A DNA stretch of 64,000 bases, taken from contig JAFGKK010000015.1 of the NCBI GenBank assembly GCA_016928575.1, forward strand, positions 108,498 to 172,497, given 5' to 3'. The DNA comes from Anaerolineales bacterium (lineage in GTDB: Bacteria > Chloroflexota > Anaerolineae > Anaerolineales > RBG-16-64-43). The position numbers were made by a program, and so were the translations under genes. Positions 1 through 64,000 of this stretch are shown one piece after another; position 1 is the first letter of the stretch; each line of letters begins with the position of its first letter. The notes beneath the pieces are model-generated. The model was given only the letters and a program-made list of their open reading frames with translations, was not told the DNA's origin and made no database searches.

Positions 1-430
1 GCGCGGATCCGGAGAATTTGCCGCCGAAGACGGCGAACAGGTCGTCGCGGCGTACCACAAACAGGGTCACGCCGAGATAGCAGGAGAAAAGCGCCCCGAG
101 AACGGGCAGGAGATTTCCAAAGGGCGCCGGCAGCAGCGAAAGCGGCAGCGAGGCCAGCGCCCCGACGATCAACCCGACCACCAGGCCGATCATCGCCGCC
201 GATAGAGTGGTCGCCGGCAACAGCGATAGATTCCGGCGAAGGGCTCGCAACGGGCGGGTGGTCAGATAGGGCGTCAGGATCAATCCGGTCAGTGCTCCCA
301 GGGAAGCAAACAGCGAAGCCCACTGCTCGCGGGGCACTTCAGCCAAGTCGGCCAACCGGATTCCCAGAAATCCGCCGACCACGACCAGAACCACCATCCC
401 GATGATGCGCAGGAAGAATTCTATGCTCAT
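1..430 (-). CDS. PIN/TRAM-domain integral membrane protein (YacL-like), N-terminal part; gene continues beyond window edge
   Basis: Own reverse translation from ATG at 430-428: MSIEFFLRIIGMVVLVVVGGFLGIRLADLAEVPREQW...SCYLGVTLFVVRRDDLFAVFGG. Four hydrophobic helices then a charged linker, as in YacL-type proteins. Open to position 1, so it is absent from the ORF track. Confidence 0.5.
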   Translation of the reverse strand, partial: MSIEFFLRIIGMVVLVVVGGFLGIRLADLAEVPREQWASLFASLGALTGLILTPYLTTRPLRALRRNLSLLPATTLSAAMIGLVVGLIVGALASLPLSLLPAPFGNLLPVLGALFSCYLGVTLFVVRRDDLFAVFGGKFSGSA

Positions 431-448
431 GGAAAACCCTTTATAAAC

Positions 449-477
449 AAAAAAACGAAAGCAGATGGCCGCTTTCG
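449..477 (-). terminator. Terminator-like hairpin on minus strand, 20-45 nt upstream of the YacL-like start
   Basis: Plus strand reads aaaaaaa-CGAAAGC-agatggcc-GCTTTCG. On the minus strand this is a 7-bp stem followed by a T7 run. No minus-strand gene is visible upstream of it. Confidence 0.35.
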
Positions 478-723
478 CCCAGCATACCAACATTCCCCGG
501 AGGAGCGGATTTCAGGGATTGAGAGGCAAGCCAAGTCTGAAAAAAACGCGATAAGGCCAGCTGCAATAAATGGAAAATGATGCATTGATCATAGCACGCG
601 GGGTGGTCAAAGTCAAAGCGGCCGGTCCCAACCTTCTTCCGCGCATCCGGAACCCCCCTCCGCCGGCGGCCGATTCCGCCCGGACGCTTTGGTATACTGC
701 AAGCGTTTTCCTGGGAGGCGTCG

Positions 724-2199
724 TTGCGATCTTCCGGTATGCTCGTCCGTTGGTTTTCGATTGCGATCCTGCTGGCGACCGCCGCCATGATCCTTTTCGA
801 GTTGGTCAGCTACAGCCGGGATCAAACGCGGATCCCCCGCGGGGTGACGGTCGCCGGCTTATCCTTGGGCGGGATGACCTCCCAAGAGGCCATGCAAACG
901 CTTTTACAGGTTTACAGCCAGCCGATTGAAGCCCATTACCGCGAAAGCGTCTTTTTTATCCAACCTTCTCAGGTCGGCTTCCTTCTGAATTCCACAAGCA
1001 TGCTTGCCGAGGTGGATAGGTATCAGACTCAGCTGCCGTCCTGGGAAGGTTTTTGGGACTACCTCTGGAACTCCCCCGTCGAAGAATATTCCATCCATTT
1101 GATGGCGGATTATTCCCGCACCCAGCTGCAGACTCTGGTGGAAAACATCGCCGCACGGTACGACCTGCCCCCCATCCCCCCCCAGCCGGAACCCGGAAGG
1201 CCGTTTTTTAATGCCGGCACACCGGGCACGGTTCTGGATCAGGAGAGAGCGGCTGAATTGATCGTGGAGGCCTTGTTTTCGCCGGACCATCGGTTGGTGA
1301 ACTTGCCGGTTATTTCCAACCAGCGCAGCCTGCCTTCCATTGACTCTCTGGAGATCCTCATCAAACAGCTGGCGGCCGTTGATGACTTCTACGGCCTGTT
1401 GGACGTCTACATGGTCAACCTGCAGAACGGACAGGATCTGCACCTGATCCACATGAGCGGCGAGGATTTTCCAACCGAACCGGATGCAGCCTTTACGGCT
1501 GTTAGCACGATTAAAATCCCGATTCTTCTCGCCACTTTCGTGTACCGGGATCTGCCGTTGGACGCGGAAACAGAAAAATGGCTGGAGGATATGCTGGGGG
1601 TGCAATCCGGAAACGACCCCGCCGACTGGCTGATGCAGAGCCTGGATCCGGCCCAGGGGCCGCTCTTGGTCACCCAGGTTATGACGGAGATCGGCTTGGT
1701 GAACACTTTTATTGCAGGCTATTTCAAGCCGGGTTCGCCGCTGCTCAAGCCGATCCAAACCCCCGCCAACCAGCGGAAAGACATCCAGACGGATCTCGAC
1801 CCATACAATCAGACGACCCCGGAGGATTTGGGGCTTTTAATGCAGGACATCTATCAATGCTATCTTGGGGGCGGAACATTGCTGCTGAAATATCCTGACC
1901 GTATCACGCCTCAGGAATGCGGGACCATGCTGGATCTTCTGGCGAAGGATCCCATCGGCGTGTTCATCCAAGGAGGCGTTCCCGAGGGCACAAAAGTGGT
2001 CCACAAGCATGGTTGGGATCCGAGCATCTTCCATACCTTCGGCGACGCGGCCATCGTCTACACTCCCGGCGGCAACTACGTATTGTCGATCTTCCTCTGG
2101 CAGGCAGATTGGCTGCTGTGGGACATCGGATCCAAGACCATCGCGGATATCTCCAAGGCGGTCTACAATTACTTCAACCCTCCGACGAGCGCCGTCTGA
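724..2199 (+). CDS. Serine hydrolase, class A beta-lactamase-like / DD-peptidase-like, with N-terminal membrane anchor
   Basis: 491-aa ORF. Motifs occur in the correct order: S-x-x-K (AVSTIKIPILL), SGN (GVQSGNDP, SDN-like), KHG (VVHKHGW, KTG-like). N-terminal TM helix. GGGAGG sits 5 nt before the TTG at 724; an alternative ATG is at 739. Confidence 0.7.
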   Translation: MRSSGMLVRWFSIAILLATAAMILFELVSYSRDQTRIPRGVTVAGLSLGGMTSQEAMQTLLQVYSQPIEAHYRESVFFIQPSQVGFLLNSTSMLAEVDRYQTQLPSWEGFWDYLWNSPVEEYSIHLMADYSRTQLQTLVENIAARYDLPPIPPQPEPGRPFFNAGTPGTVLDQERAAELIVEALFSPDHRLVNLPVISNQRSLPSIDSLEILIKQLAAVDDFYGLLDVYMVNLQNGQDLHLIHMSGEDFPTEPDAAFTAVSTIKIPILLATFVYRDLPLDAETEKWLEDMLGVQSGNDPADWLMQSLDPAQGPLLVTQVMTEIGLVNTFIAGYFKPGSPLLKPIQTPANQRKDIQTDLDPYNQTTPEDLGLLMQDIYQCYLGGGTLLLKYPDRITPQECGTMLDLLAKDPIGVFIQGGVPEGTKVVHKHGWDPSIFHTFGDAAIVYTPGGNYVLSIFLWQADWLLWDIGSKTIADISKAVYNYFNPPTSAV

Positions 2200-2362
2200 C
2201 GCAGACATTGTCCGGGGAGCGCCCCGCCCTTAATCTGCAACGGGAGGGGAAGGATCCGGCCGTGTTTCACGTGAAACTTAAGGGAGGTTCGTCGAAGACG
2301 GCGAGCCGTGGAATCCGCCGGATTTTTCCGTCCTGGGGCTCATCGGCGTTCGCGGGCAGGCT

Positions 2363-3265
2363 ATGACCCAACATCCGATTTGCGACTACGAAAACTCCGA
2401 TTATCAGAGTACGTTCTGGGACAGCGGCACGCGCCGGTATGAGGACCAGTGCGAATCCCGGGTGTTGGCTCGGTTGATGCCCAAGCAAGGCCGGTTGCTC
2501 TTGGAAGCGGGGGCCGGGGCGGGCCGCAACACCTTGCGGTATATCGGCTTCGAGCGGATCGTCCTCCTGGATTACTCCCGCACCCAGTTGTTCCAAGCCC
2601 GGGAAAGGTTGGGCGAATCCCGGCGCTTCCTTTTCGTCGCGGCCAACGTCTACGCCATACCTTTCGCCGCCAGCCTCTTCGATGCCGCCACCATGATCCG
2701 CACGTTGCACCATTTATCCGACCCGCCTGCCGCCCTCCGGGAAATCCGACGAGTCCTACGGCCGAAATCCCATTTTCTCTTGGAGTACGCGAACAAGCGC
2801 AATACCAAAGCGGTCCTTCGGTATTTCCTGCACCGTCAAATGTGGAATCCTTTTTCGCCGGAAGCCGTGGAATACCTCCCCCTGAACTTCAACTTCCATC
2901 CAGCTTCGGTTCGCAGATGGCTTGCCCAAACCGGCTTCTCGATCCTCAACCAGGCAACCGTATCCCATTTTCGAATCGGCTTTTTAAAACGCCGCTTTCC
3001 TGCCCGGTTGCTGTCCCTCCTGGATCTCCTGCTTGGCTATACCGGCAACCTCTGGCAACTGTCCCCCAGCGTGTTTGTCCTCTCGCGGACGGATTCCTCC
3101 GGCCCGCCGACCCCCGCCGGCTTCTTCCGCTGTCCGGAATGCGGACATACCGATCTCGAGGAAGCGGATTCTTCCTCCGGAAGGTCTCTGAATTGCCGTG
3201 TTTGTCGGAGGCGATACCCCATCCGCAACGGTATTTACGACTTTAAAGAACCGCTCACTTTATAA
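2363..3265 (+). CDS. Class I SAM-dependent methyltransferase with C-terminal Zn-ribbon (Trm112-like) tail
   Basis: Motif I LLEAGAGAGRN. C-terminus has CPECGH...CRVCRRRYPIRNGIYDF (CxxC...CxxC). Confidence 0.8.
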   Translation: MTQHPICDYENSDYQSTFWDSGTRRYEDQCESRVLARLMPKQGRLLLEAGAGAGRNTLRYIGFERIVLLDYSRTQLFQARERLGESRRFLFVAANVYAIPFAASLFDAATMIRTLHHLSDPPAALREIRRVLRPKSHFLLEYANKRNTKAVLRYFLHRQMWNPFSPEAVEYLPLNFNFHPASVRRWLAQTGFSILNQATVSHFRIGFLKRRFPARLLSLLDLLLGYTGNLWQLSPSVFVLSRTDSSGPPTPAGFFRCPECGHTDLEEADSSSGRSLNCRVCRRRYPIRNGIYDFKEPLTL

Positions 3266-4392
3266 GGCAGCCATTCCCAGATTAAATCGGCGATGTTCTC
3301 CGCCGCATGCGGTTTGGCAATCCGTTTGCAGGCAAGAGCCGCATTCTCGCGAAGCTTCGGATTGGCGATCCAGCGCCGGACGGCCCTGGCCGTGCGTTCC
3401 GTACCGGGAGCCCATCGTCCGGCCCCCTCCTGTACGACGTAACGCACATTTCCGTCTTCCTGTCCGGGGATCCGGCTGTTGAGGATGATCGGCAAGCCGC
3501 ACACCAAGGCTTCGCTGATGGTTCCCGGACCGGCTTTCGTTACCAGAATGTCGGCGGCGTTCATGTAATCCGCCATATTGTTCACAAATCCGTAGATGAA
3601 GATTGGGATGTTCCAGTCCGCGTTTTCCATCTGCCGTCTTAACTTGTCGTTCCGTCCGGTGATCACCACCAAGGCGCATTCCGGGCTGGTATACATGATT
3701 TGGCGGGCGGTGTCGAACAACGGCCCCATCCCTTCTCCTCCGCCGACCATCAGGACCATGGGCCGGTCCGGCGGCCACCCCAATTCCTTCCGCACGACCG
3801 CCCGATCGCGCGGACTTAAAAACTTGCGGCTGATCGGCAATCCAAGAAGCTTGATTTGATCGGGTTTTAATCCATTGAGAATCGCTCGGCGGCGGACTTC
3901 ATCCGTTGGGACAACGCAGACGTCCTCCCGGCGGTAGAACCAGTAGTTCGGAGCCGTAACCAAGTCGGTCACGGCGGTGATGAACGGCGGACGGTGTTTC
4001 CCCAGGGCGCGTAAGACGGGGGCATTGAACAACGGGTGGACACAGAAGATCAAATCCGCCGGATGCTCGCGGACCAGCTGTTTGGCGGCGGGGCGGATCC
4101 ACGGCCAAAGCGTGTCCATCATAAACGCCGCCCGCCGCCGCCCGTCCACCATCCGGTAGCCCAACCCCCACAGGTTGGGGACTTTGACCATGGTCGGGTA
4201 CATCTCCGGGGCGCGGTTGAACGGGTATGGAGCATACGCCTTGAAGACATCGACCATGGACAGGGCGAATTCTCCGGGGTGTTTTTCCTCCAGTACTTCG
4301 ATCACCGCTTGCGCGGCACTTCGATGTCCGCCCCCGGTATCGGAAAAGAGAACCAGTATCCTAGGCTTTGCCGTCGGCGGGTGGATGGCCAT
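3235..4392 (-). CDS. GT28-family glycosyltransferase, monogalactosyldiacylglycerol synthase-like
   Basis: Internal ATG at 4392 gives MAIHPPTAKPRILVLFSDTGGGHRSAAQAV... (G-loop SDTGGGH typical of MGDG synthase/UgtP-like enzymes). The 5' extension of the 477-aa ORF looks non-coding. Confidence 0.75.
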   Translation of the reverse strand: MAIHPPTAKPRILVLFSDTGGGHRSAAQAVIEVLEEKHPGEFALSMVDVFKAYAPYPFNRAPEMYPTMVKVPNLWGLGYRMVDGRRRAAFMMDTLWPWIRPAAKQLVREHPADLIFCVHPLFNAPVLRALGKHRPPFITAVTDLVTAPNYWFYRREDVCVVPTDEVRRRAILNGLKPDQIKLLGLPISRKFLSPRDRAVVRKELGWPPDRPMVLMVGGGEGMGPLFDTARQIMYTSPECALVVITGRNDKLRRQMENADWNIPIFIYGFVNNMADYMNAADILVTKAGPGTISEALVCGLPIILNSRIPGQEDGNVRYVVQEGAGRWAPGTERTARAVRRWIANPKLRENAALACKRIAKPHAAENIADLIWEWLPYKVSGSLKS

Positions 4393-4582
4393 TTGATCCT
4401 CGACGTAGGATGGTTTTAATTCGCTTCGCGAGATCGCGGCGCTCCAGGAGGATCCGGTGCCCGCATCCTTGGCATTGAATGCCGATGTCGGCCCCCAAGC
4501 GGACCACCTCCCATTCCCGGCTTCCGCAGGGGTGTGGTTTCCGCAGTTGGACGACGTCGCCCAAAGCCAGATCGGGAAGCAT
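4361..4582 (-). CDS. DUF951 family small protein (YyzM-like)
   Basis: Last 73 aa of the 4361..5446 ORF: MLPDLALGDVVQLRKPHPCGSREWEVVRLGADIGIQCQGCGHRILLERRDLAKRIKTIL. It carries the KPHPCG...W...R.GADI...C..C.H signature. It overlaps the GT28 start by 32 nt. Confidence 0.75.
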   Translation of the reverse strand: MLPDLALGDVVQLRKPHPCGSREWEVVRLGADIGIQCQGCGHRILLERRDLAKRIKTILRRGSNGHPPADGKA

Positions 4583-4666
4583 CCTTTCATTATAATCACA
4601 CCCGGCCGGGGATGACGGATTCCTGCATGGTAGAATATTGTTGTCGATTGCAGTCGGAGGTGCCCC

Positions 4667-5560
4667 ATGGAAACTCAAAAAACAACCGGATCCTTCACCG
4701 TTAAGAAGGGATTGGCCCAAATGCTTAAGGGGGGAGTGATCATGGACGTGGTCACTCCCGAGCACGCGAAAATCGCCGAAGTCGCCGGCGCATGCTCGGT
4801 CATGGCGCTCGAACGCGTTCCGGCCGACATCCGCGCCGACGGCGGCGTCGCCCGCATGAGCGATCCAGGATTGATCCTGCAGATCATGGAAGCGGTGTCG
4901 ATCCCGGTGATGGCGAAATGCCGGATCGGCCATTTCGTGGAAGCGCAAGTGCTGGAAGCCATCGGCGTGGACTACATCGACGAATCCGAAGTCCTCACGC
5001 CGGCCGACGAAGAGCACCACATCTTCAAGCACGAGTTTAAGGTGCCCTTTGTCTGCGGCTGCCGGAATTTGGGGGAAGCCTTGCGGCGCATCGGAGAGGG
5101 GGCGGCGATGATCCGCACCAAGGGCGAAGCCGGCACCGGCGACATCGTCGAAGCGGTCCGCCACGCGAGAGCCGTGTGGGGCGAAATCCGCCGCCTGCAA
5201 AACCTTCCGGACGAAGAGTTGATGGCCTTCGCCAAATCGATCGGCGCACCTTTCGAGCTGGTGAAGGAAACCAAGCAGCTCGGCCGGCTGCCGGTGGTGA
5301 ATTTCGCCGCCGGCGGTGTGGCCACCCCGGCGGACGCCGCGTTGATGATGCAGCTCGGGATGGACGGGGTGTTCGTCGGTTCCGGGATCTTTAAATCCGG
5401 CGATCCGGCCAAACGCGCCGCGGCGATCGTCAAGGCGGTTACCCACTTCCGCGATCCCAAGATCCTCGCCGAAGTCAGCCGCGATCTCGGCGAACCGATG
5501 GTCGGACGACAGATCGCCGCCATGGCGAAAGAGGAATTAATCGCTGGCCGGGGTTGGTAG
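4667..5560 (+). CDS. pdxS: Pyridoxal 5'-phosphate synthase lyase subunit PdxS
   Basis: [42 protein letters not shown]... Full-length PdxS/SNZ signature, 297 aa. Confidence 0.97.
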
Positions 5561-6036
5561 TGTCGGAAGCGATCCGTATCCGCCGCGGAACCACGATTGA
5601 TTTCCCGGCGATCCTCCGTCACCGCCCGGGGATGTTTTCCGAAATGTGCGTCGGTGATTCCTCCGCCTGCTTTTCCTTTGCATCCGAATCCCGCGATGTC
5701 GGGTTTCCGGCGACGGCTTCCGTCGCGGTCTCCTCCCGGATCGCGGAAACCGAACGCGGCGCCGGCGTCGCCGCCGGATCCGTGCTGATCGTCCCCTGGC
5801 CGGCGCCTGCGAAAGACCGCAAGCAACGACGGGCGTTCCCGTTTTTCGTATTGGCCGAGTCGGGTTTCCGCCGTCGGCGTCTCACCCGCTGTGCGGCGCG
5901 GACGATCGTCGATCGGCGCCGGGCGCAGATCTCCGGATCCGTTGTCCTGCGCGCCGGCGTGGCCGGACGGGCGCGCTGCCGATCCACGGATGTTCAGACG
6001 ACCAACGGACTCGGGTTCGAACTTTCCCGCGAATGA
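5554..6036 (+). CDS. Putative GNAT-family N-acetyltransferase-like protein inserted between pdxS and pdxT
   Basis: 160-aa ORF. Opens with [17 protein letters not shown] like a GNAT beta1-alpha1. Has [29 protein letters not shown] (motif A-like R-R-R-x) and a C-terminal TNGLGFEL. Its start overlaps the pdxS stop, and its TGA overlaps the pdxT ATG (ATGA at 6033-6036). Composition is R/A-rich, so the call is tentative. Confidence 0.4.
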
Positions 6037-6623
6037 CCATCGGCGTCCTCGCCCTGCAGGGCGATTTCGAAGAGCACATTATTAAGCTCAGCGGCATTAA
6101 CGTGCCCGCCGTCGAGGTCCGGCGTCCCGCGGATCTGGCGTCCCTCTCCGGGCTGATCATCCCGGGCGGGGAAACGACAACGTTCCGCAACCTAGCCCAA
6201 GCCTACGGGTTGGTCGAGCCCCTGCAGGCGTTCGGCCGGCGCCATGCGGTGTGGGGCACCTGCGCCGGGGCGATCGCCCTGGCGAGCGACCTCGGGCGCG
6301 AGCAATCCCTCTTGGGGCTGATGGACATCGCCGTCGAGCGCAACGCGTTCGGCCGGCAGCTGCAATCCTTTGAAATCGATCTGGAAATCCCCACCCTGCC
6401 CCGCCGGGACGGAGCCGGACCGGCCTCGTTTCCCGCCGTCTTCATCCGCGCCCCGGCCATCCTGCGAACCGGGCGCGGCGTCGAGATCCTCGCCCGTCTG
6501 CCGGACGGGACGATCGTCGCCGCCCGCCAGCGGCATTGGCTGGCTACATGCTTTCACCCGGAACTCACCGGCGATGACCGTCTACACCGGCTGTTCTTGG
6601 ATATGGTTGCTTGCATGGGATAG
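6033..6623 (+). CDS. pdxT: Pyridoxal 5'-phosphate synthase glutaminase subunit PdxT
   Basis: [16 protein letters not shown]...IIPGGETT...WGTCAG...FHPE. Class I glutamine amidotransferase triad context, 196 aa. Confidence 0.95.
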   Translation: MTIGVLALQGDFEEHIIKLSGINVPAVEVRRPADLASLSGLIIPGGETTTFRNLAQAYGLVEPLQAFGRRHAVWGTCAGAIALASDLGREQSLLGLMDIAVERNAFGRQLQSFEIDLEIPTLPRRDGAGPASFPAVFIRAPAILRTGRGVEILARLPDGTIVAARQRHWLATCFHPELTGDDRLHRLFLDMVACMG

Positions 6624-6625
6624 CC

Positions 6626-7588
6626 ATGGTTCACGCCTTCCAACTCCGCGATTCTCTTGCCCTGCAACGTTTGGTCGCCCGGGGCGTCAGCCTGGATTCC
6701 CCGAGCCTTCTGACCCAGGACCTGCATCCGCTCGGCAACGCCGTTTTGGCGCTGATCCTCCCGGTGTTTCTGCCGGAGACTCTCGTGGTGGACCGCGCCG
6801 GCCGGACGACGGGGTTCGGTCAACTCAGTCACCGGTTGGGAGATCCGTCTTCCCGCCTGCGCTTCCTTTCTCCGAAGGAGCTGTGCGCCGGCGACGCGGG
6901 GTTCGAACTGATCGAGGCGCTCCTGAAATCTGCCGGTCGGCGCCGAGCCCAGCACATCCTCGCAGACGCGGAAGATCGGAGCGAAGTTTCCGCTTTCCTG
7001 CGACGGGCGGGGTTTACCGTCTACGCCCGGGAGGATATCTGGCAGGCGGGCGGTTCCCTTCCGAAAGCATCCCGCCTTCCGCCGGACTCCCTGCGCGCCC
7101 TGCGCGACGCGGACGCGACTGCGGTACATGCGCTATACTGTTCCATTGTGCCGGCGCTGGTCCATCAAGTGGAAGGTTTATCCCGCCGGCCGAAGGGATG
7201 GCTGTTTTTGGAGGACGGGGAATTGGCAGGTTTCTTTCAGGTCCGCTCGGGGCCGCTGGGGTTGTGGATGGAACCTTTCTTCCATCCCATGGCAAGGAAG
7301 GCCGCGGATTGGATCGCGGGGTGGCTGGGGGCGCTTTCCCCGCGTCCTCCCGGGCCGGTCTTCGTCCGCGTTCGATCCTATCAGGATTGGGTGGGCCCCA
7401 TCCTTCGTGAATTCGGTTTCAACCTCCACAGCCGGCGGGCGGCCTTCGTCCGCCGCGTTGTCGTTCCGCTTCCGCTGGAGGAAGGCATGGCGCTCTCCTC
7501 CGTGGAAAAACCCATCCCCCAAGCCACCTCTTACGGGTCTCCATCATCCCGGAACGCTTATGACACCGCAGCGGCGAATCACCGATAA
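6626..7588 (+). CDS. Hypothetical protein, possibly two degenerate GNAT-like halves
   Basis: ATG at 6626 lies just after the pdxT stop. Two ...GF... strand motifs are present (AFLRRAGFTVYAREDIW and ILREFGFNLHSRRAAFVRRV). No catalytic motif was recognised by eye. Confidence 0.5.
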   Translation: MVHAFQLRDSLALQRLVARGVSLDSPSLLTQDLHPLGNAVLALILPVFLPETLVVDRAGRTTGFGQLSHRLGDPSSRLRFLSPKELCAGDAGFELIEALLKSAGRRRAQHILADAEDRSEVSAFLRRAGFTVYAREDIWQAGGSLPKASRLPPDSLRALRDADATAVHALYCSIVPALVHQVEGLSRRPKGWLFLEDGELAGFFQVRSGPLGLWMEPFFHPMARKAADWIAGWLGALSPRPPGPVFVRVRSYQDWVGPILREFGFNLHSRRAAFVRRVVVPLPLEEGMALSSVEKPIPQATSYGSPSSRNAYDTAAANHR

Positions 7589-9191
7589 CCTCGACATCAT
7601 GCTGAGCGTCCTGCCCGAAGGAATCAGCGCCGCCTTGCGGGCCGAAGGCCGCTGGGACGTCTTGCAGGAGATCATCCTCGACCTCGGGAGGATTCCGACC
7701 GCGCGCTACTTGGACGGCGAAAAGGTTCTGGCCCAACGTGAGGTCTCCGGCGAGATCATCGATTTCGTCGTCAGCCGGATCGGGGAATTCGACGCCGACA
7801 ACCGCGCAGGGCTCGAACGCACCCTGCACCGAATCTCGGCCATCCGCAACCGCCACGGCCACATCGTCGGGTTGACCTGCCGGGTCGGGCGGGCGGTCTA
7901 CGGGACGATCGACATCGTCGAGGATCTGATCGTCTCCAGCAAGAGCCTCTTGCTGCTCGGCCGGCCCGGCGTCGGGAAAACGACCATGCTGCGTGAGGCC
8001 GCCCGCATTCTGGCCGAGAGCAAACGCGTCGTCATCGTCGACACGTCGAACGAAATCGGTGGTGACGGCGACGTTCCGCACCCGGCGGTCGGGCGCGCCC
8101 GGCGGATGCAGGTCCGCACGCCTTCGCTGCAGCACGAAGTCATGATCGAAGCGGTGGAGAATCACAATCCGGAAGTGATCGTCATCGACGAAATCGGGCG
8201 CGAGCTCGAGGCGGCCGCCGCAAGGACGATCGCCGAACGGGGGGTACAACTGATCGGCACCGCGCACGGCAACACCATCGACAACATCCTGCTCAATCCG
8301 ATCCTCGCCGACCTGGTCGGCGGGATCGAATCCGTCACGCTGTCGGACGAGGAGGCCCGCCGCCGGGGAACGCAAAAGACCGTGCTCGAGCGCCGCGCCC
8401 CGCCGACCTTCGAGATTCTGGTCGAGATCCAGGACCGCGAACGGCTGGCCGTGCATCACGACGTGGCCGCGTCGGTCGACGCCATTTTGCGCGGACGCCC
8501 CCTTCCGCCGCAGCTTCGGTACGTCGACGAACAAGGCGAAGTCCACAAGGAGACGGCCGCCTCCGCCGCCGTTCCCGGGTCCGCGGGCCGCGAACGCCCG
8601 AGGCGCAGCCCTTCGTCGGACATGTCGATGCCCTGGAGCGGTACGCCGCGGGCCTACGAACCCAGCCCGGCCCCCGACAGCCTCCCGTTTTCCCCGACGC
8701 CGCCGCATTTGCCGCCTTCCCGGTCGCGTCCGATCCACGTCTACCCGTACGGCGTGGCGAAAAACCGATTGGAGCAGGCGGCGCGCTATCTCCAGGTGCC
8801 GGTGGTGGTGGTCGGCGACGCCGGACAGGCGGAGGCGATCGTCACCATTAAATCCTATTACCGCCGCCGCCCGCAGGTGATCGAGGACGCGGAACGCGGC
8901 GGGACGCCGATCTACGTGCTGCGCTCCAACACCGTCGGCCAAATGGAGCATTTCCTTTCGGAGCTTTTCGACCTGGGGCACACCCCTTCCGCCAACCCCT
9001 CCCTCGACTCGGCGATGCAGGAAACCCAGCAAGCCATCGATGAAATCCTCAACGGGTCGCGGTCGATCGACCTGGCCCCCACTTCCGCCTACATCCGACG
9101 CCTGCAGCATCAGATGGCGCGCCAGGCCAATCTGTTCTCCCAATCCTTCGGAAAGGAGCCGCGCCGCCGGGTGCGGATCTACCGCACCTGA
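7560..9191 (+). CDS. Ycf45/SpoIIIAA-like AAA ATPase with C-terminal R3H nucleic-acid-binding domain
   Basis: Internal ATG at 7560 gives MTPQRRITDNLDIMLSVLPE.... Walker A LLLGRPGVGKTT, Walker B VIVIDEIG, GTAHG sensor. C-terminus IRRLQHQMARQANLFSQSFGKEPRRRVRIY is R3H-like. Confidence 0.8.
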   Translation: MTPQRRITDNLDIMLSVLPEGISAALRAEGRWDVLQEIILDLGRIPTARYLDGEKVLAQREVSGEIIDFVVSRIGEFDADNRAGLERTLHRISAIRNRHGHIVGLTCRVGRAVYGTIDIVEDLIVSSKSLLLLGRPGVGKTTMLREAARILAESKRVVIVDTSNEIGGDGDVPHPAVGRARRMQVRTPSLQHEVMIEAVENHNPEVIVIDEIGRELEAAAARTIAERGVQLIGTAHGNTIDNILLNPILADLVGGIESVTLSDEEARRRGTQKTVLERRAPPTFEILVEIQDRERLAVHHDVAASVDAILRGRPLPPQLRYVDEQGEVHKETAASAAVPGSAGRERPRRSPSSDMSMPWSGTPRAYEPSPAPDSLPFSPTPPHLPPSRSRPIHVYPYGVAKNRLEQAARYLQVPVVVVGDAGQAEAIVTIKSYYRRRPQVIEDAERGGTPIYVLRSNTVGQMEHFLSELFDLGHTPSANPSLDSAMQETQQAIDEILNGSRSIDLAPTSAYIRRLQHQMARQANLFSQSFGKEPRRRVRIYRT

Positions 9192-9838
9192 TGACTCCCG
9201 TGCGAGCCAAGGGCTTTTTCATCACGCTGGAAGGCCCCGAAGGGAGCGGCAAATCCACGCATGCCTCCCGCCTGGCTGGGTACCTGCGCGGCAAAGGGCG
9301 CGACGTGCTGCTGACGCGTGAACCGGGAGGGACTTCGATCGGCGACCAGATCCGCTCGATCCTTAACGATCACGCCAATGCGGCCATGCATCCGCGCGCG
9401 GAAATCCTCCTGTTTTGCGCCTCGCGTGCGCAATTGGTCAACCAATTGATCCGCCCACACCTGGCGCGCGGCGGAACCGTCGTTTGCGACCGGTATGCGG
9501 ATTCCACATTGGCGTATCAGGGATACGGTCGGGGATTGGAGCTTAACCTTCTGAAGGCGATCAACGGGTTCGCGACCGGATCGCTGGTTCCCGATATGAC
9601 CCTGCTGCTCGACCTTCCGGTTGAAACCGGATTGGCCCGCAGGCGGCGCAGCGACAGCGACTGGAACCGGCTGGACGCACAGGAAGTGGAATTTCACCGC
9701 CGAGTTCGGTCGGGGTACGCGGCTTTGGTCCGACGGGGCGGAAAACGCTGGATCCGAATCTACGCCGACCAAGCGGAAGAACGGGTTTGGGAGCAAATCC
9801 GTAAAGCGGTTTGCGGCCGGCTGGGATTCGACGAATGA
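9191..9838 (+). CDS. tmk: Thymidylate kinase
   Basis: FITLEGPEGSGKST P-loop, DRYADST, 215 aa. The ATG shares 1 nt with the upstream TGA (TGATG). Confidence 0.95.
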   Translation: MTPVRAKGFFITLEGPEGSGKSTHASRLAGYLRGKGRDVLLTREPGGTSIGDQIRSILNDHANAAMHPRAEILLFCASRAQLVNQLIRPHLARGGTVVCDRYADSTLAYQGYGRGLELNLLKAINGFATGSLVPDMTLLLDLPVETGLARRRRSDSDWNRLDAQEVEFHRRVRSGYAALVRRGGKRWIRIYADQAEERVWEQIRKAVCGRLGFDE

Positions 9839-9843
9839 ACCGA

Positions 9844-10242
9844 TTACAGGTCGAAGTCGTCCGGGCCGCCCCCCTCCGCGCCCCCGCCCATGCCCGGCAT
9901 CGTTTTTTCGATCTCTTCCGGATCCTCCCCGTCCTCCAACCGGTCGACGGCTTCGTGGAATTCCGGCCCCATATCTTCGCCCAGCTCGCTGCCCATGCGG
10001 CGCATCATCTTGGCCATCGAACGGGGATCCTGCTCGTCGATGCCGCCCCAGGCCGACGGATCGGAAAGTGCCTCCAGGCGGCTTTCCTCGGAACGGGCGA
10101 AGCGGATGCGCGAGATCAGCCGCCGCAGGTTCGCGCCGCCGCATTCCGGGCAGATGGGGTCGGTTTTTCCGTATTCGGCGTAGGATTGCAGGATAGAAAC
10201 CCGTTTTTTACAATCCGCGCATCGGTATTCGTAGAATGGCAT
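9844..10242 (-). CDS. FmdB-family zinc-ribbon putative regulatory protein
   Basis: MPFYEYRCADCKKRVSILQSYAEYGKTDPICPECGG (CxxC-CxxC_SSSS signature) with an acidic C-terminal tail. Confidence 0.85.
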   Translation of the reverse strand: MPFYEYRCADCKKRVSILQSYAEYGKTDPICPECGGANLRRLISRIRFARSEESRLEALSDPSAWGGIDEQDPRSMAKMMRRMGSELGEDMGPEFHEAVDRLEDGEDPEEIEKTMPGMGGGAEGGGPDDFDL

Positions 10243-10296
10243 GGCGCACCTCCGCCGCTTCGATCATCGAGGCGGCTATTATAGCAAGAGGCTATC

Positions 10297-10914
10297 ATGG
10301 CGGATGATTTTTTCCCCCGCGAAACACCTCCCTTGCTGATCGTCCTGTCCGGCACGGCGGGATCCGGCAAAGACAGCGTCGTCCGCCGAATGAAGGAGCG
10401 CGGCGTCCCGTTCGAATTCGTGGTCACCGCAACCACCCGCCCGCCCCGCCCCGGCGAGGAGGACGGCCGTGATTACTCCTTCCTCAGCGAAGCCGAATTC
10501 CAGGATCTGATCCGCGAGAACGACCTTTTGGAACACGCGGAGGTCTACGGCAAGCATTACGGGATTCCCAAATCCAAGATTCGGCATGCCCTGGCCTCGG
10601 GGAGAGACGTCGTCCTGCGGATCGACGTGCAGGGCGCCGGCACCGTCCGGCGCCTTTGCCCGCAGGCGGTCACCGTCTTTCTCACGGCCGGCTCCGAGGA
10701 AGAATTGCAACGCCGGCTTCGCGGGCGGGGGACCGATTCGGCGGAGCAGATGGCGCTGCGCCTGCGCACCGCGCGCGAGGAGATGCGCCGGATCCCGGAA
10801 TTCGAATACTTCGTGGTCAACGCCGAAGGCCGACTGGATGAGGCGGTGGATTCCATCGCCGCCATACTCCGGGCCGAGCATTGCCGCGCGGTTCCCAGAA
10901 AGGTGGTCCTGTAG
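10297..10914 (+). CDS. gmk: Guanylate kinase
   Basis: LLIVLSGTAGSGKDSV P-loop, TTRPPRPGEEDGRDYSF, EHAEVYGKHYG. Confidence 0.95.
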   Translation: MADDFFPRETPPLLIVLSGTAGSGKDSVVRRMKERGVPFEFVVTATTRPPRPGEEDGRDYSFLSEAEFQDLIRENDLLEHAEVYGKHYGIPKSKIRHALASGRDVVLRIDVQGAGTVRRLCPQAVTVFLTAGSEEELQRRLRGRGTDSAEQMALRLRTAREEMRRIPEFEYFVVNAEGRLDEAVDSIAAILRAEHCRAVPRKVVL

Positions 10915-10916
10915 AA

Positions 10917-11645
10917 ATGCATCCTTCGGGCTATTCCGCCCCCCCGCCGATGCGGCCGCCGTCCGTGGCCGGAGTGCGCACGGTTTTTACCTATGGGATC
11001 CTGGCGGTCACGATTCTGGTTTTTGTCGGACAATGGGGATTCGGGGCAGCCTTTACCGTGTACGGATTGAAAATCAACCAATTAATCCGTCAAGGGGAGT
11101 ATTGGCGTTTCGTCACGCCGATTTTTTTCCATGCCGACCCCATGCACCTTTTCTTCAACATGTACGCGCTCTACAACATTGGAACTCAAATCGAACGCCT
11201 GCTTGGGCGAGTACGCTTCTTGATGATCTATTTCTTCTCCGGCATCGCCGGGGTTGCCGCGAGCTTCCTTTTCAACCCGGCACCCTCGCTGGGCGCCTCG
11301 GGCGCGATCTTTGGCCTGATCGGCGCCTTGGCGGTGTTTTTATACCGCAACACCAAAATCCTCGGGCCCGTCGGCCGGTCGATGCTGACCAACGTCCTGG
11401 TGGTTATCGGGATGAACTTGGCAATCAGCTTTCATCCGCAAATCGACCTCTGGGGACACCTCGGCGGCTTGCTCGCCGGTGCGGGCTTGACCTGGGTGTT
11501 GGGACAGCGCCTGACGCTGGATTTCGACCTGTACACCGGATCGCCGGTTGTGGTGGATCGCAATCCGCTCTCCCGCCGCCTGCCTGCGGCTTTCATCATC
11601 CTTGCGCTCGGTTTTCTGGCCGCCCTATGGCTGCTTGTCCGTTGA
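10917..11645 (+). CDS. Rhomboid family intramembrane serine protease
   Basis: WRFVTPIFFHADPMHLFFNM (HxxxN) and GASGAIFGLIGAL (GxSG), then H in WGHLGGLLAG. ATG chosen just after the gmk stop; a TTG at 10881 is possible. Confidence 0.85.
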   Translation: MHPSGYSAPPPMRPPSVAGVRTVFTYGILAVTILVFVGQWGFGAAFTVYGLKINQLIRQGEYWRFVTPIFFHADPMHLFFNMYALYNIGTQIERLLGRVRFLMIYFFSGIAGVAASFLFNPAPSLGASGAIFGLIGALAVFLYRNTKILGPVGRSMLTNVLVVIGMNLAISFHPQIDLWGHLGGLLAGAGLTWVLGQRLTLDFDLYTGSPVVVDRNPLSRRLPAAFIILALGFLAALWLLVR

Positions 11646-11673
11646 GCGTATAATCCCCCCGGACCTTTTCCCC

Positions 11674-12129
11674 ATGGCCTCCGATTCCCGTTCCCTCCAC
11701 CCCCGCTGGATGTTGCTGTTCGTAGTTCTGGACTTTCTCGGGTTGGCGTTGTTCCTGCTCGGCCTGCAGCCCTATCTCTTCGGGTTGGACCGCTCACCGG
11801 TTATCGGATACCTCCAAGTGGTGGTGTTTCTCTTCGGGCTGGGATGCGTCGTGATCGCGTCCTTCTCCATCGAGAAATTGCTTCGCCCGGCCGGCCAATC
11901 GCTCACCATCCGCGAAGATGTGGGCGCCCGGTTGTCGGCCACCGGATACGTTCTGGTTGCGGTGTCGAGCACCGCGGACCTGATCGGATTGGGCAGCCAT
12001 CCGCTGCCGGGATCCCCGCATTTGGGAACCCTGCAAAGCATCGGGTTGGTCGTCGGAACCGCGACCATCATCGCGGGGTTGATGATGTACCACCCGCGAA
12101 AGGCGGACGTTCCGGGGCCGCAACCCTGA
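11674..12129 (+). CDS. Hypothetical membrane protein (4 predicted TM helices)
   Basis: ATG at 11674 gives MASDSRSLHPRWMLLFVVLDFLGLALFLLGL.... TATAAT lies at 11649-11654, 20 nt upstream. No recognisable family. Confidence 0.5.
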   Translation: MASDSRSLHPRWMLLFVVLDFLGLALFLLGLQPYLFGLDRSPVIGYLQVVVFLFGLGCVVIASFSIEKLLRPAGQSLTIREDVGARLSATGYVLVAVSSTADLIGLGSHPLPGSPHLGTLQSIGLVVGTATIIAGLMMYHPRKADVPGPQP

Positions 12130-12296
12130 TCTCCGCCCGTCCGTCCGGCGTTTGGAAATCCCCCTCCCTCGAAGGAAAGCATACTGGTAGAATCGCTTTC
12201 GGAATTTCCCCAGCGGTTTTTCTCCCGCCGCGGTTCTCCGTCCAGACATCCGATTTTCCCGCCGCCGGCGTCGTCCGGCGCTTCTTGGAACCGAGC

Positions 12297-15161
12297 ATGC
12301 CCGTCCATGAATCCAACTGCATCACGATCCGGGGCGCCCGGGAACACAATCTGAAAAACATTCAGATCGTGCTGCCGCGGGACAAATTCATCGTGTTCAC
12401 CGGCGTCTCCGGATCCGGAAAATCCTCGCTGGCTTTTGATACGCTGTATGCCGAAGGCCAGCGGCGCTACGTGGAATCCCTCTCGGCCTACGCCCGGCAA
12501 TTTCTTGGCCAGATGGAAAAGCCGCACGTCGATTATATCGGTGGGCTAAGTCCGGCGATCGCCATCGAACAAAAGGCGGTTTCAAAAAACCCGCGGTCCA
12601 CCGTCGGAACCGTGACGGAGATCAGCGATTATCTGCGCGTCCTATTCGCGCGCGCCGGTACGCCCTATTGTCCGAAGTGCGGCCGGCCGGTGACCCGCCA
12701 GACCTCGACCCAGATCGTCGACCAAATCCTTGCCCTGCGCCCCGGCACGAAGATCATGCTGCTCGCTCCGGTCGTACGCAAACGCAAAGGCGCCCACGAA
12801 GACATCCTCCTGGAGGCCAAGGCCAGCGGCTTCCAGAGGGCGCGGGTGAACGGGGTCGTCACCGAATTGGACCAGACCATCCGCTTGGCAAAGACCCGCA
12901 AGCACGACATCGAGGTCGTCATCGACCGTCTGGTAATTCCCGCTGAAGACAACGCGGATTTCCGCTCACGCCTGGCGGATTCGGTGGAGACCACCCTGCG
13001 CGTGGGCGGCGGCACCGTCCTGGTCTTTACCGGGACGCTGCGCGAATTGGAAATGAGCGAGCAGAACGCCTGCCCGCATTGCGGAATTTCCTTCCCGGAA
13101 TTAACCCCGCCGATGTTCTCCTTTAACTCCCCTTTGGGGATGTGCCCGGAATGCAACGGCTTGGGGCAGAAATTCAGTTTTGATCCGGAGAAATTCGTCT
13201 TTCCGGAGAAATCCATCTCCGACGGGGCCATCCGCGCCTGGGGCCCGATTCGGACGTCCAAATCGGCGCGGGTGATAGCCGTCAACTACGCCCGGCATTA
13301 CAAATTTTCCCTGGATACCCCCTGGAAAAACCTTCCGGAGAAGGTAAAAAAAGGCCTCTTGTTCGGTGATCCTCGCGTGCGCGTGCGCTGGGAATGGGGC
13401 AACGACCGCGGCGGGCAGGGCTCCTGGGAATCCACCTACGAAGGGATCATTCCCGCCACCGCGCGGCGCTACCACCAAACCCACTCCGAAGGCATGCGTG
13501 AATGGTACTCGCAATTCATGTCGTACCAGGATTGTCCCGTTTGCCGCGGATCGCGCCTGCGGCCCGAAGCCACCGCCGTTCGGTTCGCCGGGAAAACCAT
13601 CGTCGACGTCCATGCCCTGTCCATCGGGGAAGCGCTGTTGTTTTTCTCCGCGCTGAAGCTGCCGGCTGAGCAATCGCAGATCGCGGACGAGCTCCTGAAA
13701 GAGATCGTCGCCCGGCTGGAGTTTTTAATGAACGTCGGACTGCATTACCTCACGCTGGAACGCTCCGCCCCCACGCTGTCCGGCGGGGAAGGCCAGCGCA
13801 TCCGTCTGGCTTCGCAGATCGGATCCGGCCTGGTCGGCGTGATGTACATCCTCGACGAACCGTCGATCGGATTGCACGCCCGCGACAACCGCCGCCTGCT
13901 GGAATCGCTCATCCGTCTGCGGGATTTGGGAAACACGGTAATTGTGGTGGAACACGACCGGGAGACAATCGAAGCCGCCGACCACGTCGTTGATTTCGGA
14001 CCCGGCGCCGGGTTCCAGGGCGGCCGGATCGTCGCCTCCGGCACCCCTAAGGATTTGGCCGCAGATCCGGATTCCCTTACCGGAAAGTACCTCAGCGGGC
14101 GGCTGGTGGTGGCCGCGGGAACCCGGCAATCGGACGCCCCCAACGGCCGCCGCTCCCCCAACGGACATTGGTTGACAATCCGCGGCGCGCGGCACAACAA
14201 CCTAAAGGGAATCGACGTCAAATTTCCGGTCGGCCTCTTCACTTGCGTCACCGGAGTCTCCGGATCGGGAAAATCCTCCTTGATCGCGGAGACGCTCTAT
14301 CCCGCGCTCGCCGCCCGCCTGCACGGGGCGTTGCAAAAACCTGGCGCCTTTCGAAAAATCGTGGGCTTGGACCAATTCGACAAGGTGATCGACATCACCC
14401 AGGATCCGATCGGCCGGACCCCGCGCTCCAATCCCGCCACCTACATCGGCGTCTATTCGGAGATCCGAGACGTGTTCGCTCAAATCCCGGAGGCCAAAGC
14501 CCGGGGGTATTCCTCCGGACGGTTTTCGTTCAACGTCCGCGGCGGACGGTGCGAAGCGTGTCAGGGTCACGGCAAGAAACGGGTGGAGATGCATTTTCTC
14601 CCCGATGTGTGGATTCCATGCGACGTCTGCAAAGGGACCCGGTTCAACCGGGAAACTCTGCAAGTGAAATTCAAGGGGCTGTCCGTCTCCGACGTGCTGA
14701 AGTTGGATGTCGGCGAGGCGAGGACGTTGTTCGCTGCCTTTCCCGCCATCTCCCGTTTGTTGGGGACTCTCCAGGACGTCGGTTTAGAATACATCAAACT
14801 TGGCCAGTCTGCCACCACGCTTTCCGGCGGCGAAGCCCAGCGGGTGAAATTGGCCAAGGAACTCAGCAAGCTTTCCACCGGGCGGACTCTCTACATCCTC
14901 GACGAACCGACCACCGGACTGCACTTCGCCGACATCCAGAAGCTGTTGGATGTCCTCCACCACCTGACCGACGCCGGCAATACGGTGATCGTCATCGAGC
15001 ACAATCTCGATGTCATTAAGACGGCCGATTGGATCATCGATTTGGGGCCCGAGGGCGGGATCCGCGGGGGATCGATCGTCGCTTGCGGAACCCCGGAGGA
15101 AATCCGCGGCGTGGAAGGCTCCTACACCGGGATCGCTTTGCGCGCGGTTCCGCTGAGGTGA
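12297..15161 (+). CDS. uvrA: Excinuclease ABC subunit UvrA
   Basis: Internal ATG at 12297 gives MPVHESNCITIRGAREHNLKNIQIVLPRDKFIVFTGVSGSGKSSLAFDTLYAEGQRRY. Two ABC modules and Zn-finger CxxC pairs, 954 aa. Confidence 0.97.
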   Translation: MPVHESNCITIRGAREHNLKNIQIVLPRDKFIVFTGVSGSGKSSLAFDTLYAEGQRRYVESLSAYARQFLGQMEKPHVDYIGGLSPAIAIEQKAVSKNPRSTVGTVTEISDYLRVLFARAGTPYCPKCGRPVTRQTSTQIVDQILALRPGTKIMLLAPVVRKRKGAHEDILLEAKASGFQRARVNGVVTELDQTIRLAKTRKHDIEVVIDRLVIPAEDNADFRSRLADSVETTLRVGGGTVLVFTGTLRELEMSEQNACPHCGISFPELTPPMFSFNSPLGMCPECNGLGQKFSFDPEKFVFPEKSISDGAIRAWGPIRTSKSARVIAVNYARHYKFSLDTPWKNLPEKVKKGLLFGDPRVRVRWEWGNDRGGQGSWESTYEGIIPATARRYHQTHSEGMREWYSQFMSYQDCPVCRGSRLRPEATAVRFAGKTIVDVHALSIGEALLFFSALKLPAEQSQIADELLKEIVARLEFLMNVGLHYLTLERSAPTLSGGEGQRIRLASQIGSGLVGVMYILDEPSIGLHARDNRRLLESLIRLRDLGNTVIVVEHDRETIEAADHVVDFGPGAGFQGGRIVASGTPKDLAADPDSLTGKYLSGRLVVAAGTRQSDAPNGRRSPNGHWLTIRGARHNNLKGIDVKFPVGLFTCVTGVSGSGKSSLIAETLYPALAARLHGALQKPGAFRKIVGLDQFDKVIDITQDPIGRTPRSNPATYIGVYSEIRDVFAQIPEAKARGYSSGRFSFNVRGGRCEACQGHGKKRVEMHFLPDVWIPCDVCKGTRFNRETLQVKFKGLSVSDVLKLDVGEARTLFAAFPAISRLLGTLQDVGLEYIKLGQSATTLSGGEAQRVKLAKELSKLSTGRTLYILDEPTTGLHFADIQKLLDVLHHLTDAGNTVIVIEHNLDVIKTADWIIDLGPEGGIRGGSIVACGTPEEIRGVEGSYTGIALRAVPLR

Positions 15162-15198
15162 CCCGCGCAAGTTTGCTCATTCCATATTCATAAAGCGT

Positions 15199-15234
15199 AC
15201 TCCTGCCTGCGCATCCCCCTCAGGGCGCAGGAGT
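15199..15234 (+). terminator. Hairpin downstream of uvrA (possible terminator)
   Basis: ACTCCTGC(15199-15206)...GCAGGAGT(15227-15234), an 8-bp stem. No clear T-run follows. Confidence 0.3.
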
Positions 15235-15344
15235 GTATAAATCATTCTTGACGCCGTCGGAACGGCCGCTTGGTTTTCCTCTACTCAGGCGTGACAAGTC
15301 CTGCGCCGCTTCCACTCCCAGGAATTGCATACGCCTCCGGGCAA

Positions 15345-15373
15345 TTGACAGTCGGCGCTTTATCGCGTATACT
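15345..15373 (+). promoter_or_regulatory. Near-consensus sigma70-type promoter
   Basis: TTGACA (15345-15350), 17-nt spacer, TATACT (15368-15373). Confidence 0.55.
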
Positions 15374-15379
15374 CGAAAC

Positions 15380-15478
15380 ATCTCCCTTTCAGGAGGAATA
15401 CCGCCATGAGCGGTATGTATCGAGATTGCACGTGAAACCACAAGGCACGGGGCCCTCGGCCCGCGTGCCTTTTTTTTC
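15380..15478 (+). ncRNA. Candidate ~100-nt small transcript or cis-regulatory leader (hairpin plus 9-codon ORF plus terminator)
   Basis: Downstream of the promoter: AGGAGG (15391-15396); hairpin ATACCGC-catga-GCGGTAT (15398-15416) with an ATG (15406) in its loop; ORF MSGMYRDCT* (15406-15435); intrinsic terminator at 15444-15478. Confidence 0.35.
15444..15478 (+). terminator. Rho-independent terminator
   Basis: GGCACGGGGCC-ctc-GGCCCGCGTGCC followed by T8 (15471-15478). Confidence 0.7.
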
Positions 15479-15486
15479 TTAAGGAG

Positions 15487-15735
15487 ATGCTCATGGATTA
15501 CGGAATGATCGGAAAAATCGAAAAAGCCAAGCGTTATGCGGAAGAACCCGATCGTTTCCATTTCGACCGCTTTTCCATCGCTTTCCGCGGGGACAACAAC
15601 AACCATCGAGTCCTTTTCGAGGACGGCCGCTGGACATGTGATTGCGAGTTCTTCCACCTCCGCGGAGTCTGCAGTCACACCATGGCCCTGGAGCGCCTCC
15701 TGGAAAAAATGCTTCCGGTATCCTCGGAAGCCTAG
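15487..15735 (+). CDS. Small SWIM zinc-finger protein
   Basis: 82 aa. WTCDCEFFHLRGVCSHTMA matches the CxCx(n)CxH SWIM motif. AAGGAG RBS 7 nt upstream of the start. Confidence 0.75.
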   Translation: MLMDYGMIGKIEKAKRYAEEPDRFHFDRFSIAFRGDNNNHRVLFEDGRWTCDCEFFHLRGVCSHTMALERLLEKMLPVSSEA

Positions 15736-15927
15736 CCCGTTTTCCCCACCGCGCGTGATTCCAAGTCCGCGCGGCTTTCCTTTCGTCCACCCCTCTTCGA
15801 GAGAGCCGTTCTCCCTGCCCGCAGCCTAGCGTCGTTCCGCCTTCTTCTCGGCCACGATCGCCGCCCTCTGCCCCAACCCCCAGCGGCCGCCCGGTTGTAT
15901 GCTAGAATTTCTTTCCGGATTTGACCC

Positions 15928-17520
15928 ATGATTCTGCTGATCGTTTTGCTCCTGCTGTCTCTCGGTGCCTTGGCGACGTTTTTTGTGCCGCCCGAAAAGC
16001 GGAGCGCGCATATCGCTGTCTCCCTGATCCCCTTGGCGGCTATGGGAATGCTGCTGCTTCCGATCCGGCTTCCCGCTTCCCTTTCGATCGCCTGGTCTCC
16101 GCCATCGCTGTTCCCCGATCCCCTCCTCTTTACCGCCGGCCCTTCCGCCGTGGTCTTCGCCGTGTTTTTTTGCGGTTTGTTGCTCCTGATCGAGTGGACT
16201 CGCCCGATGCGGCAAAGCCCCGGCCGGACGGCGCGTGCGGTTATCTATTGGTTGGCCGTCTGCGGAATCCTGGCCTGCTTTGCCGCCAATCCTCTGGCGG
16301 TGATCCTGGCCTGGGCGTTGATCGACATATCCTCTTTTCTTGCCGTGTTTTTTATGAAAAGCCCCGTGGTTATCGGGATGTCCGGAATCGCGCCTTCGGT
16401 GTCTCATGCTATGGGCATTTTTTCCGCCAACATGCTCGGTTCCGTATTCGTGTTCTTCTCGCAATTGGCGGGGTCGGGTTCGCTTGCCGGTTGGAGTCTG
16501 GCGGAAATCGCGTCTACTCCAAGCATATCCTCGGTCCTTTTTTTCTGCGGCATCCTCCTCCGCGTGGCGGTCTCCCCGCTTCAATTTTCCGTGTCCCACA
16601 TCCAAACCCCGTCCACGGGAACGGATGTCTTTTTGCGGGTCGTATCGCCGGCGGCGGGGCTTTGCCTTTTGGCGGGAATTTGGCCAGCGGCGGACTTTTC
16701 CACCAGGGGTGTACCCGTTTTTTTTTGGGCGGTCATTCCGCTTTTGGTTCTCCTGCTCGTCGGCGGCTGGCAATGGAGCGCTTCCGTTTCGGCGTACGGA
16801 CGTAGGGGGGATTTCCTTTACCTGCTGCCCTTGTTCATCCTGCTTTCTGCCGTCATTGCCCCCCGCACGGAAGGGCTATTCCTCGCCGGGGGCGGATTGT
16901 TGATCCTGGGCGGCGGGATCCTCCTGCTGTACCTTGGGTTTCTTCCCCACCGGCGGTGGACGGCGGCGTTTCTTGTCCTGCTTGGCTTGTTTTTCTCCGG
17001 CGCACCTTTCACTCCGCTTTCGGCTTGGAGTTCGTCCGTGTATCCCGGGTTGTTTTCCTTTTCCGGGTTTCCCGTTCTTCTGGCCTTGGCGGTAAGCCAG
17101 ATCTTCATCCTGGGCGCCCTCTTCCGCTCGGCTTTCGAATCCGTTGAGACGTTCCCGCCGAACGAGCCGCTGTTCCTGACCGTGTTTTCGATGGGGATGG
17201 CGGCCGCATTCTTTCTCCTCTGCTATCCCGGATGGCCCGGTCCGTCGTCCCTTCCTGCGTTCGCCGCTCCGGTACTCCTGCTGCTCGGCGGCGGATCCTG
17301 GATGGCGTTGGTCCGTCGCTTTCAACGGACGGAAACATCCCTGTTCCGGTTTCTGGTACAGACGTTGCGCCTGGAAGGCTTGCAGCGCGGCGTATCCCAA
17401 TTGTTCCGGGGCGTCGCCGGATTTTTCTCCGGAGTCGAGGGCTTTCTGAGCGGCGAAGGCGCCATGCTGTGGTCGCTCGGACTCGCTTTGCTGTTTTATC
17501 TGGTGCTTCGGGGAGGCTAG
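15928..17520 (+). CDS. Polytopic membrane protein, distantly NuoL/MrpA/MrpD-like (degenerate proton-antiporter-like fold, tentative)
   Basis: 530 aa with about 14 hydrophobic helices. Segments AANPLAVILAWALIDISSFLAVFFM and SPLQFSVSHIQTPSTGTDVFLRVVSPAAGLCLLA mirror the W-E-x-x-G-x-S-x-L-L and P-x-x-x-W-L-P-x-A-x-x-x-P-T-P-V-S-A-L regions of antiporter-like subunits, but with charged and conserved residues replaced. Extended -10 TGCTAGAAT at 15900-15908. Confidence 0.55.
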   Translation: MILLIVLLLLSLGALATFFVPPEKRSAHIAVSLIPLAAMGMLLLPIRLPASLSIAWSPPSLFPDPLLFTAGPSAVVFAVFFCGLLLLIEWTRPMRQSPGRTARAVIYWLAVCGILACFAANPLAVILAWALIDISSFLAVFFMKSPVVIGMSGIAPSVSHAMGIFSANMLGSVFVFFSQLAGSGSLAGWSLAEIASTPSISSVLFFCGILLRVAVSPLQFSVSHIQTPSTGTDVFLRVVSPAAGLCLLAGIWPAADFSTRGVPVFFWAVIPLLVLLLVGGWQWSASVSAYGRRGDFLYLLPLFILLSAVIAPRTEGLFLAGGGLLILGGGILLLYLGFLPHRRWTAAFLVLLGLFFSGAPFTPLSAWSSSVYPGLFSFSGFPVLLALAVSQIFILGALFRSAFESVETFPPNEPLFLTVFSMGMAAAFFLLCYPGWPGPSSLPAFAAPVLLLLGGGSWMALVRRFQRTETSLFRFLVQTLRLEGLQRGVSQLFRGVAGFFSGVEGFLSGEGAMLWSLGLALLFYLVLRGG

Positions 17521-17521
17521 G

Positions 17522-18124
17522 GTGCAGGGCTTTGTCTCTATCCTCGGCGGCCTTCTGCTCTTCGGCGGCGCTTGCGCGCTGACCCTTTTCCGGTCTTGGA
17601 AGCATGTGCTTCCGGCTTTCGCTCTGCAATCCCTGGGGGTTGGCCTGTCGGTCCTTCCGATTGTGGATCCGCCTGTGGCAATCGTTAAAGTCGTTGTCGG
17701 GTGGATTGCCGTTTCCTTGCTGGCCGTAACCCTTGCCCGCGAACCTCGCTCTCCCCTTGATGAGAAAACGGCGCCGATAGACCTTTTTTTTCGTTTCTCC
17801 CTCCTGTTATTCTTGTTTTCGTCCGTCCTTGCGTTGCTTCCCCAATTCGCAGGCCTTTTCCGCAACCCTCCGGCCGGATTGCTGTTCGTTTCCTGTTTTC
17901 TTATCGGGATTGGGTTGTTGAACCTCGGGCTTTCGGAGCACCCGCTCCGTTCTGGCGTCAGCCTGCTCGCTCTCCTGCAAGGATTTGAATTGGGATACCT
18001 TTGGATTGAGCAATCCTTGTTGGTGCTTGCCCTTCTGGCCGTTACGGATTTGGCGATAGTCATGACTCTGATCTTCCTATATACGCACGCCCTTTCCCCT
18101 TCCTCCGAAGAGGTCGCGCCGTGA
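17522..18124 (+). CDS. Membrane protein, possibly duplicated NuoK/MrpC-like (tentative)
   Basis: 200 aa, about 6 TM helices, GTG start 1 nt after the upstream stop. The second half LLNLGLSEHPLRSGVSLLALLQGFELGYLWIE resembles the NuoK GLEIMINA region. Confidence 0.5.
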   Translation: MQGFVSILGGLLLFGGACALTLFRSWKHVLPAFALQSLGVGLSVLPIVDPPVAIVKVVVGWIAVSLLAVTLAREPRSPLDEKTAPIDLFFRFSLLLFLFSSVLALLPQFAGLFRNPPAGLLFVSCFLIGIGLLNLGLSEHPLRSGVSLLALLQGFELGYLWIEQSLLVLALLAVTDLAIVMTLIFLYTHALSPSSEEVAP

Positions 18125-19548
18125 ACGCGCCGCTGGTTTTTATGGCCGCCCCCTTGGCCGCCGCCGTTCCGTCATATTTCCTTTTTCCGCTTCGACCGAG
18201 ATCGGTTTCGCTCTGTTCCTCCTTGTTTGCCGCCGGATTGGCTTGGTTGGCGTCCACGGTGCCGCTCGATTCGCCGTGGTCCCTCCTGGGTTTTGCCGTT
18301 CCTGTCGACGGATCCTTCTTGTTCCTGGGCCGGCCTTTCATTTTCGATCCCAGCCTGAAGTCGGCCGTCGTCTTTCTTTTCGCCGGCGGTGCGGCTCTGT
18401 TTTTGGGCAGCCTGGCCCTTCCACCCAGCCGCGGCATTGTGCCGGTCGGATTGGTCGTTCTCGGCTTGTTTTCCGCCTCCTTGTTCGTCCGACCCTTTCT
18501 CTTCGCCGCCTTCTTTCTTTTCCTTTCTGTTCTTTTTCTATCCCTGCTTTTGTCGGATCCCGCCTACCCCGCCCCGCGCGGCGCCGTTCGCTGGATCTGC
18601 TACTCGGCGCTCGGCACCATCATCCTCCTCCTGGCGGGTTCGGAGTTGTCGAGTTTGGAAAAACTCCCCGCGGGGGCGGGTGAGTTCCCGCCGCTTCTTT
18701 TCCTTCTTGGGCTTGGTTTCGGGTTGATCCTATCGTTTCCCCCGTTCCATTTCTGGCTTCCGGAGGTGGTCGACGATTCGCCCCCCTACAGCGTTTCGGC
18801 CATTCTCTCTTTGTACATCGGGGCGGCGGTTTTCTTTCTGCTCCGTTTTTTGGATGGTTTTTCCTGGCTGCGCCAATCTCCGGGAACCAGCCTCATCCTC
18901 GTGGTCGGGGGTTCCGGGATGTGCTTTACGGGCGCCCTGTTCTCTTTAATTCAGGAGCGGCTTGGCCGTTGCGTCGGGTACCTCTCGTTGTGCAACCTCG
19001 GGGCGATCCTGTTGGCCCTGTCCTTCTCCGATTCGCTTGGGGCTCAGGTTGCGGTTGTCCTTCTGGCCTCACGCGGCTTTTCCCTTCTGGTTTGGGGAAT
19101 CTCGTTCAACGCCCTCCGTCCCAAGCAGGCCGGGGATCGGATACAGGATTTGTTGGGGGTCGCCGCCGTTAGGCCGTTTGCTTTCTCCGCCGTATTAATT
19201 TCGGCCCTTTCGTTGGTCGGCGCCCCCGGGCTTCTTTCTTTTCCGCCGCTGATGGCTCTGTTGCTTTCCAACCAGTCTCATTATGGGCTTTCTTCCCTCG
19301 GCGGACTTCTTTCGCTTTCGATCTTTTTTTCAATCGCCTCCGGGTTGTTTTCTCTCTATCGGTTTGCCCGTCCAATGCTGGATTTTGCTGCCGCCACGCA
19401 ACTCACGGAAGAAAAAAGCAGGCTGCGTCGCAGCTTTTTTCTGGCCGCGCTCTTTATAATGCTTCTGTTTGGGCTTTTCCCACAGTTATATCTTCCCTTC
19501 GTGACCACCGCTGCGGCCGCCTTCTTTAATCTATCTGCAATACCTTAG
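18121..19548 (+). CDS. NuoN/NuoM/MrpD-family proton-conducting membrane transporter subunit-like protein
   Basis: 475 aa. FPPFHFWLPEVVDDSPPYSVSAILSLYIGAAVFFLLRF matches the hallmark PFHxWLPDxxxGxPxPVSAxLS motif. GTGA overlap with the upstream gene. Confidence 0.7.
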   Translation: MNAPLVFMAAPLAAAVPSYFLFPLRPRSVSLCSSLFAAGLAWLASTVPLDSPWSLLGFAVPVDGSFLFLGRPFIFDPSLKSAVVFLFAGGAALFLGSLALPPSRGIVPVGLVVLGLFSASLFVRPFLFAAFFLFLSVLFLSLLLSDPAYPAPRGAVRWICYSALGTIILLLAGSELSSLEKLPAGAGEFPPLLFLLGLGFGLILSFPPFHFWLPEVVDDSPPYSVSAILSLYIGAAVFFLLRFLDGFSWLRQSPGTSLILVVGGSGMCFTGALFSLIQERLGRCVGYLSLCNLGAILLALSFSDSLGAQVAVVLLASRGFSLLVWGISFNALRPKQAGDRIQDLLGVAAVRPFAFSAVLISALSLVGAPGLLSFPPLMALLLSNQSHYGLSSLGGLLSLSIFFSIASGLFSLYRFARPMLDFAAATQLTEEKSRLRRSFFLAALFIMLLFGLFPQLYLPFVTTAAAAFFNLSAIP

Positions 19549-19776
19549 AGTTGGGATGGAATTAGTAGTGATAGTAGGGGCTGTGAATCTGTGGGTATTT
19601 ACAAAAAAGCAGAAAAATGCGGCTTGATGTAAAGAAGTCCGCTGGAAACCGTGTGGATCGGCAAAAGTAACTTTCTGATTAAAGGGTCAGAACGCGCGTT
19701 CTTTTCGTGTCTTAAAATGACCCGTTTTTTGTGAGAATAGCCCAAACCTCCCAGTCCTCTCCCCAAAAACATCTGT

Positions 19777-19785
19777 TTATCCACA
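19777..19785 (+). promoter_or_regulatory. Perfect DnaA box TTATCCACA
   Basis: Exact 9/9 match to the consensus. Confidence 0.7.
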
Positions 19786-19797
19786 GATTAAGGCCGT

Positions 19798-19806
19798 TTA
19801 TCCACA
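19798..19806 (+). promoter_or_regulatory. Perfect DnaA box TTATCCACA
   Basis: Exact 9/9 match, same orientation, 21 bp from the first box. Confidence 0.7.
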
Positions 19807-20110
19807 GGCGGGGCTTTGCGCAACAACTCACAGGCCTTGTGGATGCGGAATTTGAGAAAGGCTCATAATTATGAAGAAAATCGGACTTTTCCTTGGTTTT
19901 CCACTTATCGTCCACAGCCCCACGGTCGCGAAGTAAATAGGAGGCGTGTTTGAACCCCCGAGCAAAATGGAAGTCGGGTGCCGGCGGATAGCGATTATCT
20001 GGAAGAGGGGAATCGCCTGAGACAGGTCCGCGGGCGTGGCGGGCAAATGAATCGATTGAGTTTCCGGGGGCATACCGGCGGGCATTGGATCGCCCCAACA
20101 ACCGGAAGGC

Positions 20111-20138
20111 AAAAGACCCCGGGGACTGTCCCGGGGTC
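20111..20138 (-). terminator. Rho-independent terminator of dnaA
   Basis: GACCCCGGG(20115-20123)-gactgt-CCCGGGGTC(20130-20138). On the minus strand it is followed by TTTTG (plus-strand AAAA at 20111-20114). Confidence 0.65.
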
Positions 20139-20162
20139 CAAAAAAAATAAACGCGGAAAAAA

Positions 20163-21527
20163 TCAGGCAGTGATTGTGGGTTGGTACAGTTGCTGGCGGA
20201 TGGACATAATTTGCCGGCGGAGTTTGTCGTCTTGTTCCATCAGGTCGTTGATCTTATCGCAGCCGTACATCACGGTAGTGTGATCGCGTCCGCCCATGGC
20301 GTTTCCGATTTCCGGCAGGGAGGCGTTGGTCTCCTCGCGGATCAGGTACATAGCGACCTGCCGGGGAAGCACCACGTCTTTTGAGCGTTCCCGGCCAAGG
20401 AGTTTATCCCTTTCGATGCCGAATTGCCCCGCAACCGCGTCGATGATAGCGGTCGGTGCGATGCGCCTGTTTTTCGGGAGCATATCCGATAAGGCCGATT
20501 CGACAAGTTCCGGCCCTACGGGAATGCCGCCCAAATCGGAAAGCGCCAAAACGCGGATCAGTGCCCCTTCCAACTCACGGATGTTGCTTTGGACTCTGCG
20601 GGCGATCAGCTCGAGGATCTCCGGAGGCATTGTCCTGCCGGCTCGTTCCGCTTTCGATCGCAGGATGGCCATCCGGGTCTCGATATCGGGCGGCTGGATG
20701 TCGGCCGTCAGACCCCATTCAAACCGCGACCGAAGGCGCTCCTCCAGAGTTACCATCGCCTTAGGCGGGCGGTCCGAAGAAAGCACAAGCTGGCGGTTCT
20801 GGCCGTGCAATGCATTGAACGTGTGGAAAAACTCCTCCTGGGTTGATTCTTTCCCGGCGATGAACTGCACGTCGTCGATGAGCAGGACGTCGATGCGGCG
20901 GTATTTTTCCCGGAAGGCGTCGGTGGTATGGGAACGGATCGAGTTGATCAGGTCGTTGGTGAAATCTTCGGAAGTGACGTACAGCACCATGAGTCCGTGT
21001 TCGATGCAAGAATTTCCGATCGCGTGCAGCAGATGGGTCTTCCCCAGCCCCACCCCGCCGTAAAGAAAAAGCGGGTTATAGGCTTGGGCCGGATTATCGG
21101 CGACAGCCAGGCTGGCGGCATGCGCCAAGCGGTTGCTGTTCCCGACCACGAAGGAGGAAAAAGTATACCGGGGGTTGAGGTTGTTGCCGGTTGGGCGGAT
21201 GGGGATGGTGATCGGCACTCCTTCGTCCGACGCCGGAGCCGCCGTTCCCTCCTCCACGGATTCCGCCTCTTCCGTGCTTTCGGGTTTTCCAACTTCGAAT
21301 TTCACTTCAACGGGTTGGCCCCAAATCCCGGTGAGGATTTTTCTGGCCAGTCCCGTCAAGCGGTCTTCCAGCCAATCCCGCGCGTATCCGTTGGAGACGC
21401 CGATGGTGAAAACGCCGTTTTCATAGCAGAGGAACCGGGCGTCGCGCACCCACGTATCATACGTCGCCTTGTTCATTTCCAGCTGGAATTGACCGAGTGC
21501 CGCCTGCCACGCTTGTTCCGGATTCAT
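20163..21527 (-). CDS. dnaA: Chromosomal replication initiator protein DnaA
   Basis: Internal ATG at 21527 gives MNPEQAWQAALGQFQLEMNKATYDTWV.... Walker A GGVGLGKTHLLHAIG, LLIDDVQF, C-terminal domain IV RDHTTVMYGCDKI. 454 aa. Confidence 0.97.
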   Translation of the reverse strand: MNPEQAWQAALGQFQLEMNKATYDTWVRDARFLCYENGVFTIGVSNGYARDWLEDRLTGLARKILTGIWGQPVEVKFEVGKPESTEEAESVEEGTAAPASDEGVPITIPIRPTGNNLNPRYTFSSFVVGNSNRLAHAASLAVADNPAQAYNPLFLYGGVGLGKTHLLHAIGNSCIEHGLMVLYVTSEDFTNDLINSIRSHTTDAFREKYRRIDVLLIDDVQFIAGKESTQEEFFHTFNALHGQNRQLVLSSDRPPKAMVTLEERLRSRFEWGLTADIQPPDIETRMAILRSKAERAGRTMPPEILELIARRVQSNIRELEGALIRVLALSDLGGIPVGPELVESALSDMLPKNRRIAPTAIIDAVAGQFGIERDKLLGRERSKDVVLPRQVAMYLIREETNASLPEIGNAMGGRDHTTVMYGCDKINDLMEQDDKLRRQIMSIRQQLYQPTITA

Positions 21528-21886
21528 ATCTTCGGGCTCCGTCGTGGTGTTTACTGCGGATGGATTTCGGATTGCGGTGTTGCGCTGTTTGGGAGATACA
21601 ACTGATGCGCATTCTAGCAGACTTGCATGGGTCTGACAACAACCCATTCGGTGCATAAGCCGGTTTCCACAAACCTTTAAGGTTCAGTTTTCTTAAACCG
21701 AAGGAGGGACGAATCCGCGGAGAGCGAACCCAAGAGAATTCCCGGAGCCGTAGCAAGGCCGAAATGGCGCGGTTTTTTCGATGCTTTTTATTCCGACCAA
21801 AGACGGAGACAATCGCCGCACGAGACATTAAATTTTTTTTTGCGCAGAATCTCGTTTTCCAGGGAAAAAACCGGATTTATCCCGCG

Positions 21887-21895
21887 TTCTCCACA
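21887..21895 (+). promoter_or_regulatory. DnaA-box-like site TTCTCCACA (8/9) in the dnaA/gatC divergent intergenic region
   Basis: One mismatch to TTATCCACA. A second weaker site, GTTTCCACA, lies at 21663-21671. Confidence 0.4.
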
Positions 21896-21933
21896 GGCGG
21901 ATCGTGGAAAATGGGGAAAACAAACTGGTGCGG

Positions 21934-21939
21934 TATAAT
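21934..21939 (+). promoter_or_regulatory. -10 hexamer TATAAT 6 nt before the gatC ATG (possible leaderless mRNA)
   Basis: cggTATAATcccgccATG. No Shine-Dalgarno sequence fits between the -10 and the start codon. Confidence 0.4.
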
Positions 21940-21945
21940 CCCGCC

Positions 21946-22233
21946 ATGCCGCTGACACGCAAAGAAGTGGAACACATTGCCGCGTTGGCCCACCTCCAAT
22001 TGTCCACGGAAGAAGTGGAGAAATTCTGCCAGCAATTGACCAGTATTCTGGAATATGCGGATCGACTGCGGCAGGTGGAAACGGCATCCATCTCTCCCAC
22101 GACGACGGTGCTTCCCCTGCGTTCGGTTCTCCGGGACGATTCGGTGGGAGAATCCCTCGACCGGGACGACGGGTTGGCCAATGCGCCGGAACAAGAACGG
22201 CACATGTTCCGGATTCCACCCGTATTCGACTGA
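21946..22233 (+). CDS. gatC: Asp/Glu-tRNA(Asn/Gln) amidotransferase subunit C
   Basis: MPLTRKEVEHIAALAHLQLSTEEVEKFCQQLTSILEYADRL. 95 aa. Confidence 0.9.
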   Translation: MPLTRKEVEHIAALAHLQLSTEEVEKFCQQLTSILEYADRLRQVETASISPTTTVLPLRSVLRDDSVGESLDRDDGLANAPEQERHMFRIPPVFD

Positions 22234-22247
22234 TCCGGCGGCCGTCA

Positions 22248-23723
22248 ATGAATCCCCTTGACCTCACACTACGGCAGGCGGCGGCTTCCCTCCGCAACGG
22301 AACGTTGAGCAGTGCGGAACTCTTGGATTGCGTCCGCAAGCGGGCGGAACAGGCGAATCCGAAAATTCATGCCTATCTGCAAACAGCGGATGGAGAAGCG
22401 GAGGAAGCGGCCCGAGAAGCGGATGCAAAGTGGGCTGCGTTCCGAAAGGGAGGCGAGGCTCCGGGCCTGCTGTGCGGAATTCCTCTCGCGGTGAAGGACG
22501 TCCTCTGCATTAAGGGATACCGATGCACGTGCGGCTCGAAGATTCTCGAAAATTTCGTCCCGCCGTACACGGCCACGGCCGTTCACCGGCTGGTGGCTGC
22601 GGGAGCGATCCCCTTGGGGAAGACCAACACAGACGAATTTGCCATGGGATCCTCCACAGAGAATTCCGCCTATGGATACACCCGCAATCCATGGGATCCA
22701 GACCGGGTTCCCGGCGGGTCCAGCGGCGGAAGCGCCGCGGCCGTAGCGGCCCGGATGGCGCCCGCCGCCCTTGGCACCGATACCGGCGGGAGCGTCCGGC
22801 AGCCCGCTGCCTATTGCGGCGTGGTCGGATTAAAACCTTCTTACGGACGGGTATCCCGATACGGATTAATCGCCTTTGGTTCGTCTTTGGATTGCGTCGG
22901 CGTCCTTTCGCAGACGGTCGAAGACGCGGCTTTCCTGTTGGAGGTCATGGCCGGTTACGACCCGTTGGATTCCACCGCTCTTCCGGATCCGGTTCCAGGA
23001 TACTGCGGATCGATGAGTGGAGAACCGGATTTGCACGGCTTGCGGGTCGGGGTGCCGAAAGAATATTTCCCCCCCGGCATCCAACCCGATGTCGATCGGT
23101 CTGTCCGCGAGGCGATCGCCGTTCTGCAATCCCTGGGAGCGGACATCCGGGAGGTGTCGCTGCCCAACACGGAGTTCGCGCTTCCGGTGTACTACATCGT
23201 GGCGCCGGCGGAGGCTTCCGCAAATTTGGCCCGCTACGACGGCGTGCGTTTCGGACTGCGGAAGGAAGCCCAAGGATTGCGCGATCTGTACGAGCGCACG
23301 CGCGGTGCGGGATTCGGGCCTGAGGTGAAGCGGCGGATTATGCTGGGGACCTACGCCCTCTCGGCCGGATACTACGACGCCTACTACGGACAGGCGCAGA
23401 AAGTCCGGACGTTGATCAAGGCTGATTTCGACAACGCCTTCCGATCGGTCGACATCATCGCCTCGCCCGTTACGCCAACAACCGCCTTCCGTATTGGAGA
23501 GAAAGTGGATGACCCGCTTTCCATGTACATGGAGGATCTACTCACCCTGCCGGCCAGCTTGGCGGGTATTCCGGGGATGTCGATCCCATGCGGTCGGGAT
23601 TCCACAGGACTCCCCATCGGCTTGCAGCTCAGCGGGCCGTTTTTGGGTGAAGAGACCCTTGTGCGGGTCGGATGGGCGTTCCAGCAGGCAACCCGTTGGC
23701 ACATGGAGGCACCCAGCCTATGA
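22248..23723 (+). CDS. gatA: Asp/Glu-tRNA(Asn/Gln) amidotransferase subunit A
   Basis: Amidase signature [16 protein letters not shown]...TTCGSK-like [13 protein letters not shown]. 491 aa. Confidence 0.97.
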
Positions 23724-24712
23724 AAGTCATCCTGCCGATGGCCGGCTTCGGGACTCGCCTGAGGCCGCTTACGTGGAGCAAGCCCAAACCCCTGGTTCAA
23801 GTTGCGGGAAAGGCGATCCTGGGGCACGTGCTGGACATGTTCTGCCGCCTTCCGGACCTGGAGGAAGCGGTTTTCATCGTCGGCTTCCTGGGCGACCAGG
23901 TCCAGGAATACGTTCATCGGACCTATCCGGACCTCAAGGCCCACTACGTCGAGCAAAAAGACATGCTCGGCCAATCGCAAGCTCTGTGGCTGGCCCGGGC
24001 ACATCTGGAAGGGCCGGTTCTGATCTCCTTCGTCGACACTCTGATGGATACGGATTTCACCCGGGCGGTAAAAAACCGGAAACACGCCGCGGCCTGGGTG
24101 AAACAGGTCGAGGACCCGCGCCGCTTCGGTGTGGCGACGCTCGGCAAGGACGGCCGGGTGGAGCGTTTGGTGGAGAAGCCTTCCGGGACGGAGAACAAAC
24201 TCGCTGTCGTGGGCACCTATTACCTGCCCTCCGGGGCCGAGCTGATACGCGCCATCGAACGGCAGATGGAGAAGGGGACGAAGCTCGCCGAGGAGTTCTA
24301 TCTGGCGGATGCTCTCAACCTGATGCTGGCTGACGGGCTGAAGATGGAGGTGGAACAGGTGGGTCATTGGGAGGATTGCGGCAAGCCGGAAACCCTGTTG
24401 CATGCAAACCGATATCTCCTGGAGCGCGACGGAGGGAATGCGGAACCGACGGTCCGAGGTGACGTAGTGATCGTTCCGCCGGTGTACATCGATCCCGCCG
24501 CAGCGGTGCAACAATCGGTCATCGGGCCGTACGTGTCGCTCGCCGCCGGATGTCGGATCGAACACTCGGTCATCCGGGATTCGATCGTCGACGAAAAGGC
24601 GGAAATCGCGCGGATGGTGGTTGCGGGATCCCTGATCGGAGCCCAGGCCAAATTGCTGGGAAGATTCGACTCGTTTCTGGTCGGAGATTCCTCCGAAATG
24701 TGCTTGGGATGA
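23720..24712 (+). CDS. Sugar-phosphate nucleotidyltransferase (G1P thymidylyl/uridylyltransferase-like) with C-terminal hexapeptide-repeat region
   Basis: ATGA overlap with gat[35 protein letters not shown] (GxGTRLxPxT motif). Confidence 0.85.
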   Translation: MKVILPMAGFGTRLRPLTWSKPKPLVQVAGKAILGHVLDMFCRLPDLEEAVFIVGFLGDQVQEYVHRTYPDLKAHYVEQKDMLGQSQALWLARAHLEGPVLISFVDTLMDTDFTRAVKNRKHAAAWVKQVEDPRRFGVATLGKDGRVERLVEKPSGTENKLAVVGTYYLPSGAELIRAIERQMEKGTKLAEEFYLADALNLMLADGLKMEVEQVGHWEDCGKPETLLHANRYLLERDGGNAEPTVRGDVVIVPPVYIDPAAAVQQSVIGPYVSLAAGCRIEHSVIRDSIVDEKAEIARMVVAGSLIGAQAKLLGRFDSFLVGDSSEMCLG

Positions 24713-24942
24713 CCCGAGGAAAACCGGTGTCCGGCGCGGTGGAGTGCCATTCGGGCGCGGAGTATGCGGAAAGCCCGCGGAGGTTCCTGTGGCAGGGGGC
24801 GTGGCGAGATGTGGATCGGGTTTATGCAGAGCGCCGGACGCCGAACGGGAAACAATTTGAAGTGCTGGATGAGGAGCGGGATAAGTTCATCCTGACGTAC
24901 GATACCGAAAACGACTCCTGGACGATCCTTCCCGCGCCCTGA
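24709..24942 (+). CDS. Hypothetical 77-aa protein
   Basis: ATGA overlap with the upstream gene. MTRGKPVSGAVECHSGAEYAESPRRFLWQGAWRDVDRVYAERRTPNGKQFEVLDEE.... No family recognised. Confidence 0.45.
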   Translation: MTRGKPVSGAVECHSGAEYAESPRRFLWQGAWRDVDRVYAERRTPNGKQFEVLDEERDKFILTYDTENDSWTILPAP

Positions 24943-25018
24943 CCGGCGAATCCGCCGGCGGCCGCCGTTTGGCGCGGGGGAGGGGCCGGAATTCTTTGCC
25001 AAACCGAGGGACTTTCGT

Positions 25019-26179
25019 ATGCGGAATTTCGTTGCCAAGAGAATCCAAGCGGTCCCCCCGTCCGGAATACGGCGCTTCTTCGACATTGCCGCAACAATGA
25101 AGGACGTCATCTCGCTTGGGATCGGAGAGCCGGATTTCATCACGCCCACCCCCATCCTTCGGGCGGGAATCCATTCCCTGCGGCTGGGCGACACCCACTA
25201 CACCTCCAATTCGGGAACCCGCGAGCTGCGCGACGCGGTGGCCGTACAGTTGCAGAACCTCTACGGAGTGGCCTACGATCCCGAGGAAGAAATCCTGATC
25301 ACGGTCGGCGCCTCGGAGGCGCTCCATCTGGCGCTGTCGGCGATCCTGGATCCGGGGGACGAGGTCATTGTTCCGGAACCCTGTTTTGTCGCCTACACGC
25401 CGGAGGTGGTATTCGCGGACGGCTCTCCGGTGACCGTGCCGACGTTCGTGAAAAACCAATTCCAAGTGACGGGGGAGGAGATCGAACGGGCGGTTACTCC
25501 GAAAACCAAGGCGATCCTCATCGGATACCCCAACAACCCAACCGGTGCGGTTATGTCGCGGGAGAAGCTTTTGGATGTGGGCGAAGTTGCCCGCCGACAC
25601 GACCTGCTGATTATTTCGGACGAATTGTACAGCCGGCTGGTGTATCACCAGGAGCATGTCTGCGTTCCGTCGCTTCCGGGTCTGCGCGAGCGAACCGTGC
25701 TGGTGAACGGGTTTTCGAAGGGGTATGCGATGACCGGGTGGCGGCTGGGATACGTCGCCGCTCCGAAGGGTCTGATGGCGGCGATGCGCAAGATCCACCA
25801 ATACACGATAATGTCGGCCCCGACCATGTCGCAGGCGGCCGGGTTGGAGGCGATCCGGCGCGGCGATTACTATGTCAAGGAAATGGTGGCGGAATACAAC
25901 CGGAGGAGGGAACTGCTGATCCGGGGTTTGAACAGCCTGGGGCTGGATTGCTTCGAGCCGCAGGGCGCATTTTACGCTTTTCCTTCGGTGGCTAAAACCG
26001 GAATGGACGACGAACAGTTTTCCGAGGCCCTGCTGCGCGAGGAGCAGGTGGCGGTGGTCCCCGGTTCGGCGTTCGGCCCGAGCGGGAAGGGATTTGTCCG
26101 CATCTGCTACGCCACCGCATACGAGAAGATCGAGCAAGCCCTGGAACACATGGCGCGGTTCATGCGCCGGCACGGTTGA
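25019..26179 (+). CDS. Class I/II PLP-dependent aminotransferase (aspartate aminotransferase-like)
   Basis: [22 protein letters not shown] (PLP-lysine motif SxK), 386 aa. Confidence 0.9.
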
Positions 26180-26213
26180 TCCGCGGGCGGGGCGGAACGG
26201 GAGAGGTGGTTTT

Positions 26214-27683
26214 ATGGAGTGGGAACCGGTGGTCGGCTTGGAAGTCCACGCGGAACTGCGCACCCGGTCCAAGATGTTTTGCGGATGCGCGGTCGTGGAT
26301 TCCACCACGGCTGAACCCAACACCGTCATCTGTCCGGTTTGCCTGGGGATGCCGGGCAGCTTGCCGGTGATCAACCGCCGCGCGGTGGACATGGGGATGC
26401 GGGTGGCCGCCGCGCTGGAGTGCCGGATTGAGCCGGTTAGCGTGTTCGCGCGCAAGAATTATTTCTATCCGGATCTCCCCAAAGGGTACCAAATCTCCCA
26501 ATACGAAATGCCGCTGGCGGTCGGCGGAAAATTGCGGATCTGGGCGGGCGAGCGGCGCCGCACGGTCCGGATCCGAAGGGTCCACTTGGAAGAGGACACC
26601 GGCAAGCTGATCCACGAGGAAAAACCCGCGCGCTCGCTGGTCGACCTCAACCGGGCCGGAGTCCCGCTTTTGGAAATCGTATCGGAACCGGATTTGCATT
26701 CGATCGAAGAAGTCAAGGCCTACGCGACCGCCCTGCGGCGTTTGCTTCGCTATCTGGAAGTTAACAACGGCGACATGGAGAAAGGCGTGATCCGCTTCGA
26801 GGCGAACATCTCCCTGCGCCCGGCCGGCTCGGAGGAGCTCGGAACGCGGGTGGAGGTGAAGAACCTAAACTCCTTCCGGGCGATGATCCGCGCCATGGAG
26901 TATGAAATCGGGCGCCAATCCGCCTTGCGCAACAAGGGAGGGCAGGTGGAGCAGGAAACTCTCGGCTGGAACGAAACGACGGGGCGGACGTACAGCCAGC
27001 GTTCCAAAGAGGAAGCCCACGATTACCGGTACTTCCCCGAACCGGATTTGCCGCCGCTCGAGGTTTCCGAGGCATGGCGGAGCGAAATCGCGGATTCCCT
27101 GCCGGAATTGCCGGATGCGCGCTGCGAGCGCCTGATGGCGCAATACGGTTTGAAGCGCCGTGACGCGGAAGTGATTGTTGAGGATAAGGCGGCTGCGGAT
27201 TTCTATGAAAAGGCGGTATCCGAATCCGGCGCGCCGGCGAAGCACGTCGCCGCCTGGCTAAGCGGCGATCTGTTCGGGTTGCTCAACGCCAGGAACCTTC
27301 CGCTGGTCGGGGAGGACGGCGCGCCCACCGTCTCGGCTGAGGCCTTTGGCAAACTGATCCGCATGGTGACTGGCGGAACCATCAACGGCCCGACGGGAAA
27401 GAAACTGCTGGCGGAGATGGTCGCAAGCGGCAAATCCGCCGAGGAATTAGTGGATCAGCGCGGGTTGCGGCAAATCGGGGACGAGGACACCCTGCGCGAG
27501 GAGGTGCGCAAGGTGCTGGCGGAAAATCCCGGGCAGGTGGAATCCTATCGAAAAGGAAAGAGCACCGTGATCCAGTGGCTGCTCGGACAGGTAATGAAGG
27601 CTACCGGAGGCCGGGCGAATCCGAAAACCGTCCGCGGACTGCTGGAGAAGGAATTGACGGAATCGAAGGATTCCGGGAAATAG
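26214..27683 (+). CDS. gatB: Asp/Glu-tRNA(Asn/Gln) amidotransferase subunit B
   Basis: Internal ATG at 26214 gives [25 protein letters not shown].... [34 protein letters not shown]-terminal GatB_Yqey. Confidence 0.97.
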
Positions 27684-27702
27684 AGTCCGTGGAAAGAACG
27701 AA

Positions 27703-29292
27703 ATGAACCCCGAAAAAAAATTCCTGATCGGCGCCCTGGGCGTAATGATCGCCGCGGGATGCCTCTGCGGGTCCGGAATGCTTCTGGCGGCCGGTTTGAT
27801 TCTTGGAAGAAATACGGACTCTCCCGTTTCGGGGACAATCCCAACATCCGCCGGACTTCCATCCTCCACCGGTGCCAACAAGGCCGTATCCACCCAACTT
27901 CCAGCCGATCCGCCCCAATCCATGGCAACCCCCACCGCCACGCCTTCCGTGGATCCCGCGTTCGTGGGCTCCGAGGGCATCGGGGATCCGTACTTTCCGA
28001 ACATGGGCAACGGCGGGTACGATGTTGCAAGTTACGAACTGGACATCCGAGTTGATATGGAGGTGGAGGAAATCAGCGCTGTGGCGACGATCTCCGCCCG
28101 CGCGTTGCAGGCGCTTGGACGGTTCAATCTGGATTTTAAGCAATTCGACATCCTTTCCCTCCGGGTGAACGGCGAGGAGGGGGTTTTTTCCCAGGCGGAA
28201 GACGAACTGGTGCTCACGCCGGCCCGGATGATCCCGGCGAATTCAGAGTTCACGGTCGAGATCGCCTACCGCGGCCGGCCGGGCGGAGGCAAGGAATACG
28301 GCGGCATCGAATTCCTGGAAGGCTGGAATTTCTATCCGGGCGGGGTTATCGTCGCGGGCGAGCCTACCGGCGCCGAAACATGGTTTCCCTCCAACAACCA
28401 CCCGGCCGATAAGGCCGCATTCACCTTCCGCATCACCGTTCCCGAACCGTATGTCGCGGCGGCCAACGGAGTATTACAGGAAAGCGGCCAAAACGGCGAC
28501 CGCACCCGGACATTCGTGTGGAAGATGGAAGATCCCATGGCGACGTATCTCGCCACGATCGCCGTCGGAGACTTCGACCTTCTGGAAGGGACTTCCCGGA
28601 ACGGACGGCCGTTCCGGAATTTCGTGCATGCCGGCATCCGCGACGAGATGGATCCCGGAGTGGACGCCTTGCCGGAGGCGATGGATTTCTTCAGCGAGAT
28701 TTTCGGACCCTATCCGTTCGCCACCTGCGGAATCGTCCTGCATCCGATCGACCTTCCGTTCGCCCTCGAAAATCAAACGCTGATTGTGATGGGGTACACC
28801 TTCGCGTACGGCATCGTCGTGGTTCATGAAACTTCGCATCAATGGTTCGGCGACAGCGTGAGTCTGGCTTCCTGGAAGGACATTTGGTTGAACGAAGGAT
28901 TCGCTTCCTACGCGGAAGGATTATGGTGGGAGCGGGAAGGAGGTGCTTCCGCGCTGAAGGAGGATCTCTCGAGGCGCTACCGATTCCTTGCCAATCTGCC
29001 CGAGAGGGAAGTTAACCTGCTCGGAGATCCGGGGCCGGATCATCTGTTTGATCCGGAGGTGTATTACCGCGGAGCGCTTACGCTGCACGCCCTTCGTCTG
29101 AACGTGGGGGACGAGGCGTTCTTTCGGATTCTACAGACGTATTTCCGGAGTTTCCGTCACGGGAACGCGACCACGGAGGAATTCATCGATCTGGCCGAGG
29201 AGATCAGCCACCGGGATTTGAGCGATTTCTTCAAGGAATGGCTGTACGAGTACCCGTTGCCCGATCTGCCGGAATTGGACCTGTATTCCTGA
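27703..29292 (+). CDS. M1-family zinc metallopeptidase (aminopeptidase N-like), probable lipoprotein or membrane-anchored
   Basis: VVHETSHQWFGDSVSLASWKDIWLNEGFASY (HExxH-x18-E). GAMEN-like region. N-terminus LIGALGVMIAAGCLCGSG. Confidence 0.9.
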   Translation: MNPEKKFLIGALGVMIAAGCLCGSGMLLAAGLILGRNTDSPVSGTIPTSAGLPSSTGANKAVSTQLPADPPQSMATPTATPSVDPAFVGSEGIGDPYFPNMGNGGYDVASYELDIRVDMEVEEISAVATISARALQALGRFNLDFKQFDILSLRVNGEEGVFSQAEDELVLTPARMIPANSEFTVEIAYRGRPGGGKEYGGIEFLEGWNFYPGGVIVAGEPTGAETWFPSNNHPADKAAFTFRITVPEPYVAAANGVLQESGQNGDRTRTFVWKMEDPMATYLATIAVGDFDLLEGTSRNGRPFRNFVHAGIRDEMDPGVDALPEAMDFFSEIFGPYPFATCGIVLHPIDLPFALENQTLIVMGYTFAYGIVVVHETSHQWFGDSVSLASWKDIWLNEGFASYAEGLWWEREGGASALKEDLSRRYRFLANLPEREVNLLGDPGPDHLFDPEVYYRGALTLHALRLNVGDEAFFRILQTYFRSFRHGNATTEEFIDLAEEISHRDLSDFFKEWLYEYPLPDLPELDLYS

Positions 29293-29395
29293 CCGGCGCT
29301 TCTGGGCAGTGGCGCGCTTATGGTACCATCCGGCGGGTTTATTGCTGCCGCGCGGGAGTTCCTGAAATTTTGAACCGCCAGGCGACCGGACTCGT

Positions 29396-29428
29396 CTCCG
29401 GAATTGGGATCCGGAGTTTTCCTTTTTT
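29396..29428 (+). terminator. Rho-independent terminator after the M1 peptidase gene
   Basis: CTCCGGA-attggga-TCCGGAG followed by TTTTCCTTTTTT. Confidence 0.75.
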
Positions 29429-29669
29429 CAAACAAGGGGTTGGTAAAGCTGCTTCGGGCGGAACCGTCACTTTAGGAATTGTCCGGGCTTCAACCGGCTT
29501 TTTTCAGGAACCAGACAAGCGCGCGTCCGCCGCTGGATACCCAGGAAGGTGAATCGGCAGTATTTGGCCGGGGCCTGTCGGCGGCGGACGCGGACAGGAG
29601 CGGAGTGCGTGCCGGCCGGGCGCCCGACAATCCGGAAACGACGGCGCCGTCCGGAAAGGAGTACGACCC

Positions 29670-30932
29670 ATGACCGAGATCAAATCCGTCAGGCCGAATC
29701 CCTTCGAGGTCGCCCAGCGCCAACTCGACGACGCCGCCGCCATTATGAAACTGGATCCGGCCATCCACGAAGTATTGCGCTGGCCCGCCCGCGAATTGCA
29801 CGTGACTCTGCCGGTGAGGATGGACGACGGCGCGACGAAGATTTTTCACGGATTCCGCATCCAATACAACGACGCCCGCGGACCGACGAAGGGCGGCATC
29901 CGCTACCACATCGGCGAGACGGCGGATACCGTCCGTGCCCTCGCGGCTTGGATGACCTGGAAGACCGCCGTGATGGACATCCCTCTCGGCGGGGCCAATG
30001 GCGGAATCATCTGCAATCCGAAGGACATGTCGCCCGGCGAGCTGGAGCGATTGAGTCGGGCGTACATCCGCCAGGTGGCCCGGATTCTCGGCCTGGAAAA
30101 GGACGTCCCGGCGCCCGATGTGTACACCACCCCGCAGATCATGGCCTGGATGGCGGACGAATACTCGGCGATGCGCGGATACAACGAATTCGGCGTGATC
30201 ACCGGCAAGCCGGTCGCCATCGGCGGGTCGAAGGGGCGCGGCGACGCCACCGCGCGCGGCGGAGTCTATTGCCTGCGCGAGTTGCAGAACGTGCTGGGAG
30301 TGAACCTTAAGGGCGCCACCCAGGCGATTCAGGGCTACGGCAACGCCGGCGCCAATGCCCACAAGCTTGGCGCCGAGATACTCGGGATGAAGACCGTCGC
30401 GGTCAGTGATTCCAAGGGCGGCATCTACAATCCCGACGGACTGGATTATGGCGCCGTGTGGGAGCATAAGAAGAAAACCGGTTCGGTCGTCGGATTTCCG
30501 GGCGCCCAGCCGGTGAACAACAAGCAGATCCTCGAGTTGGAGGTTGCCGTCCTGACTCCGGCCGCCTTGGACGGCGAGATCACCGCGGAAAACGCCCCGC
30601 GGATCAGGGCGAAGATCATCGCCGAACTGGCCAACGGGCCGACCACTCCCGAAGCCGACGCCATCCTGCACAAGAACGGCTGTTACATCATCCCCGATTT
30701 CCTCTGCAATGCGGGCGGCGTCACCGTTTCTTATTTTGAAATGGTCCAAAACGCATACGATTATTATTGGGATGAGGACCGAGTTCAGCGGCGGTTGGAC
30801 AAGAAAATGACCGACGCCTTCCATACCGTCTACGAAACGGCCCGCCAGTATAAGATCAACAACCGGATGGGGGCCTACATTGTAGCGGTCAGCCGGGTGG
30901 CAGAAGCGGTGCGCTTGCGCGGATGGGCATAG
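29670..30932 (+). CDS. gdhA: Glutamate dehydrogenase (Glu/Leu/Phe/Val dehydrogenase family)
   Basis: [11 protein letters not shown] catalytic Lys region, PLGGANGGI, Rossmann GYGNAGANA. 420 aa. Confidence 0.95.
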
Positions 30933-31272
30933 CGCAACTCAGGATTGCCTGGGAAACGGACCTGTTTTGGAGGCGGTTTTTTTCTGAAACCAAATCCAAC
31001 ACCCGGCAAAGGGCCGAAAAAGCGAACGGGCGTTTCAACCAAGAAGCCATACCGTGATGGAGCCTTCCGATTTCCTCTCAAACGCGACGTGGTGAAAGCC
31101 GGCAAACCATACAAGATGCCGCCGGTACCTTGCGATTTCAACTCAAATTAATCTCCCAGACATAGAAGCGGCTGGTGGAAAAGCATATAATTTATTAGGG
31201 TTTTCGCCCGCCCCCTCTTTTGCGAAGAAAGATTGAGAATATCCTATCTCAGCAGAGGGGATTTTATCATCA

Positions 31273-33618
31273 ATGCCGGAACATCCGCTGGATGTACCGA
31301 AAATCCTGTCCATACACCTGCAAATCTCCCAATATCCCATCTTGGCGAGGCAGATCCGCCGATGCATGCGAGAGGAGCTCTATCGACGCGGCATCCTCTC
31401 CCGGGAAAGGCTGGAGCGGGAAGTCCGTGAGCGGGCGGTGCTTTCCCAGAAGCGCGAAGGAATGGTCAATCCGATCACGGAAGAAAACGGCAGCCTGTGG
31501 GAGCAGCGCCTGCAGCAGGTGCGCGACCATCTGACGGATTTTTACTTTGCGCATAATCTGCCCCTCACGCTGTTCGAAGGCCTGATAGAAAAAGTCCTGG
31601 CGGAACGGAATTTTCGGCATCCGGAAAGCCATATCCGATATTTCAATCCTGAGTTGGCGCCGACCGAATTGTTAATCGACCAATTGGAGCGGTATGAACG
31701 GCTGCCCGACGGACAACGGGAGCCGATCCGTCCCCAGCTTGAAGAAATGACGGGGGTTTTGCTCAAAACCCTCGTCAACGATCAGGCGAGTTTTCTCCGC
31801 ATCGCGAAAAACTGGTTTACGGCGGAGGATTTTCGATTCATCCAATCCCGAAGGATTGGATCGGGAAAAATCGGAGGCAAGGCCGGGGGATTGCTTCTGG
31901 CGTGGCGGATTCTCCGGGCTACGGCCCCCGACCTGGCTTCCCGGATCGCCATCCCGAAATCTTTTTTCCTCGGGGCGGACGCGTTTTTCGACTTCCTCGA
32001 TCTCAACCGGCTGGGATCCCTCAACCAAAAACTCAAACCGCTGGAACAGATCCGCGCCGAGTACCCGCGCCTTCAGGAGGATTTCCAAAAAGCCACATTT
32101 CCGGAAGGGATCCTTGAGCGCCTGCGGAAGGTGCTACGCGAGGTCGGCCGCGTTCCTTTGATCGTACGCTCGTCAAGCCTGCTGGAGGATGGTATCGGCA
32201 GCACCTTTGCCGGGAAATACGTTTCCGTTTTCTGCCCCAATCAAGGTGCGGAAGAGGAAAACCTCGATTCGCTCGCCGCGGCAATCCGCCGCGTATATGC
32301 GAGCGTCTACAATCCCGATGCGCTGGCCTACCGGCGCCGGATGGACTTGCTGGAATGCGATGAACGCATGCCGGTGCTGATTCAGGAGGTGCAAGGGCGT
32401 GTGTATCAGAGGTTTTTCTTCCCGATGGCGGCCGGGGTCGCGTTTTCCCACAGCCCGATCGTTTGGAATCCGCGGCTGCGGCGCGAAGAAGGTTTTTGCC
32501 GGATCGTTCTCGGACTGGGGACGCGCGCCGTGACCCGTGTGGCGGAGGACTACCCGCGTCTGGTCACCCTGAGTCACCCGGCCCTGCGCCCGGAAACCAC
32601 ACCGGCAGAGATCCGGCGCTATTCCCAAAAAGCGGCCGATGTGATCGATCTGCGGTCACAGAAAATGGTTTCTCTGCCCGTATCAAAACTGCTGGAGGCT
32701 GATTTTCCGGGATTGCCGCTGGTGGCGGCAATGGATCGGGATAACGCGCTGATCCCCATCGTCGCCGACGGGCCGGACTTTTCCGCGGAGAGGATGGTCC
32801 TGACATTTGATAATTTCCTGCAGAAAACCGACTTTGTCGCTCTGATCAAGGGTGTACTGGATTCGCTGGCGCGACAGTACGACGGTCCGGTCGATGTCGA
32901 GTTCGCTCTGACCCCGGAGTCGGATTCGCAGGAAACCCGGCTGACTTTTCACTTGCTGCAATGCCGGATGCAATCCGGGGTGCGCGACGAAATGGCTTGC
33001 AGAATCCCGAAGGGGGTAGATCCGGAGGACAAATTTTTCGTCGGAACCCGGGTGGTTCCTCAGGGCTCCGTTCAACACGTGCAATATATTTGCTACGTCG
33101 ATCCCGACGCCTATGCCGGCCTGAAGGATCCCGGAGAACGGAAAGCGGTGGCTGGGACGATCGGCCGATTGAATAAGGTGTTGGAAAACCAGTGTTTTAT
33201 CCTCGTCGGGCCGGGTCGATGGGGGTCGGTCGATCCGCTGCTTGGGGTGCCGGTCACCTACGCGGACATCTTCAACACTAGGGTGCTGGTGGAGCTGGCG
33301 GTGGAACAGCAGGGCGCCGTTCCCGAACCCTCCTATGGGACGCATTTTTTCCAAGACTTGATGGAGGCGCGGATATATCCGGTGGCTTTGTACCCGGATC
33401 AGCCCGGCGATCTATTCCGCCGGGAGTGGCTCCAGCGGGCCAAGAATTGGTTGGAGGACCTTCTGCCCGGCTTTCCCGGGCCGAGGGAATGCGTAAAATT
33501 GGTGAATATCCCCGGGGAGTTCGGCGGCCGAAAAATCGACATTTTTATGGATGGAACGACGGCCGTCGCCTTCCTGGCGCAGCCGAACGGCAACGGACGC
33601 GACCGGAATTCTGAATAA
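31273..33618 (+). CDS. PEP/pyruvate-binding (PPDK_N ATP-grasp) domain protein, not a canonical PEP synthase
   Basis: GSGKIGGKAGGLLLA and LIVRSSSLLEDGIGSTFAGKY are typical of the nucleotide-binding domain of pyruvate,water/phosphate dikinases. No TSHAAI-like phosphohistidine motif was found by eye. 781 aa. Confidence 0.8.
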   Translation: MPEHPLDVPKILSIHLQISQYPILARQIRRCMREELYRRGILSRERLEREVRERAVLSQKREGMVNPITEENGSLWEQRLQQVRDHLTDFYFAHNLPLTLFEGLIEKVLAERNFRHPESHIRYFNPELAPTELLIDQLERYERLPDGQREPIRPQLEEMTGVLLKTLVNDQASFLRIAKNWFTAEDFRFIQSRRIGSGKIGGKAGGLLLAWRILRATAPDLASRIAIPKSFFLGADAFFDFLDLNRLGSLNQKLKPLEQIRAEYPRLQEDFQKATFPEGILERLRKVLREVGRVPLIVRSSSLLEDGIGSTFAGKYVSVFCPNQGAEEENLDSLAAAIRRVYASVYNPDALAYRRRMDLLECDERMPVLIQEVQGRVYQRFFFPMAAGVAFSHSPIVWNPRLRREEGFCRIVLGLGTRAVTRVAEDYPRLVTLSHPALRPETTPAEIRRYSQKAADVIDLRSQKMVSLPVSKLLEADFPGLPLVAAMDRDNALIPIVADGPDFSAERMVLTFDNFLQKTDFVALIKGVLDSLARQYDGPVDVEFALTPESDSQETRLTFHLLQCRMQSGVRDEMACRIPKGVDPEDKFFVGTRVVPQGSVQHVQYICYVDPDAYAGLKDPGERKAVAGTIGRLNKVLENQCFILVGPGRWGSVDPLLGVPVTYADIFNTRVLVELAVEQQGAVPEPSYGTHFFQDLMEARIYPVALYPDQPGDLFRREWLQRAKNWLEDLLPGFPGPRECVKLVNIPGEFGGRKIDIFMDGTTAVAFLAQPNGNGRDRNSE

Positions 33619-33746
33619 GGCCGCCGTCATGCTTTCGAATACCGGACCTCTGAAGCCCCGCATTTTTACGAGTCGTTGTATACTCAGTATCTGCCAAGGG
33701 ATCCATCGGCATTGGATGGCAATTCCAGATTGAGGAGAAAACGTTC

Positions 33747-34880
33747 ATGAAGCTGACATGCTTGCAGGAGAACCTCTCCAAGGGGCTGGGAATCGTCACC
33801 CGAGCCGTATCGCCGCGGAACGTTCTGCCCGTCCTGGGAAACGTGCTTTTGGCGACCGAAGACGGCCGGTTAAAGCTGGCGGCCACCAACCTGGAGATCG
33901 GAATCACCTGCTGGATCGGCGCGAAAGTGGAGGAAGAGGGGGCGATCACCGTTCCGGCCCGGACGATCACCGATTTTGTCAATACCCTGCCCAACGAAAA
34001 GATCCGAATGGCGCTGGATACCCGGCGTCAATCGCTGAATCTGCACTGTGAAGCGTTTACCAGCGACATTAAAGGAGTGGATGCGCAGGAATTTCCGCTG
34101 TTGCCGGGGGCGAACCTCGGCGATGGAATCGCGCTTAATGTGGCCGATCTGCGCGAGATGATCACGCAGACGACGATCGCGGCCGCCACCGACGACACCC
34201 GGCCGGTGCTGACCGGCGTGCTTGTGCGCCTGGAGGGCGATCGGCTGACCATGGCGGCGGCCGACGGCTTCCGCCTGTCGATGCGTGAAGCCAAGCTGTC
34301 CGCGGCGGTCCGGGACACCGTGAGCGTGATCATACCGGCCCGGGCGCTCAGCGAATTGGCGCGCCTGGTCGGTGACCAGGATGAGACGGTTTGGATGGTT
34401 CTGCCTTCCGGCCGGGGGCAGGCGGTCTTCCGTCTGAAGGAGGCGGAATTGTCCTCGTCGCTCATCGACGGTACCTTTCCGGATTTTCAGCCGATCATCC
34501 CGCGCTCCTATAACACCCATACCGTGCTGTCCACGGCCCAATTTCTTAAAGCCTGCAAGGCGGCCGATATCTTCGCCCGCCAGGCCTCCCATTCGGCGCG
34601 GCTGACCGTCACGTCCGGAACAGGCTCCGAGCCGGGAAAACTCCAAGTGAACGCGACCGCGGCCGAGACCGGCGCGGGGGAGACCGTGATCGACGCCACC
34701 GTGGACGGAGCGCCGATTGAAATCGCCTTCAACGTCAAGTATCTGGTCGACGTGCTGACGGTGATTAACACGCCCAACGTCTCTTTGGAGACGACCGGAC
34801 CGGCCAGCCCGGGAGTTATCCGGCCGGTAGGACGCGAAGATTTCACCCACGTCATCATGCCGATGCATTTGGGGAAGTGA
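33747..34880 (+). CDS. dnaN: DNA polymerase III beta sliding clamp
   Basis: MKLTCLQENLSKGLGIVTRAVSPRNVLPVLGNVLLATEDGRLKLAATNLEIGI. C-terminus VIMPMHL. 377 aa. Confidence 0.97.
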   Translation: MKLTCLQENLSKGLGIVTRAVSPRNVLPVLGNVLLATEDGRLKLAATNLEIGITCWIGAKVEEEGAITVPARTITDFVNTLPNEKIRMALDTRRQSLNLHCEAFTSDIKGVDAQEFPLLPGANLGDGIALNVADLREMITQTTIAAATDDTRPVLTGVLVRLEGDRLTMAAADGFRLSMREAKLSAAVRDTVSVIIPARALSELARLVGDQDETVWMVLPSGRGQAVFRLKEAELSSSLIDGTFPDFQPIIPRSYNTHTVLSTAQFLKACKAADIFARQASHSARLTVTSGTGSEPGKLQVNATAAETGAGETVIDATVDGAPIEIAFNVKYLVDVLTVINTPNVSLETTGPASPGVIRPVGREDFTHVIMPMHLGK

Positions 34881-34977
34881 ACAGCCCGAAGGGTGGCCTT
34901 GCCCGTGGCCGAATGCGGGTCGGAGGGGTGCGTAGGGCCGATTGCCGCGCGCTTTCCTCGCGGAGAATAGGGTGGCA

Positions 34978-37977
34978 ATGACGAAGCGGTCCGCGCCTTC
35001 CGAAAAATCCCGCCGTGGAAAGCGGCCCGCCCCCGGCAAGAAGGCGTCCTCCCGACCGCCGCGGAAAAAAACCCCCCGCACCCAGGCAGCGCCTCCCGCC
35101 TCCCCGCAAACCCCTACCCCGCCGCTGCAGGAAAGCGACCTGTTCCGGACCTTGATGGACCATACGACCGACCGGATTTATTTTAAGGACCGGCAAAGCC
35201 GTTTCCTGTACATTAACCGTTCGACCGCCTCTTTTTTTAATTTATCCCGTCCCGAACAGGCCGTCGGCAAAACGGATTTCGACTTCTTCTCCGAGGAACA
35301 CGCCCGCCAGGCCTTTGACGACGAACAACGGATTATCGCGACGGGTGAGTCGCTGATCGGATTCGAGGAAAAGGAAACCTGGCCGGACGGCCGCGAGACC
35401 TGGGTCTCTTCTTCGAAATTGCCATTCCGGGACCGCGACGGCCGGATCGTAGGAATCTTCGGGACCTCGCGCGACATTACCGAGCGGAAGAGTTACCAGC
35501 TTTCGCTGCTTCGCGCCAACGAGGAATTGGAAAATGCCAACCGCGCGCTGCAAAAGGAAATGGCCGAGCGGGCGCGCGCGGATTCGGCGCTGGCCCGCGA
35601 ACGGAACTTGTTTCGGACCATGATGGACAATACACCCGATCGTATCTATTTTAAGGACCGCAAAAGCCGGTTCTTGCTGATCAACAAGGCGCAGGCGGAA
35701 AAATTCGGTCTGGCGGAGCCCGCAGGCGCCGTCGGCAAAACGGATTTCGATTTTTTCACGGACGAGCACGCCCGGCAGGCGTACGATGACGAACAGAAAA
35801 TCATCGCCACCGCGGACCCGCTGATCGGAATTGAAGAGAAAGAAACCTGGCCGGACGGCCGGGTGACCTGGGTCTCATCGTCGAAACTTCCCTTCCGCGA
35901 CCGGCACGGGAATACCATCGGGGTCTTCGGCATATCGCGGGATATCACCGATTATAAATTGGGCGAAGAGGCCCGCATCCGGGCGGCGACGCTCCGCGAA
36001 GCCAATGTGGAACTGGAAAGAATCAACGCCGCCCTGGAAACGGAAATCGCCGAGCGGAAGCGCGTCGAGAAATTGCTGGCCCACGAGCGGAATCTCTTCC
36101 GCGCGATGATGGACAATACGACGGACCGGATCTACTTCAAGGACCGCGGGAGTCATTTCCTCCTCATAAACCGATCGCTCGCCGCCCACTTCGGAATCCC
36201 GGACCCCGCGGAGGCGGAGGGGAAAACCGACTTCGATTATTTCACCGACGAGCACGCCCGCCAGGCGTTTACCGACGAGCAGAGACTCGTCGCCAGCGAG
36301 GAGCCCTACATCGGGAAGGAAGAGAAGGAAACTTGGCCCGACGGCCATGCGACCTGGGTTTCCTCGACCAAATTCCCCCTGCGGGATCTCGAAGGCAGGA
36401 TCATAGGGACCTTTGGGATTTCCCGCGATATCACCGAGCGAAAGGCGATCGAACTCTCCGTCCTCCAGGCCAATGAAGAGTATGAAAAAGCCAATCGAGC
36501 CCTGGAAATGGAAATCGCCGAACGGCGCCGGGCGGAGGCCGAATTGGCCCGGGAGCGGGACCTCTTCCGCACCATGATGAACAGCACCACCGATTTCATC
36601 TACTTCAAGGATGCACAAAACCGGTACCAGCTCATCAACCGCTCAATGGCCGCCCATTTCCACCTCCCGGACCCGGCGGAGGCCGTCGGCAAAACGGATT
36701 TCGATTATTTCACCGACGAACACGCCCGCCAAGCCTTCCAGGAGGAGGAACAAATCATCACCGGCGGCGAACCGCTGATCGCCATCGAAGAGAAAGAAAC
36801 CTGGCCCGACGGGCGCGAGACGTGGCTCTCCACCTCCAAATTCCCGATGCGCGACACCGAAGGACGGATCGTCGGGACGTTCGGGATTTCACGTGAAATC
36901 ACCGAACGGAAAAACCTCGAAATGGCCATTCAGATTGCCAACGAGAAACTCTCGATTATGGTCAATTGGCTGGAAGGACGGAACCGGGAGATCTCGGTTC
37001 TCAGCGAGATGGGAAATCTGCTGGAAGCCTGCCGGTCGCCGGAGGAAGCCTATCCGATCATCGCCCAGCAGATGAACCGTTTGATACCCGTGGACGCGGG
37101 GATGCTGTACCGGTTTGATAAGGAACGCAAGATGCTGGATTGCGTCGTCCGCTGGGGGGCGGATCCCGGACCGGCGGATTCCTTCGCGCCGGAGGAATGC
37201 AAGGGAATCCAAAGTGGCCAAGCATTTATCATGGCCAGCGCCATCCCCGCCGAATCCTCCTGCCGCCATGTGGCCGAGGCCTCCAAAGACGATATGGTCT
37301 ATCTGTGCGCTCCACTGCTGTCGCAGGGCGAGATGATCGGAGTGCTGCACCTGCGGGGGAAGCGGAAGGAAGGGGGGCAAACTCTGCCGGATTTGAAGCG
37401 GCAACTGGCCGTCATGGCGGCCGACCACATCGCCTTGGCCCTCTCCAACCTGACCCTTCAGGAGACTCTGCGGCGGCAATCGATCCGCGACGAGTTAACC
37501 GGCTTGTTCAACCGGCGCTACCTGGAGGAATCGCTGCAGCTCGAGTTGAACAACGCCCGCGATCACGGAAGATCGCTCGGGGTGATCATGATCGACGTCG
37601 ACCGCCTGAAAGCCGTCAACGACAGCTGTGGGCATGAGGCGGGCGATGCGTTGCTCCGCGCGCTGGGGAAATGGCTGCAGGCCAACATCCGCACCGGCGA
37701 CATCTCCTGCCGCTACGGCGGCGATGAATTCGTACTCATCCTTCCGCAGGCCACCTTGGATTCCACCGTCCAGCGCGCCCGGCAGATCTGCGAGGGAATC
37801 CGCAAGCTGACGTTTACCTATCGCGAAAAGCCCTTGGAGGCGACGAGCGTATCCGTCGGCGTGGCTTCGTTTCCGGAGCACGGCGATACGCGCGATTCCT
37901 TGTTGAAATCCCTGGATGAGGCGCTGTACCGGGCGAAGGAGCAGGGAAGGAACCGCGTGGTGATCGCCGGCGGCTGA
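34978..37977 (+). CDS. Diguanylate cyclase with four tandem PAS domains, a GAF domain and a C-terminal GGDEF domain
   Basis: Four 117-aa PAS-like repeats, a GAF-like segment, then GGDEF (RYGGDEFVLIL) with the RxxD I-site region absent or unclear. Basic and P-rich N-terminus. ATG at 34978, or alternatively 34942. Confidence 0.9.
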   Translation: MTKRSAPSEKSRRGKRPAPGKKASSRPPRKKTPRTQAAPPASPQTPTPPLQESDLFRTLMDHTTDRIYFKDRQSRFLYINRSTASFFNLSRPEQAVGKTDFDFFSEEHARQAFDDEQRIIATGESLIGFEEKETWPDGRETWVSSSKLPFRDRDGRIVGIFGTSRDITERKSYQLSLLRANEELENANRALQKEMAERARADSALARERNLFRTMMDNTPDRIYFKDRKSRFLLINKAQAEKFGLAEPAGAVGKTDFDFFTDEHARQAYDDEQKIIATADPLIGIEEKETWPDGRVTWVSSSKLPFRDRHGNTIGVFGISRDITDYKLGEEARIRAATLREANVELERINAALETEIAERKRVEKLLAHERNLFRAMMDNTTDRIYFKDRGSHFLLINRSLAAHFGIPDPAEAEGKTDFDYFTDEHARQAFTDEQRLVASEEPYIGKEEKETWPDGHATWVSSTKFPLRDLEGRIIGTFGISRDITERKAIELSVLQANEEYEKANRALEMEIAERRRAEAELARERDLFRTMMNSTTDFIYFKDAQNRYQLINRSMAAHFHLPDPAEAVGKTDFDYFTDEHARQAFQEEEQIITGGEPLIAIEEKETWPDGRETWLSTSKFPMRDTEGRIVGTFGISREITERKNLEMAIQIANEKLSIMVNWLEGRNREISVLSEMGNLLEACRSPEEAYPIIAQQMNRLIPVDAGMLYRFDKERKMLDCVVRWGADPGPADSFAPEECKGIQSGQAFIMASAIPAESSCRHVAEASKDDMVYLCAPLLSQGEMIGVLHLRGKRKEGGQTLPDLKRQLAVMAADHIALALSNLTLQETLRRQSIRDELTGLFNRRYLEESLQLELNNARDHGRSLGVIMIDVDRLKAVNDSCGHEAGDALLRALGKWLQANIRTGDISCRYGGDEFVLILPQATLDSTVQRARQICEGIRKLTFTYREKPLEATSVSVGVASFPEHGDTRDSLLKSLDEALYRAKEQGRNRVVIAGG
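35140..36912 (+). repeat. Four in-frame tandem coding repeats (PAS module plus coiled-coil linker)
   Basis: Units start at 35140, 35608, 36094 and 36562 (periods 468, 486 and 468 nt). Each unit has LFR(T/A)(L/M)M(D/N)...(R/F)IYFKD...GKTDFD(F/Y)F(S/T)(E/D)EHARQA...EEKETWPDG...SR(D/E)IT(E/D)(R/Y)K. Shared DNA strings include ggcaaaacggatttcga and gaaacctggccggacgg. Confidence 0.85.
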
Positions 37978-38016
37978 ATTCCTCAGGTGCCGGGTGCTCC
38001 TCTTTCGAACCGGATG

Positions 38017-39120
38017 TCAACCCCCGCAGCGGGAAGGCGCGGCCGTGGAAACGGGTAGGAGTTCCGCCCGAAGGCCGAAGGCTTCCACCACCGGCCGGCC
38101 CTCCCAATCGGCGGGAACATCCAGCCCCAACCCCCAAACCGCCGTGGCCGCGGTATCCAGAATCGAAACCGGAACGTCAAGCCGAACACCTTCCAGAACC
38201 CCGGGACCGTAAACGATCCAAGGAATGGTCATATCCTCCTCTTGACGGGTCCCGTGGGTGGTCCCGTGCCCGCCGTGGTCGGCGGTGAGGATGATCAGCG
38301 TCCCTTCCAAAAGTCCGAGGCCGCGCAGACCGTCGATGAGCGTTCCCACGGCGGTATCATCGCGGCCGATGCCCTTCAAGTAGTCCGGGGACATCCAGCC
38401 TTTGAGGTGGCCGAAGTAATCCGGAAGAATAAGATGCACGAAGAGCACCCCGAAACCGGCGGCGGATTCCTGGAGGGCAGTTTGAACGATCTGTTCGTCG
38501 GCATCGGCCACCCAGCGGAAGACATCCACTGTCCCGGGACGGGCCAGGGTGACGAGTTTCTCCTTGCCCACCACCATCACCGTCCGCAGACCGGCCGATT
38601 TTGCGATCGAGAAGACGGTATCTCCTTGCAGCGGCCCGTTGGCGGGGATCAGATCGTTCCAAGTGATCCCGTGTTCGTCCACACACCGGCCGGATACCAT
38701 CGAAGCATGCGCCGGCAGGGTCGCGCTGGGGAATATGGTTTGGGCGGAGAATGAGCTCGCGCCGCCGTTGATCAGCTCGCTGATTCGGGGAATGTTGGCG
38801 CGCAACAAGCCATCCGGGCGCAGTCCGTCAAGGCTGAGGATGAGGACCCGCGCGGCGTACGGCCGCGGATCGGGGGAAGGGGTGAAGGAGGCCGTGAAGG
38901 CCGGGGAAGAAGGGAGAGTCGCGCGGATGGCGGCCGTGACGGTAGGGACGGACGCGGCGGTGGATTCCGGCCGCAACCGGCCGCAGGATCCAAGGAGGAT
39001 CACTCCGCACAGCAACGGAAAAAGGCGGAGCGCCCGAAACGAACGGGGCGGTTCCCCGGACGGGCGGAACGGATGCGTACGGGGGGAGGATGGCCCGGAC
39101 GCCGGCCGACGAGGAATCAT
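38017..39120 (-). CDS. Alkaline-phosphatase-superfamily nucleotide pyrophosphatase/phosphodiesterase (ENPP-like) lipoprotein
   Basis: ATGA overlap with the pcm stop. Signal/lipobox LLCGVILLGSCG. VLILSLDGLRPDGL (metal/nucleophile region) and LIILTADHGGHG. Confidence 0.85.
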   Translation of the reverse strand: MIPRRPASGPSSPRTHPFRPSGEPPRSFRALRLFPLLCGVILLGSCGRLRPESTAASVPTVTAAIRATLPSSPAFTASFTPSPDPRPYAARVLILSLDGLRPDGLLRANIPRISELINGGASSFSAQTIFPSATLPAHASMVSGRCVDEHGITWNDLIPANGPLQGDTVFSIAKSAGLRTVMVVGKEKLVTLARPGTVDVFRWVADADEQIVQTALQESAAGFGVLFVHLILPDYFGHLKGWMSPDYLKGIGRDDTAVGTLIDGLRGLGLLEGTLIILTADHGGHGTTHGTRQEEDMTIPWIVYGPGVLEGVRLDVPVSILDTAATAVWGLGLDVPADWEGRPVVEAFGLRAELLPVSTAAPSRCGG

Positions 39121-39785
39121 TCGTTCCATCCGTGGACACCGATCAGCGGCACGAACACAACGGCCGTCAACCGCGAATGCCGGATTCCGGAGGGCGAACG
39201 GATCCACAATTCCAATTCCTGCACAGATCGTCCGCCGACCGGCGCGATCAGGCGGCCGCGGGGCGCCATCTGATCCAAGAGCGGCTGCGGGACGGCCGGG
39301 GTTCCTGCGGTCACCACGATAGCGTCGAAGGGGGCGTGCTCCGGAGAGCCGCAGGTTCCGTCGCCGACGACGACTTCCGCCCGGGAGATACCCAGTGCAT
39401 GCAGGTTCCGGCGCGCGCAATCCGCCAATTCGGGTATTCGCTCGATAGAATACACCTCATCCGAAAGACAGGCCAAAACGGCGGTTTGGTATCCGGATCC
39501 CGTCCCGATCTCCAGTACCCGCTCCGTTCCCCGCAGTTTGAGGGCTTCGGTCATATAGGCGACGATGTACGGCTGGGAGATGGTCTGATGGGAACCGATC
39601 GGCAGCGGAGTGTCGTCGTAGGCGGAGGCGCGGGCGTTCTCGGGAAGGAAAAGGTGCCGGGGGACGGCGCGCATCGCGGCCAAAACCCGGGCGTCCCGCA
39701 CTCCGCGGCGCTCGATCTGCTCTCGAACCATGAGGTCGCGTTGGGTTTGGCGGGGATCCGGGGGGAATTGGCAGAAGAGGTCCAA
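39117..39785 (-). CDS. pcm: Protein-L-isoaspartate O-methyltransferase
   Basis: MVREQIERRGVRDARVLAAMRAVPRHLFLP, QTISQPYIVAYM, VLEIGTGSGYQTAVLA. Start placed at TTG 39785 (GGAG 5 nt upstream); the alternative ATG at 39731 would give a shorter N-terminus. Confidence 0.88.
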   Translation of the reverse strand: MDLFCQFPPDPRQTQRDLMVREQIERRGVRDARVLAAMRAVPRHLFLPENARASAYDDTPLPIGSHQTISQPYIVAYMTEALKLRGTERVLEIGTGSGYQTAVLACLSDEVYSIERIPELADCARRNLHALGISRAEVVVGDGTCGSPEHAPFDAIVVTAGTPAVPQPLLDQMAPRGRLIAPVGGRSVQELELWIRSPSGIRHSRLTAVVFVPLIGVHGWNE

Positions 39786-39967
39786 CCTCGCTCCGCAGTA
39801 ACCGCCGGGCGGCGACCCGCGGACCGCAAGGGGAGAATCCGCAGGGGGCTCGTGCGGGACGGGAAGATTATACCGCCGGATGCGGTCGGACCCGCCGTTG
39901 ACGGCGAAAAAAGAAAGCCCGGCGCCGTATTTTATAGCGCCGGGCTTTTGCATTCCGCACCACGCGT

Positions 39968-40924
39968 CTATTTCACGGGATGGGCCTTGTTGTGACGCCG
40001 CACGAAGAACCGTACGATCAGGACAAACGGCGTGACGAACAACGCGATGACCAACAGGGCGGGGATGCCGCAGATGCCGAGGCGGATGAGGAAATCCACC
40101 AACCCCTGCAGCCCGTGGATCAGGTCTTCAAAAGCCTCTTTGGCGACGCCCTCCGGATGCCAACCTCCGATGCTGATCGGCTGAGAGGGGATGAAGGGCT
40201 GGAGGTAAACGGTGATCAGCGAATACTTCGATGCGGTTTCATAGTAGTTGATCTGGCCTTCCAGGACTTCGATCTCGCTCGTCACTTGGCGCAACTGGGC
40301 TTCCACCAGCAATACGGCTTCCGTATCGACGGCGTCTTTCATGATTTCCAACAGCCGGTTCTGCGATGCGTAGAGGTTGCGCAGGCGGGATTCCGCGTCG
40401 GTGTATTCCGCCGTCACGTCGCGGCCGGTTATCGACCGGTTTTTCACCTCCACCGCCAATGCTTCGATCTCCGCGAGCGCGGCTTTCAACTCCTCGGCGG
40501 TGTCGGCGGGGACCCGGATGGATATCTGTCCGGAGTAGTATTTTTCACCCGCGCTGCCGTACACGCTTTGGGAGACGTTCGATTCGACCACCCAGCCGCC
40601 TTTGGCGAAGGCCATATCGGCGATTTGCGAGGCCGCGTCGGAGGGATCGTTCACCACCAGCGTCAACGAAGCATCCATCAGGACGATCCGGTCCTGCGGA
40701 TTGACGGCCGGGTCCGGCAACTCAGATCCGGACGCGGCAGAATCCTCATAATCGGCATATTTAACGGCCGGGGCAGACTGCGGGACGGCGCCTTCGCCCG
40801 CTACGCCGATTTCGCGCAGAGAATCCTCAGTCCAATTGGCCGCCGCGGGAGAGGCATTGGCGGCCGCGCAGGAACTCAACATCAGCACGATGACGATCGA
40901 GAGAATCAGGGCTTTTCGTTTCAT
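39968..40924 (-). CDS. DUF4349-domain lipoprotein
   Basis: Lipobox LMLSSCAAA. Central coiled region DVTAEYTDAESRLRNLYASQNRLLEIM...QLRQVTSEIEVLEGQINYYE and a C-terminal TM helix, the typical DUF4349 layout. Confidence 0.75.
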   Translation of the reverse strand: MKRKALILSIVIVLMLSSCAAANASPAAANWTEDSLREIGVAGEGAVPQSAPAVKYADYEDSAASGSELPDPAVNPQDRIVLMDASLTLVVNDPSDAASQIADMAFAKGGWVVESNVSQSVYGSAGEKYYSGQISIRVPADTAEELKAALAEIEALAVEVKNRSITGRDVTAEYTDAESRLRNLYASQNRLLEIMKDAVDTEAVLLVEAQLRQVTSEIEVLEGQINYYETASKYSLITVYLQPFIPSQPISIGGWHPEGVAKEAFEDLIHGLQGLVDFLIRLGICGIPALLVIALFVTPFVLIVRFFVRRHNKAHPVK

Positions 40925-41012
40925 GGATCCTCCTTGCGGGAACCTCGATGAATTTGGTACAGAGGATTCCGACGAAGAACGGCCCCCGAAGGTTCCATGC
41001 CCTCCGCCGGGT

Positions 41013-41741
41013 TCACCAGCCTTCTTCGAGGCGGAGGATCAGCCGGGAGGGCAGGTCCGCCAGCCGCATCCGGGATTGGACCGTTTCAACGGAATATTCC
41101 ACCCGGTGCCATTCCCATTCCATGGTGTCGGTGTCCAGAAGGGAGTAGGCGGCGCGCGGATCCTGGTCGCGAGGCTGGCCGACGGAACCGGGATTAAGGA
41201 TCATCCGCTGATAGCCAAGAACGAACGAACTGCTGTGGGAGGGAAGGTATGTCACGCAGCGGTTCCGCTCGTTGAGTTGAAAGGCTATGGCGACGTGGCT
41301 ATGGCCGACCAGGCAATACAGCGTTTTAAAGAAGGAAAAACTGGTTTGAACCCGGGGAGCATCCAGCAGGTATTCCCACAGCGGACGGCGGGGACTTCCA
41401 TGGGCGAGCGTGTACGGATCATGCACAAGCCGTTCCGGGAGATCGTGCAGGAATTGGATCGCATCGGGGGTCAACTGGCGATGAGTCCAATCCAGCGCCC
41501 GGCGCGCTTCGCCGTTGAAGGCGTCAAGAGAAATATCCCCGATCGCGGCTTTGTCGTGGTTGCCGCCGATGCACAAAACCTCGGGAAGCTCCCGGATCCG
41601 GTTGATGCACTCGTTGGGGTCCGGGCCGTACCCGACGAGGTCCCCCAGGCACCATACGGCGTCGATCATCCCGGCGTCTTCGAGGACTGCGTCCAGGGCG
41701 GTGAGATTTGCGTGAATGTCGGAGACAACCAGGATCCGCAT
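41013..41741 (-). CDS. Metallophosphoesterase (YfcE/MJ0936-like)
   Basis: ATG at 41741 gives MRILVVSDIHANLTALDAVLED...VWCLGDLVGYGPDP...GGNHD...GHSH. Confidence 0.85.
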   Translation of the reverse strand: MRILVVSDIHANLTALDAVLEDAGMIDAVWCLGDLVGYGPDPNECINRIRELPEVLCIGGNHDKAAIGDISLDAFNGEARRALDWTHRQLTPDAIQFLHDLPERLVHDPYTLAHGSPRRPLWEYLLDAPRVQTSFSFFKTLYCLVGHSHVAIAFQLNERNRCVTYLPSHSSSFVLGYQRMILNPGSVGQPRDQDPRAAYSLLDTDTMEWEWHRVEYSVETVQSRMRLADLPSRLILRLEEGW

Positions 41742-41809
41742 GGCAAACCGGGAGAAGTCTACACCGTGAGGAAGGAATCGGCAATCCCGCGGCGGAAGCG
41801 GGTTTCCCG

Positions 41810-41857
41810 AAAAAATAGACAAGTCCTCGGGTGAGGGGGGCACCCGAAGACTTGTCT
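41810..41857 (-). terminator. Strong hairpin plus U-run on minus strand, between the GNAT-like paralog and the metallophosphoesterase gene
   Basis: Minus strand reads AGACAAGTCTTCGGGTG-cccccct-CACCCGAGGACTTGTCT then ATTTTTTC. This is a stem of about 17 bp with one mismatch. Confidence 0.65.
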
Positions 41858-42115
41858 GGGAAAATTCTACCACACGTCTGAAAAGAGAAGATTAAGCGAC
41901 CGTTAATTCGGATTGAGCAAAACGCTATTGCAGGTGCGCGAGAGGCTTCGATCCATGCGGGAAAAACGGGGAATTCTCAAACGAAAACTCCCGGCTTGCG
42001 GAATCCTTATTGCGATCTTGTCGAAGATCTTACCACCCTCGGAGAATCGCCTTTCATTTTCCTTTTCATCAGGCGCCGGACGGAAAACATTTCGGACGGC
42101 AAAGTCATCCGGCGG

Positions 42116-43279
42116 TTATATTTCCCGGAAAAACACCCTGTGATTCTTATAGGGATTGCCGCCCATATTTATCAAATCGGCCCGCATTTCCTTGGTCGTT
42201 TCGGCTACCTGGCACAATTCCCCGTACTTGAATTGTTGATGACGCATGTTCAGGGTTTTTTCCAACTCGGTGTAGAGCAGGACGTTGCCCCCAAGTCCGC
42301 GGTATTCCGGGAGGATCCCCGCGCCGTTCACCGCCATCCATTCGGTGCGATTGACTTCACGCAGGATGTCGATCAGCGCGCCTGGGGAGGGGATCGGATC
42401 CAAAAAGGAGAACGGCGGGACATACCCGCGGGTGCGCTGCAGGGCCGCCGAGACATCCGGGAAAGCAAGCACAAATCCCACAACGTCTTCCTGATGGGCA
42501 ATGATTTTTATGAACTCGTAATTCACAAGTTGCATGATGTTTTCGACGACGAAATTCACCTCGCGGTCTGAAAGCGGGTAATACTCCCAATTCTTCACGA
42601 AAGTTTTATTATAGGTTCGGATAAATTTCGGAATCCACGCCATCAATTCCTTGTTGGATTTGAATTCCAATACGCGGAGCGTATTGCGCTTTTTCGCCCT
42701 TTCCGCAACGCGGTACAGACGCTCCGGGAAGGTGATTTTTTCGCGCGGGAGGTAACAGGTGATGAAATCCACCTCCTTGCGGAACCCCATCGCCTCCAGG
42801 AAGCGCGGCAGATACGGGGGATTGTAGGCCGACATCATCATCGTCTGGCGGTGCTCAAAACCCTCGACCAGCATACCGTAGCCGTCGAGCGGGCCGAAAC
42901 CCTTGGGCCCCAGCATCCCGTTCAACCCCCGCTTCCGGGCCCAGGCAAACGCCTTGTCGAACAGGAATTGGGCCACGTGCGGATCGTCGACCGACTCAAA
43001 AAGGAAAAACGTCGCCACCTTGCGGTTGTGGTACCGGTTGTACGGTTTGTTCTCCATTACGGCGATCCGGCCGGCGTCGACCCCGTCCTTCACGGCGATG
43101 AAGAAATCCGCGTCGGAATGCTCGTAAAAGGGATGCTTCTTCCGGTTGAGCTGGAGGGACAGATCGCCCCACAACGGCGGAACCCATTGCTTGCTCCCGG
43201 CATACATTGGAAAGGGAATTCGAAAGAAGCGGATCACGTCGGAGCGTTTGCGGGTGTCGAGGGATTCGATCTGGATCAT
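42116..43279 (-). CDS. Two-domain GNAT-like acyltransferase-fold protein (paralog 1)
   Basis: ATG at 43279 gives MIQIESLDTRKRSDVIRFFRIPFPMYAGSKQWVPPLWGDL.... C-terminal GNAT motif A-like NGAGILPEYRGLGGNVLLY. 387 aa. Confidence 0.7.
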   Translation of the reverse strand: MIQIESLDTRKRSDVIRFFRIPFPMYAGSKQWVPPLWGDLSLQLNRKKHPFYEHSDADFFIAVKDGVDAGRIAVMENKPYNRYHNRKVATFFLFESVDDPHVAQFLFDKAFAWARKRGLNGMLGPKGFGPLDGYGMLVEGFEHRQTMMMSAYNPPYLPRFLEAMGFRKEVDFITCYLPREKITFPERLYRVAERAKKRNTLRVLEFKSNKELMAWIPKFIRTYNKTFVKNWEYYPLSDREVNFVVENIMQLVNYEFIKIIAHQEDVVGFVLAFPDVSAALQRTRGYVPPFSFLDPIPSPGALIDILREVNRTEWMAVNGAGILPEYRGLGGNVLLYTELEKTLNMRHQQFKYGELCQVAETTKEMRADLINMGGNPYKNHRVFFREI

Positions 43280-43308
43280 GGCGGCACTCCTGATCCCTTC
43301 CCGCGCTC

Positions 43309-43363
43309 CCCAATCCGCGAGTCGCTTCCCCGTGGAGGCGGGGAAGCCGTCCCGCGGATTGGG
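43309..43363 (-). other. Two-tier hairpin in the spacer between the tandem paralogs
   Basis: Plus strand: CCCAATCCGCG(43309-43319)...CTTCCCCG(43325-32)-tggagg-CGGGGAAG(43339-46)...CGCGGATTGGG(43353-63). It sits about 30 nt upstream of the paralog-1 RBS (AGGAG). No U-run. Confidence 0.5.
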
Positions 43364-43386
43364 CGAAGGCCGGAAGGGGCGCGCGA

Positions 43387-44550
43387 TTAGATGCTGCGGA
43401 TGAAAACCCGGTGGTTCTTGTGGAATGCCCCGCCGAGATTGGCGAGGTCGGAGCGCATTTCCTTGGCGGTTTCGGCCACCTGGCAGAGCTCTCCGTAGTT
43501 GAATTGGCGGAAATGGCTGTTGATGGTTTTTTCCATCTCCGAGTACATCAGGGCGTTTCCGCCCACCCCTTTGAACTCGGGAAGGATGCCGCCGCCGTTG
43601 AGCGCAAGCCATTCGGTCCGGGAGACTTCGCGGAGGATATCCGGAATCGCCAGGGGCGGGGGAACGCCGTCCAAGATGGCCAAGGGAGCCACATAGCCGC
43701 GCGTCCGCTGCAGCGCGGCGGAGATGTCGGGAAAGGAAAGGATGAATCCGACGACGTCGTCCTTGTGGGTCATGATTTTTATCAGATCTTGATCCAGGAA
43801 TTGCATGATGTTGTCGACGACAAAATTCACTTCCCGATCGGACAGCGGGTAGTATTCCCAATTCTTGACAAACGCGGCGTTGTACGCCCGGATGAATCCG
43901 GGAATCCAGCCCAGCAACTCCCTCTTATTCTTAAAGGAAAGGACGTTAAAGGCTCCGCGCTTGAGAACGCGCTGGGCAATGGAGTGCACCCGGTCCGGCA
44001 TGCGGAATCCTTCGCGGGTGATCAGGCAGGTGATGAAATCCACCTCCTTGCGGAAACCCAGCGCCTCCAAAAAGCGCGGCAGGTACGGAGGATTGTAGGC
44101 GGACATCATCATCGTCTGCCGCCGGTCGAATCCGTCCACCAGCATCCCGTAGCCGTCCAGCGGGCCGAACCCCTTCGGACCCATCACCTCCGTCAGCCCG
44201 CGGCTGCGGGCCCACCCGAAGGCGCGTTCGAACAGGGCTTTGGCAACCTCCGGATCCTCGATGCATTCAAACAGGTAAAACGCCGCAACCTTGCGGTCGT
44301 GGTAGCGGTTGTAGGGCTTGTTTTCCATTACCGCCATACGGCCGACATCCCGGCCCGATTGCGAGGCGATGAAGAAATCCGCGTCGGAGTGTTCGTAGAA
44401 TGGGTGTTTCTTCCGGTTGAGCTGCATGGACAGGTCCGACCACAGCGGCGGGACCCAAAACGGGTTCCCTTCGTACATCGGAAACGGCACTTTATAGAAC
44501 CGGATCACGTCGGAGCGTTTGTTGCTGTCGATTTTCTCAATCCGCAGCAT
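43387..44550 (-). CDS. Two-domain GNAT-like acyltransferase-fold protein (paralog 2)
   Basis: ATG at 44550 gives MLRIEKIDSNKRSDVIRFYKVPFPMYEGNPFWVPPLWSDL.... Collinear with paralog 1 over the full 387 aa, with long identical blocks such as QLNRKKHPFYEHSDADFFIA and RQTMMMSAYNPPYLPRFLEA. Confidence 0.7.
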   Translation of the reverse strand: MLRIEKIDSNKRSDVIRFYKVPFPMYEGNPFWVPPLWSDLSMQLNRKKHPFYEHSDADFFIASQSGRDVGRMAVMENKPYNRYHDRKVAAFYLFECIEDPEVAKALFERAFGWARSRGLTEVMGPKGFGPLDGYGMLVDGFDRRQTMMMSAYNPPYLPRFLEALGFRKEVDFITCLITREGFRMPDRVHSIAQRVLKRGAFNVLSFKNKRELLGWIPGFIRAYNAAFVKNWEYYPLSDREVNFVVDNIMQFLDQDLIKIMTHKDDVVGFILSFPDISAALQRTRGYVAPLAILDGVPPPLAIPDILREVSRTEWLALNGGGILPEFKGVGGNALMYSEMEKTINSHFRQFNYGELCQVAETAKEMRSDLANLGGAFHKNHRVFIRSI

Positions 44551-44594
44551 GAAGACTCCTGTTAATCCATGGAATGGAGTTCGCCATCGGACGG

Positions 44595-44619
44595 TTGCGG
44601 GGCGTTTCTTGCCCCGCAA
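44595..44619 (-). terminator. Hairpin just downstream of lpdA (possible U-less terminator)
   Basis: TTGCGGGGC-gtttctt-GCCCCGCAA, a 9-bp GC-rich stem. No T-run on the minus strand. Confidence 0.35.
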
Positions 44620-44631
44620 TCCGCTTCCGGT

Positions 44632-46035
44632 TTACAAGTGGAGGTAGCCTCCGTGCAACCCATGGGCCGCCTCCATCAAGCTCTCGCTTAAGGTGGGGTG
44701 CGCGTGGATATTGCGAGCGATCTCCTCCGCGCCCAAGCCCGCCCGCTGTGCGAGGGTGAGTTCCGGCAACAATTCCGATACTTCCGGCCCGACGAGGTGC
44801 GCCCCGAGCAGCAATCCCGTCTGTTGATCGGCGATCAGCTTCACCCAACCGGCGTGCTCTCCGATCCCCAGGGCTTTGCCGTTGGCTTGGAAGGGGAAGC
44901 GTGCGACTTTGACTGTATAACCCCGCTCCGCCGCCTGGGATTCGGTCAGACCTAAGGAGCCCGCCTGCGGGTGCGAGTAGACGGCGCGCGGAAGGAACTC
45001 ATAATCCAGTGCGGCGGGCTCTTGACCAGCCATGGCTTCCGCGCACGCCAAGCCCATTGCGGATCCGACGTGAGCCAGCATCAGTTTTCCGGTGACATCG
45101 CCGATCGCCCAGATCCCGGGGACGTTGGTCGCCATGCGGCCGTCCACGGAAATGCGGTTTTTTTCCATCGCCACGCCAAGGGATTCGAGGCCCAGCCCAT
45201 CCGAGTTGGGGCGGAAGCCGACGGCTACCAGCACCAGTCCGGCTTCGAGGAATTCGCCTTCGGCGCCGCCTTGCAGGCGCAATCGGACGCCTTCGCCGGC
45301 CGATTCCGCCGATTGCACCTTGCATCCGGTGCGGATTTCGATGCCCAGCCGGCCGAAGGCCTTCGTCAATTCGGCGCTGACCTCTTCATCCTCCAAAGGA
45401 GCGATCCGCGCCAGCATCTCCACGATCGTCACCCGTACGCCGTAGGCGTTCCAGAGTGCGGCGAATTCGAGGCCGATCGGGCCGCCGCCAACAATCACCG
45501 CCGAAGAGGGCAAGGCCTCGCGGAGGATCGCCTCGCGGTAGGTGAGGATGCGGATTCCGTCCGGACGGATCCCGGGCGGGGAGGCGGGCTGAGCGCCGGT
45601 GGCGACGACGATGTGCTTCGCGGTGAGAGAAAACGGCGTATCTCCGTCCGCTTCGGCGACCGTCACCGCGCCGGGCCCGGTGATGCGGGCCGCGCCGCGG
45701 ATCACGTCGACGGCGTTTTTCTTGAGCAGGAATTCGACACCTTTAACCATCCGTCCGGAGATCCGGCGCGAACGGCGGACGGCGGCGGAATAATCCACCG
45801 TGACATCACCGGTTTCAAATCCGAATTCCTTTCCGCCGCCGCGGACCGTGCGGATGACCTCGGCGTTGCGGAGCAGGGCTTTGGAGGGGATGCAACCGAC
45901 GTTTAAACAAACCCCGCCCAGAAATTCCCGTTCCACGACCGCGGTTTTCAGGCCCAGTTGGGAGGCGCGGATCGCACAGACATATCCGGCCGGCCCGGCG
46001 CCGATGACGATCACGTCGTACGGGGATTTGGGCAA
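44632..46035 (-). CDS. lpdA: Dihydrolipoyl dehydrogenase
   Basis: TTG start at 46035 with AAGGAGGG 5 nt upstream. (M)PKSPYDVIVIGAGPAGYVCAIRASQLGLKTAVVE, redox-active GGVCLNVGCIPSK, C-terminal HAHPTLSE. 467 aa. Confidence 0.93.
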   Translation of the reverse strand: MPKSPYDVIVIGAGPAGYVCAIRASQLGLKTAVVEREFLGGVCLNVGCIPSKALLRNAEVIRTVRGGGKEFGFETGDVTVDYSAAVRRSRRISGRMVKGVEFLLKKNAVDVIRGAARITGPGAVTVAEADGDTPFSLTAKHIVVATGAQPASPPGIRPDGIRILTYREAILREALPSSAVIVGGGPIGLEFAALWNAYGVRVTIVEMLARIAPLEDEEVSAELTKAFGRLGIEIRTGCKVQSAESAGEGVRLRLQGGAEGEFLEAGLVLVAVGFRPNSDGLGLESLGVAMEKNRISVDGRMATNVPGIWAIGDVTGKLMLAHVGSAMGLACAEAMAGQEPAALDYEFLPRAVYSHPQAGSLGLTESQAAERGYTVKVARFPFQANGKALGIGEHAGWVKLIADQQTGLLLGAHLVGPEVSELLPELTLAQRAGLGAEEIARNIHAHPTLSESLMEAAHGLHGGYLHL

Positions 46036-46167
46036 GAGCCCTCCTTTTCCGGCTGTGGGAACCGGACGGGCGGTTTTTCCTTCCCCCGCGGGGGGCCGGA
46101 GCTCCGAAGCGCCGCGGGTTGCTGAAAATTCCGGGCCAAGGGGATTATAATTCCAAATCAATCCGCT

Positions 46168-47469
46168 ATGAAGAAAATCGCCTTCGCCTTCGCGGTTTTG
46201 TTGTTTTGCGGTTTCCGGACTCAGGTCCGGGCCGAAGGGCAGACGCGCGTCTTGTGGTTGAAGGCCGAGGGCGCGGTTTCCACCGTCATGACCGAATACG
46301 TCGAACGCGGCGTCAAATTGGCGGACACGGAGAATTATTGCCTGATCGTCTTGGAGCTAAACACGCCGGGCGGACAGATTAGTTTGATGGAACGGATCGT
46401 CACCGCCCTGCGCGGGAGCCGGATCCCGGTGGTGGTATACGTCGCTCCGCGCGGAGCGATCGCCGGAAGCGCCGGAACGCTGATCACCCTGGCCGGCCAT
46501 GTGGCGGCGATGGCGCCCGAGACGGCCATCGGCGCCGCCAGTCCGGTGGGATCACAAGGCGAAGACCTTAACACCACGCTGGAAACCAAGGAGAAGGAGA
46601 TCCTTCGCGCCCTAATCCGCTCGCTGACGGAATCCCGCCCGGCGGAGGCCGTCGCCTTGGCCGAAAGCACGATCGAATCCGCCAAGGCGGTCTCCTCGCG
46701 CGAGGCGCTGGATACCGGGCTGATCGATATCCTCGCGGATTCGCGGGAGGATCTTTTGCGACAGTTGGACGGCAGGACCGTCCGCCTGGCCCAAGGCGAG
46801 GTTGTCCTGCGAACCGCCTGGGCGACGGTGGTGGATTTGGATTTGACCGTAATTGAGATTCTGCTCGGGCTGATCACCAATCCCAACATCGTCTTCCTTC
46901 TGCTGGCCGTCGGCGTGCAGGCGATCCTGATCGAGTTTTCCCAACCCGGAGGTTGGGTGGCGGGATTCATCGGTGCGGTCTGCCTGGCGCTGGCTTTCTA
47001 CGGAATGGGGCTTCTTTCCGTGAATTGGCTTGGATTGGTTTTCATCGTCCTGGCCTTCGTGCTTTTCTTTATGGAATTCCAGACCCCCACCCAGGGCGCG
47101 TTAACGGCGGCGGGGACGGGATCCTTCATTGCCGGTGCGCTGATCCTCTTCAACTCGCCGGCCACGCCGGAATTCCAGCGCGCCTCCGTTCCGTTGATCG
47201 TTGGCACGGGGATCGCCCTGGCCCTGGTTTTTTCGCTCGTCATCGGGCTGGCCCTCCGCGCCAGAAAGCTGCCGATTTCAATGGGCCGGGAAGCCCTGGC
47301 CGGGAAATTCGGCGACGTGCGCACGGCGCTCGCGCCGAGGGGGATGGTGCAATCCGAGGGTGAAATGTGGACCGCCGAAACTGAAGACGGCGCCCACTTG
47401 GACGCGGGAACGCGTGTTCAGGTGGTTCGGGTCGAAGGCTTGAGGCTCATCGTGCGGAAGGCGCCGTGA
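46168..47469 (+). CDS. NfeD-family membrane-bound ClpP-class serine protease
   Basis: Signal peptide, LELNTPGGQISLMERI, GSAGTLITLAGHVAAMAP, central TM block, and a C-terminal OB-like EGEMWTAE...VQVVRVEGLRLIV. Confidence 0.85.
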   Translation: MKKIAFAFAVLLFCGFRTQVRAEGQTRVLWLKAEGAVSTVMTEYVERGVKLADTENYCLIVLELNTPGGQISLMERIVTALRGSRIPVVVYVAPRGAIAGSAGTLITLAGHVAAMAPETAIGAASPVGSQGEDLNTTLETKEKEILRALIRSLTESRPAEAVALAESTIESAKAVSSREALDTGLIDILADSREDLLRQLDGRTVRLAQGEVVLRTAWATVVDLDLTVIEILLGLITNPNIVFLLLAVGVQAILIEFSQPGGWVAGFIGAVCLALAFYGMGLLSVNWLGLVFIVLAFVLFFMEFQTPTQGALTAAGTGSFIAGALILFNSPATPEFQRASVPLIVGTGIALALVFSLVIGLALRARKLPISMGREALAGKFGDVRTALAPRGMVQSEGEMWTAETEDGAHLDAGTRVQVVRVEGLRLIVRKAP

Positions 47470-48290
47470 CCCGCCCCTCCATTCTTCTGACCAACGACGA
47501 CGGCATCGACGCGCGCGGCTTGTGGATCGCGGCCGAGGCGCTGTCCGCCGTCGGCGAAGTGACGGTCGCCGCGCCAAACCGGCAGTGGTCGGGGGCCGGC
47601 CGAAGTTTGCCCCGCCACACCTCCGGACGGATCGTCACCGTTGAGAAAACCTTCGGCGGCGCGGTCCGCAAAGCGTTCGCCGTCGACGGGTCTCCGGCGC
47701 AGACGGTGTTGTTCGGCTTGTTGGAGATCCTGCCGACGCCCCCGGCGCTCGTCGTCTCGGGCATCAACCTCGGGGAAAATGTCGGTTATGGTGTCACCAT
47801 GTCCGGCACGGTGGGCGCGGCGCTCGAAGCGGCGGCGGCCGGCCTGCCGGCGATCGCGATCTCCCAAGCCACTCCCTCCGGATTGGCCATGGACGACGAC
47901 CGGGACGCGGATTTTTCCGCAACGGGGTATTTCGCGGCTTTGTTTGCGCGCAAGCTGATCGCCGCCGGCCTCCGGGAAGAAGCCCTGGTATTGAAGATCG
48001 ACGTCCCGATCCGCGCCACTCCCGAAACGCCGTGGGCCCTCACCCGCCTTTCGCGCGCGCGGTACTATCAGCCGATGCGCCCAAAGCGAAAATCGTTTTC
48101 CGAGGCGGCCGATATCCCCTACCGGATTCACTTCAACCCGCAAATCGAGGCGGCGGATACCGACGTGTATGCCCTGCACAATCGGCGGATTGTCTCGGTT
48201 ACGCCGCTCGGCTTGGACCTCACCGCCCGCGTGGATTTTCCCGCACTCGAGTCGGCGCTGCGGAATTCGGATGATCCGCCCGGCGCTTAG
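47466..48290 (+). CDS. surE: 5'/3'-nucleotidase SurE
   Basis: GTGA overlap with nfeD. ILLTNDDGIDARGL, SGINLGENVGYGVTMSGTVGAALE. Confidence 0.95.
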   Translation: MTRPSILLTNDDGIDARGLWIAAEALSAVGEVTVAAPNRQWSGAGRSLPRHTSGRIVTVEKTFGGAVRKAFAVDGSPAQTVLFGLLEILPTPPALVVSGINLGENVGYGVTMSGTVGAALEAAAAGLPAIAISQATPSGLAMDDDRDADFSATGYFAALFARKLIAAGLREEALVLKIDVPIRATPETPWALTRLSRARYYQPMRPKRKSFSEAADIPYRIHFNPQIEAADTDVYALHNRRIVSVTPLGLDLTARVDFPALESALRNSDDPPGA

Positions 48291-48336
48291 GCCGCCGCCG
48301 CGCCCGCCTGTTCGATGAACAGAAAGGAGACAACCG

Positions 48337-49503
48337 ATGGCCAGCAAAGTATATTGGGGTTCCCCGCGTCAGTCCGTGATCGGACGGGAAGAAACCCTTC
48401 CCGCCAAACTCGATGTGATTCTCGAAAAGCTTAAGGTCCGCGAGCGGGTGAAGGGCGAGACCGTGGCGATAAAAATGCACACCGGCAATCACATCATCAC
48501 CTCGACCATCCATCCGGTTTTCGTCCGCAAAGTGGTGCAGGCGGTCAAGGAGGGCGGCGGCAAGCCGTTCGTCGCCGACGTCAACTGGGATGCGGAGGGC
48601 GCGGAAGAAAGAGGATATTCCTCCGAGACGATCGGATGTCCGGTGTATCCGACGGCCGGGCCTGACGAAAAGTATTTTTACACCCACACCCGGGAGTTTA
48701 AGAATCTTAAGGAGTGGAAGGTGGCGGGCCTGATCCAGGACGCGACCTTTCTGATTAATTTCGCCCACATCAAGGGCCACCCTTCCTGCGGGTTCGGCGG
48801 CGCCTTCAAGAACATCGCCCTCGGATGCATGGTCGGCGAGACGCGCCGGGCGATGCATGACACGGTTCATTTCGAAAAATACTGGTTCGCCGAGAAATGC
48901 CCGGACGAGGCAACCCGCCAAAAAATCATCGATTCCTGCCCGATGGGCGCGCTGGTCCCGGACCGGAACGATCCGCGCGAGCTGCACTTGCACACCGAGC
49001 CGTGCAACCAATGCGGCCGCTGCCTTAAGGTCGCTCCGGAAGGATCGCTGAAGATCGCTCCGGCGACTTTTTGGGCTTTCCAGGAGGCCTGCGCGATCAG
49101 CACCGCGATCACCCTCTCGACCTTCGCCCCGGGCAAGGCGGTTCACATCAGCCTGGCGACCCAGATGACCCCGGTGTGCGACTGCTTCGGCTTCACGGGC
49201 ATGTCGATCCTTCCAGACGCGGGCATCTTCGGTTCGGACGACATCGTCGCGGTCGACCGGGCGGTGCTGGATACCGTCGCCAAGCTGAAGCTCATCGATG
49301 AAAACATGACCGCCTCGCTGAAGCCGTACCTGTGGCCGGAGGGGCATCCGTTTACCCGCATGCATGGACCGATGAAGGACCCCTATAAAGTGACCGAATA
49401 CGGTGAAGCGCTCGGGTTGGGGTCTCGCGAGTACGATCTCGTCGATGTGCTGCCGGTGGACGAAAAGGCGAAACCCAGCCGATGGTTCATTTCCGCGGCG
49501 TGA
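48337..49503 (+). CDS. DUF362-domain protein (COG2768-like putative Fe-S protein)
   Basis: VAIKMHTGN...FVRKVVQAVKEGGGKPFVADV...NFAHIKGHPSCGFGGAFKNIALGC. One ferredoxin-like CNQCGRC segment. Confidence 0.7.
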   Translation: MASKVYWGSPRQSVIGREETLPAKLDVILEKLKVRERVKGETVAIKMHTGNHIITSTIHPVFVRKVVQAVKEGGGKPFVADVNWDAEGAEERGYSSETIGCPVYPTAGPDEKYFYTHTREFKNLKEWKVAGLIQDATFLINFAHIKGHPSCGFGGAFKNIALGCMVGETRRAMHDTVHFEKYWFAEKCPDEATRQKIIDSCPMGALVPDRNDPRELHLHTEPCNQCGRCLKVAPEGSLKIAPATFWAFQEACAISTAITLSTFAPGKAVHISLATQMTPVCDCFGFTGMSILPDAGIFGSDDIVAVDRAVLDTVAKLKLIDENMTASLKPYLWPEGHPFTRMHGPMKDPYKVTEYGEALGLGSREYDLVDVLPVDEKAKPSRWFISAA

Positions 49504-49638
49504 GCGAAAAAGCGAACACCGAGATTGCTTCCCGGCACAAGAATGCGACCGCGGCCGCCGATCGCGGCAATTCACAGGGAGCGCGCAAGCGGTTGCTTTC
49601 AAGCGACGAATTCCGTCAGCGCCGGCAAATGAACGCCC

Positions 49639-50247
49639 ATGGTCCGGATGGATGAGGGAAAAACGAACTTCAAGGTTTTCTTTTCACTCCCCGGAGAACC
49701 GGCGGCCCGGCGGATCACGTTCCTCGTCCTCCTCACCTGCGCGGCGATCGCCGCCGGGGCCGCGGCGCTGATCCTCACCTGGATGGTCTCGGGCGACCTG
49801 GAGGCGGCCACCGTCGCAGCCGCCGTGGTTTTGGCGCTGATCCTGGCCGGGTTGGCCGGGATGTCGCTGCGCGGAAAGGGCCGTGTGGCGCTGGTCCTTC
49901 TTTGCGGCTTGCTTTTCCTCCTCGTAGCCGCGGATTTGTATGCTTACGGTTTGCACTCCTCGATGGCTTCCGCATTCCTGATCCCGATCGTGTTGGCGGC
50001 CCGCGGCTTCGGATTGCGGGCGGGCATCGGCGCGGCGGCGGCCTGTTCCCTGTTCAGTTGGCTGCTCGCGGCCGGGGCAAATGCGCCTTGGCTCGCGGCC
50101 CCGTATCCGGCGGACATTTCACACCTTACCTTCGACGCCCCGGCGCTCACCGTGGTCTTCCTGATTTGCGCCGTCATCGCCGGATACGGGGCCGACGGCC
50201 GGCGGCGGGGAGCGGACAGCGAGATTACGGGCAAGGAGGGAACATGA
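49639..50247 (+). CDS. Hypothetical membrane protein (about 6 TM helices)
   Basis: 202 aa, hydrophobic A/L/G-rich helices. ATGA overlap with corA. Confidence 0.5.
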   Translation: MVRMDEGKTNFKVFFSLPGEPAARRITFLVLLTCAAIAAGAAALILTWMVSGDLEAATVAAAVVLALILAGLAGMSLRGKGRVALVLLCGLLFLLVAADLYAYGLHSSMASAFLIPIVLAARGFGLRAGIGAAAACSLFSWLLAAGANAPWLAAPYPADISHLTFDAPALTVVFLICAVIAGYGADGRRRGADSEITGKEGT

Positions 50248-51233
50248 TCCGGACGTTGTATCGCACGCCGGAGGGGGAACTGCGGTGGGATCTGAAGCCG
50301 GAGGATTTCCCCTCCGCGCTAAACACGCCGGACGGAGTGTTGTGGGTGGATTTCGAGAACACCCCGGCGCAGGAAGATGAACCGATCCTGCTCCAAGCCT
50401 TCCGATTCCATCCCTTGGCGGTGGACGACGCGCTGCGGGAATCCCATGCACCGAAGGTGGAAGACTGGGATTCGTACTTGTACCTCGTGCTGCACGCCAT
50501 CGCTTTCGGGCGAAACCACGACGGGAAGCTGGAGACCGACGAAGTGGACGTGTTCCTGGGGCGGAATTACATCGTCACGCACCACGATCAGCCGGTTGCC
50601 GCAATCCATCACGTCTGGGATTGCTGCCGGCGGGACGAACGCTACCTCAGCCGGGGGACCGACCACATTCTCTACCGGCTTGTGGACGATATGGTGGCGG
50701 CCTATATGCCGGCGGTCGAGGAGATCGACGAGGCCATCGAAGCCCAGGAGAACGAAATTTTCGACCATCCCACTCCCGCCAATCTCGCCGAGCTGTTCAA
50801 GCTTAAACGCGCCCTGCTGCAGCTTCGGCGGATCATCGCCCCCCAACGGGAAGTGCTCAACAAATTGGCGCGGGACGACTACCCGGTGATCGACGCCAAG
50901 GACCGCATTTTCTTCCGCGACGTGTACGACCACCTGGTCCGGCTGCACGACATCAACGAGAGCATGCGCGACCTGGTCGGCGGCGCGCTCGACACGTACC
51001 TCTCGGTGATCAACAACCGGATGAACGACATCATGAAGACCCTTACCGTGATCACCACCCTCTTCATGCCGATGTCGTTCGTGGCGGGGTTTTTCGGCAT
51101 GAACTTCTTCCTCCCCGCCGGACCCCAGCTGGGAAGCATCATCTCGCCTCTTGGATTTCTGATTACGCTGGCGGTGATGCTCGCCCTGCCGATTCTGATG
51201 ATCCTCCTGCTGCGGAAGAATGGATGGATGTGA
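50244..51233 (+). CDS. corA: Magnesium/cobalt transporter CorA
   Basis: Internal ATG at 50244 gives MIRTLYRTPEGEL.... MKTLTVITTLFMPMSFVAGFFGMNF (GMN motif). 329 aa. Confidence 0.93.
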   Translation: MIRTLYRTPEGELRWDLKPEDFPSALNTPDGVLWVDFENTPAQEDEPILLQAFRFHPLAVDDALRESHAPKVEDWDSYLYLVLHAIAFGRNHDGKLETDEVDVFLGRNYIVTHHDQPVAAIHHVWDCCRRDERYLSRGTDHILYRLVDDMVAAYMPAVEEIDEAIEAQENEIFDHPTPANLAELFKLKRALLQLRRIIAPQREVLNKLARDDYPVIDAKDRIFFRDVYDHLVRLHDINESMRDLVGGALDTYLSVINNRMNDIMKTLTVITTLFMPMSFVAGFFGMNFFLPAGPQLGSIISPLGFLITLAVMLALPILMILLLRKNGWM

Positions 51234-51296
51234 CGGCGGCATCCCGCGGCGGATTCCGTTCGCGGCGGCGGGGAGTCGCGGCTATAATAACGGCCT

Positions 51297-51785
51297 ATGC
51301 CCTCGAAACAGCCTTCTACAACATTACAACCGCCGCCGTTCCCCGCCGGGTTGTTCCTTATGGGGGGAGTCTTCGCCCTTCTGGGTTGGGGCGGAGTGGC
51401 GGCGGTGGTATTCCTAACCCAGCCGTTCCTCGGTCCGCGCTGGCTGTTTTTCTTTTCCCTGTTTCTGGCTTTTACGGGAACCGCGCTTCCCGTCGTTTGG
51501 TACCTTAACCGGCGGTTCACCGCCGAACGGTTTCCTTCCGAAGGCGTCCTCGTGCGCGAGGCGATCGAAGCCGCATCGCTGGGAGTGTTTCTGATCTGGC
51601 TGCAGGCGGGGCGGATGTTCACGCCGTTCCTGGGCTGGGCTTTTTTCGGCGCTTTTCTCGCCGTCGAATTGCTTCTGAGAGTGTATGAAAACAGCCGCTG
51701 GTCTCCGGCGGCGCCGGTGGAGGTAGAACCGGCGGCTGGATCGGAGCCGGAAGCGGAGTCTTCCCTCGGCGAAGAACCCTCCTAA
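51297..51785 (+). CDS. Hypothetical membrane protein (4 TM helices) with acidic C-terminal tail
   Basis: 162-aa ORF, hydrophobic helices. No family recognised. Confidence 0.45.
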   Translation: MPSKQPSTTLQPPPFPAGLFLMGGVFALLGWGGVAAVVFLTQPFLGPRWLFFFSLFLAFTGTALPVVWYLNRRFTAERFPSEGVLVREAIEAASLGVFLIWLQAGRMFTPFLGWAFFGAFLAVELLLRVYENSRWSPAAPVEVEPAAGSEPEAESSLGEEPS

Positions 51786-51927
51786 ACGTTGCTTAACCCC
51801 TCCCTGGCTTTTTCCAGATCACGCAACGAAGTGTTCCCCGTTCGGGAAATGTCCGCGCTTCGATTTGGATAGGGCTGGGAGGGGTATAATTCCGCCGACG
51901 GTTTTCCGGATCACAAAAAGGCGGGGT

Positions 51928-52926
51928 ATGAAAGAAAAATGCTCATCCGGGACGGCGGGGAAGCGGGGAACCTGGCTGACCTATCGGCCGGACATTAATG
52001 TGTTGGATTGCACAATCCGCGACGGGGGATTGGTCAACAACTCCCAATTCACGGATGATTTTGTCCGAGCGGTGTATCAGGCGCTGGCGGAAGCCGGCGT
52101 GGATTACATGGAAATCGGATACAAGGGGGACCAGAAAATTTATTCGCCCTCGGAATACGGCTGCTGGAAGCATTGCCAGGAAGAGGATATCCGCCGGATC
52201 GTCGGCGAAAATAAAACCGCGATCAAGCTTTCGGCCATGGCCGACGCCGAACGCACCAACTACCATGAGGATTTCCTGCCGAAGGAAAAAAGCGTCCTGG
52301 ATATGATCCGCGTGGCGGCCTACATCCATCAGATCCCGACCGCGCTGGATATGATCAAAGCCGCGCACGACAAAGGCTACGAGACCACGCTGAACCTGAT
52401 GTCGGTTTCGATCGTCCACGACCGCGAATTGGAAGAGGCGCTGGAAATCCTGTCTGAATCCGAGGTGGATGTCCTGTACATCGTCGACAGCTTCGGAGCG
52501 CTGTATTCGGAGGAAATCCAGGCGCTAACCCGCACGTTCATGAAGTTCGCCGAGGCTTCCGGGAAGAAGGTCGGCGTCCACGCCCACAACAACCAGCAGT
52601 TGGCCTACGCCAATACCATCGAGGCGTTGATCCTCGGGGCGAGTTACTTGGATTCGACCGTGGCGGGATTGGGGCGCGGCGCGGGCAACTGCGCGACGGA
52701 ACTCCTGCTCGGCTTTCTGAAGAATCCGAAATTCCACCTGCGGCCGATTCTACGGTGCATTCAGGAGCACTTCCTGCCGCTGCGGAGTGAAATCACGTGG
52801 GGGTACGACATTCCCCTGCTGATCACCGGGCAAAGGAACATCCACCCCCGTTCCGCCATCGCCTTCCTCGAGGGGGACCGCAAGCGGGATATCCTCGCCT
52901 TTTACGACTCCATCATGGGGGATTGA
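51928..52926 (+). CDS. DRE-TIM (HMGL-like) aldolase/pyruvate carboxyltransferase-domain protein
   Basis: VLDCTIRDGGLVNN (DxTLRDG-type metal site), VGVHAHNNQQLAYANT (HxH). ATG at 51928 with AAGGCGGGG upstream. Confidence 0.75.
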   Translation: MKEKCSSGTAGKRGTWLTYRPDINVLDCTIRDGGLVNNSQFTDDFVRAVYQALAEAGVDYMEIGYKGDQKIYSPSEYGCWKHCQEEDIRRIVGENKTAIKLSAMADAERTNYHEDFLPKEKSVLDMIRVAAYIHQIPTALDMIKAAHDKGYETTLNLMSVSIVHDRELEEALEILSESEVDVLYIVDSFGALYSEEIQALTRTFMKFAEASGKKVGVHAHNNQQLAYANTIEALILGASYLDSTVAGLGRGAGNCATELLLGFLKNPKFHLRPILRCIQEHFLPLRSEITWGYDIPLLITGQRNIHPRSAIAFLEGDRKRDILAFYDSIMGD

Positions 52927-52939
52927 GGAAGGCGGAGGA

Positions 52940-53248
52940 TCAACCCTCCACGGATTCCTCGATGGTTTTTTCCACCGTGAACTCCCGGTATTTCTTTTCC
53001 AGGGAACGGAGGCCGGGAAGAAGAATGTTGGCAAGTCGACCGGCCGTCTGGCGCAGATCCTCCAAAAATTTTTCCTTTTGTTTTCCCTCCCATTCCGAAT
53101 CCAGGGACCTGGATATTTCCCGCAACGCGGCCTGATCGTTTTCCGCGGCGCTGCGGGATTCTCCGAACACGCGGGCGACGGCGTCCGCCTCGGGAGGGTG
53201 CACGCGGATGATTCTCCGGATGATTCTCGGGCTTTTGTAGACGGGCAT
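52940..53248 (-). CDS. WXG100 (ESAT-6-like) family small protein
   Basis: 102 aa. IRVHPPEADAVARVFGESRSAAEND...SRSLDSEWEGKQKEKFLEDLRQ shows a helix, W-x-G, helix layout and the length typical of WXG100 proteins. Confidence 0.6.
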   Translation of the reverse strand: MPVYKSPRIIRRIIRVHPPEADAVARVFGESRSAAENDQAALREISRSLDSEWEGKQKEKFLEDLRQTAGRLANILLPGLRSLEKKYREFTVEKTIEESVEG

Positions 53249-53314
53249 TATGTCGCCCCCTTTCGGTATGGATTATAATTCATCCGGCGCACAATTGCTT
53301 CGCGCCCGGGGGGG

Positions 53315-54691
53315 ATGCCGATGACCAGAATTCGAATGGATACCGACCTGTTGTTCAAGAACGCCGATGCGATTCATGCCATCGGCGAACGTTTCCGCCG
53401 CGATGCCGACAGCCTCCTGTCGAGGATTCAAGGCGTCGGAAGCGCCTGTCCGGACCTCGCGGCGTCGGCACGCAAAGACGCCCTCGAAGCGCAGCAGTGG
53501 ATTCTCTCCCTAAGCCTTCGGCTGGAAACGCATGCCGAGATGCTCGCGGCGCTGGCCAATGCGTTTAAATCGATCGACGAGGAAACCATCGCCGCGCTGA
53601 TCGCCGCGCAAGGGGAAGGATGGTTCCGGCAGACGTACTTCCCCGTTCTCTTGTATCCGGATCCGGAAGGGTTCACTCCGTATTACCTCCCCCAGACGCG
53701 GGTTTGGCTTTCGGATTGGGTGCCGGTATATGTGCAGGGAGTGCAGGGATTGCGACAAGTCGCCACCTATCACACCGGCCGTCTGGTGACGAATGTCGTC
53801 GGCGAATGGACGGATCCCCGAACGGGAAAAGGATATTATGTGGCGGACTTGGGCGGCGGTCAGTTCGTGTACATTCCGAAATCGAAGAACAGCGCTGCCG
53901 TCGATTTATCGCTCATTCCGAACCGGGAAGGATCCTTCACGGACGGCCAGCAGGTCGCCGATCCCCCGTTGCCGCCGCCGTTCGGACCCGATGGACGGGA
54001 TCCTGCGTGGTATCTGCCCGGAGATCCATGGCAAAACCTGATCCTCGGCAACATGGATATCGACGGAATTGGCGGCGGACGCTTTCCGGACATTCCGCAC
54101 ACCAACCTGTGCGGCGAGCTGTCCGTCCTCTTCGCTGTCGGGGAAACGGATTTGGAAGGGGGCCTCTCGCGGTTTGCGCAACTTCGGGGTCTCGGGTATT
54201 GGAACAGCGACGGGACCAAGACGGAGTATCACGGCACCCAGGTTCTGCAGAACACCCATCATACGACCAGCGCCTATGATCTCAAGCGTTTATTCGAGGA
54301 ATGCGGATACGAGGCCCAGATCTCAAACGGCGGATTGCCTCCGCCGGATGTGCTGGCGGCAAAGATCCAATCCGGCCATTCCGTGGTGGTCCTGACCGAA
54401 TTGGATACCCGGCGGGAAATTTTCCTTCCGTCGGCGAATTCCTTCGGCCCCAATCCCACCTATGGGCAGCTGGTGCCCGGCGCCGCACCGCAGACCCCGG
54501 GCCGAGCCGCGCACTGGGTGACGGTGACGGACGTGTTCCAAGACGGCGGCGGGGATATCTTTGTGGAGGTGTTCAATCCCTACAGCGGATCCAAGGAGAC
54601 GTACACATGGGACACGTTCGTAAAAACCTGCCAACAGCCCGGATCCCAGACGGCTGGAAGCTATACCTATGTTGAAGCGGTCAAACCATGA
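53315..54691 (+). CDS. Multidomain protein: WXG100-like helical N-domain, beta-rich middle, papain-like (C39-like) Cys/His C-domain
   Basis: N-terminus IRMDTDLLFKNADAIHAIGERFRRDADSLL...ANAFKSIDEE. C-terminus NLCGELS (Cys266), AAHWVTVTDV (His400), EVFNPYSG (Asn421), in the order expected for a papain-fold peptidase. Confidence 0.55.
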   Translation: MPMTRIRMDTDLLFKNADAIHAIGERFRRDADSLLSRIQGVGSACPDLAASARKDALEAQQWILSLSLRLETHAEMLAALANAFKSIDEETIAALIAAQGEGWFRQTYFPVLLYPDPEGFTPYYLPQTRVWLSDWVPVYVQGVQGLRQVATYHTGRLVTNVVGEWTDPRTGKGYYVADLGGGQFVYIPKSKNSAAVDLSLIPNREGSFTDGQQVADPPLPPPFGPDGRDPAWYLPGDPWQNLILGNMDIDGIGGGRFPDIPHTNLCGELSVLFAVGETDLEGGLSRFAQLRGLGYWNSDGTKTEYHGTQVLQNTHHTTSAYDLKRLFEECGYEAQISNGGLPPPDVLAAKIQSGHSVVVLTELDTRREIFLPSANSFGPNPTYGQLVPGAAPQTPGRAAHWVTVTDVFQDGGGDIFVEVFNPYSGSKETYTWDTFVKTCQQPGSQTAGSYTYVEAVKP

Positions 54692-54727
54692 TCCGCCGGA
54701 GGCAGCCTGCCGCGCGGTAGATTATTG

Positions 54728-54976
54728 TCATTGTTCCCGATCGATCAGCGCGTAGATCTCGGCTTTTCGGGATACCCCAAACTTGCTTAATACATGACGG
54801 ACGTGAGTTTTTACCGTTTCGGGAGAGACCACCAAGCTTTCCGCCATTTCCCGGTTTGTCTGTCCGGCGGCGATAAGGGTAAGAACTTCACGTTCACGCC
54901 GGGTTAATGCCGAATAGGAAACGACGGCAGAATCACGAAGTGCACTCTGGGGGAATTGTTCAATAATCCTTTCCAT
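54728..54976 (-). CDS. Stand-alone LuxR/GerE-type helix-turn-helix transcription regulator
   Basis: ATG at 54976 gives MERIIEQF...LTRREREVLTLIAAGQTNREMAESLVVSPETVKTHVRHVLSKFGV. 82 aa, with no receiver or ligand domain. Confidence 0.85.
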   Translation of the reverse strand: MERIIEQFPQSALRDSAVVSYSALTRREREVLTLIAAGQTNREMAESLVVSPETVKTHVRHVLSKFGVSRKAEIYALIDREQ

Positions 54977-55017
54977 GGGTTCCTCGTTTTTTAGGAAGGA
55001 GATGCTGAGGTTCGGGG

Positions 55018-55047
55018 ATAATAGCACATTTGTTCTATTGCTGTCAA
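55018..55047 (-). promoter_or_regulatory. Sigma70-type promoter for the LuxR-type gene
   Basis: Minus strand: TTGACA (55047-55042), 18 nt spacer, TATTAT (55023-55018). Confidence 0.5.
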
Positions 55048-55363
55048 TCGCCAGAAATAAGGTGGAATTAATGGATATACGTAGATATTAGGTTTCTCTT
55101 TAATATTGGAACGGAGTCTATATCATTGAGAAAGAAGCCAGAACTTGGCTTTATTTGTCTACAGAAAGGCGCAAAGACCTCAAACACGTCGTAAAAACTT
55201 TTGAGTGTCATGCGGGGAGCGGCCGGCTTTGGTAAGAATAAGAGGTGTTTTTTCCCGGCAGGTGACTTTTTAAAGATCCATATTAACGCCCTCCGTAAAA
55301 TTTTGGGATTCTACAAATCCGGTGCGTTTTTCCGCCGCTGACAGCGGTAAAGGGAATTGCGGC

Positions 55364-55391
55364 TTGACATCGCCGTCCATTGGGATATACT
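55364..55391 (+). promoter_or_regulatory. Near-consensus sigma70-type promoter of the T-box leader
   Basis: TTGACA (55364-55369), 16 nt spacer, TATACT (55386-55391). Confidence 0.55.
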
Positions 55392-55397
55392 CTGCCT

Positions 55398-55730
55398 CCA
55401 TTCGAAAATCGAAAAAACGTGGATGAGGACGAGTACGCGGCGAGCGCTCCTCAGAGAGCCGGCGTAAAGGTGGAAGACCGGCGGCGGCGCGAACGCGGAA
55501 TGGACCTCGGAGTTGCAGGGCGAAAGCAGGCGCAAGATCCCGCCATAGCCTGAGCCGGATCCGCCCCCGTTACCGGGCGGGGGGGGCGCCGGGAAACCGG
55601 TAACCCCGACGAGTGAGGCTGGCAAACCAAACCCTGCACATTCACGCAGGGTTTTGCGTTTCCGACACCGGCCGAACTTGGGTGGCACCGCGAGCGAAAC
55701 GCCCGTCCCAAGAAGGAGACGGGCGTTTTT
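55398..55730 (+). promoter_or_regulatory. T-box riboswitch leader, tryptophan specifier (UGG)
   Basis: Stem I elements: ATGA/AGTA (55422-55435) and AGAGAG (55453-55458). Specifier context GAA-TGG-A (TGG at 55501-55503). T-box sequence AACTTGGGTGGCACCGCG (55675-55692). Terminator AACGCCCGTC...GACGGGCGTTTTT (55698-55730) overlaps the antiterminator 3' half. Confidence 0.85.
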
Positions 55731-55820
55731 AATTTCCGGCGGACGGATGGGATTCCTCCGTTGCGCCGAACGGAAACCATCATCCGCCGATCGACCCATT
55801 TTTGCTCCAGGAGGAGACGC

Positions 55821-57197
55821 ATGGAAACAACCAAATTCCTGTTGGGGGAAAAAGACGTCCCGAAAGCTTGGTATAACATCCAAGCCGATCTGCCCTTTAA
55901 AATCCCGCCCCCGCTTCACCCCGTCACACTGGAACCGATCACGCCGGATTTCCTCTCGGTGCTTTTCCCGATGAGTCTGATCATGCAGGAGGTCAGCCCC
56001 GAGCGGTACATCGAAATTCCGGAACCCGTCCGCTACATTTATGAACTCTGGCGACCGACGCCGTTGATCCGCGCTCGGAGGCTGGAGCTTGCGCTCGATA
56101 CGCCGGCGCACATCTACTTCAAATACGAAGGCGCCAGCCCGGTGGGATCGCACAAGCCGAACACCGCCGTGGCGCAGGCGTTCTTCAACAAGGAAGCCGG
56201 GACCAAGGCGCTCACGACCGAAACCGGCGCCGGCCAGTGGGGTTCGGCGCTGGCGATGGCCTGCCACTTCTTCGACATCGATTTGGAAGTGTACATGGTC
56301 AAGGTCTCCTACCAGCAAAAACCTTACCGCCGGGTATTAATGGAGAACTTCGGAGCCAGAGTTTTTGCCAGCCCGACGGACCTCACCGATTTCGGCCGCG
56401 CGTTGCTGGCCAAGGATCCGCAGAGCGGGGGATCGCTGGGCGTCGCCATTTCCGAGGCGGTGGAAGTGGCCGCCAAATCCAACGGGGCGAAGAAGTATTC
56501 CCTCGGCTCCGTGCTCAACCACGTTCTGATGCACCAGACCGTGGTCGGCGAAGAAGCCCTGAAACAGATGGAACTGGCCGGCGAGTATCCGGATGTGGTG
56601 ATCGGATGCGTCGGCGGCGGGAGTAACTTTGCCGGGTTCTCCTTCCCCTTCCTGCGCGAGAACCTCACCAAGGGTAAAAAGACGCGCGTGATCGCCGTGG
56701 AGCCGCTGGCCTGCCCGACGATGACCAAAGGGCTGTACGCCTACGATTACGGCGATACCGCCAAAATGGCGCCGGTGGTGAAGATGGAAACGCTCGGCCA
56801 CGGATTCATTCCGCCCGCGATTCACGCGGGAGGCCTGCGCTACCACGGCATGGCGCCGCTGGTTTCCGGCCTGCACGCCAACAAATACATCGAAGCCGTG
56901 GCGGTCAAGCAGGTTCCCGTCTTTGAAGCGGCCAAACTGTTCCTGGAAACGGAGGGCATGCTCCCGGCTCCGGAAACCGCGCACGCCATCCGCGTGACCA
57001 TCGACGAAGCCCTGGAAGCCAAGCAGAAAGGCCAGAAGAAGGTTATTGCATTCAACTTCTCCGGCCATGGTTTCCTCGACCTCGGCGCCTATGACGTCTT
57101 CAATCACGGCGGATTGGAGGATTTTGAATACCCGGCCGAGGCGGTCGCCGAGGCGGAGAAAGACTTGCCGAAGGTTAATAATGGGGCAATAGCGTAA
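55821..57197 (+). CDS. trpB: TrpB2-type tryptophan synthase beta-like PLP enzyme
   Basis: ATG at 55821 (GGAGGAG RBS) gives [34 protein letters not shown], the TrpB2 N-terminal signature. [19 protein letters not shown] (PLP lysine), GGGSNFAG. 458 aa. Confidence 0.92.
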
Positions 57198-57224
57198 GCC
57201 GAATCCCGAGGGAGGGAATTTCGG

Positions 57225-57262
57225 AAAGCAAACGCGCCGCCTACGGGCGGCGCGTTTGCTTT
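57225..57262. terminator. Bidirectional rho-independent terminator between convergent trpB2 and the CNNM-family gene
   Basis: Perfect 17-bp stem AAAGCAAACGCGCCGCC-tacg-GGCGGCGCGTTTGCTTT. The A/T-rich stem ends supply a U-run in both directions. Confidence 0.85.
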
Positions 57263-57382
57263 CTCCACGGCCGCTTGCCGAAAAGCCGCAGGGAGAGGAT
57301 GATCCTCTTTCCGGCTTCCAAGCATCCTCGGCCCGCTCCTTGGCGACGCTTGGGGCCGGGGTGTCCACGACGGGATAAGCGG

Positions 57383-58708
57383 TTAAGCGACTCGGGGTTC
57401 TTTCGAATCCGGCGGAAGCGGTGTGACCAGCACCTTATCCACCCGCCGGCCGTCCATGTCCAGGACTTCAAATCGGTATCCCCCCCAATCGAACCTGTCC
57501 CCCGCCCGTGGAACTTCGCCCAGTCGGGCCATCATGAATCCGCCGAGGGTTTGGAAGGTCACCTCCTCTTCGTCCAGGAGCCGTTCCAATTCCAGATGAT
57601 CTTCCATCTCCCCGATGCTGAGCGCTCCGCCCAGAAGCCAGGAACCATCCTCGCGGTGGAGGACTTCCGGTTCGACCGCCTCGCCCTTGAGGGGAAGATC
57701 TCCGACGATCGCTTCCAGAATGTCGGTGCTGGAAATCACCCCGGCAACGCCGCCGAATTCGTCGGTGACGACCGCAAACCGTTCCCGGTTTTCCTTGAAT
57801 TCCTCAAGGGCTTGCAGCGCCTCCGCATTTTCCGGAATGAACAGGGGCGGACGCAGCAGCTTTCGGATGTCCTGCGGATCGCAGGAAAAATTCCGCACCA
57901 GAAGGTCTTTTACGCGCAGAATCCCGAGTACGCCGTCCAGGTCGCCCTGCGCCACGGGGAATCGCGAGCGGTGGCTGTTAAGGATCTGGTCGTGAATCAC
58001 TCCGGGGGATTCGTCCAAGTCGATCCAATCCACGTCGGGACGCGGCGTCATAAGGGATCCCACGCGCTGTCCGCCCAGGCGGAACACGCCCTCGACCATC
58101 TCCTGCTCGGCTTCCTCGAATACACCCGCTTGCGTTCCCTGTTCGATCAGCACGCGGATTTCGTCCTCGGTGACGGGCGGCTCCTTGCTGGGGCGGATGC
58201 CCAGCATGCGGACGATGAAATTGGACGAGCCGGCCAGGACGCGCACCAGGGGCGAGGCGACGCGGGATATCTTCCGCATCGGCTCGGCCACCGCCATGGC
58301 CAGGCGCTCGGACGAATGCAGCGCGAGCTGTTTGGGGACCAACTCGCCCAGCACTAGGGTCAGAAAAGTGATCGCCAAAACCACCAGCGTGACGGAGATC
58401 GCCTCGGCGTATGGGGAGAGCAGGGGCAGACCGGCCATCCAGGCGGCGACTTGGCGGGCGATCGTGGCGCCGCCGATCGCCCCCGCCAGGGTTCCGACAA
58501 GAGTGATGCCGATCTGAATCGTCGCCAAAAACCGGTCGGGATGCTTGGCAAGTTCCAAAGCGGTGCGCGCGTTTTCGTTCCCGTTCTCGGCCAAGGGCTG
58601 CAATCTGGATTTTCGCGCGGAGACAACGGCAAATTCCGACATGGAGAACAGGCCATTGAGCAGAATCAGCAGCAGGAGAATAATAATTTCTAAGGTGATA
58701 TCTTCCAT
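57383..58708 (-). CDS. CNNM/hemolysin-family protein (DUF21, CBS pair, CorC_HlyC)
   Basis: MEDITLEIIILLLLILLNGLFSMSEFAVVSARKSRLQ (DUF21), a CBS region, and a C-terminal transporter-associated domain ...GDRFDWGGYRFEVLDMDGRRVDKVLV. Confidence 0.9.
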   Translation of the reverse strand: MEDITLEIIILLLLILLNGLFSMSEFAVVSARKSRLQPLAENGNENARTALELAKHPDRFLATIQIGITLVGTLAGAIGGATIARQVAAWMAGLPLLSPYAEAISVTLVVLAITFLTLVLGELVPKQLALHSSERLAMAVAEPMRKISRVASPLVRVLAGSSNFIVRMLGIRPSKEPPVTEDEIRVLIEQGTQAGVFEEAEQEMVEGVFRLGGQRVGSLMTPRPDVDWIDLDESPGVIHDQILNSHRSRFPVAQGDLDGVLGILRVKDLLVRNFSCDPQDIRKLLRPPLFIPENAEALQALEEFKENRERFAVVTDEFGGVAGVISSTDILEAIVGDLPLKGEAVEPEVLHREDGSWLLGGALSIGEMEDHLELERLLDEEEVTFQTLGGFMMARLGEVPRAGDRFDWGGYRFEVLDMDGRRVDKVLVTPLPPDSKEPRVA

Positions 58709-58759
58709 TTTCCAAATTGTAGCATAGGCGGTGCTCCGTCCCGGCTACGCGGGATCGGG

Positions 58760-61318
58760 CTACAACGAGGCGGCCGGCACGGTGAAATGGAACGTCGATC
58801 CTTTGTGCAATTCGCTTTCAAACCAGATCTTTCCGCCGTGCATTTCCACCAAATTGCGGGTGATGTGCAATCCCAAGCCGGTGCCCGGCAGGTCGCGGAC
58901 GACCCTTTCTTCCGATCGGAAGAATTTTTGGAAGATACTTTTTTGCTCCTGAAGCGAAATCCCCAGCCCGCTGTCCTGGATCAGGAAATGGACGACCTCG
59001 GGAGGGCCGGACGGATCCCATCGATTGGAGGTGCGTTCAGCGGCAATCCGCAAGACTCCGCCGCGCGGTGTGTATTTGTAGGCGTTGCTGACCAGGTTGG
59101 TGAGGATTTGGATCAATCGGCCGCGGTCGACCCAGGCCGGCGGCAGGTCGGCGGGAATCTCCAGGGTGAGTTTCTGCTCCTTGCCTTCCATTTGGGAGCG
59201 CAATGCCTCGACCACCTCGTCGACGGCCGGCGATAGGGCGACGGCGCTGAATTCCAATTTCAGCCTGCCGGATTCTATCCGCGAGACGTCGTTCAAATCG
59301 GAAACCAGCGCGGCCATCCGGTCCACGTTGAGGCGGATTGTGGCGAGGAAATTCGCCTGCGGTTGGCTGACCGGGCCGACCGCGCCCTGGGCCACCAAAT
59401 CGGTGTATCCGCGGATCGAAGTCATCGGCGTTTTCAATTCGTGGGCGACAAAGGAGATGAATTCGCTCTTGGCCTGGTTGGCGTTGCGCACCTCGGCATA
59501 GAGTTGGGCGTTGGAGATGGCGATGGCCGCATGCGAGGCCAGCCGTTCCAGGAACTCGGCTTGCGCCGGCGGAAAGGCGGCTTCGGATTCGGATTCCAGC
59601 AGCAAGACGCCGAGAATCCGCACGCCGCGCCGGATCGGCAGGAACAGTGAGACTCGGCCGCAGGGCAACAGGCCGCGCCCCTGGGTTCCCTGCGATTGCA
59701 TACGAAAAGACTGACCGGTGCGGACGGCTTCTTCAAACCCTTCCGAATCGCGGGGCAGTCGAATTCCTTTCGCCAGGCCGGTCTCCGGCGGATAGCCGAA
59801 TGCGGCCGAAACCTCAAAGGCGTCCTCGGTGCAAATCGCCGCCAAGCCGCAGGCCGCCTCCGCATACCGGATCCCCCAGTCCAAGACAACGGCCATCGCT
59901 TCGGAAGGATCCGACGCGCTGTTCAGCGCCTGATCAAGGCGTTGCAGGGAAGTCAGCTCTTCCGACAGCGCACTCTCGGCGGATCCCGGCGGCGCCTGCG
60001 GACGGTCTTTTTCCAGCGCCGCAACGCAGATCGCCGCAAACGCGTTCAACAGCATCGCATCGTGCTCCCGGGGAGGGGCGGCCCGCAAGGGATTCCAAAA
60101 AACCACCCGCCCGCATGTTTTTTCCCGATATCGCAAGGCCAAGGAGACGGCGGAGTGAAATTCCGCGCCGCCGCCGTCGGCCGCGGAACAAAACGGGTCG
60201 TCGGCCGGTAGGCGGTCGAGGAAGGCCGGCCGGTCGCCGGCGATGGGCCGAACAAAGGGGTGGTCCATTCCGACCGCCGGGAGGTCGGCCCGCCAACCTG
60301 CTTCACCGGTTCGGCCGGCCGCTTTCCAGGATTCGGAGGATTCGGGAAGCAGCAGAATAGCAGAGTGGCAAGGCAGAAGATCGCGGGCCGCGGAGAGAAT
60401 TGTCTCAGGCAGATCCTTTCTCCCCGCGGCGCCGAGGATCAGACGCGACGCCCGGACCAAACCAGAGACCAGCGCCGTCCGGCGGTTCGATTCCCGGACC
60501 AAACGGGCTTTGGCGGCTGCCGGACCGACGGCCGCGGCGATCGATTCCAGCAGCGATTGTTCCCCTTCCGTAAAGGGAGTGTCGCGGAGGAGGAGCATCG
60601 CCCCGATGACCGACGGACCGGACGACAGAGGGTAACCGGCCCAGGCGGATGCGGATTCGCGGGCGGGTAGGTTTCGGATCCGGCAGGTTTCGGCATACTC
60701 GCCGGTGACCAGCGGAACCCCGCTGCGCACGACCGTTCCGCATAAATCCTCATCCGCGGTGAACAGCCTGTTCTCCCGCTCGCCGCGACGGACCTCGTGG
60801 TCAAGTGAAAACGCATATGCCAAGAAGGACGGATCTTCATCCGCCAGCGCGATTCGAAAGGAAACGGCCGGGACGCAGTGCAGGATCTGGGATGCGGTTA
60901 ATTCCAAGAGTATGTCCAGATCGGAGGCCGAGTGCAGCATCTGCATGAAGCGCAGGAGCGCCTCCCGTCTCTCTGTCGGCCCCGCGCTTTCCCAATCCGC
61001 TTCCCTCGCGGATGAAGCGTCGGATGGGAGGGAGAATGGAGAATAGGTTTTCGCGAACTCGAGCGAGTCCCCGCGGAAATCGTTCTCCCGCGGAAAACCA
61101 ACCCGTTTCATCATCCGGTGCTTAATCGGCAGGAGGAAAAGGGCGGTCAGGAGCAGACTTCCGGCGGCAAGTGCCGGGGAGGCCGCCGGGACGGCGGCCG
61201 AGACGAGCAGGGCGGCGCCGACCGACAACAGGATGTGTCCGACGTCGAAGAAAATGGAAAGCCAAGAGAGAGTCGGCCGACGGAAAGGATCGAGGGGGCA
61301 ATCTTCCGCGGGAATCAT
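58760..61318 (-). CDS. Membrane-anchored multi-GAF sensor histidine kinase (orphan; no adjacent response regulator)
   Basis: ATG at 61318 (TACAAT 9 nt upstream). Two N-terminal TM helices and GAF-like repeats. H-box FISFVAHELKTPMTSIRGY. HATPase N/G boxes LVSNAYKYT and DSGLGIS...GTGLGLHITRNLVEMHGG. Confidence 0.88.
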   Translation of the reverse strand: MIPAEDCPLDPFRRPTLSWLSIFFDVGHILLSVGAALLVSAAVPAASPALAAGSLLLTALFLLPIKHRMMKRVGFPRENDFRGDSLEFAKTYSPFSLPSDASSAREADWESAGPTERREALLRFMQMLHSASDLDILLELTASQILHCVPAVSFRIALADEDPSFLAYAFSLDHEVRRGERENRLFTADEDLCGTVVRSGVPLVTGEYAETCRIRNLPARESASAWAGYPLSSGPSVIGAMLLLRDTPFTEGEQSLLESIAAAVGPAAAKARLVRESNRRTALVSGLVRASRLILGAAGRKDLPETILSAARDLLPCHSAILLLPESSESWKAAGRTGEAGWRADLPAVGMDHPFVRPIAGDRPAFLDRLPADDPFCSAADGGGAEFHSAVSLALRYREKTCGRVVFWNPLRAAPPREHDAMLLNAFAAICVAALEKDRPQAPPGSAESALSEELTSLQRLDQALNSASDPSEAMAVVLDWGIRYAEAACGLAAICTEDAFEVSAAFGYPPETGLAKGIRLPRDSEGFEEAVRTGQSFRMQSQGTQGRGLLPCGRVSLFLPIRRGVRILGVLLLESESEAAFPPAQAEFLERLASHAAIAISNAQLYAEVRNANQAKSEFISFVAHELKTPMTSIRGYTDLVAQGAVGPVSQPQANFLATIRLNVDRMAALVSDLNDVSRIESGRLKLEFSAVALSPAVDEVVEALRSQMEGKEQKLTLEIPADLPPAWVDRGRLIQILTNLVSNAYKYTPRGGVLRIAAERTSNRWDPSGPPEVVHFLIQDSGLGISLQEQKSIFQKFFRSEERVVRDLPGTGLGLHITRNLVEMHGGKIWFESELHKGSTFHFTVPAASL

Positions 61319-61610
61319 CTTTGGTCTATTGTACCTTGCCGGCCAGGCCGGCGCCCTCCGGGCAGGATTCCCCGTCCGCCGCAGATTGCGATCCGCGGAA
61401 CTGCGAAAGATTGCCGTCGAAGGATGCCGCGGTTGGGAGGGCCAAAGCGTGGATCGGGAGGGAAAAGGAATTCGTTCCAACCAGCGGTGCGCGGGAATCC
61501 GATCGGTTCAATCTGCCTGAGGGTAAAAAACTGTATGTACCTGCTCAGACTGTTATTTCCGTGTAAAAATCTCAAAAAAGAACTACCGGCGTTTGATTTT
61601 TTTTAACCTC

Positions 61611-61735
61611 CCGGCGCCCGCCCTCGCGAAGCGGGGAAAGCGGGGTTCGAAGCCGGGATCCAGTAATTTGTGATAATCCAATGGATGCGGGCTAAAATCA
61701 CCCCCGGCGAAGAACACGCCGAGGGCGGGCGTCGG
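61611..61735. other. 16-bp GC-rich inverted repeat enclosing 93 nt (candidate structured RNA or protein-binding element)
   Basis: CCGGCGCCCGCCCTCG (61611-61626) pairs with CGAGGGCGGGCGTCGG (61720-61735): 15 Watson-Crick pairs plus 1 G-U. It lies in a ~750-bp divergent intergenic region. Confidence 0.4.
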
Positions 61736-62006
61736 CAAGACGATCACTGGCTTATCAGTTACAACTGTTTCGGCTCGGGGTGGAAACCCCGGGCTTGTAT
61801 ACCCTGCCCGGACTCGCCGGAAAATCCAATCAGAAACCGCCGAACTTTTATAATAGTGGCCCACAGGCTTCACGGGCGGTGGGCTTTCCCGGCTTTTTCG
61901 GAGATCTCTGTCCATATTTTGCGCCTTTTCCAGCCGGATTTGTTCCAAGGGTGGAGTCCGGTGCGGTTATTCAATAAACCATTCTCTCAGCCCGAATAAT
62001 CGCCTT

Positions 62007-62015
62007 TGATACAAT
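62007..62015 (+). promoter_or_regulatory. Extended -10 element (TGATACAAT) upstream of maf
   Basis: TGnTACAAT lies 52 nt before the maf ATG. GGAGG RBS at 62059-62063. Confidence 0.4.
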
Positions 62016-62066
62016 ACGGTCGAACAATGGAATTTCCGCCTGAGAAATGCTCGACGATGGAGGATA

Positions 62067-62729
62067 ATGAACCTGGTTCTCGCATCCGAATCCCCTCGAC
62101 GGCGGGAGCTTCTGCGGCAATCCGGCATCGGTTGCATCGCGCTGCCGGTCTCCATCGACGAGGAAATCCGACCGGGCGAGGATCCGCAGGAGGCGGCGGT
62201 TCGGTTGGCTTGCAAGAAAGCCCGCGCGGCATCCCTTGTGCTTTCCGGGCTCGAGGAATGGATCCTGGCGGCGGATACTGTTGTGGCCGACGGGAAAACC
62301 GTACTGGGGAAACCGTGCGACCGCCGGCAGGCGGAGGAATACCTGCTGCGGTTGCGCGGCCGGGCGCACCGGGTGATCACCGGCGTTTGCCTGTTGCGCC
62401 TTCCCTCCGGGGAGGAAGCCTCCGCGGCCGCGGTCACCGCGGTGCGCATGCGGAATTATTCCGACCCGGAGATCGCGGAGTATCTGTCCGGCGGAAACGC
62501 GCTGGACAAGGCCGGCGGGTACGCCATACAGGATTCCTCCTTCCGGCCGGTCGAATCCATCAACGGATGTTACACTAACGTCGTCGGCCTGCCGCTGTGC
62601 CTCGTGTATGGGCTGTTGGAAGAAGCAGGGAATCCCCCGGCCCGGCCGCTTCCGGAAGCCTGTCGAACGGGGAACGGATGCGGTTTTGCGCCGGTCCGGA
62701 ATGAACGCCCAAGGAGAGTGACGGTTTGA
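62067..62729 (+). CDS. maf: Maf-like nucleoside triphosphate pyrophosphatase
   Basis: MNLVLASESPRRRELLRQSGI, DTVV, DKAGGYAIQD. 220 aa. Confidence 0.93.
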   Translation: MNLVLASESPRRRELLRQSGIGCIALPVSIDEEIRPGEDPQEAAVRLACKKARAASLVLSGLEEWILAADTVVADGKTVLGKPCDRRQAEEYLLRLRGRAHRVITGVCLLRLPSGEEASAAAVTAVRMRNYSDPEIAEYLSGGNALDKAGGYAIQDSSFRPVESINGCYTNVVGLPLCLVYGLLEEAGNPPARPLPEACRTGNGCGFAPVRNERPRRVTV

Positions 62730-64000
62730 AAAAGTGGGTCTTTCCTGCGCTCTTGGTGGTTGCGGTTGTCCTGGCCGTGATCCTCATCCGCTCCTTGTTT
62801 TCGAGGAACGGCGGCGGCCCCGTCGAGCCGCTCATCACCCAATCGCCGCTGGGATTGGCGGTCACGCAGGCGCCCTCGCCTGAATCCGCGGCGCGCGCCT
62901 ATCTCGACGGCTGGCAGACGCGGGATTATGGCAAGATGTATTCCCTGCTTTCCGCCCTCAGCCGGGACGCCATGTCGCCGGCTGAGTTCCAGGCGTTCTA
63001 CGAGGATGTCCATCTCAACGTCACGTTCCAGTCGCTGGATTACCGGATCCTTTCGGTGGAACTGACTCCCACCGACGCGACGGTGGGATTCGAAGTCACC
63101 CTGCACACGATCCTGGTGGGCGACATCACCCGCCAGACCCGGATGCTGTTGAAGAACCAGGACGGGGGCTGGAAAGTGGCTTGGGACGGAAAGACGGTCC
63201 TGCCGGAGCTGGAGAACGGCAACCGGCTGATTCTGCACCGCAGCTATCCCGCGCGCGGCAACATCTACGACCGAAACGGGCTGGCTCTGGCGGCCGAGGC
63301 CGAGGCGGTGGAAATCGGGATTGTCCCGGGGGAGATCGAAGACGAGGACCAGGTGGTCGCCTACGTGGCGCTGGCCCTGCACATGCCCCGCGAAATGGTC
63401 CGCCAGATGTTCGATTACAACCATCCGGATTGGTATTACCCGATCGGCGACGCCAACAAGGCGGATATCGAGCAATATTACGGAACCCTCCGCAACCTCG
63501 CCGGCATCCACCTGACGACCACGATGATGCGCTACTACTACGGCGGCGGGATCGCTTCGCATGTGGTCGGATACACCCAACAGCCCTCGGCGGAGGATAT
63601 GGCCTACTACCAGTCGATCGGATACGCCGGCGACGAACGGGTCGGGGTGAGCGGGTTGGAAGCCTGGGGCGAGCAATATCTGGCGGGAAGAGCCGGCGGG
63701 CAACTGTGGGTGACCTCGGCCGCCGGCGCCAACCTCGCCCTGATGGCGGAAGCCCAGCCCCAGGCGGCGATGGCGATCTACACCACGCTCGACCGCGAGC
63801 TGCAGCAGAAAATGGAACAGACCCTGATGGGCCCGTACACCGGCGCGGCGATCGTGATGAACCGCAACACCGGCGAGATCCTGGCGATGATGTCGAGTCC
63901 GGGGTACGACAGCAACCTGTTCGATCCCAGCAGCTTCAACGGCACGTACAACAACGGCGCGTTGGTCCAGGCGATCATCAACGACCAGCGCCATCCGCTG
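62726..64000 (+). CDS. Penicillin-binding protein (NTF2-like/MecA_N N-domain, PBP dimerisation domain, start of transpeptidase domain); 3' end beyond window
   Basis: Own translation from TTG 62726 (overlapping the maf TGA): (M)KKWVFPALLVVAVVLAVILI...AARAYLDGWQTRDYGKMYSLLS...RGNIYDRNGLALA...GVSGLEAWGEQYLAGRAGG...AIVMNRNTGEILAMMSSPGYD. Open to position 64000, so it is absent from the ORF track. Confidence 0.85.
   Translation, partial: MKKWVFPALLVVAVVLAVILIRSLFSRNGGGPVEPLITQSPLGLAVTQAPSPESAARAYLDGWQTRDYGKMYSLLSALSRDAMSPAEFQAFYEDVHLNVTFQSLDYRILSVELTPTDATVGFEVTLHTILVGDITRQTRMLLKNQDGGWKVAWDGKTVLPELENGNRLILHRSYPARGNIYDRNGLALAAEAEAVEIGIVPGEIEDEDQVVAYVALALHMPREMVRQMFDYNHPDWYYPIGDANKADIEQYYGTLRNLAGIHLTTTMMRYYYGGGIASHVVGYTQQPSAEDMAYYQSIGYAGDERVGVSGLEAWGEQYLAGRAGGQLWVTSAAGANLALMAEAQPQAAMAIYTTLDRELQQKMEQTLMGPYTGAAIVMNRNTGEILAMMSSPGYDSNLFDPSSFNGTYNNGALVQAIINDQRHPL

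Follow-up and report, generated by a model that had tools for sequence, protein, structure and literature searches.

Why would a pair of WXG100-type genes lie in a bacterial genome with no secretion ATPase nearby? This question is raised by two divergent genes on contig JAFGKK010000015.1 of an Anaerolineales bacterium, of which a stretch of 64,000 nucleotides was analysed (hereafter the window). The biology of type VII secretion systems (T7SS) has been built on Actinomycetota and Bacillota, and in Chloroflexota these systems are, to our knowledge, known from sequence surveys only. An earlier description of the DNA, made without database searches (the sequence-only reading), had offered two options for the pair, an orphan T7SS-like module or a new use of the WXG fold. 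Our analysis points to a T7SS substrate/helper pair with a putative cell-wall-directed cysteine peptidase, which was probably stranded by a lineage-specific deletion. The features of the locus are collected in Table 1.

Table 1. Coordinates in the window of the divergent gene pair, its domains and the downstream junction
Feature	Position	Strand	Remarks
WXG100-family gene, 102 aa	52940..53248	-	likely helper/co-substrate
Divergent intergenic region, 66 bp	53249..53314		from ORF coordinates; promoters of both genes presumed here
Large gene, 458 aa	53315..54691	+	from ORF list and homologues
WXG100-like helical hairpin, N-domain of the 458-aa protein	53315..53614	+	residues 1 to ~100
Export-type motif at the end of helix 2, 458-aa protein	53564..53599	+	F84-K-S-I-D88-E-E-T-I-A-A-L95
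SH3b-like beta-rich middle domain, 458-aa protein	53666..53902	+	residues ~118-196
Papain-fold cysteine peptidase-like C-domain, 458-aa protein	54032..54688	+	residues ~240-458
Junction, 36 bp, from the stop of the 458-aa gene to the stop of the GerE gene	54692..54727		site of the 8.2-8.9 kb T7SS core in relatives
GerE/LuxR-type HTH gene	54728..55027	-	convergent; Pfam GerE E=3.5e-18; downstream syntenic flank

Both open reading frames were recovered at the expected lengths of 102 and 458 aa, and the peptides quoted in the sequence-only reading matched exactly. The codons given there for Cys266 (54110-54112) and His400 (54512-54514) were also correct, and Asn421 is encoded at 54575-54577. In GenBank the start of the large protein is placed at Met3, which gives a product of 456 aa (P0001, MBN1438337.1). 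The large protein has homologues in 41 clusters, with a length of about 455 aa and 38-70% identity, and each of these homologues is adjoined by an orthologue of the 102-aa protein (45-58% identity). Judged by this conservation, both ORFs are therefore real genes and not chance ORFs. The small WXG100 gene was present wherever the sequence extends upstream of the large gene, and the divergent arrangement of the two genes is common to all relatives examined. When searching the 66-bp intergenic region, no sigma-70 consensus was found. As previously described, the neighbour that follows the large gene is a convergent GerE/LuxR-type HTH gene. Its true start is probably Met18 at 54976, corresponding to a protein of 82 aa, and a promoter-like TTGACA-18-TATTAT sequence is located by this gene at 55047-55018(-).

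The assignment of the 102-aa protein to the WXG100 proteins was supported by profile as well as by fold. As a single sequence it matched Pfam WXG100 with E=3.5e-5 and 24.4 bits, under the cut-off (GA 27.3), and TIGR03930 with E=1.4e-5 and 25.2 bits versus a cut-off of 44.85, while the NCBI annotation of the protein is WXG100 family T7 target. In the AF2 model (pLDDT 84.9), which was built from 2 sequences, the helices 19-49 and 56-88 are connected by a loop at 50-55, and Foldseek matched the protein to EsxA, EsxB and EsxEF structures with a prob of ~1.0 and TMt values of 0.6-0.89. The WxG motif (S-E-W53-E-G55, nt 53084-53092) is located in the inter-helix turn; both residues, W53 and G55, are kept in all of 9 orthologues and align with the WxG of B. 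anthracis EsxB. A 9-sequence profile of the family matched B. anthracis EsxB with E=6.8e-6 and S. aureus EsxA with 4e-4, and the matches to solved WXG100 proteins ranged from E=7e-6 to 2e-3. The family moreover has a conserved N-terminal 'VHPPEA' motif and an acidic tail. A Pfam match of the 102-aa protein to Imm58 (E=0.043) was taken as noise.

For the 458-aa protein, an N-terminal WXG100-like module that lacks WxG had been suggested, and this was borne out, with EsxB and CFP-10 being matched by profile and EsxB also by fold. The AF2 model of the N-domain shows helices at 10-40 and 46-85, for which Foldseek found B. anthracis EsxB with a prob of 1.0 and TMt 0.83-0.89. The N-domain profile (A1) matched EsxB with E=0.003 over positions 1-87 and CFP-10 with E=0.1, and family members as well as remote relatives of the 458-aa protein match Pfam WXG100/EspC. 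We also considered an LXG identity, which was rejected: Pfam LXG (PF04740) gave no match in the window protein and 27 family members, and the N-domain comprises ~100 aa, whereas LXG comprises ~200 aa. On inspection of the sequence, neither a signal peptide nor a hydrophobic N-terminus was visible in the 458-aa protein.

The end of helix 2 carries an export-type [F/Y]xxxD motif. Its first residue is F or Y in 25/27 family members, mostly F and not Y, while D88 is invariant in all 27, and in the remote N-domain homologues an F/Y...D/E pattern was found in 44/44. The position of the motif matches that of the signal in EspB, EspC and PE25; for instance, EspB 81-YGEVDEEAATAL-92 has the same position and form as the stretch F84-L95, which also resembles the HxxxD/ExxhxxxH pattern (PMC3935865). 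Using hhalign, the family gave a weak helix-2/FxxxD match (prob 17%) to a 275-aa protein of the related contig L004. We infer that the 102-aa protein and the N-domain most likely form a four-helix bundle, which would place the WxG loop of the helper beside the [F/Y]xxxD motif of the cargo. Together, the two motifs could serve as a composite signal for an EssC/EccC ATPase and thereby lead to export.

The C-domain had been compared to C39-like and papain-fold peptidases. The papain fold held, with Cys, His and Asn at canonical secondary-structure positions, but membership of Peptidase_C39 or C39_2 was not detectable, as PF03412 and PF13529 gave no match at E<=1 in the window protein and 27 family members. 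In the homologue P0224, a C39_2 match sits outside the region homologous to the C-domain. In the AF2 model, where most of the C-domain has a pLDDT >90, Cys266 forms the N-terminus of helix 266-274, His400 belongs to strand 397-409 and Asn421 is the last residue of strand 415-421. The nearest solved structure was staphopain (1cv8; Foldseek E=1.4e-5, TMt 0.61); 8oig was also matched (E=5e-5, TMt ~0.6), as were the phytochelatin-synthase-like 6tho, CtaG and bromelain. Across 27/27 family members and 65/65 remote homologues, Cys266, His400 and Asn421 do not vary. Asp406 and Asp410 were weighed as alternatives for the third catalytic position and discarded, since they are unconserved among the remote homologues. 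No Pfam or NCBIfam entry, all peptidase families included, matched the 458-aa window protein in any of its domains, and for the C-domain the same was true for Pfam in the 27 family members; a PDB sequence search with the 458-aa protein returned only noise (TenA at E=0.1). The C-domain family has 206 representatives at E<=1e-3, and its remote members are fused to SH3_3, LysM or Ig-like domains or to a signal peptide. On the basis of the model, the C-domain is a generic papain-fold domain and a predicted cysteine hydrolase, and would represent a widespread peptidase domain without a Pfam entry.

The beta-rich middle of the protein, previously called possibly SH3-like, resembles SH3b domains, as indicated by Foldseek, by BFVD and by the Pfam score of a remote homologue. 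Its strands span residues 120-195 (AF2, pLDDT ~81-88) and matched 7aqh, the cell-wall-binding SH3b domain from the endolysin of phage 2638A (prob 0.98, E=0.04, TMt 0.55), as well as SlpX. Matches in BFVD were endolysins and one 'SH3 domain protein', so that the viral structural neighbours are mostly endolysins. The remote homologue P0181 reached 27.9 bits against Pfam SH3_3 (GA 27), while the window protein itself had no match to this entry. The SH3b-like fold, the extracytoplasmic fusion partners of the remote C-domains and the endolysin structural neighbours together suggest that the protein is targeted to the cell wall. The cargo would combine an SH3b-like domain for wall binding with a Cys266/His400/Asn421 hydrolase that works beyond the membrane and whose most probable substrates are cell-wall peptides.

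As stated in the sequence-only reading, the 64 kb do not encode the ATPase: an EssC homologue was found neither by tblastn with the proteins of relatives nor by HMM search of all six-frame ORFs, and the same searches revealed no other WXG100, YukD or FHA homologue in the window. Synteny resolves the puzzle of the missing ATPase: the pair is conserved together across the relatives, and these have a T7SS core that is absent here. In 23 related Anaerolineales contigs (~16 lineages), which include the closest relatives (70% identity), the order is small(-), big(+), EssC(-), WXG100(-) ... YukD-FHA(+). A convergent EssC/EccC ATPase directly follows the divergent pair, and GerE and a TrpB-like gene are located after the T7SS core, which consists of EssC, WXG100 genes, small ORFs, YukD-FHA and variable cargo. 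The ATPase of the relatives matches TIGR03928 EssC over its full length (E=3e-209), and the adjacent WXG100 protein scores over the cut-off. EssB, EsaA and EccB-E were not recognisable in this compact locus. In the related Anaerolineales the pair is a constant component of this T7SS locus and abuts essC.

In the window both flanks of this arrangement are retained, HMGL upstream and GerE with the TrpB-like gene downstream, and 36 bp stand in place of a core of ~8.2-8.9 kb. By tblastx, positions 54008-54685 of the window correspond to 10688-11359 of L004 and positions 54743-54988 to 19675-19920, and the corresponding points in L007 are 11365 and 20308. GerE orthologues of 81-84 aa follow the T7SS block in L004, L007 and L015. 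In an NJ tree, the window protein is nested inside the T7SS-bearing clades, which makes loss the parsimonious reading; we infer that the gap arose by loss in the lineage of the window and not by gain in the relatives. A clean deletion between the peptidase stop and gerE would have removed the 8-9 kb core with essC, WXG100 genes, YukD-FHA and accessory genes, leaving both genes of the pair intact and without local machinery. A palindrome of the REP type (GTAGGGTGGGTTGARGC) borders the T7SS core in L004 and L015 and might promote excision. Since both the window and its closest relatives lack this palindrome, it is not put forward as the mechanism of the deletion described here.

As the sequence is a metagenome-assembled contig, the ATPase might also be missing through an artefact of assembly or binning (such as collapse or mis-joining of the contig, or a deletion carried by a minority variant), with the full locus really being present. 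Only one independently assembled contig covers the region (L010 from Logan, 2.2 kb), and it ends inside the 458-aa gene, short of the junction. However, both flanks are true syntenic neighbours and the flanking ORFs end normally 36 bp apart, as in a genuine indel; a chimeric join would not be expected to look like this. Moreover, the junction showed no collapse-prone repeat, and the window lacks the REP-like element that some relatives carry. We consider an artefact very unlikely.

The term orphan is thus correct in that there is no local core, but the pair is an orphan only as a probable deletion remnant: this genome lacks the core that adjoins the pair in all Anaerolineales relatives examined. 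Among the best 120 EssC homologues, none had a JW929 tag or an MBN14... accession, though names were almost all absent. A new use of the WXG fold is not supported, since the relatives link the pair to essC. The best reading of these comparisons is that the pair belongs to an already known kind of T7SS substrate/helper, and that deletion, rather than new WXG-fold biology, would explain the missing ATPase.

The 458-aa protein keeps 83/84 highly conserved (>=90%) columns, as good as its T7SS-bearing relatives, and WxG, FxxxD and the Cys/His/Asn triad are all intact in the window pair. Such an intact pair fits a stranded, useless module poorly; a recent deletion or a further T7SS elsewhere in the genome would remove the difficulty. 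The absence of the core from the 64 kb, together with a somewhat longer terminal branch of the window protein (0.17, compared to ~0.13-0.14 in sister sequences), might suggest a functionless remnant that is decaying after loss of the T7SS. With both ORFs at full length and the conserved columns and motifs preserved, this is unlikely. An analysis of dN/dS was unsuited, as synonymous sites are saturated at 70% amino-acid identity. The opposite possibility, that the pair works here without any T7SS, e.g. as a peptidase acting in the cytoplasm together with a regulatory partner, would agree with an intact pair despite core loss. In addition, a distant Chloroflexia homologue (L019) has neither EssC nor a small partner nearby, so that the linkage of the pair to EssC is not obligatory. 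Nevertheless, in all close relatives the pair is linked to essC, conservation extends to the export-type motif, and the other fusion partners of the C-domain (LysM, SH3_3, Ig-like, signal peptide) are extracytoplasmic, which renders such a T7SS-free function extremely improbable.

Within the favoured explanation, a secreted substrate and its helper stranded by deletion, the 458-aa protein could take different roles. As a sub-reading, it is possible, though not what we would expect, that it acts as an interbacterial toxin of the polymorphic T7SS type against the walls of competitors, with the small WXG100 protein as export adaptor. N- and C-domains are recombined differently in remote homologues, as in polymorphic toxins, and WXG-fused papain-like toxins have been catalogued, Chloroflexi included (PMC3482391). 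PD40 beta-propeller lipoproteins, which look like immunity candidates, are encoded after remote C-domain proteins (two tandem paralogues in L035, one in L033), and the 458-aa protein evolves far faster than its EssC (37% vs 74% identity, L018). On the other hand, the window-type family leaves no room for an immunity gene, with gaps to essC down to 2-64 bp (e.g. L007, L001, L004). The lack of an immunity ORF next door, pointed out before for this locus, is therefore real, but it is a feature of the whole family and not peculiar to the window. Architecture and length are also uniform across the 41 clusters, without C-terminal swapping, and the gene has a fixed place beside essC in a single copy, unlike a variable downstream cassette.

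The fixed place beside essC at all Anaerolineales loci examined and the missing immunity gene might be expected of a wall-remodelling accessory of the T7SS, an analogue of S. aureus EssH that is self-exported and opens the wall of the producer. EssH is a CHAP hydrolase of the S. aureus T7SS locus that is needed for secretion (PMC13059805; PMC10765036), and the layout of an SH3b-like domain with a Cys/His hydrolase is typical of autolysins and endolysins. This role is nonetheless rather doubtful: the protein has neither a CHAP domain nor a Sec signal, a component required for building the channel would need export through the same channel, the sequence divergence is high for a core part, and retention after loss of the core would be unexplained. 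Distinctly unlikely is the extended version, in which the 458-aa family is an EssH-like, self-exported wall hydrolase integral to a minimal Chloroflexota T7SS, and the pair is still selected and functional after loss of the essC block through a second, unlinked T7SS or an EssC-independent route. If true, such a hydrolase and the surviving pair would be a natural experiment on T7SS substrates outliving their machinery.

The comparison defines a locus type, the compact Anaerolineales T7SS with EssC, WXG100 genes and YukD-FHA. This locus type has one constant large putative substrate, a papain-fold enzyme without annotation that also carries an SH3b-like domain. The 458-aa protein is thus a concrete candidate for dealings of the T7SS with the cell wall, be it that of the producer or that of a competitor. 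The window itself is mainly a cautionary case: after comparison of synteny, what looked like an orphan module is a probable deletion remnant.

When compared to the known WXG100 heterodimers (ESAT-6/CFP-10, B. anthracis EsxB and S. aureus EsxA), the small protein is likewise a hairpin of ~100 aa with WxG in the turn, the partner domain has [F/Y]xxxD ending helix 2, the genes are adjacent, and orthologues of the pair are linked to an EssC/EccC ATPase. In contrast to these, the N-domain of a 458-aa enzyme takes the place of one free 100-aa partner, the two genes diverge instead of running in the same direction, no ATPase is found in the window, and the small protein is extended at its ends by conserved segments (VHPPEA and the acidic tail). 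With T7SS enzyme cargo such as mycobacterial PE-LipY and EspB, WXG-fused polymorphic toxins (Zhang et al. 2012) and LXG toxins, the pair shares an N-terminal helical export domain joined to a C-terminal hydrolase and a small helical partner gene next door, and the export motif at residue ~80-95 is shared with EspB, EspC, PE25 and LipY. Papain-like C-domains on WXG N-domains were already catalogued, also in Chloroflexi (PMC3482391). However, there is one helper here, whereas LXG toxins with Lap/EsxBCD helpers have two or three, and unlike LXG/WXG polymorphic toxins, the pair has no adjacent immunity gene and its orthologues show no C-terminal polymorphism. The C-domain furthermore matches none of Tox-PL1, Tox-PL-2 and Tox-PLC39 in Pfam, and its signature N-x-C ... 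H-W ... N-P differs from the NC-H-DxQ of Tox-PL1.

With staphopain (peptidase C47) and clan CA, the C-domain has in common the order Cys-His-Asn and the Cys at a helix N-terminus, and staphopain is its best structural match; identity is only 9-11%, with no sequence-profile match and no prodomain, and conserved His262 and Asn264 precede the Cys where in clan CA a Gln oxyanion residue is usual. The T7SSb peptidoglycan hydrolase EssH of S. aureus consists of a Sec signal and a CHAP domain, whereas the 458-aa protein combines WXG100-like export and SH3b-like domains with a peptidase domain of another, unannotated papain-fold family. Both are nevertheless Cys/His hydrolases of the papain superfamily in which the N-terminal part is non-catalytic and whose genes lie, in all members, at one edge of a T7SS locus. 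A wall-targeting role is plausible for the 458-aa protein.

The divergent pair described in the sequence-only reading was recovered with its peptides and codon positions exact. GenBank names the 102-aa product 'WXG100 family type VII secretion target' and starts the 458-aa product at Met3, giving 456 aa (MBN1438337.1, 'hypothetical protein JW929_02920', from a 184,516-bp Anaerolineales MAG contig). Homologues of the large protein fall into 41 clusters, all of about 455 aa with 38-70% identity and all from Anaerolineales MAGs or metagenomes; no Pfam domain was found across the 41 clusters. An orthologue of the small protein (45-58% identity) adjoins each homologue, and both ORFs are evidently genuine genes.

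As had been read, no EssC/FtsK-SpoIIIE ATPase lies within the 64 kb: tblastn with the EssC, WXG100, YukD and FHA proteins of relatives detected nothing in the window besides the pair, and neither did the two family profiles when run as HMMs over the ORFs of all six frames. The pair is probably an orphan only by loss, however: relatives carry essC at this very site. Homologue contexts were gathered from JGI metagenomes and GTDB species representatives as well as by exact-protein look-up. All 23 Anaerolineales contigs (about 16 sequence lineages) that continue 3' of the large gene keep the pair together, in the order HMGL-like gene, small gene (-), large gene (+), essC (-), WXG100 gene (-), one or two small ORFs, then a YukD-FHA gene (+). 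This set spans the closest relatives (L007, L009 and L011; 66-70% identity) to the most distant (L018; 37%). By its full-length match to TIGR03928 (E=3e-209) and its matches to EccCa (1e-140) and EccCb (1e-91), the relatives' ATPase is a true EssC/EccC, and the 92-aa protein beside it passes the WXG100 cut-off. The locus appears minimal in contigs L001-L018: besides WXG100 genes it contains an EssC-like ATPase, which has a TM region at its N-terminus but lacks an FHA domain, and a YukD-FHA fusion encoded separately. EssB, EsaA, EssA and EccB/D/E were not recognisable in these loci; L007, L011, L016 and L018 share a conserved 411-aa protein that matches no family.

Beyond the T7SS block, L004, L007 and L015 continue with gerE (-), then a conserved leader, then a TrpB-like gene. 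In the window the same genes directly follow the large gene, the convergent GerE/LuxR gene being its 3' neighbour as first noted, with the two stop codons 36 bp apart. Using tblastx, window 54008-54685 was aligned with L004 10688-11359 and window 54743-54988 with L004 19675-19920; the window is therefore short by ~8.3 kb compared to L004 and ~8.9 kb compared to L007. An NJ tree makes the window's large protein sister to the homologues (P0002,(P0004,P0006)), inside a set of lineages that bear the T7SS. Parsimony therefore favours loss on the window's branch, and a deletion of the T7SS core there would explain the absent ATPase. An assembly artefact is a less likely alternative. The sole independent contig of the region ends before the junction, but the syntenic neighbours on both sides are the right ones and both flanking ORFs end intact, which resembles a real indel. 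In several relatives a REP-like palindrome (GTAGGGTGGGTTGARGC ... GCTTCAACCCACCCTAC) lies between the peptidase gene and essC, and L004 and L015 have another direct copy at the far end of the core. Direct repeats bracketing the core in these two contigs could mediate its excision; the element is absent from the window and its closest relatives.

Features of the window and of related contigs (L numbers)
Feature	Location	Positions	Strand	Remarks
Small WXG100-like gene	window	52940-53248	-	102 aa
Large gene	window	53315-54691	+	458 aa
GerE ORF	window	54728-55027	-	99 aa; probable start Met18, nt 54976 (82 aa)
Promoter-like TTGACA-18-TATTAT	window	55047-55018		strong, 11/12; within longer GerE ORF
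T-box leader	window	55411-55713	+	RF00230, full model length
TrpB-like PALP ORF	window	55761-57197		
Polytopic membrane proteins	window	15928-17520; 18121-19548	+	Leu/Phe-rich
REP-like copies	L004	11371-11439; 19497-19569		
REP-like copies	L015	11666-11730; 18195-18212		
REP-like copies	L017, L021, L022, L025			
Second cargo set	L004	16287-18716		100-aa small-WXG paralogue, 275-aa protein, 290-aa PD40 protein; inside T7SS locus
Second cargo set	L017	12606-15009		same composition; inside T7SS locus
Remote peptidase-domain homologue(s), PD40 lipoprotein(s)	L033	1293-5430		PD40 3' of peptidase-domain gene
Remote peptidase-domain homologue(s), PD40 lipoprotein(s)	L035	75-4299		PD40 3' of peptidase-domain gene
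Chloroflexia homologue	L019	9899-11317		33% identity

The shorter form of the window's GerE is supported by its orthologues, which measure 81-84 aa. The T-box leader, which sits 5' of the TrpB-like gene, scored 61.7 bits (E=1e-12; gathering score of 93 not reached), and its DNA is kept at the equivalent position in L004 and L007. Elsewhere in the window, the strong AT skew at 16001-19500 (-0.4 to -0.5, ~50 A versus 150 T per 500 nt) is ordinary, because two very hydrophobic membrane proteins are encoded there.

No signs of decay were seen when the large protein was compared with the other 26 family sequences. Of the 84 columns with conservation of 90% or more in those sequences it agrees at 83, equal to T7SS-bearing relatives, and its terminal branch exceeds theirs only modestly in length. 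The pair may be intact because the deletion is recent, or because it has some EssC-independent use. A second T7SS may also exist elsewhere in the genome. None of the traceable EssC homologues belongs to the window's MAG. The L019 homologue, with the same three-part architecture, lies among housekeeping genes (RecO-like, site-2-protease-like, GIY-YIG) with neither a small WXG partner nor EssC within 10 kb, thus unlinked copies occur.

The assignment of the small protein as WXG100-like is supported by profiles, conservation and model alike. In single-sequence searches it matched Pfam WXG100 (E=3.5e-5) and TIGR03930 (E=1.4e-5), both under curated cut-offs. W53, G55 and an N-terminal V-H-P-P-E-A motif are invariant in a nine-orthologue alignment, whose profile matched B. 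anthracis EsxB (E=6.8e-6), S. aureus EsxA (4e-4) and G. thermodenitrificans EsxA (2e-3) with the WxG in register. The AF2 model (pLDDT 84.9) is a hairpin of helices 19-49 and 56-88 joined by the WxG loop; in the PDB it resembles EsxA, EsxB and EsxEF (probability ~1.0, TMt 0.6-0.89). Conserved terminal extensions (residues 8-16 and 92-100) comprise a basic N-terminus, 'RIIRRIIRV-HPPEA', and an acidic tail, 'TVEKTIEE'. AF2 pairs them with only moderate confidence as two beta strands beside the hairpin, an unusual feature for a WXG100 protein.

In the AF2 model of the large protein, made with 27 homologues (pLDDT 83.2, pTM 0.70), helices 10-40 and 46-85 form a hairpin, residues 120-195 make up a beta domain, and an alpha/beta domain covers ~240-458 (pLDDT mostly >90). 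Its N-domain lacks WxG, as had been stated, and is nevertheless WXG100-like: it matched EsxB by fold (Foldseek probability 1.0, TMt 0.83-0.89) and by family profile (E=0.003 across positions 1-87; M. tuberculosis CFP-10, 0.1), and several family members matched Pfam WXG100 or EspC. Helix 2 ends in F84-K-S-I-D88-E-E-T-I-A-A-L95. Position 84 is F or Y in 25/27 members, D88 is invariant in all 27, and 44/44 remote N-domain homologues keep F/Y-xxx-D/E. By position as well as by form, F84-xxx-D88 corresponds to the T7SS YxxxD/E signal. EspB 81-YGEVDEEAATAL-92 is very similar to this helix end, and the HxxxD/ExxhxxxH pattern is close to the F84-D88 stretch (PMC3935865).

For the beta-rich middle, suspected to be SH3-like, Foldseek returned 7aqh, the wall-binding SH3b domain of phage 2638A endolysin (probability 0.98), SlpX and Ly7917, and viral neighbours were mostly endolysins and amidases, with one 'SH3 domain protein'. 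Pfam SH3_3 does not match the window's protein and reaches its cut-off in P0181, a remote homologue of identical three-part architecture. We regard the domain, with moderate confidence, as SH3b-like.

The proposed C39-like/papain fold of the C-domain held for the papain fold, but not for C39: the best PDB matches were staphopains (1cv8, E=1.4e-5, TMt 0.61; 8oig; 1y4h), followed by a phytochelatin-synthase-like protein, CtaG and plant papain-family enzymes, whereas no match to Peptidase_C39, C39_2 or any other Pfam/NCBIfam family was detectable. When 1.84 billion representatives were searched by profile, 206 proteins scored E<=1e-3; among 147 listed matches outside the 27-member alignment, 65 align across the domain. 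In these 65 the suggested triad of Cys266, His400 and Asn421 is invariant (Gly267 in 64, Pro422 in 61), while Asp406 and Asp410 are unconserved and were ruled out as third catalytic residue. The triad is therefore Cys-His-Asn, at papain-type secondary-structure positions in the AF2 model: Cys266 opens helix 266-274, His400 lies in strand 397-409 and Asn421 ends the next strand. In remote C-domain homologues the fusion partner is a LysM, SH3_3 or Ig-like domain, a WXG100-like N-domain or a Sec signal peptide; remote N-domain homologues bear other C-terminal cargo, such as DUF6973. From the varied partners of the N- and C-domains it follows that both modules are mobile, and the C-domain is predicted to act outside the cytoplasm.

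In ESAT-6/CFP-10-type pairs one partner carries WxG and the other [F/Y]xxxD, the same split as in the window, and we infer that the small protein and the large protein's N-domain form a heterodimer. Most likely the small protein binds this N-domain, the WxG and [F/Y]xxxD surfaces would be displayed to EssC, the complex would be exported, and the SH3b-like domain would keep the Cys/His/Asn hydrolase on the cell wall. The large protein may be a toxin against a competitor's wall, as suggested by module shuffling among remote homologues and by fast evolution (37% identity in L018 versus 74% for EssC). Remote C-domain proteins have PD40 beta-propeller lipoproteins as direct 3' neighbours (one in L033, two tandem paralogues in L035), and the T7SS loci of L004 and L017 hold a second cargo set, whose 275-aa protein has an FxxxD motif and a weak Peptidase_C39_2 match (E=0.003) and whose 290-aa protein is a PD40 beta-propeller. 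These sets and neighbours possibly represent an effector/immunity pattern. However, the lack of an immunity-like ORF noted after the large gene extends to the whole window-type family: at L007, L001 and L004 just 2-64 bp separate the large gene from essC, too few to hold one. C-terminal polymorphism was not seen in this family either, and the place beside essC is fixed. All three points speak against a toxin and for an EssH-like accessory, which may act on the producer's own wall.

EssH is a precedent for a T7SS-dedicated Cys/His wall hydrolase (PMC13059805; PMC10765036), although it is a Sec-exported CHAP enzyme, unlike the large protein. WXG100 proteins have been noted in Chloroflexi (PMC3935865; PMC10765036), and T7SS toxins with a WXG N-domain and a papain-like C-domain were catalogued in 2012, Chloroflexi included (PMC3482391). 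What is new is one unannotated papain-fold family with an N-x-C...H-W...N-P signature, its joining to WXG100-like and SH3b-like domains, and its constant place next to essC in the compact T7SS of Anaerolineales.
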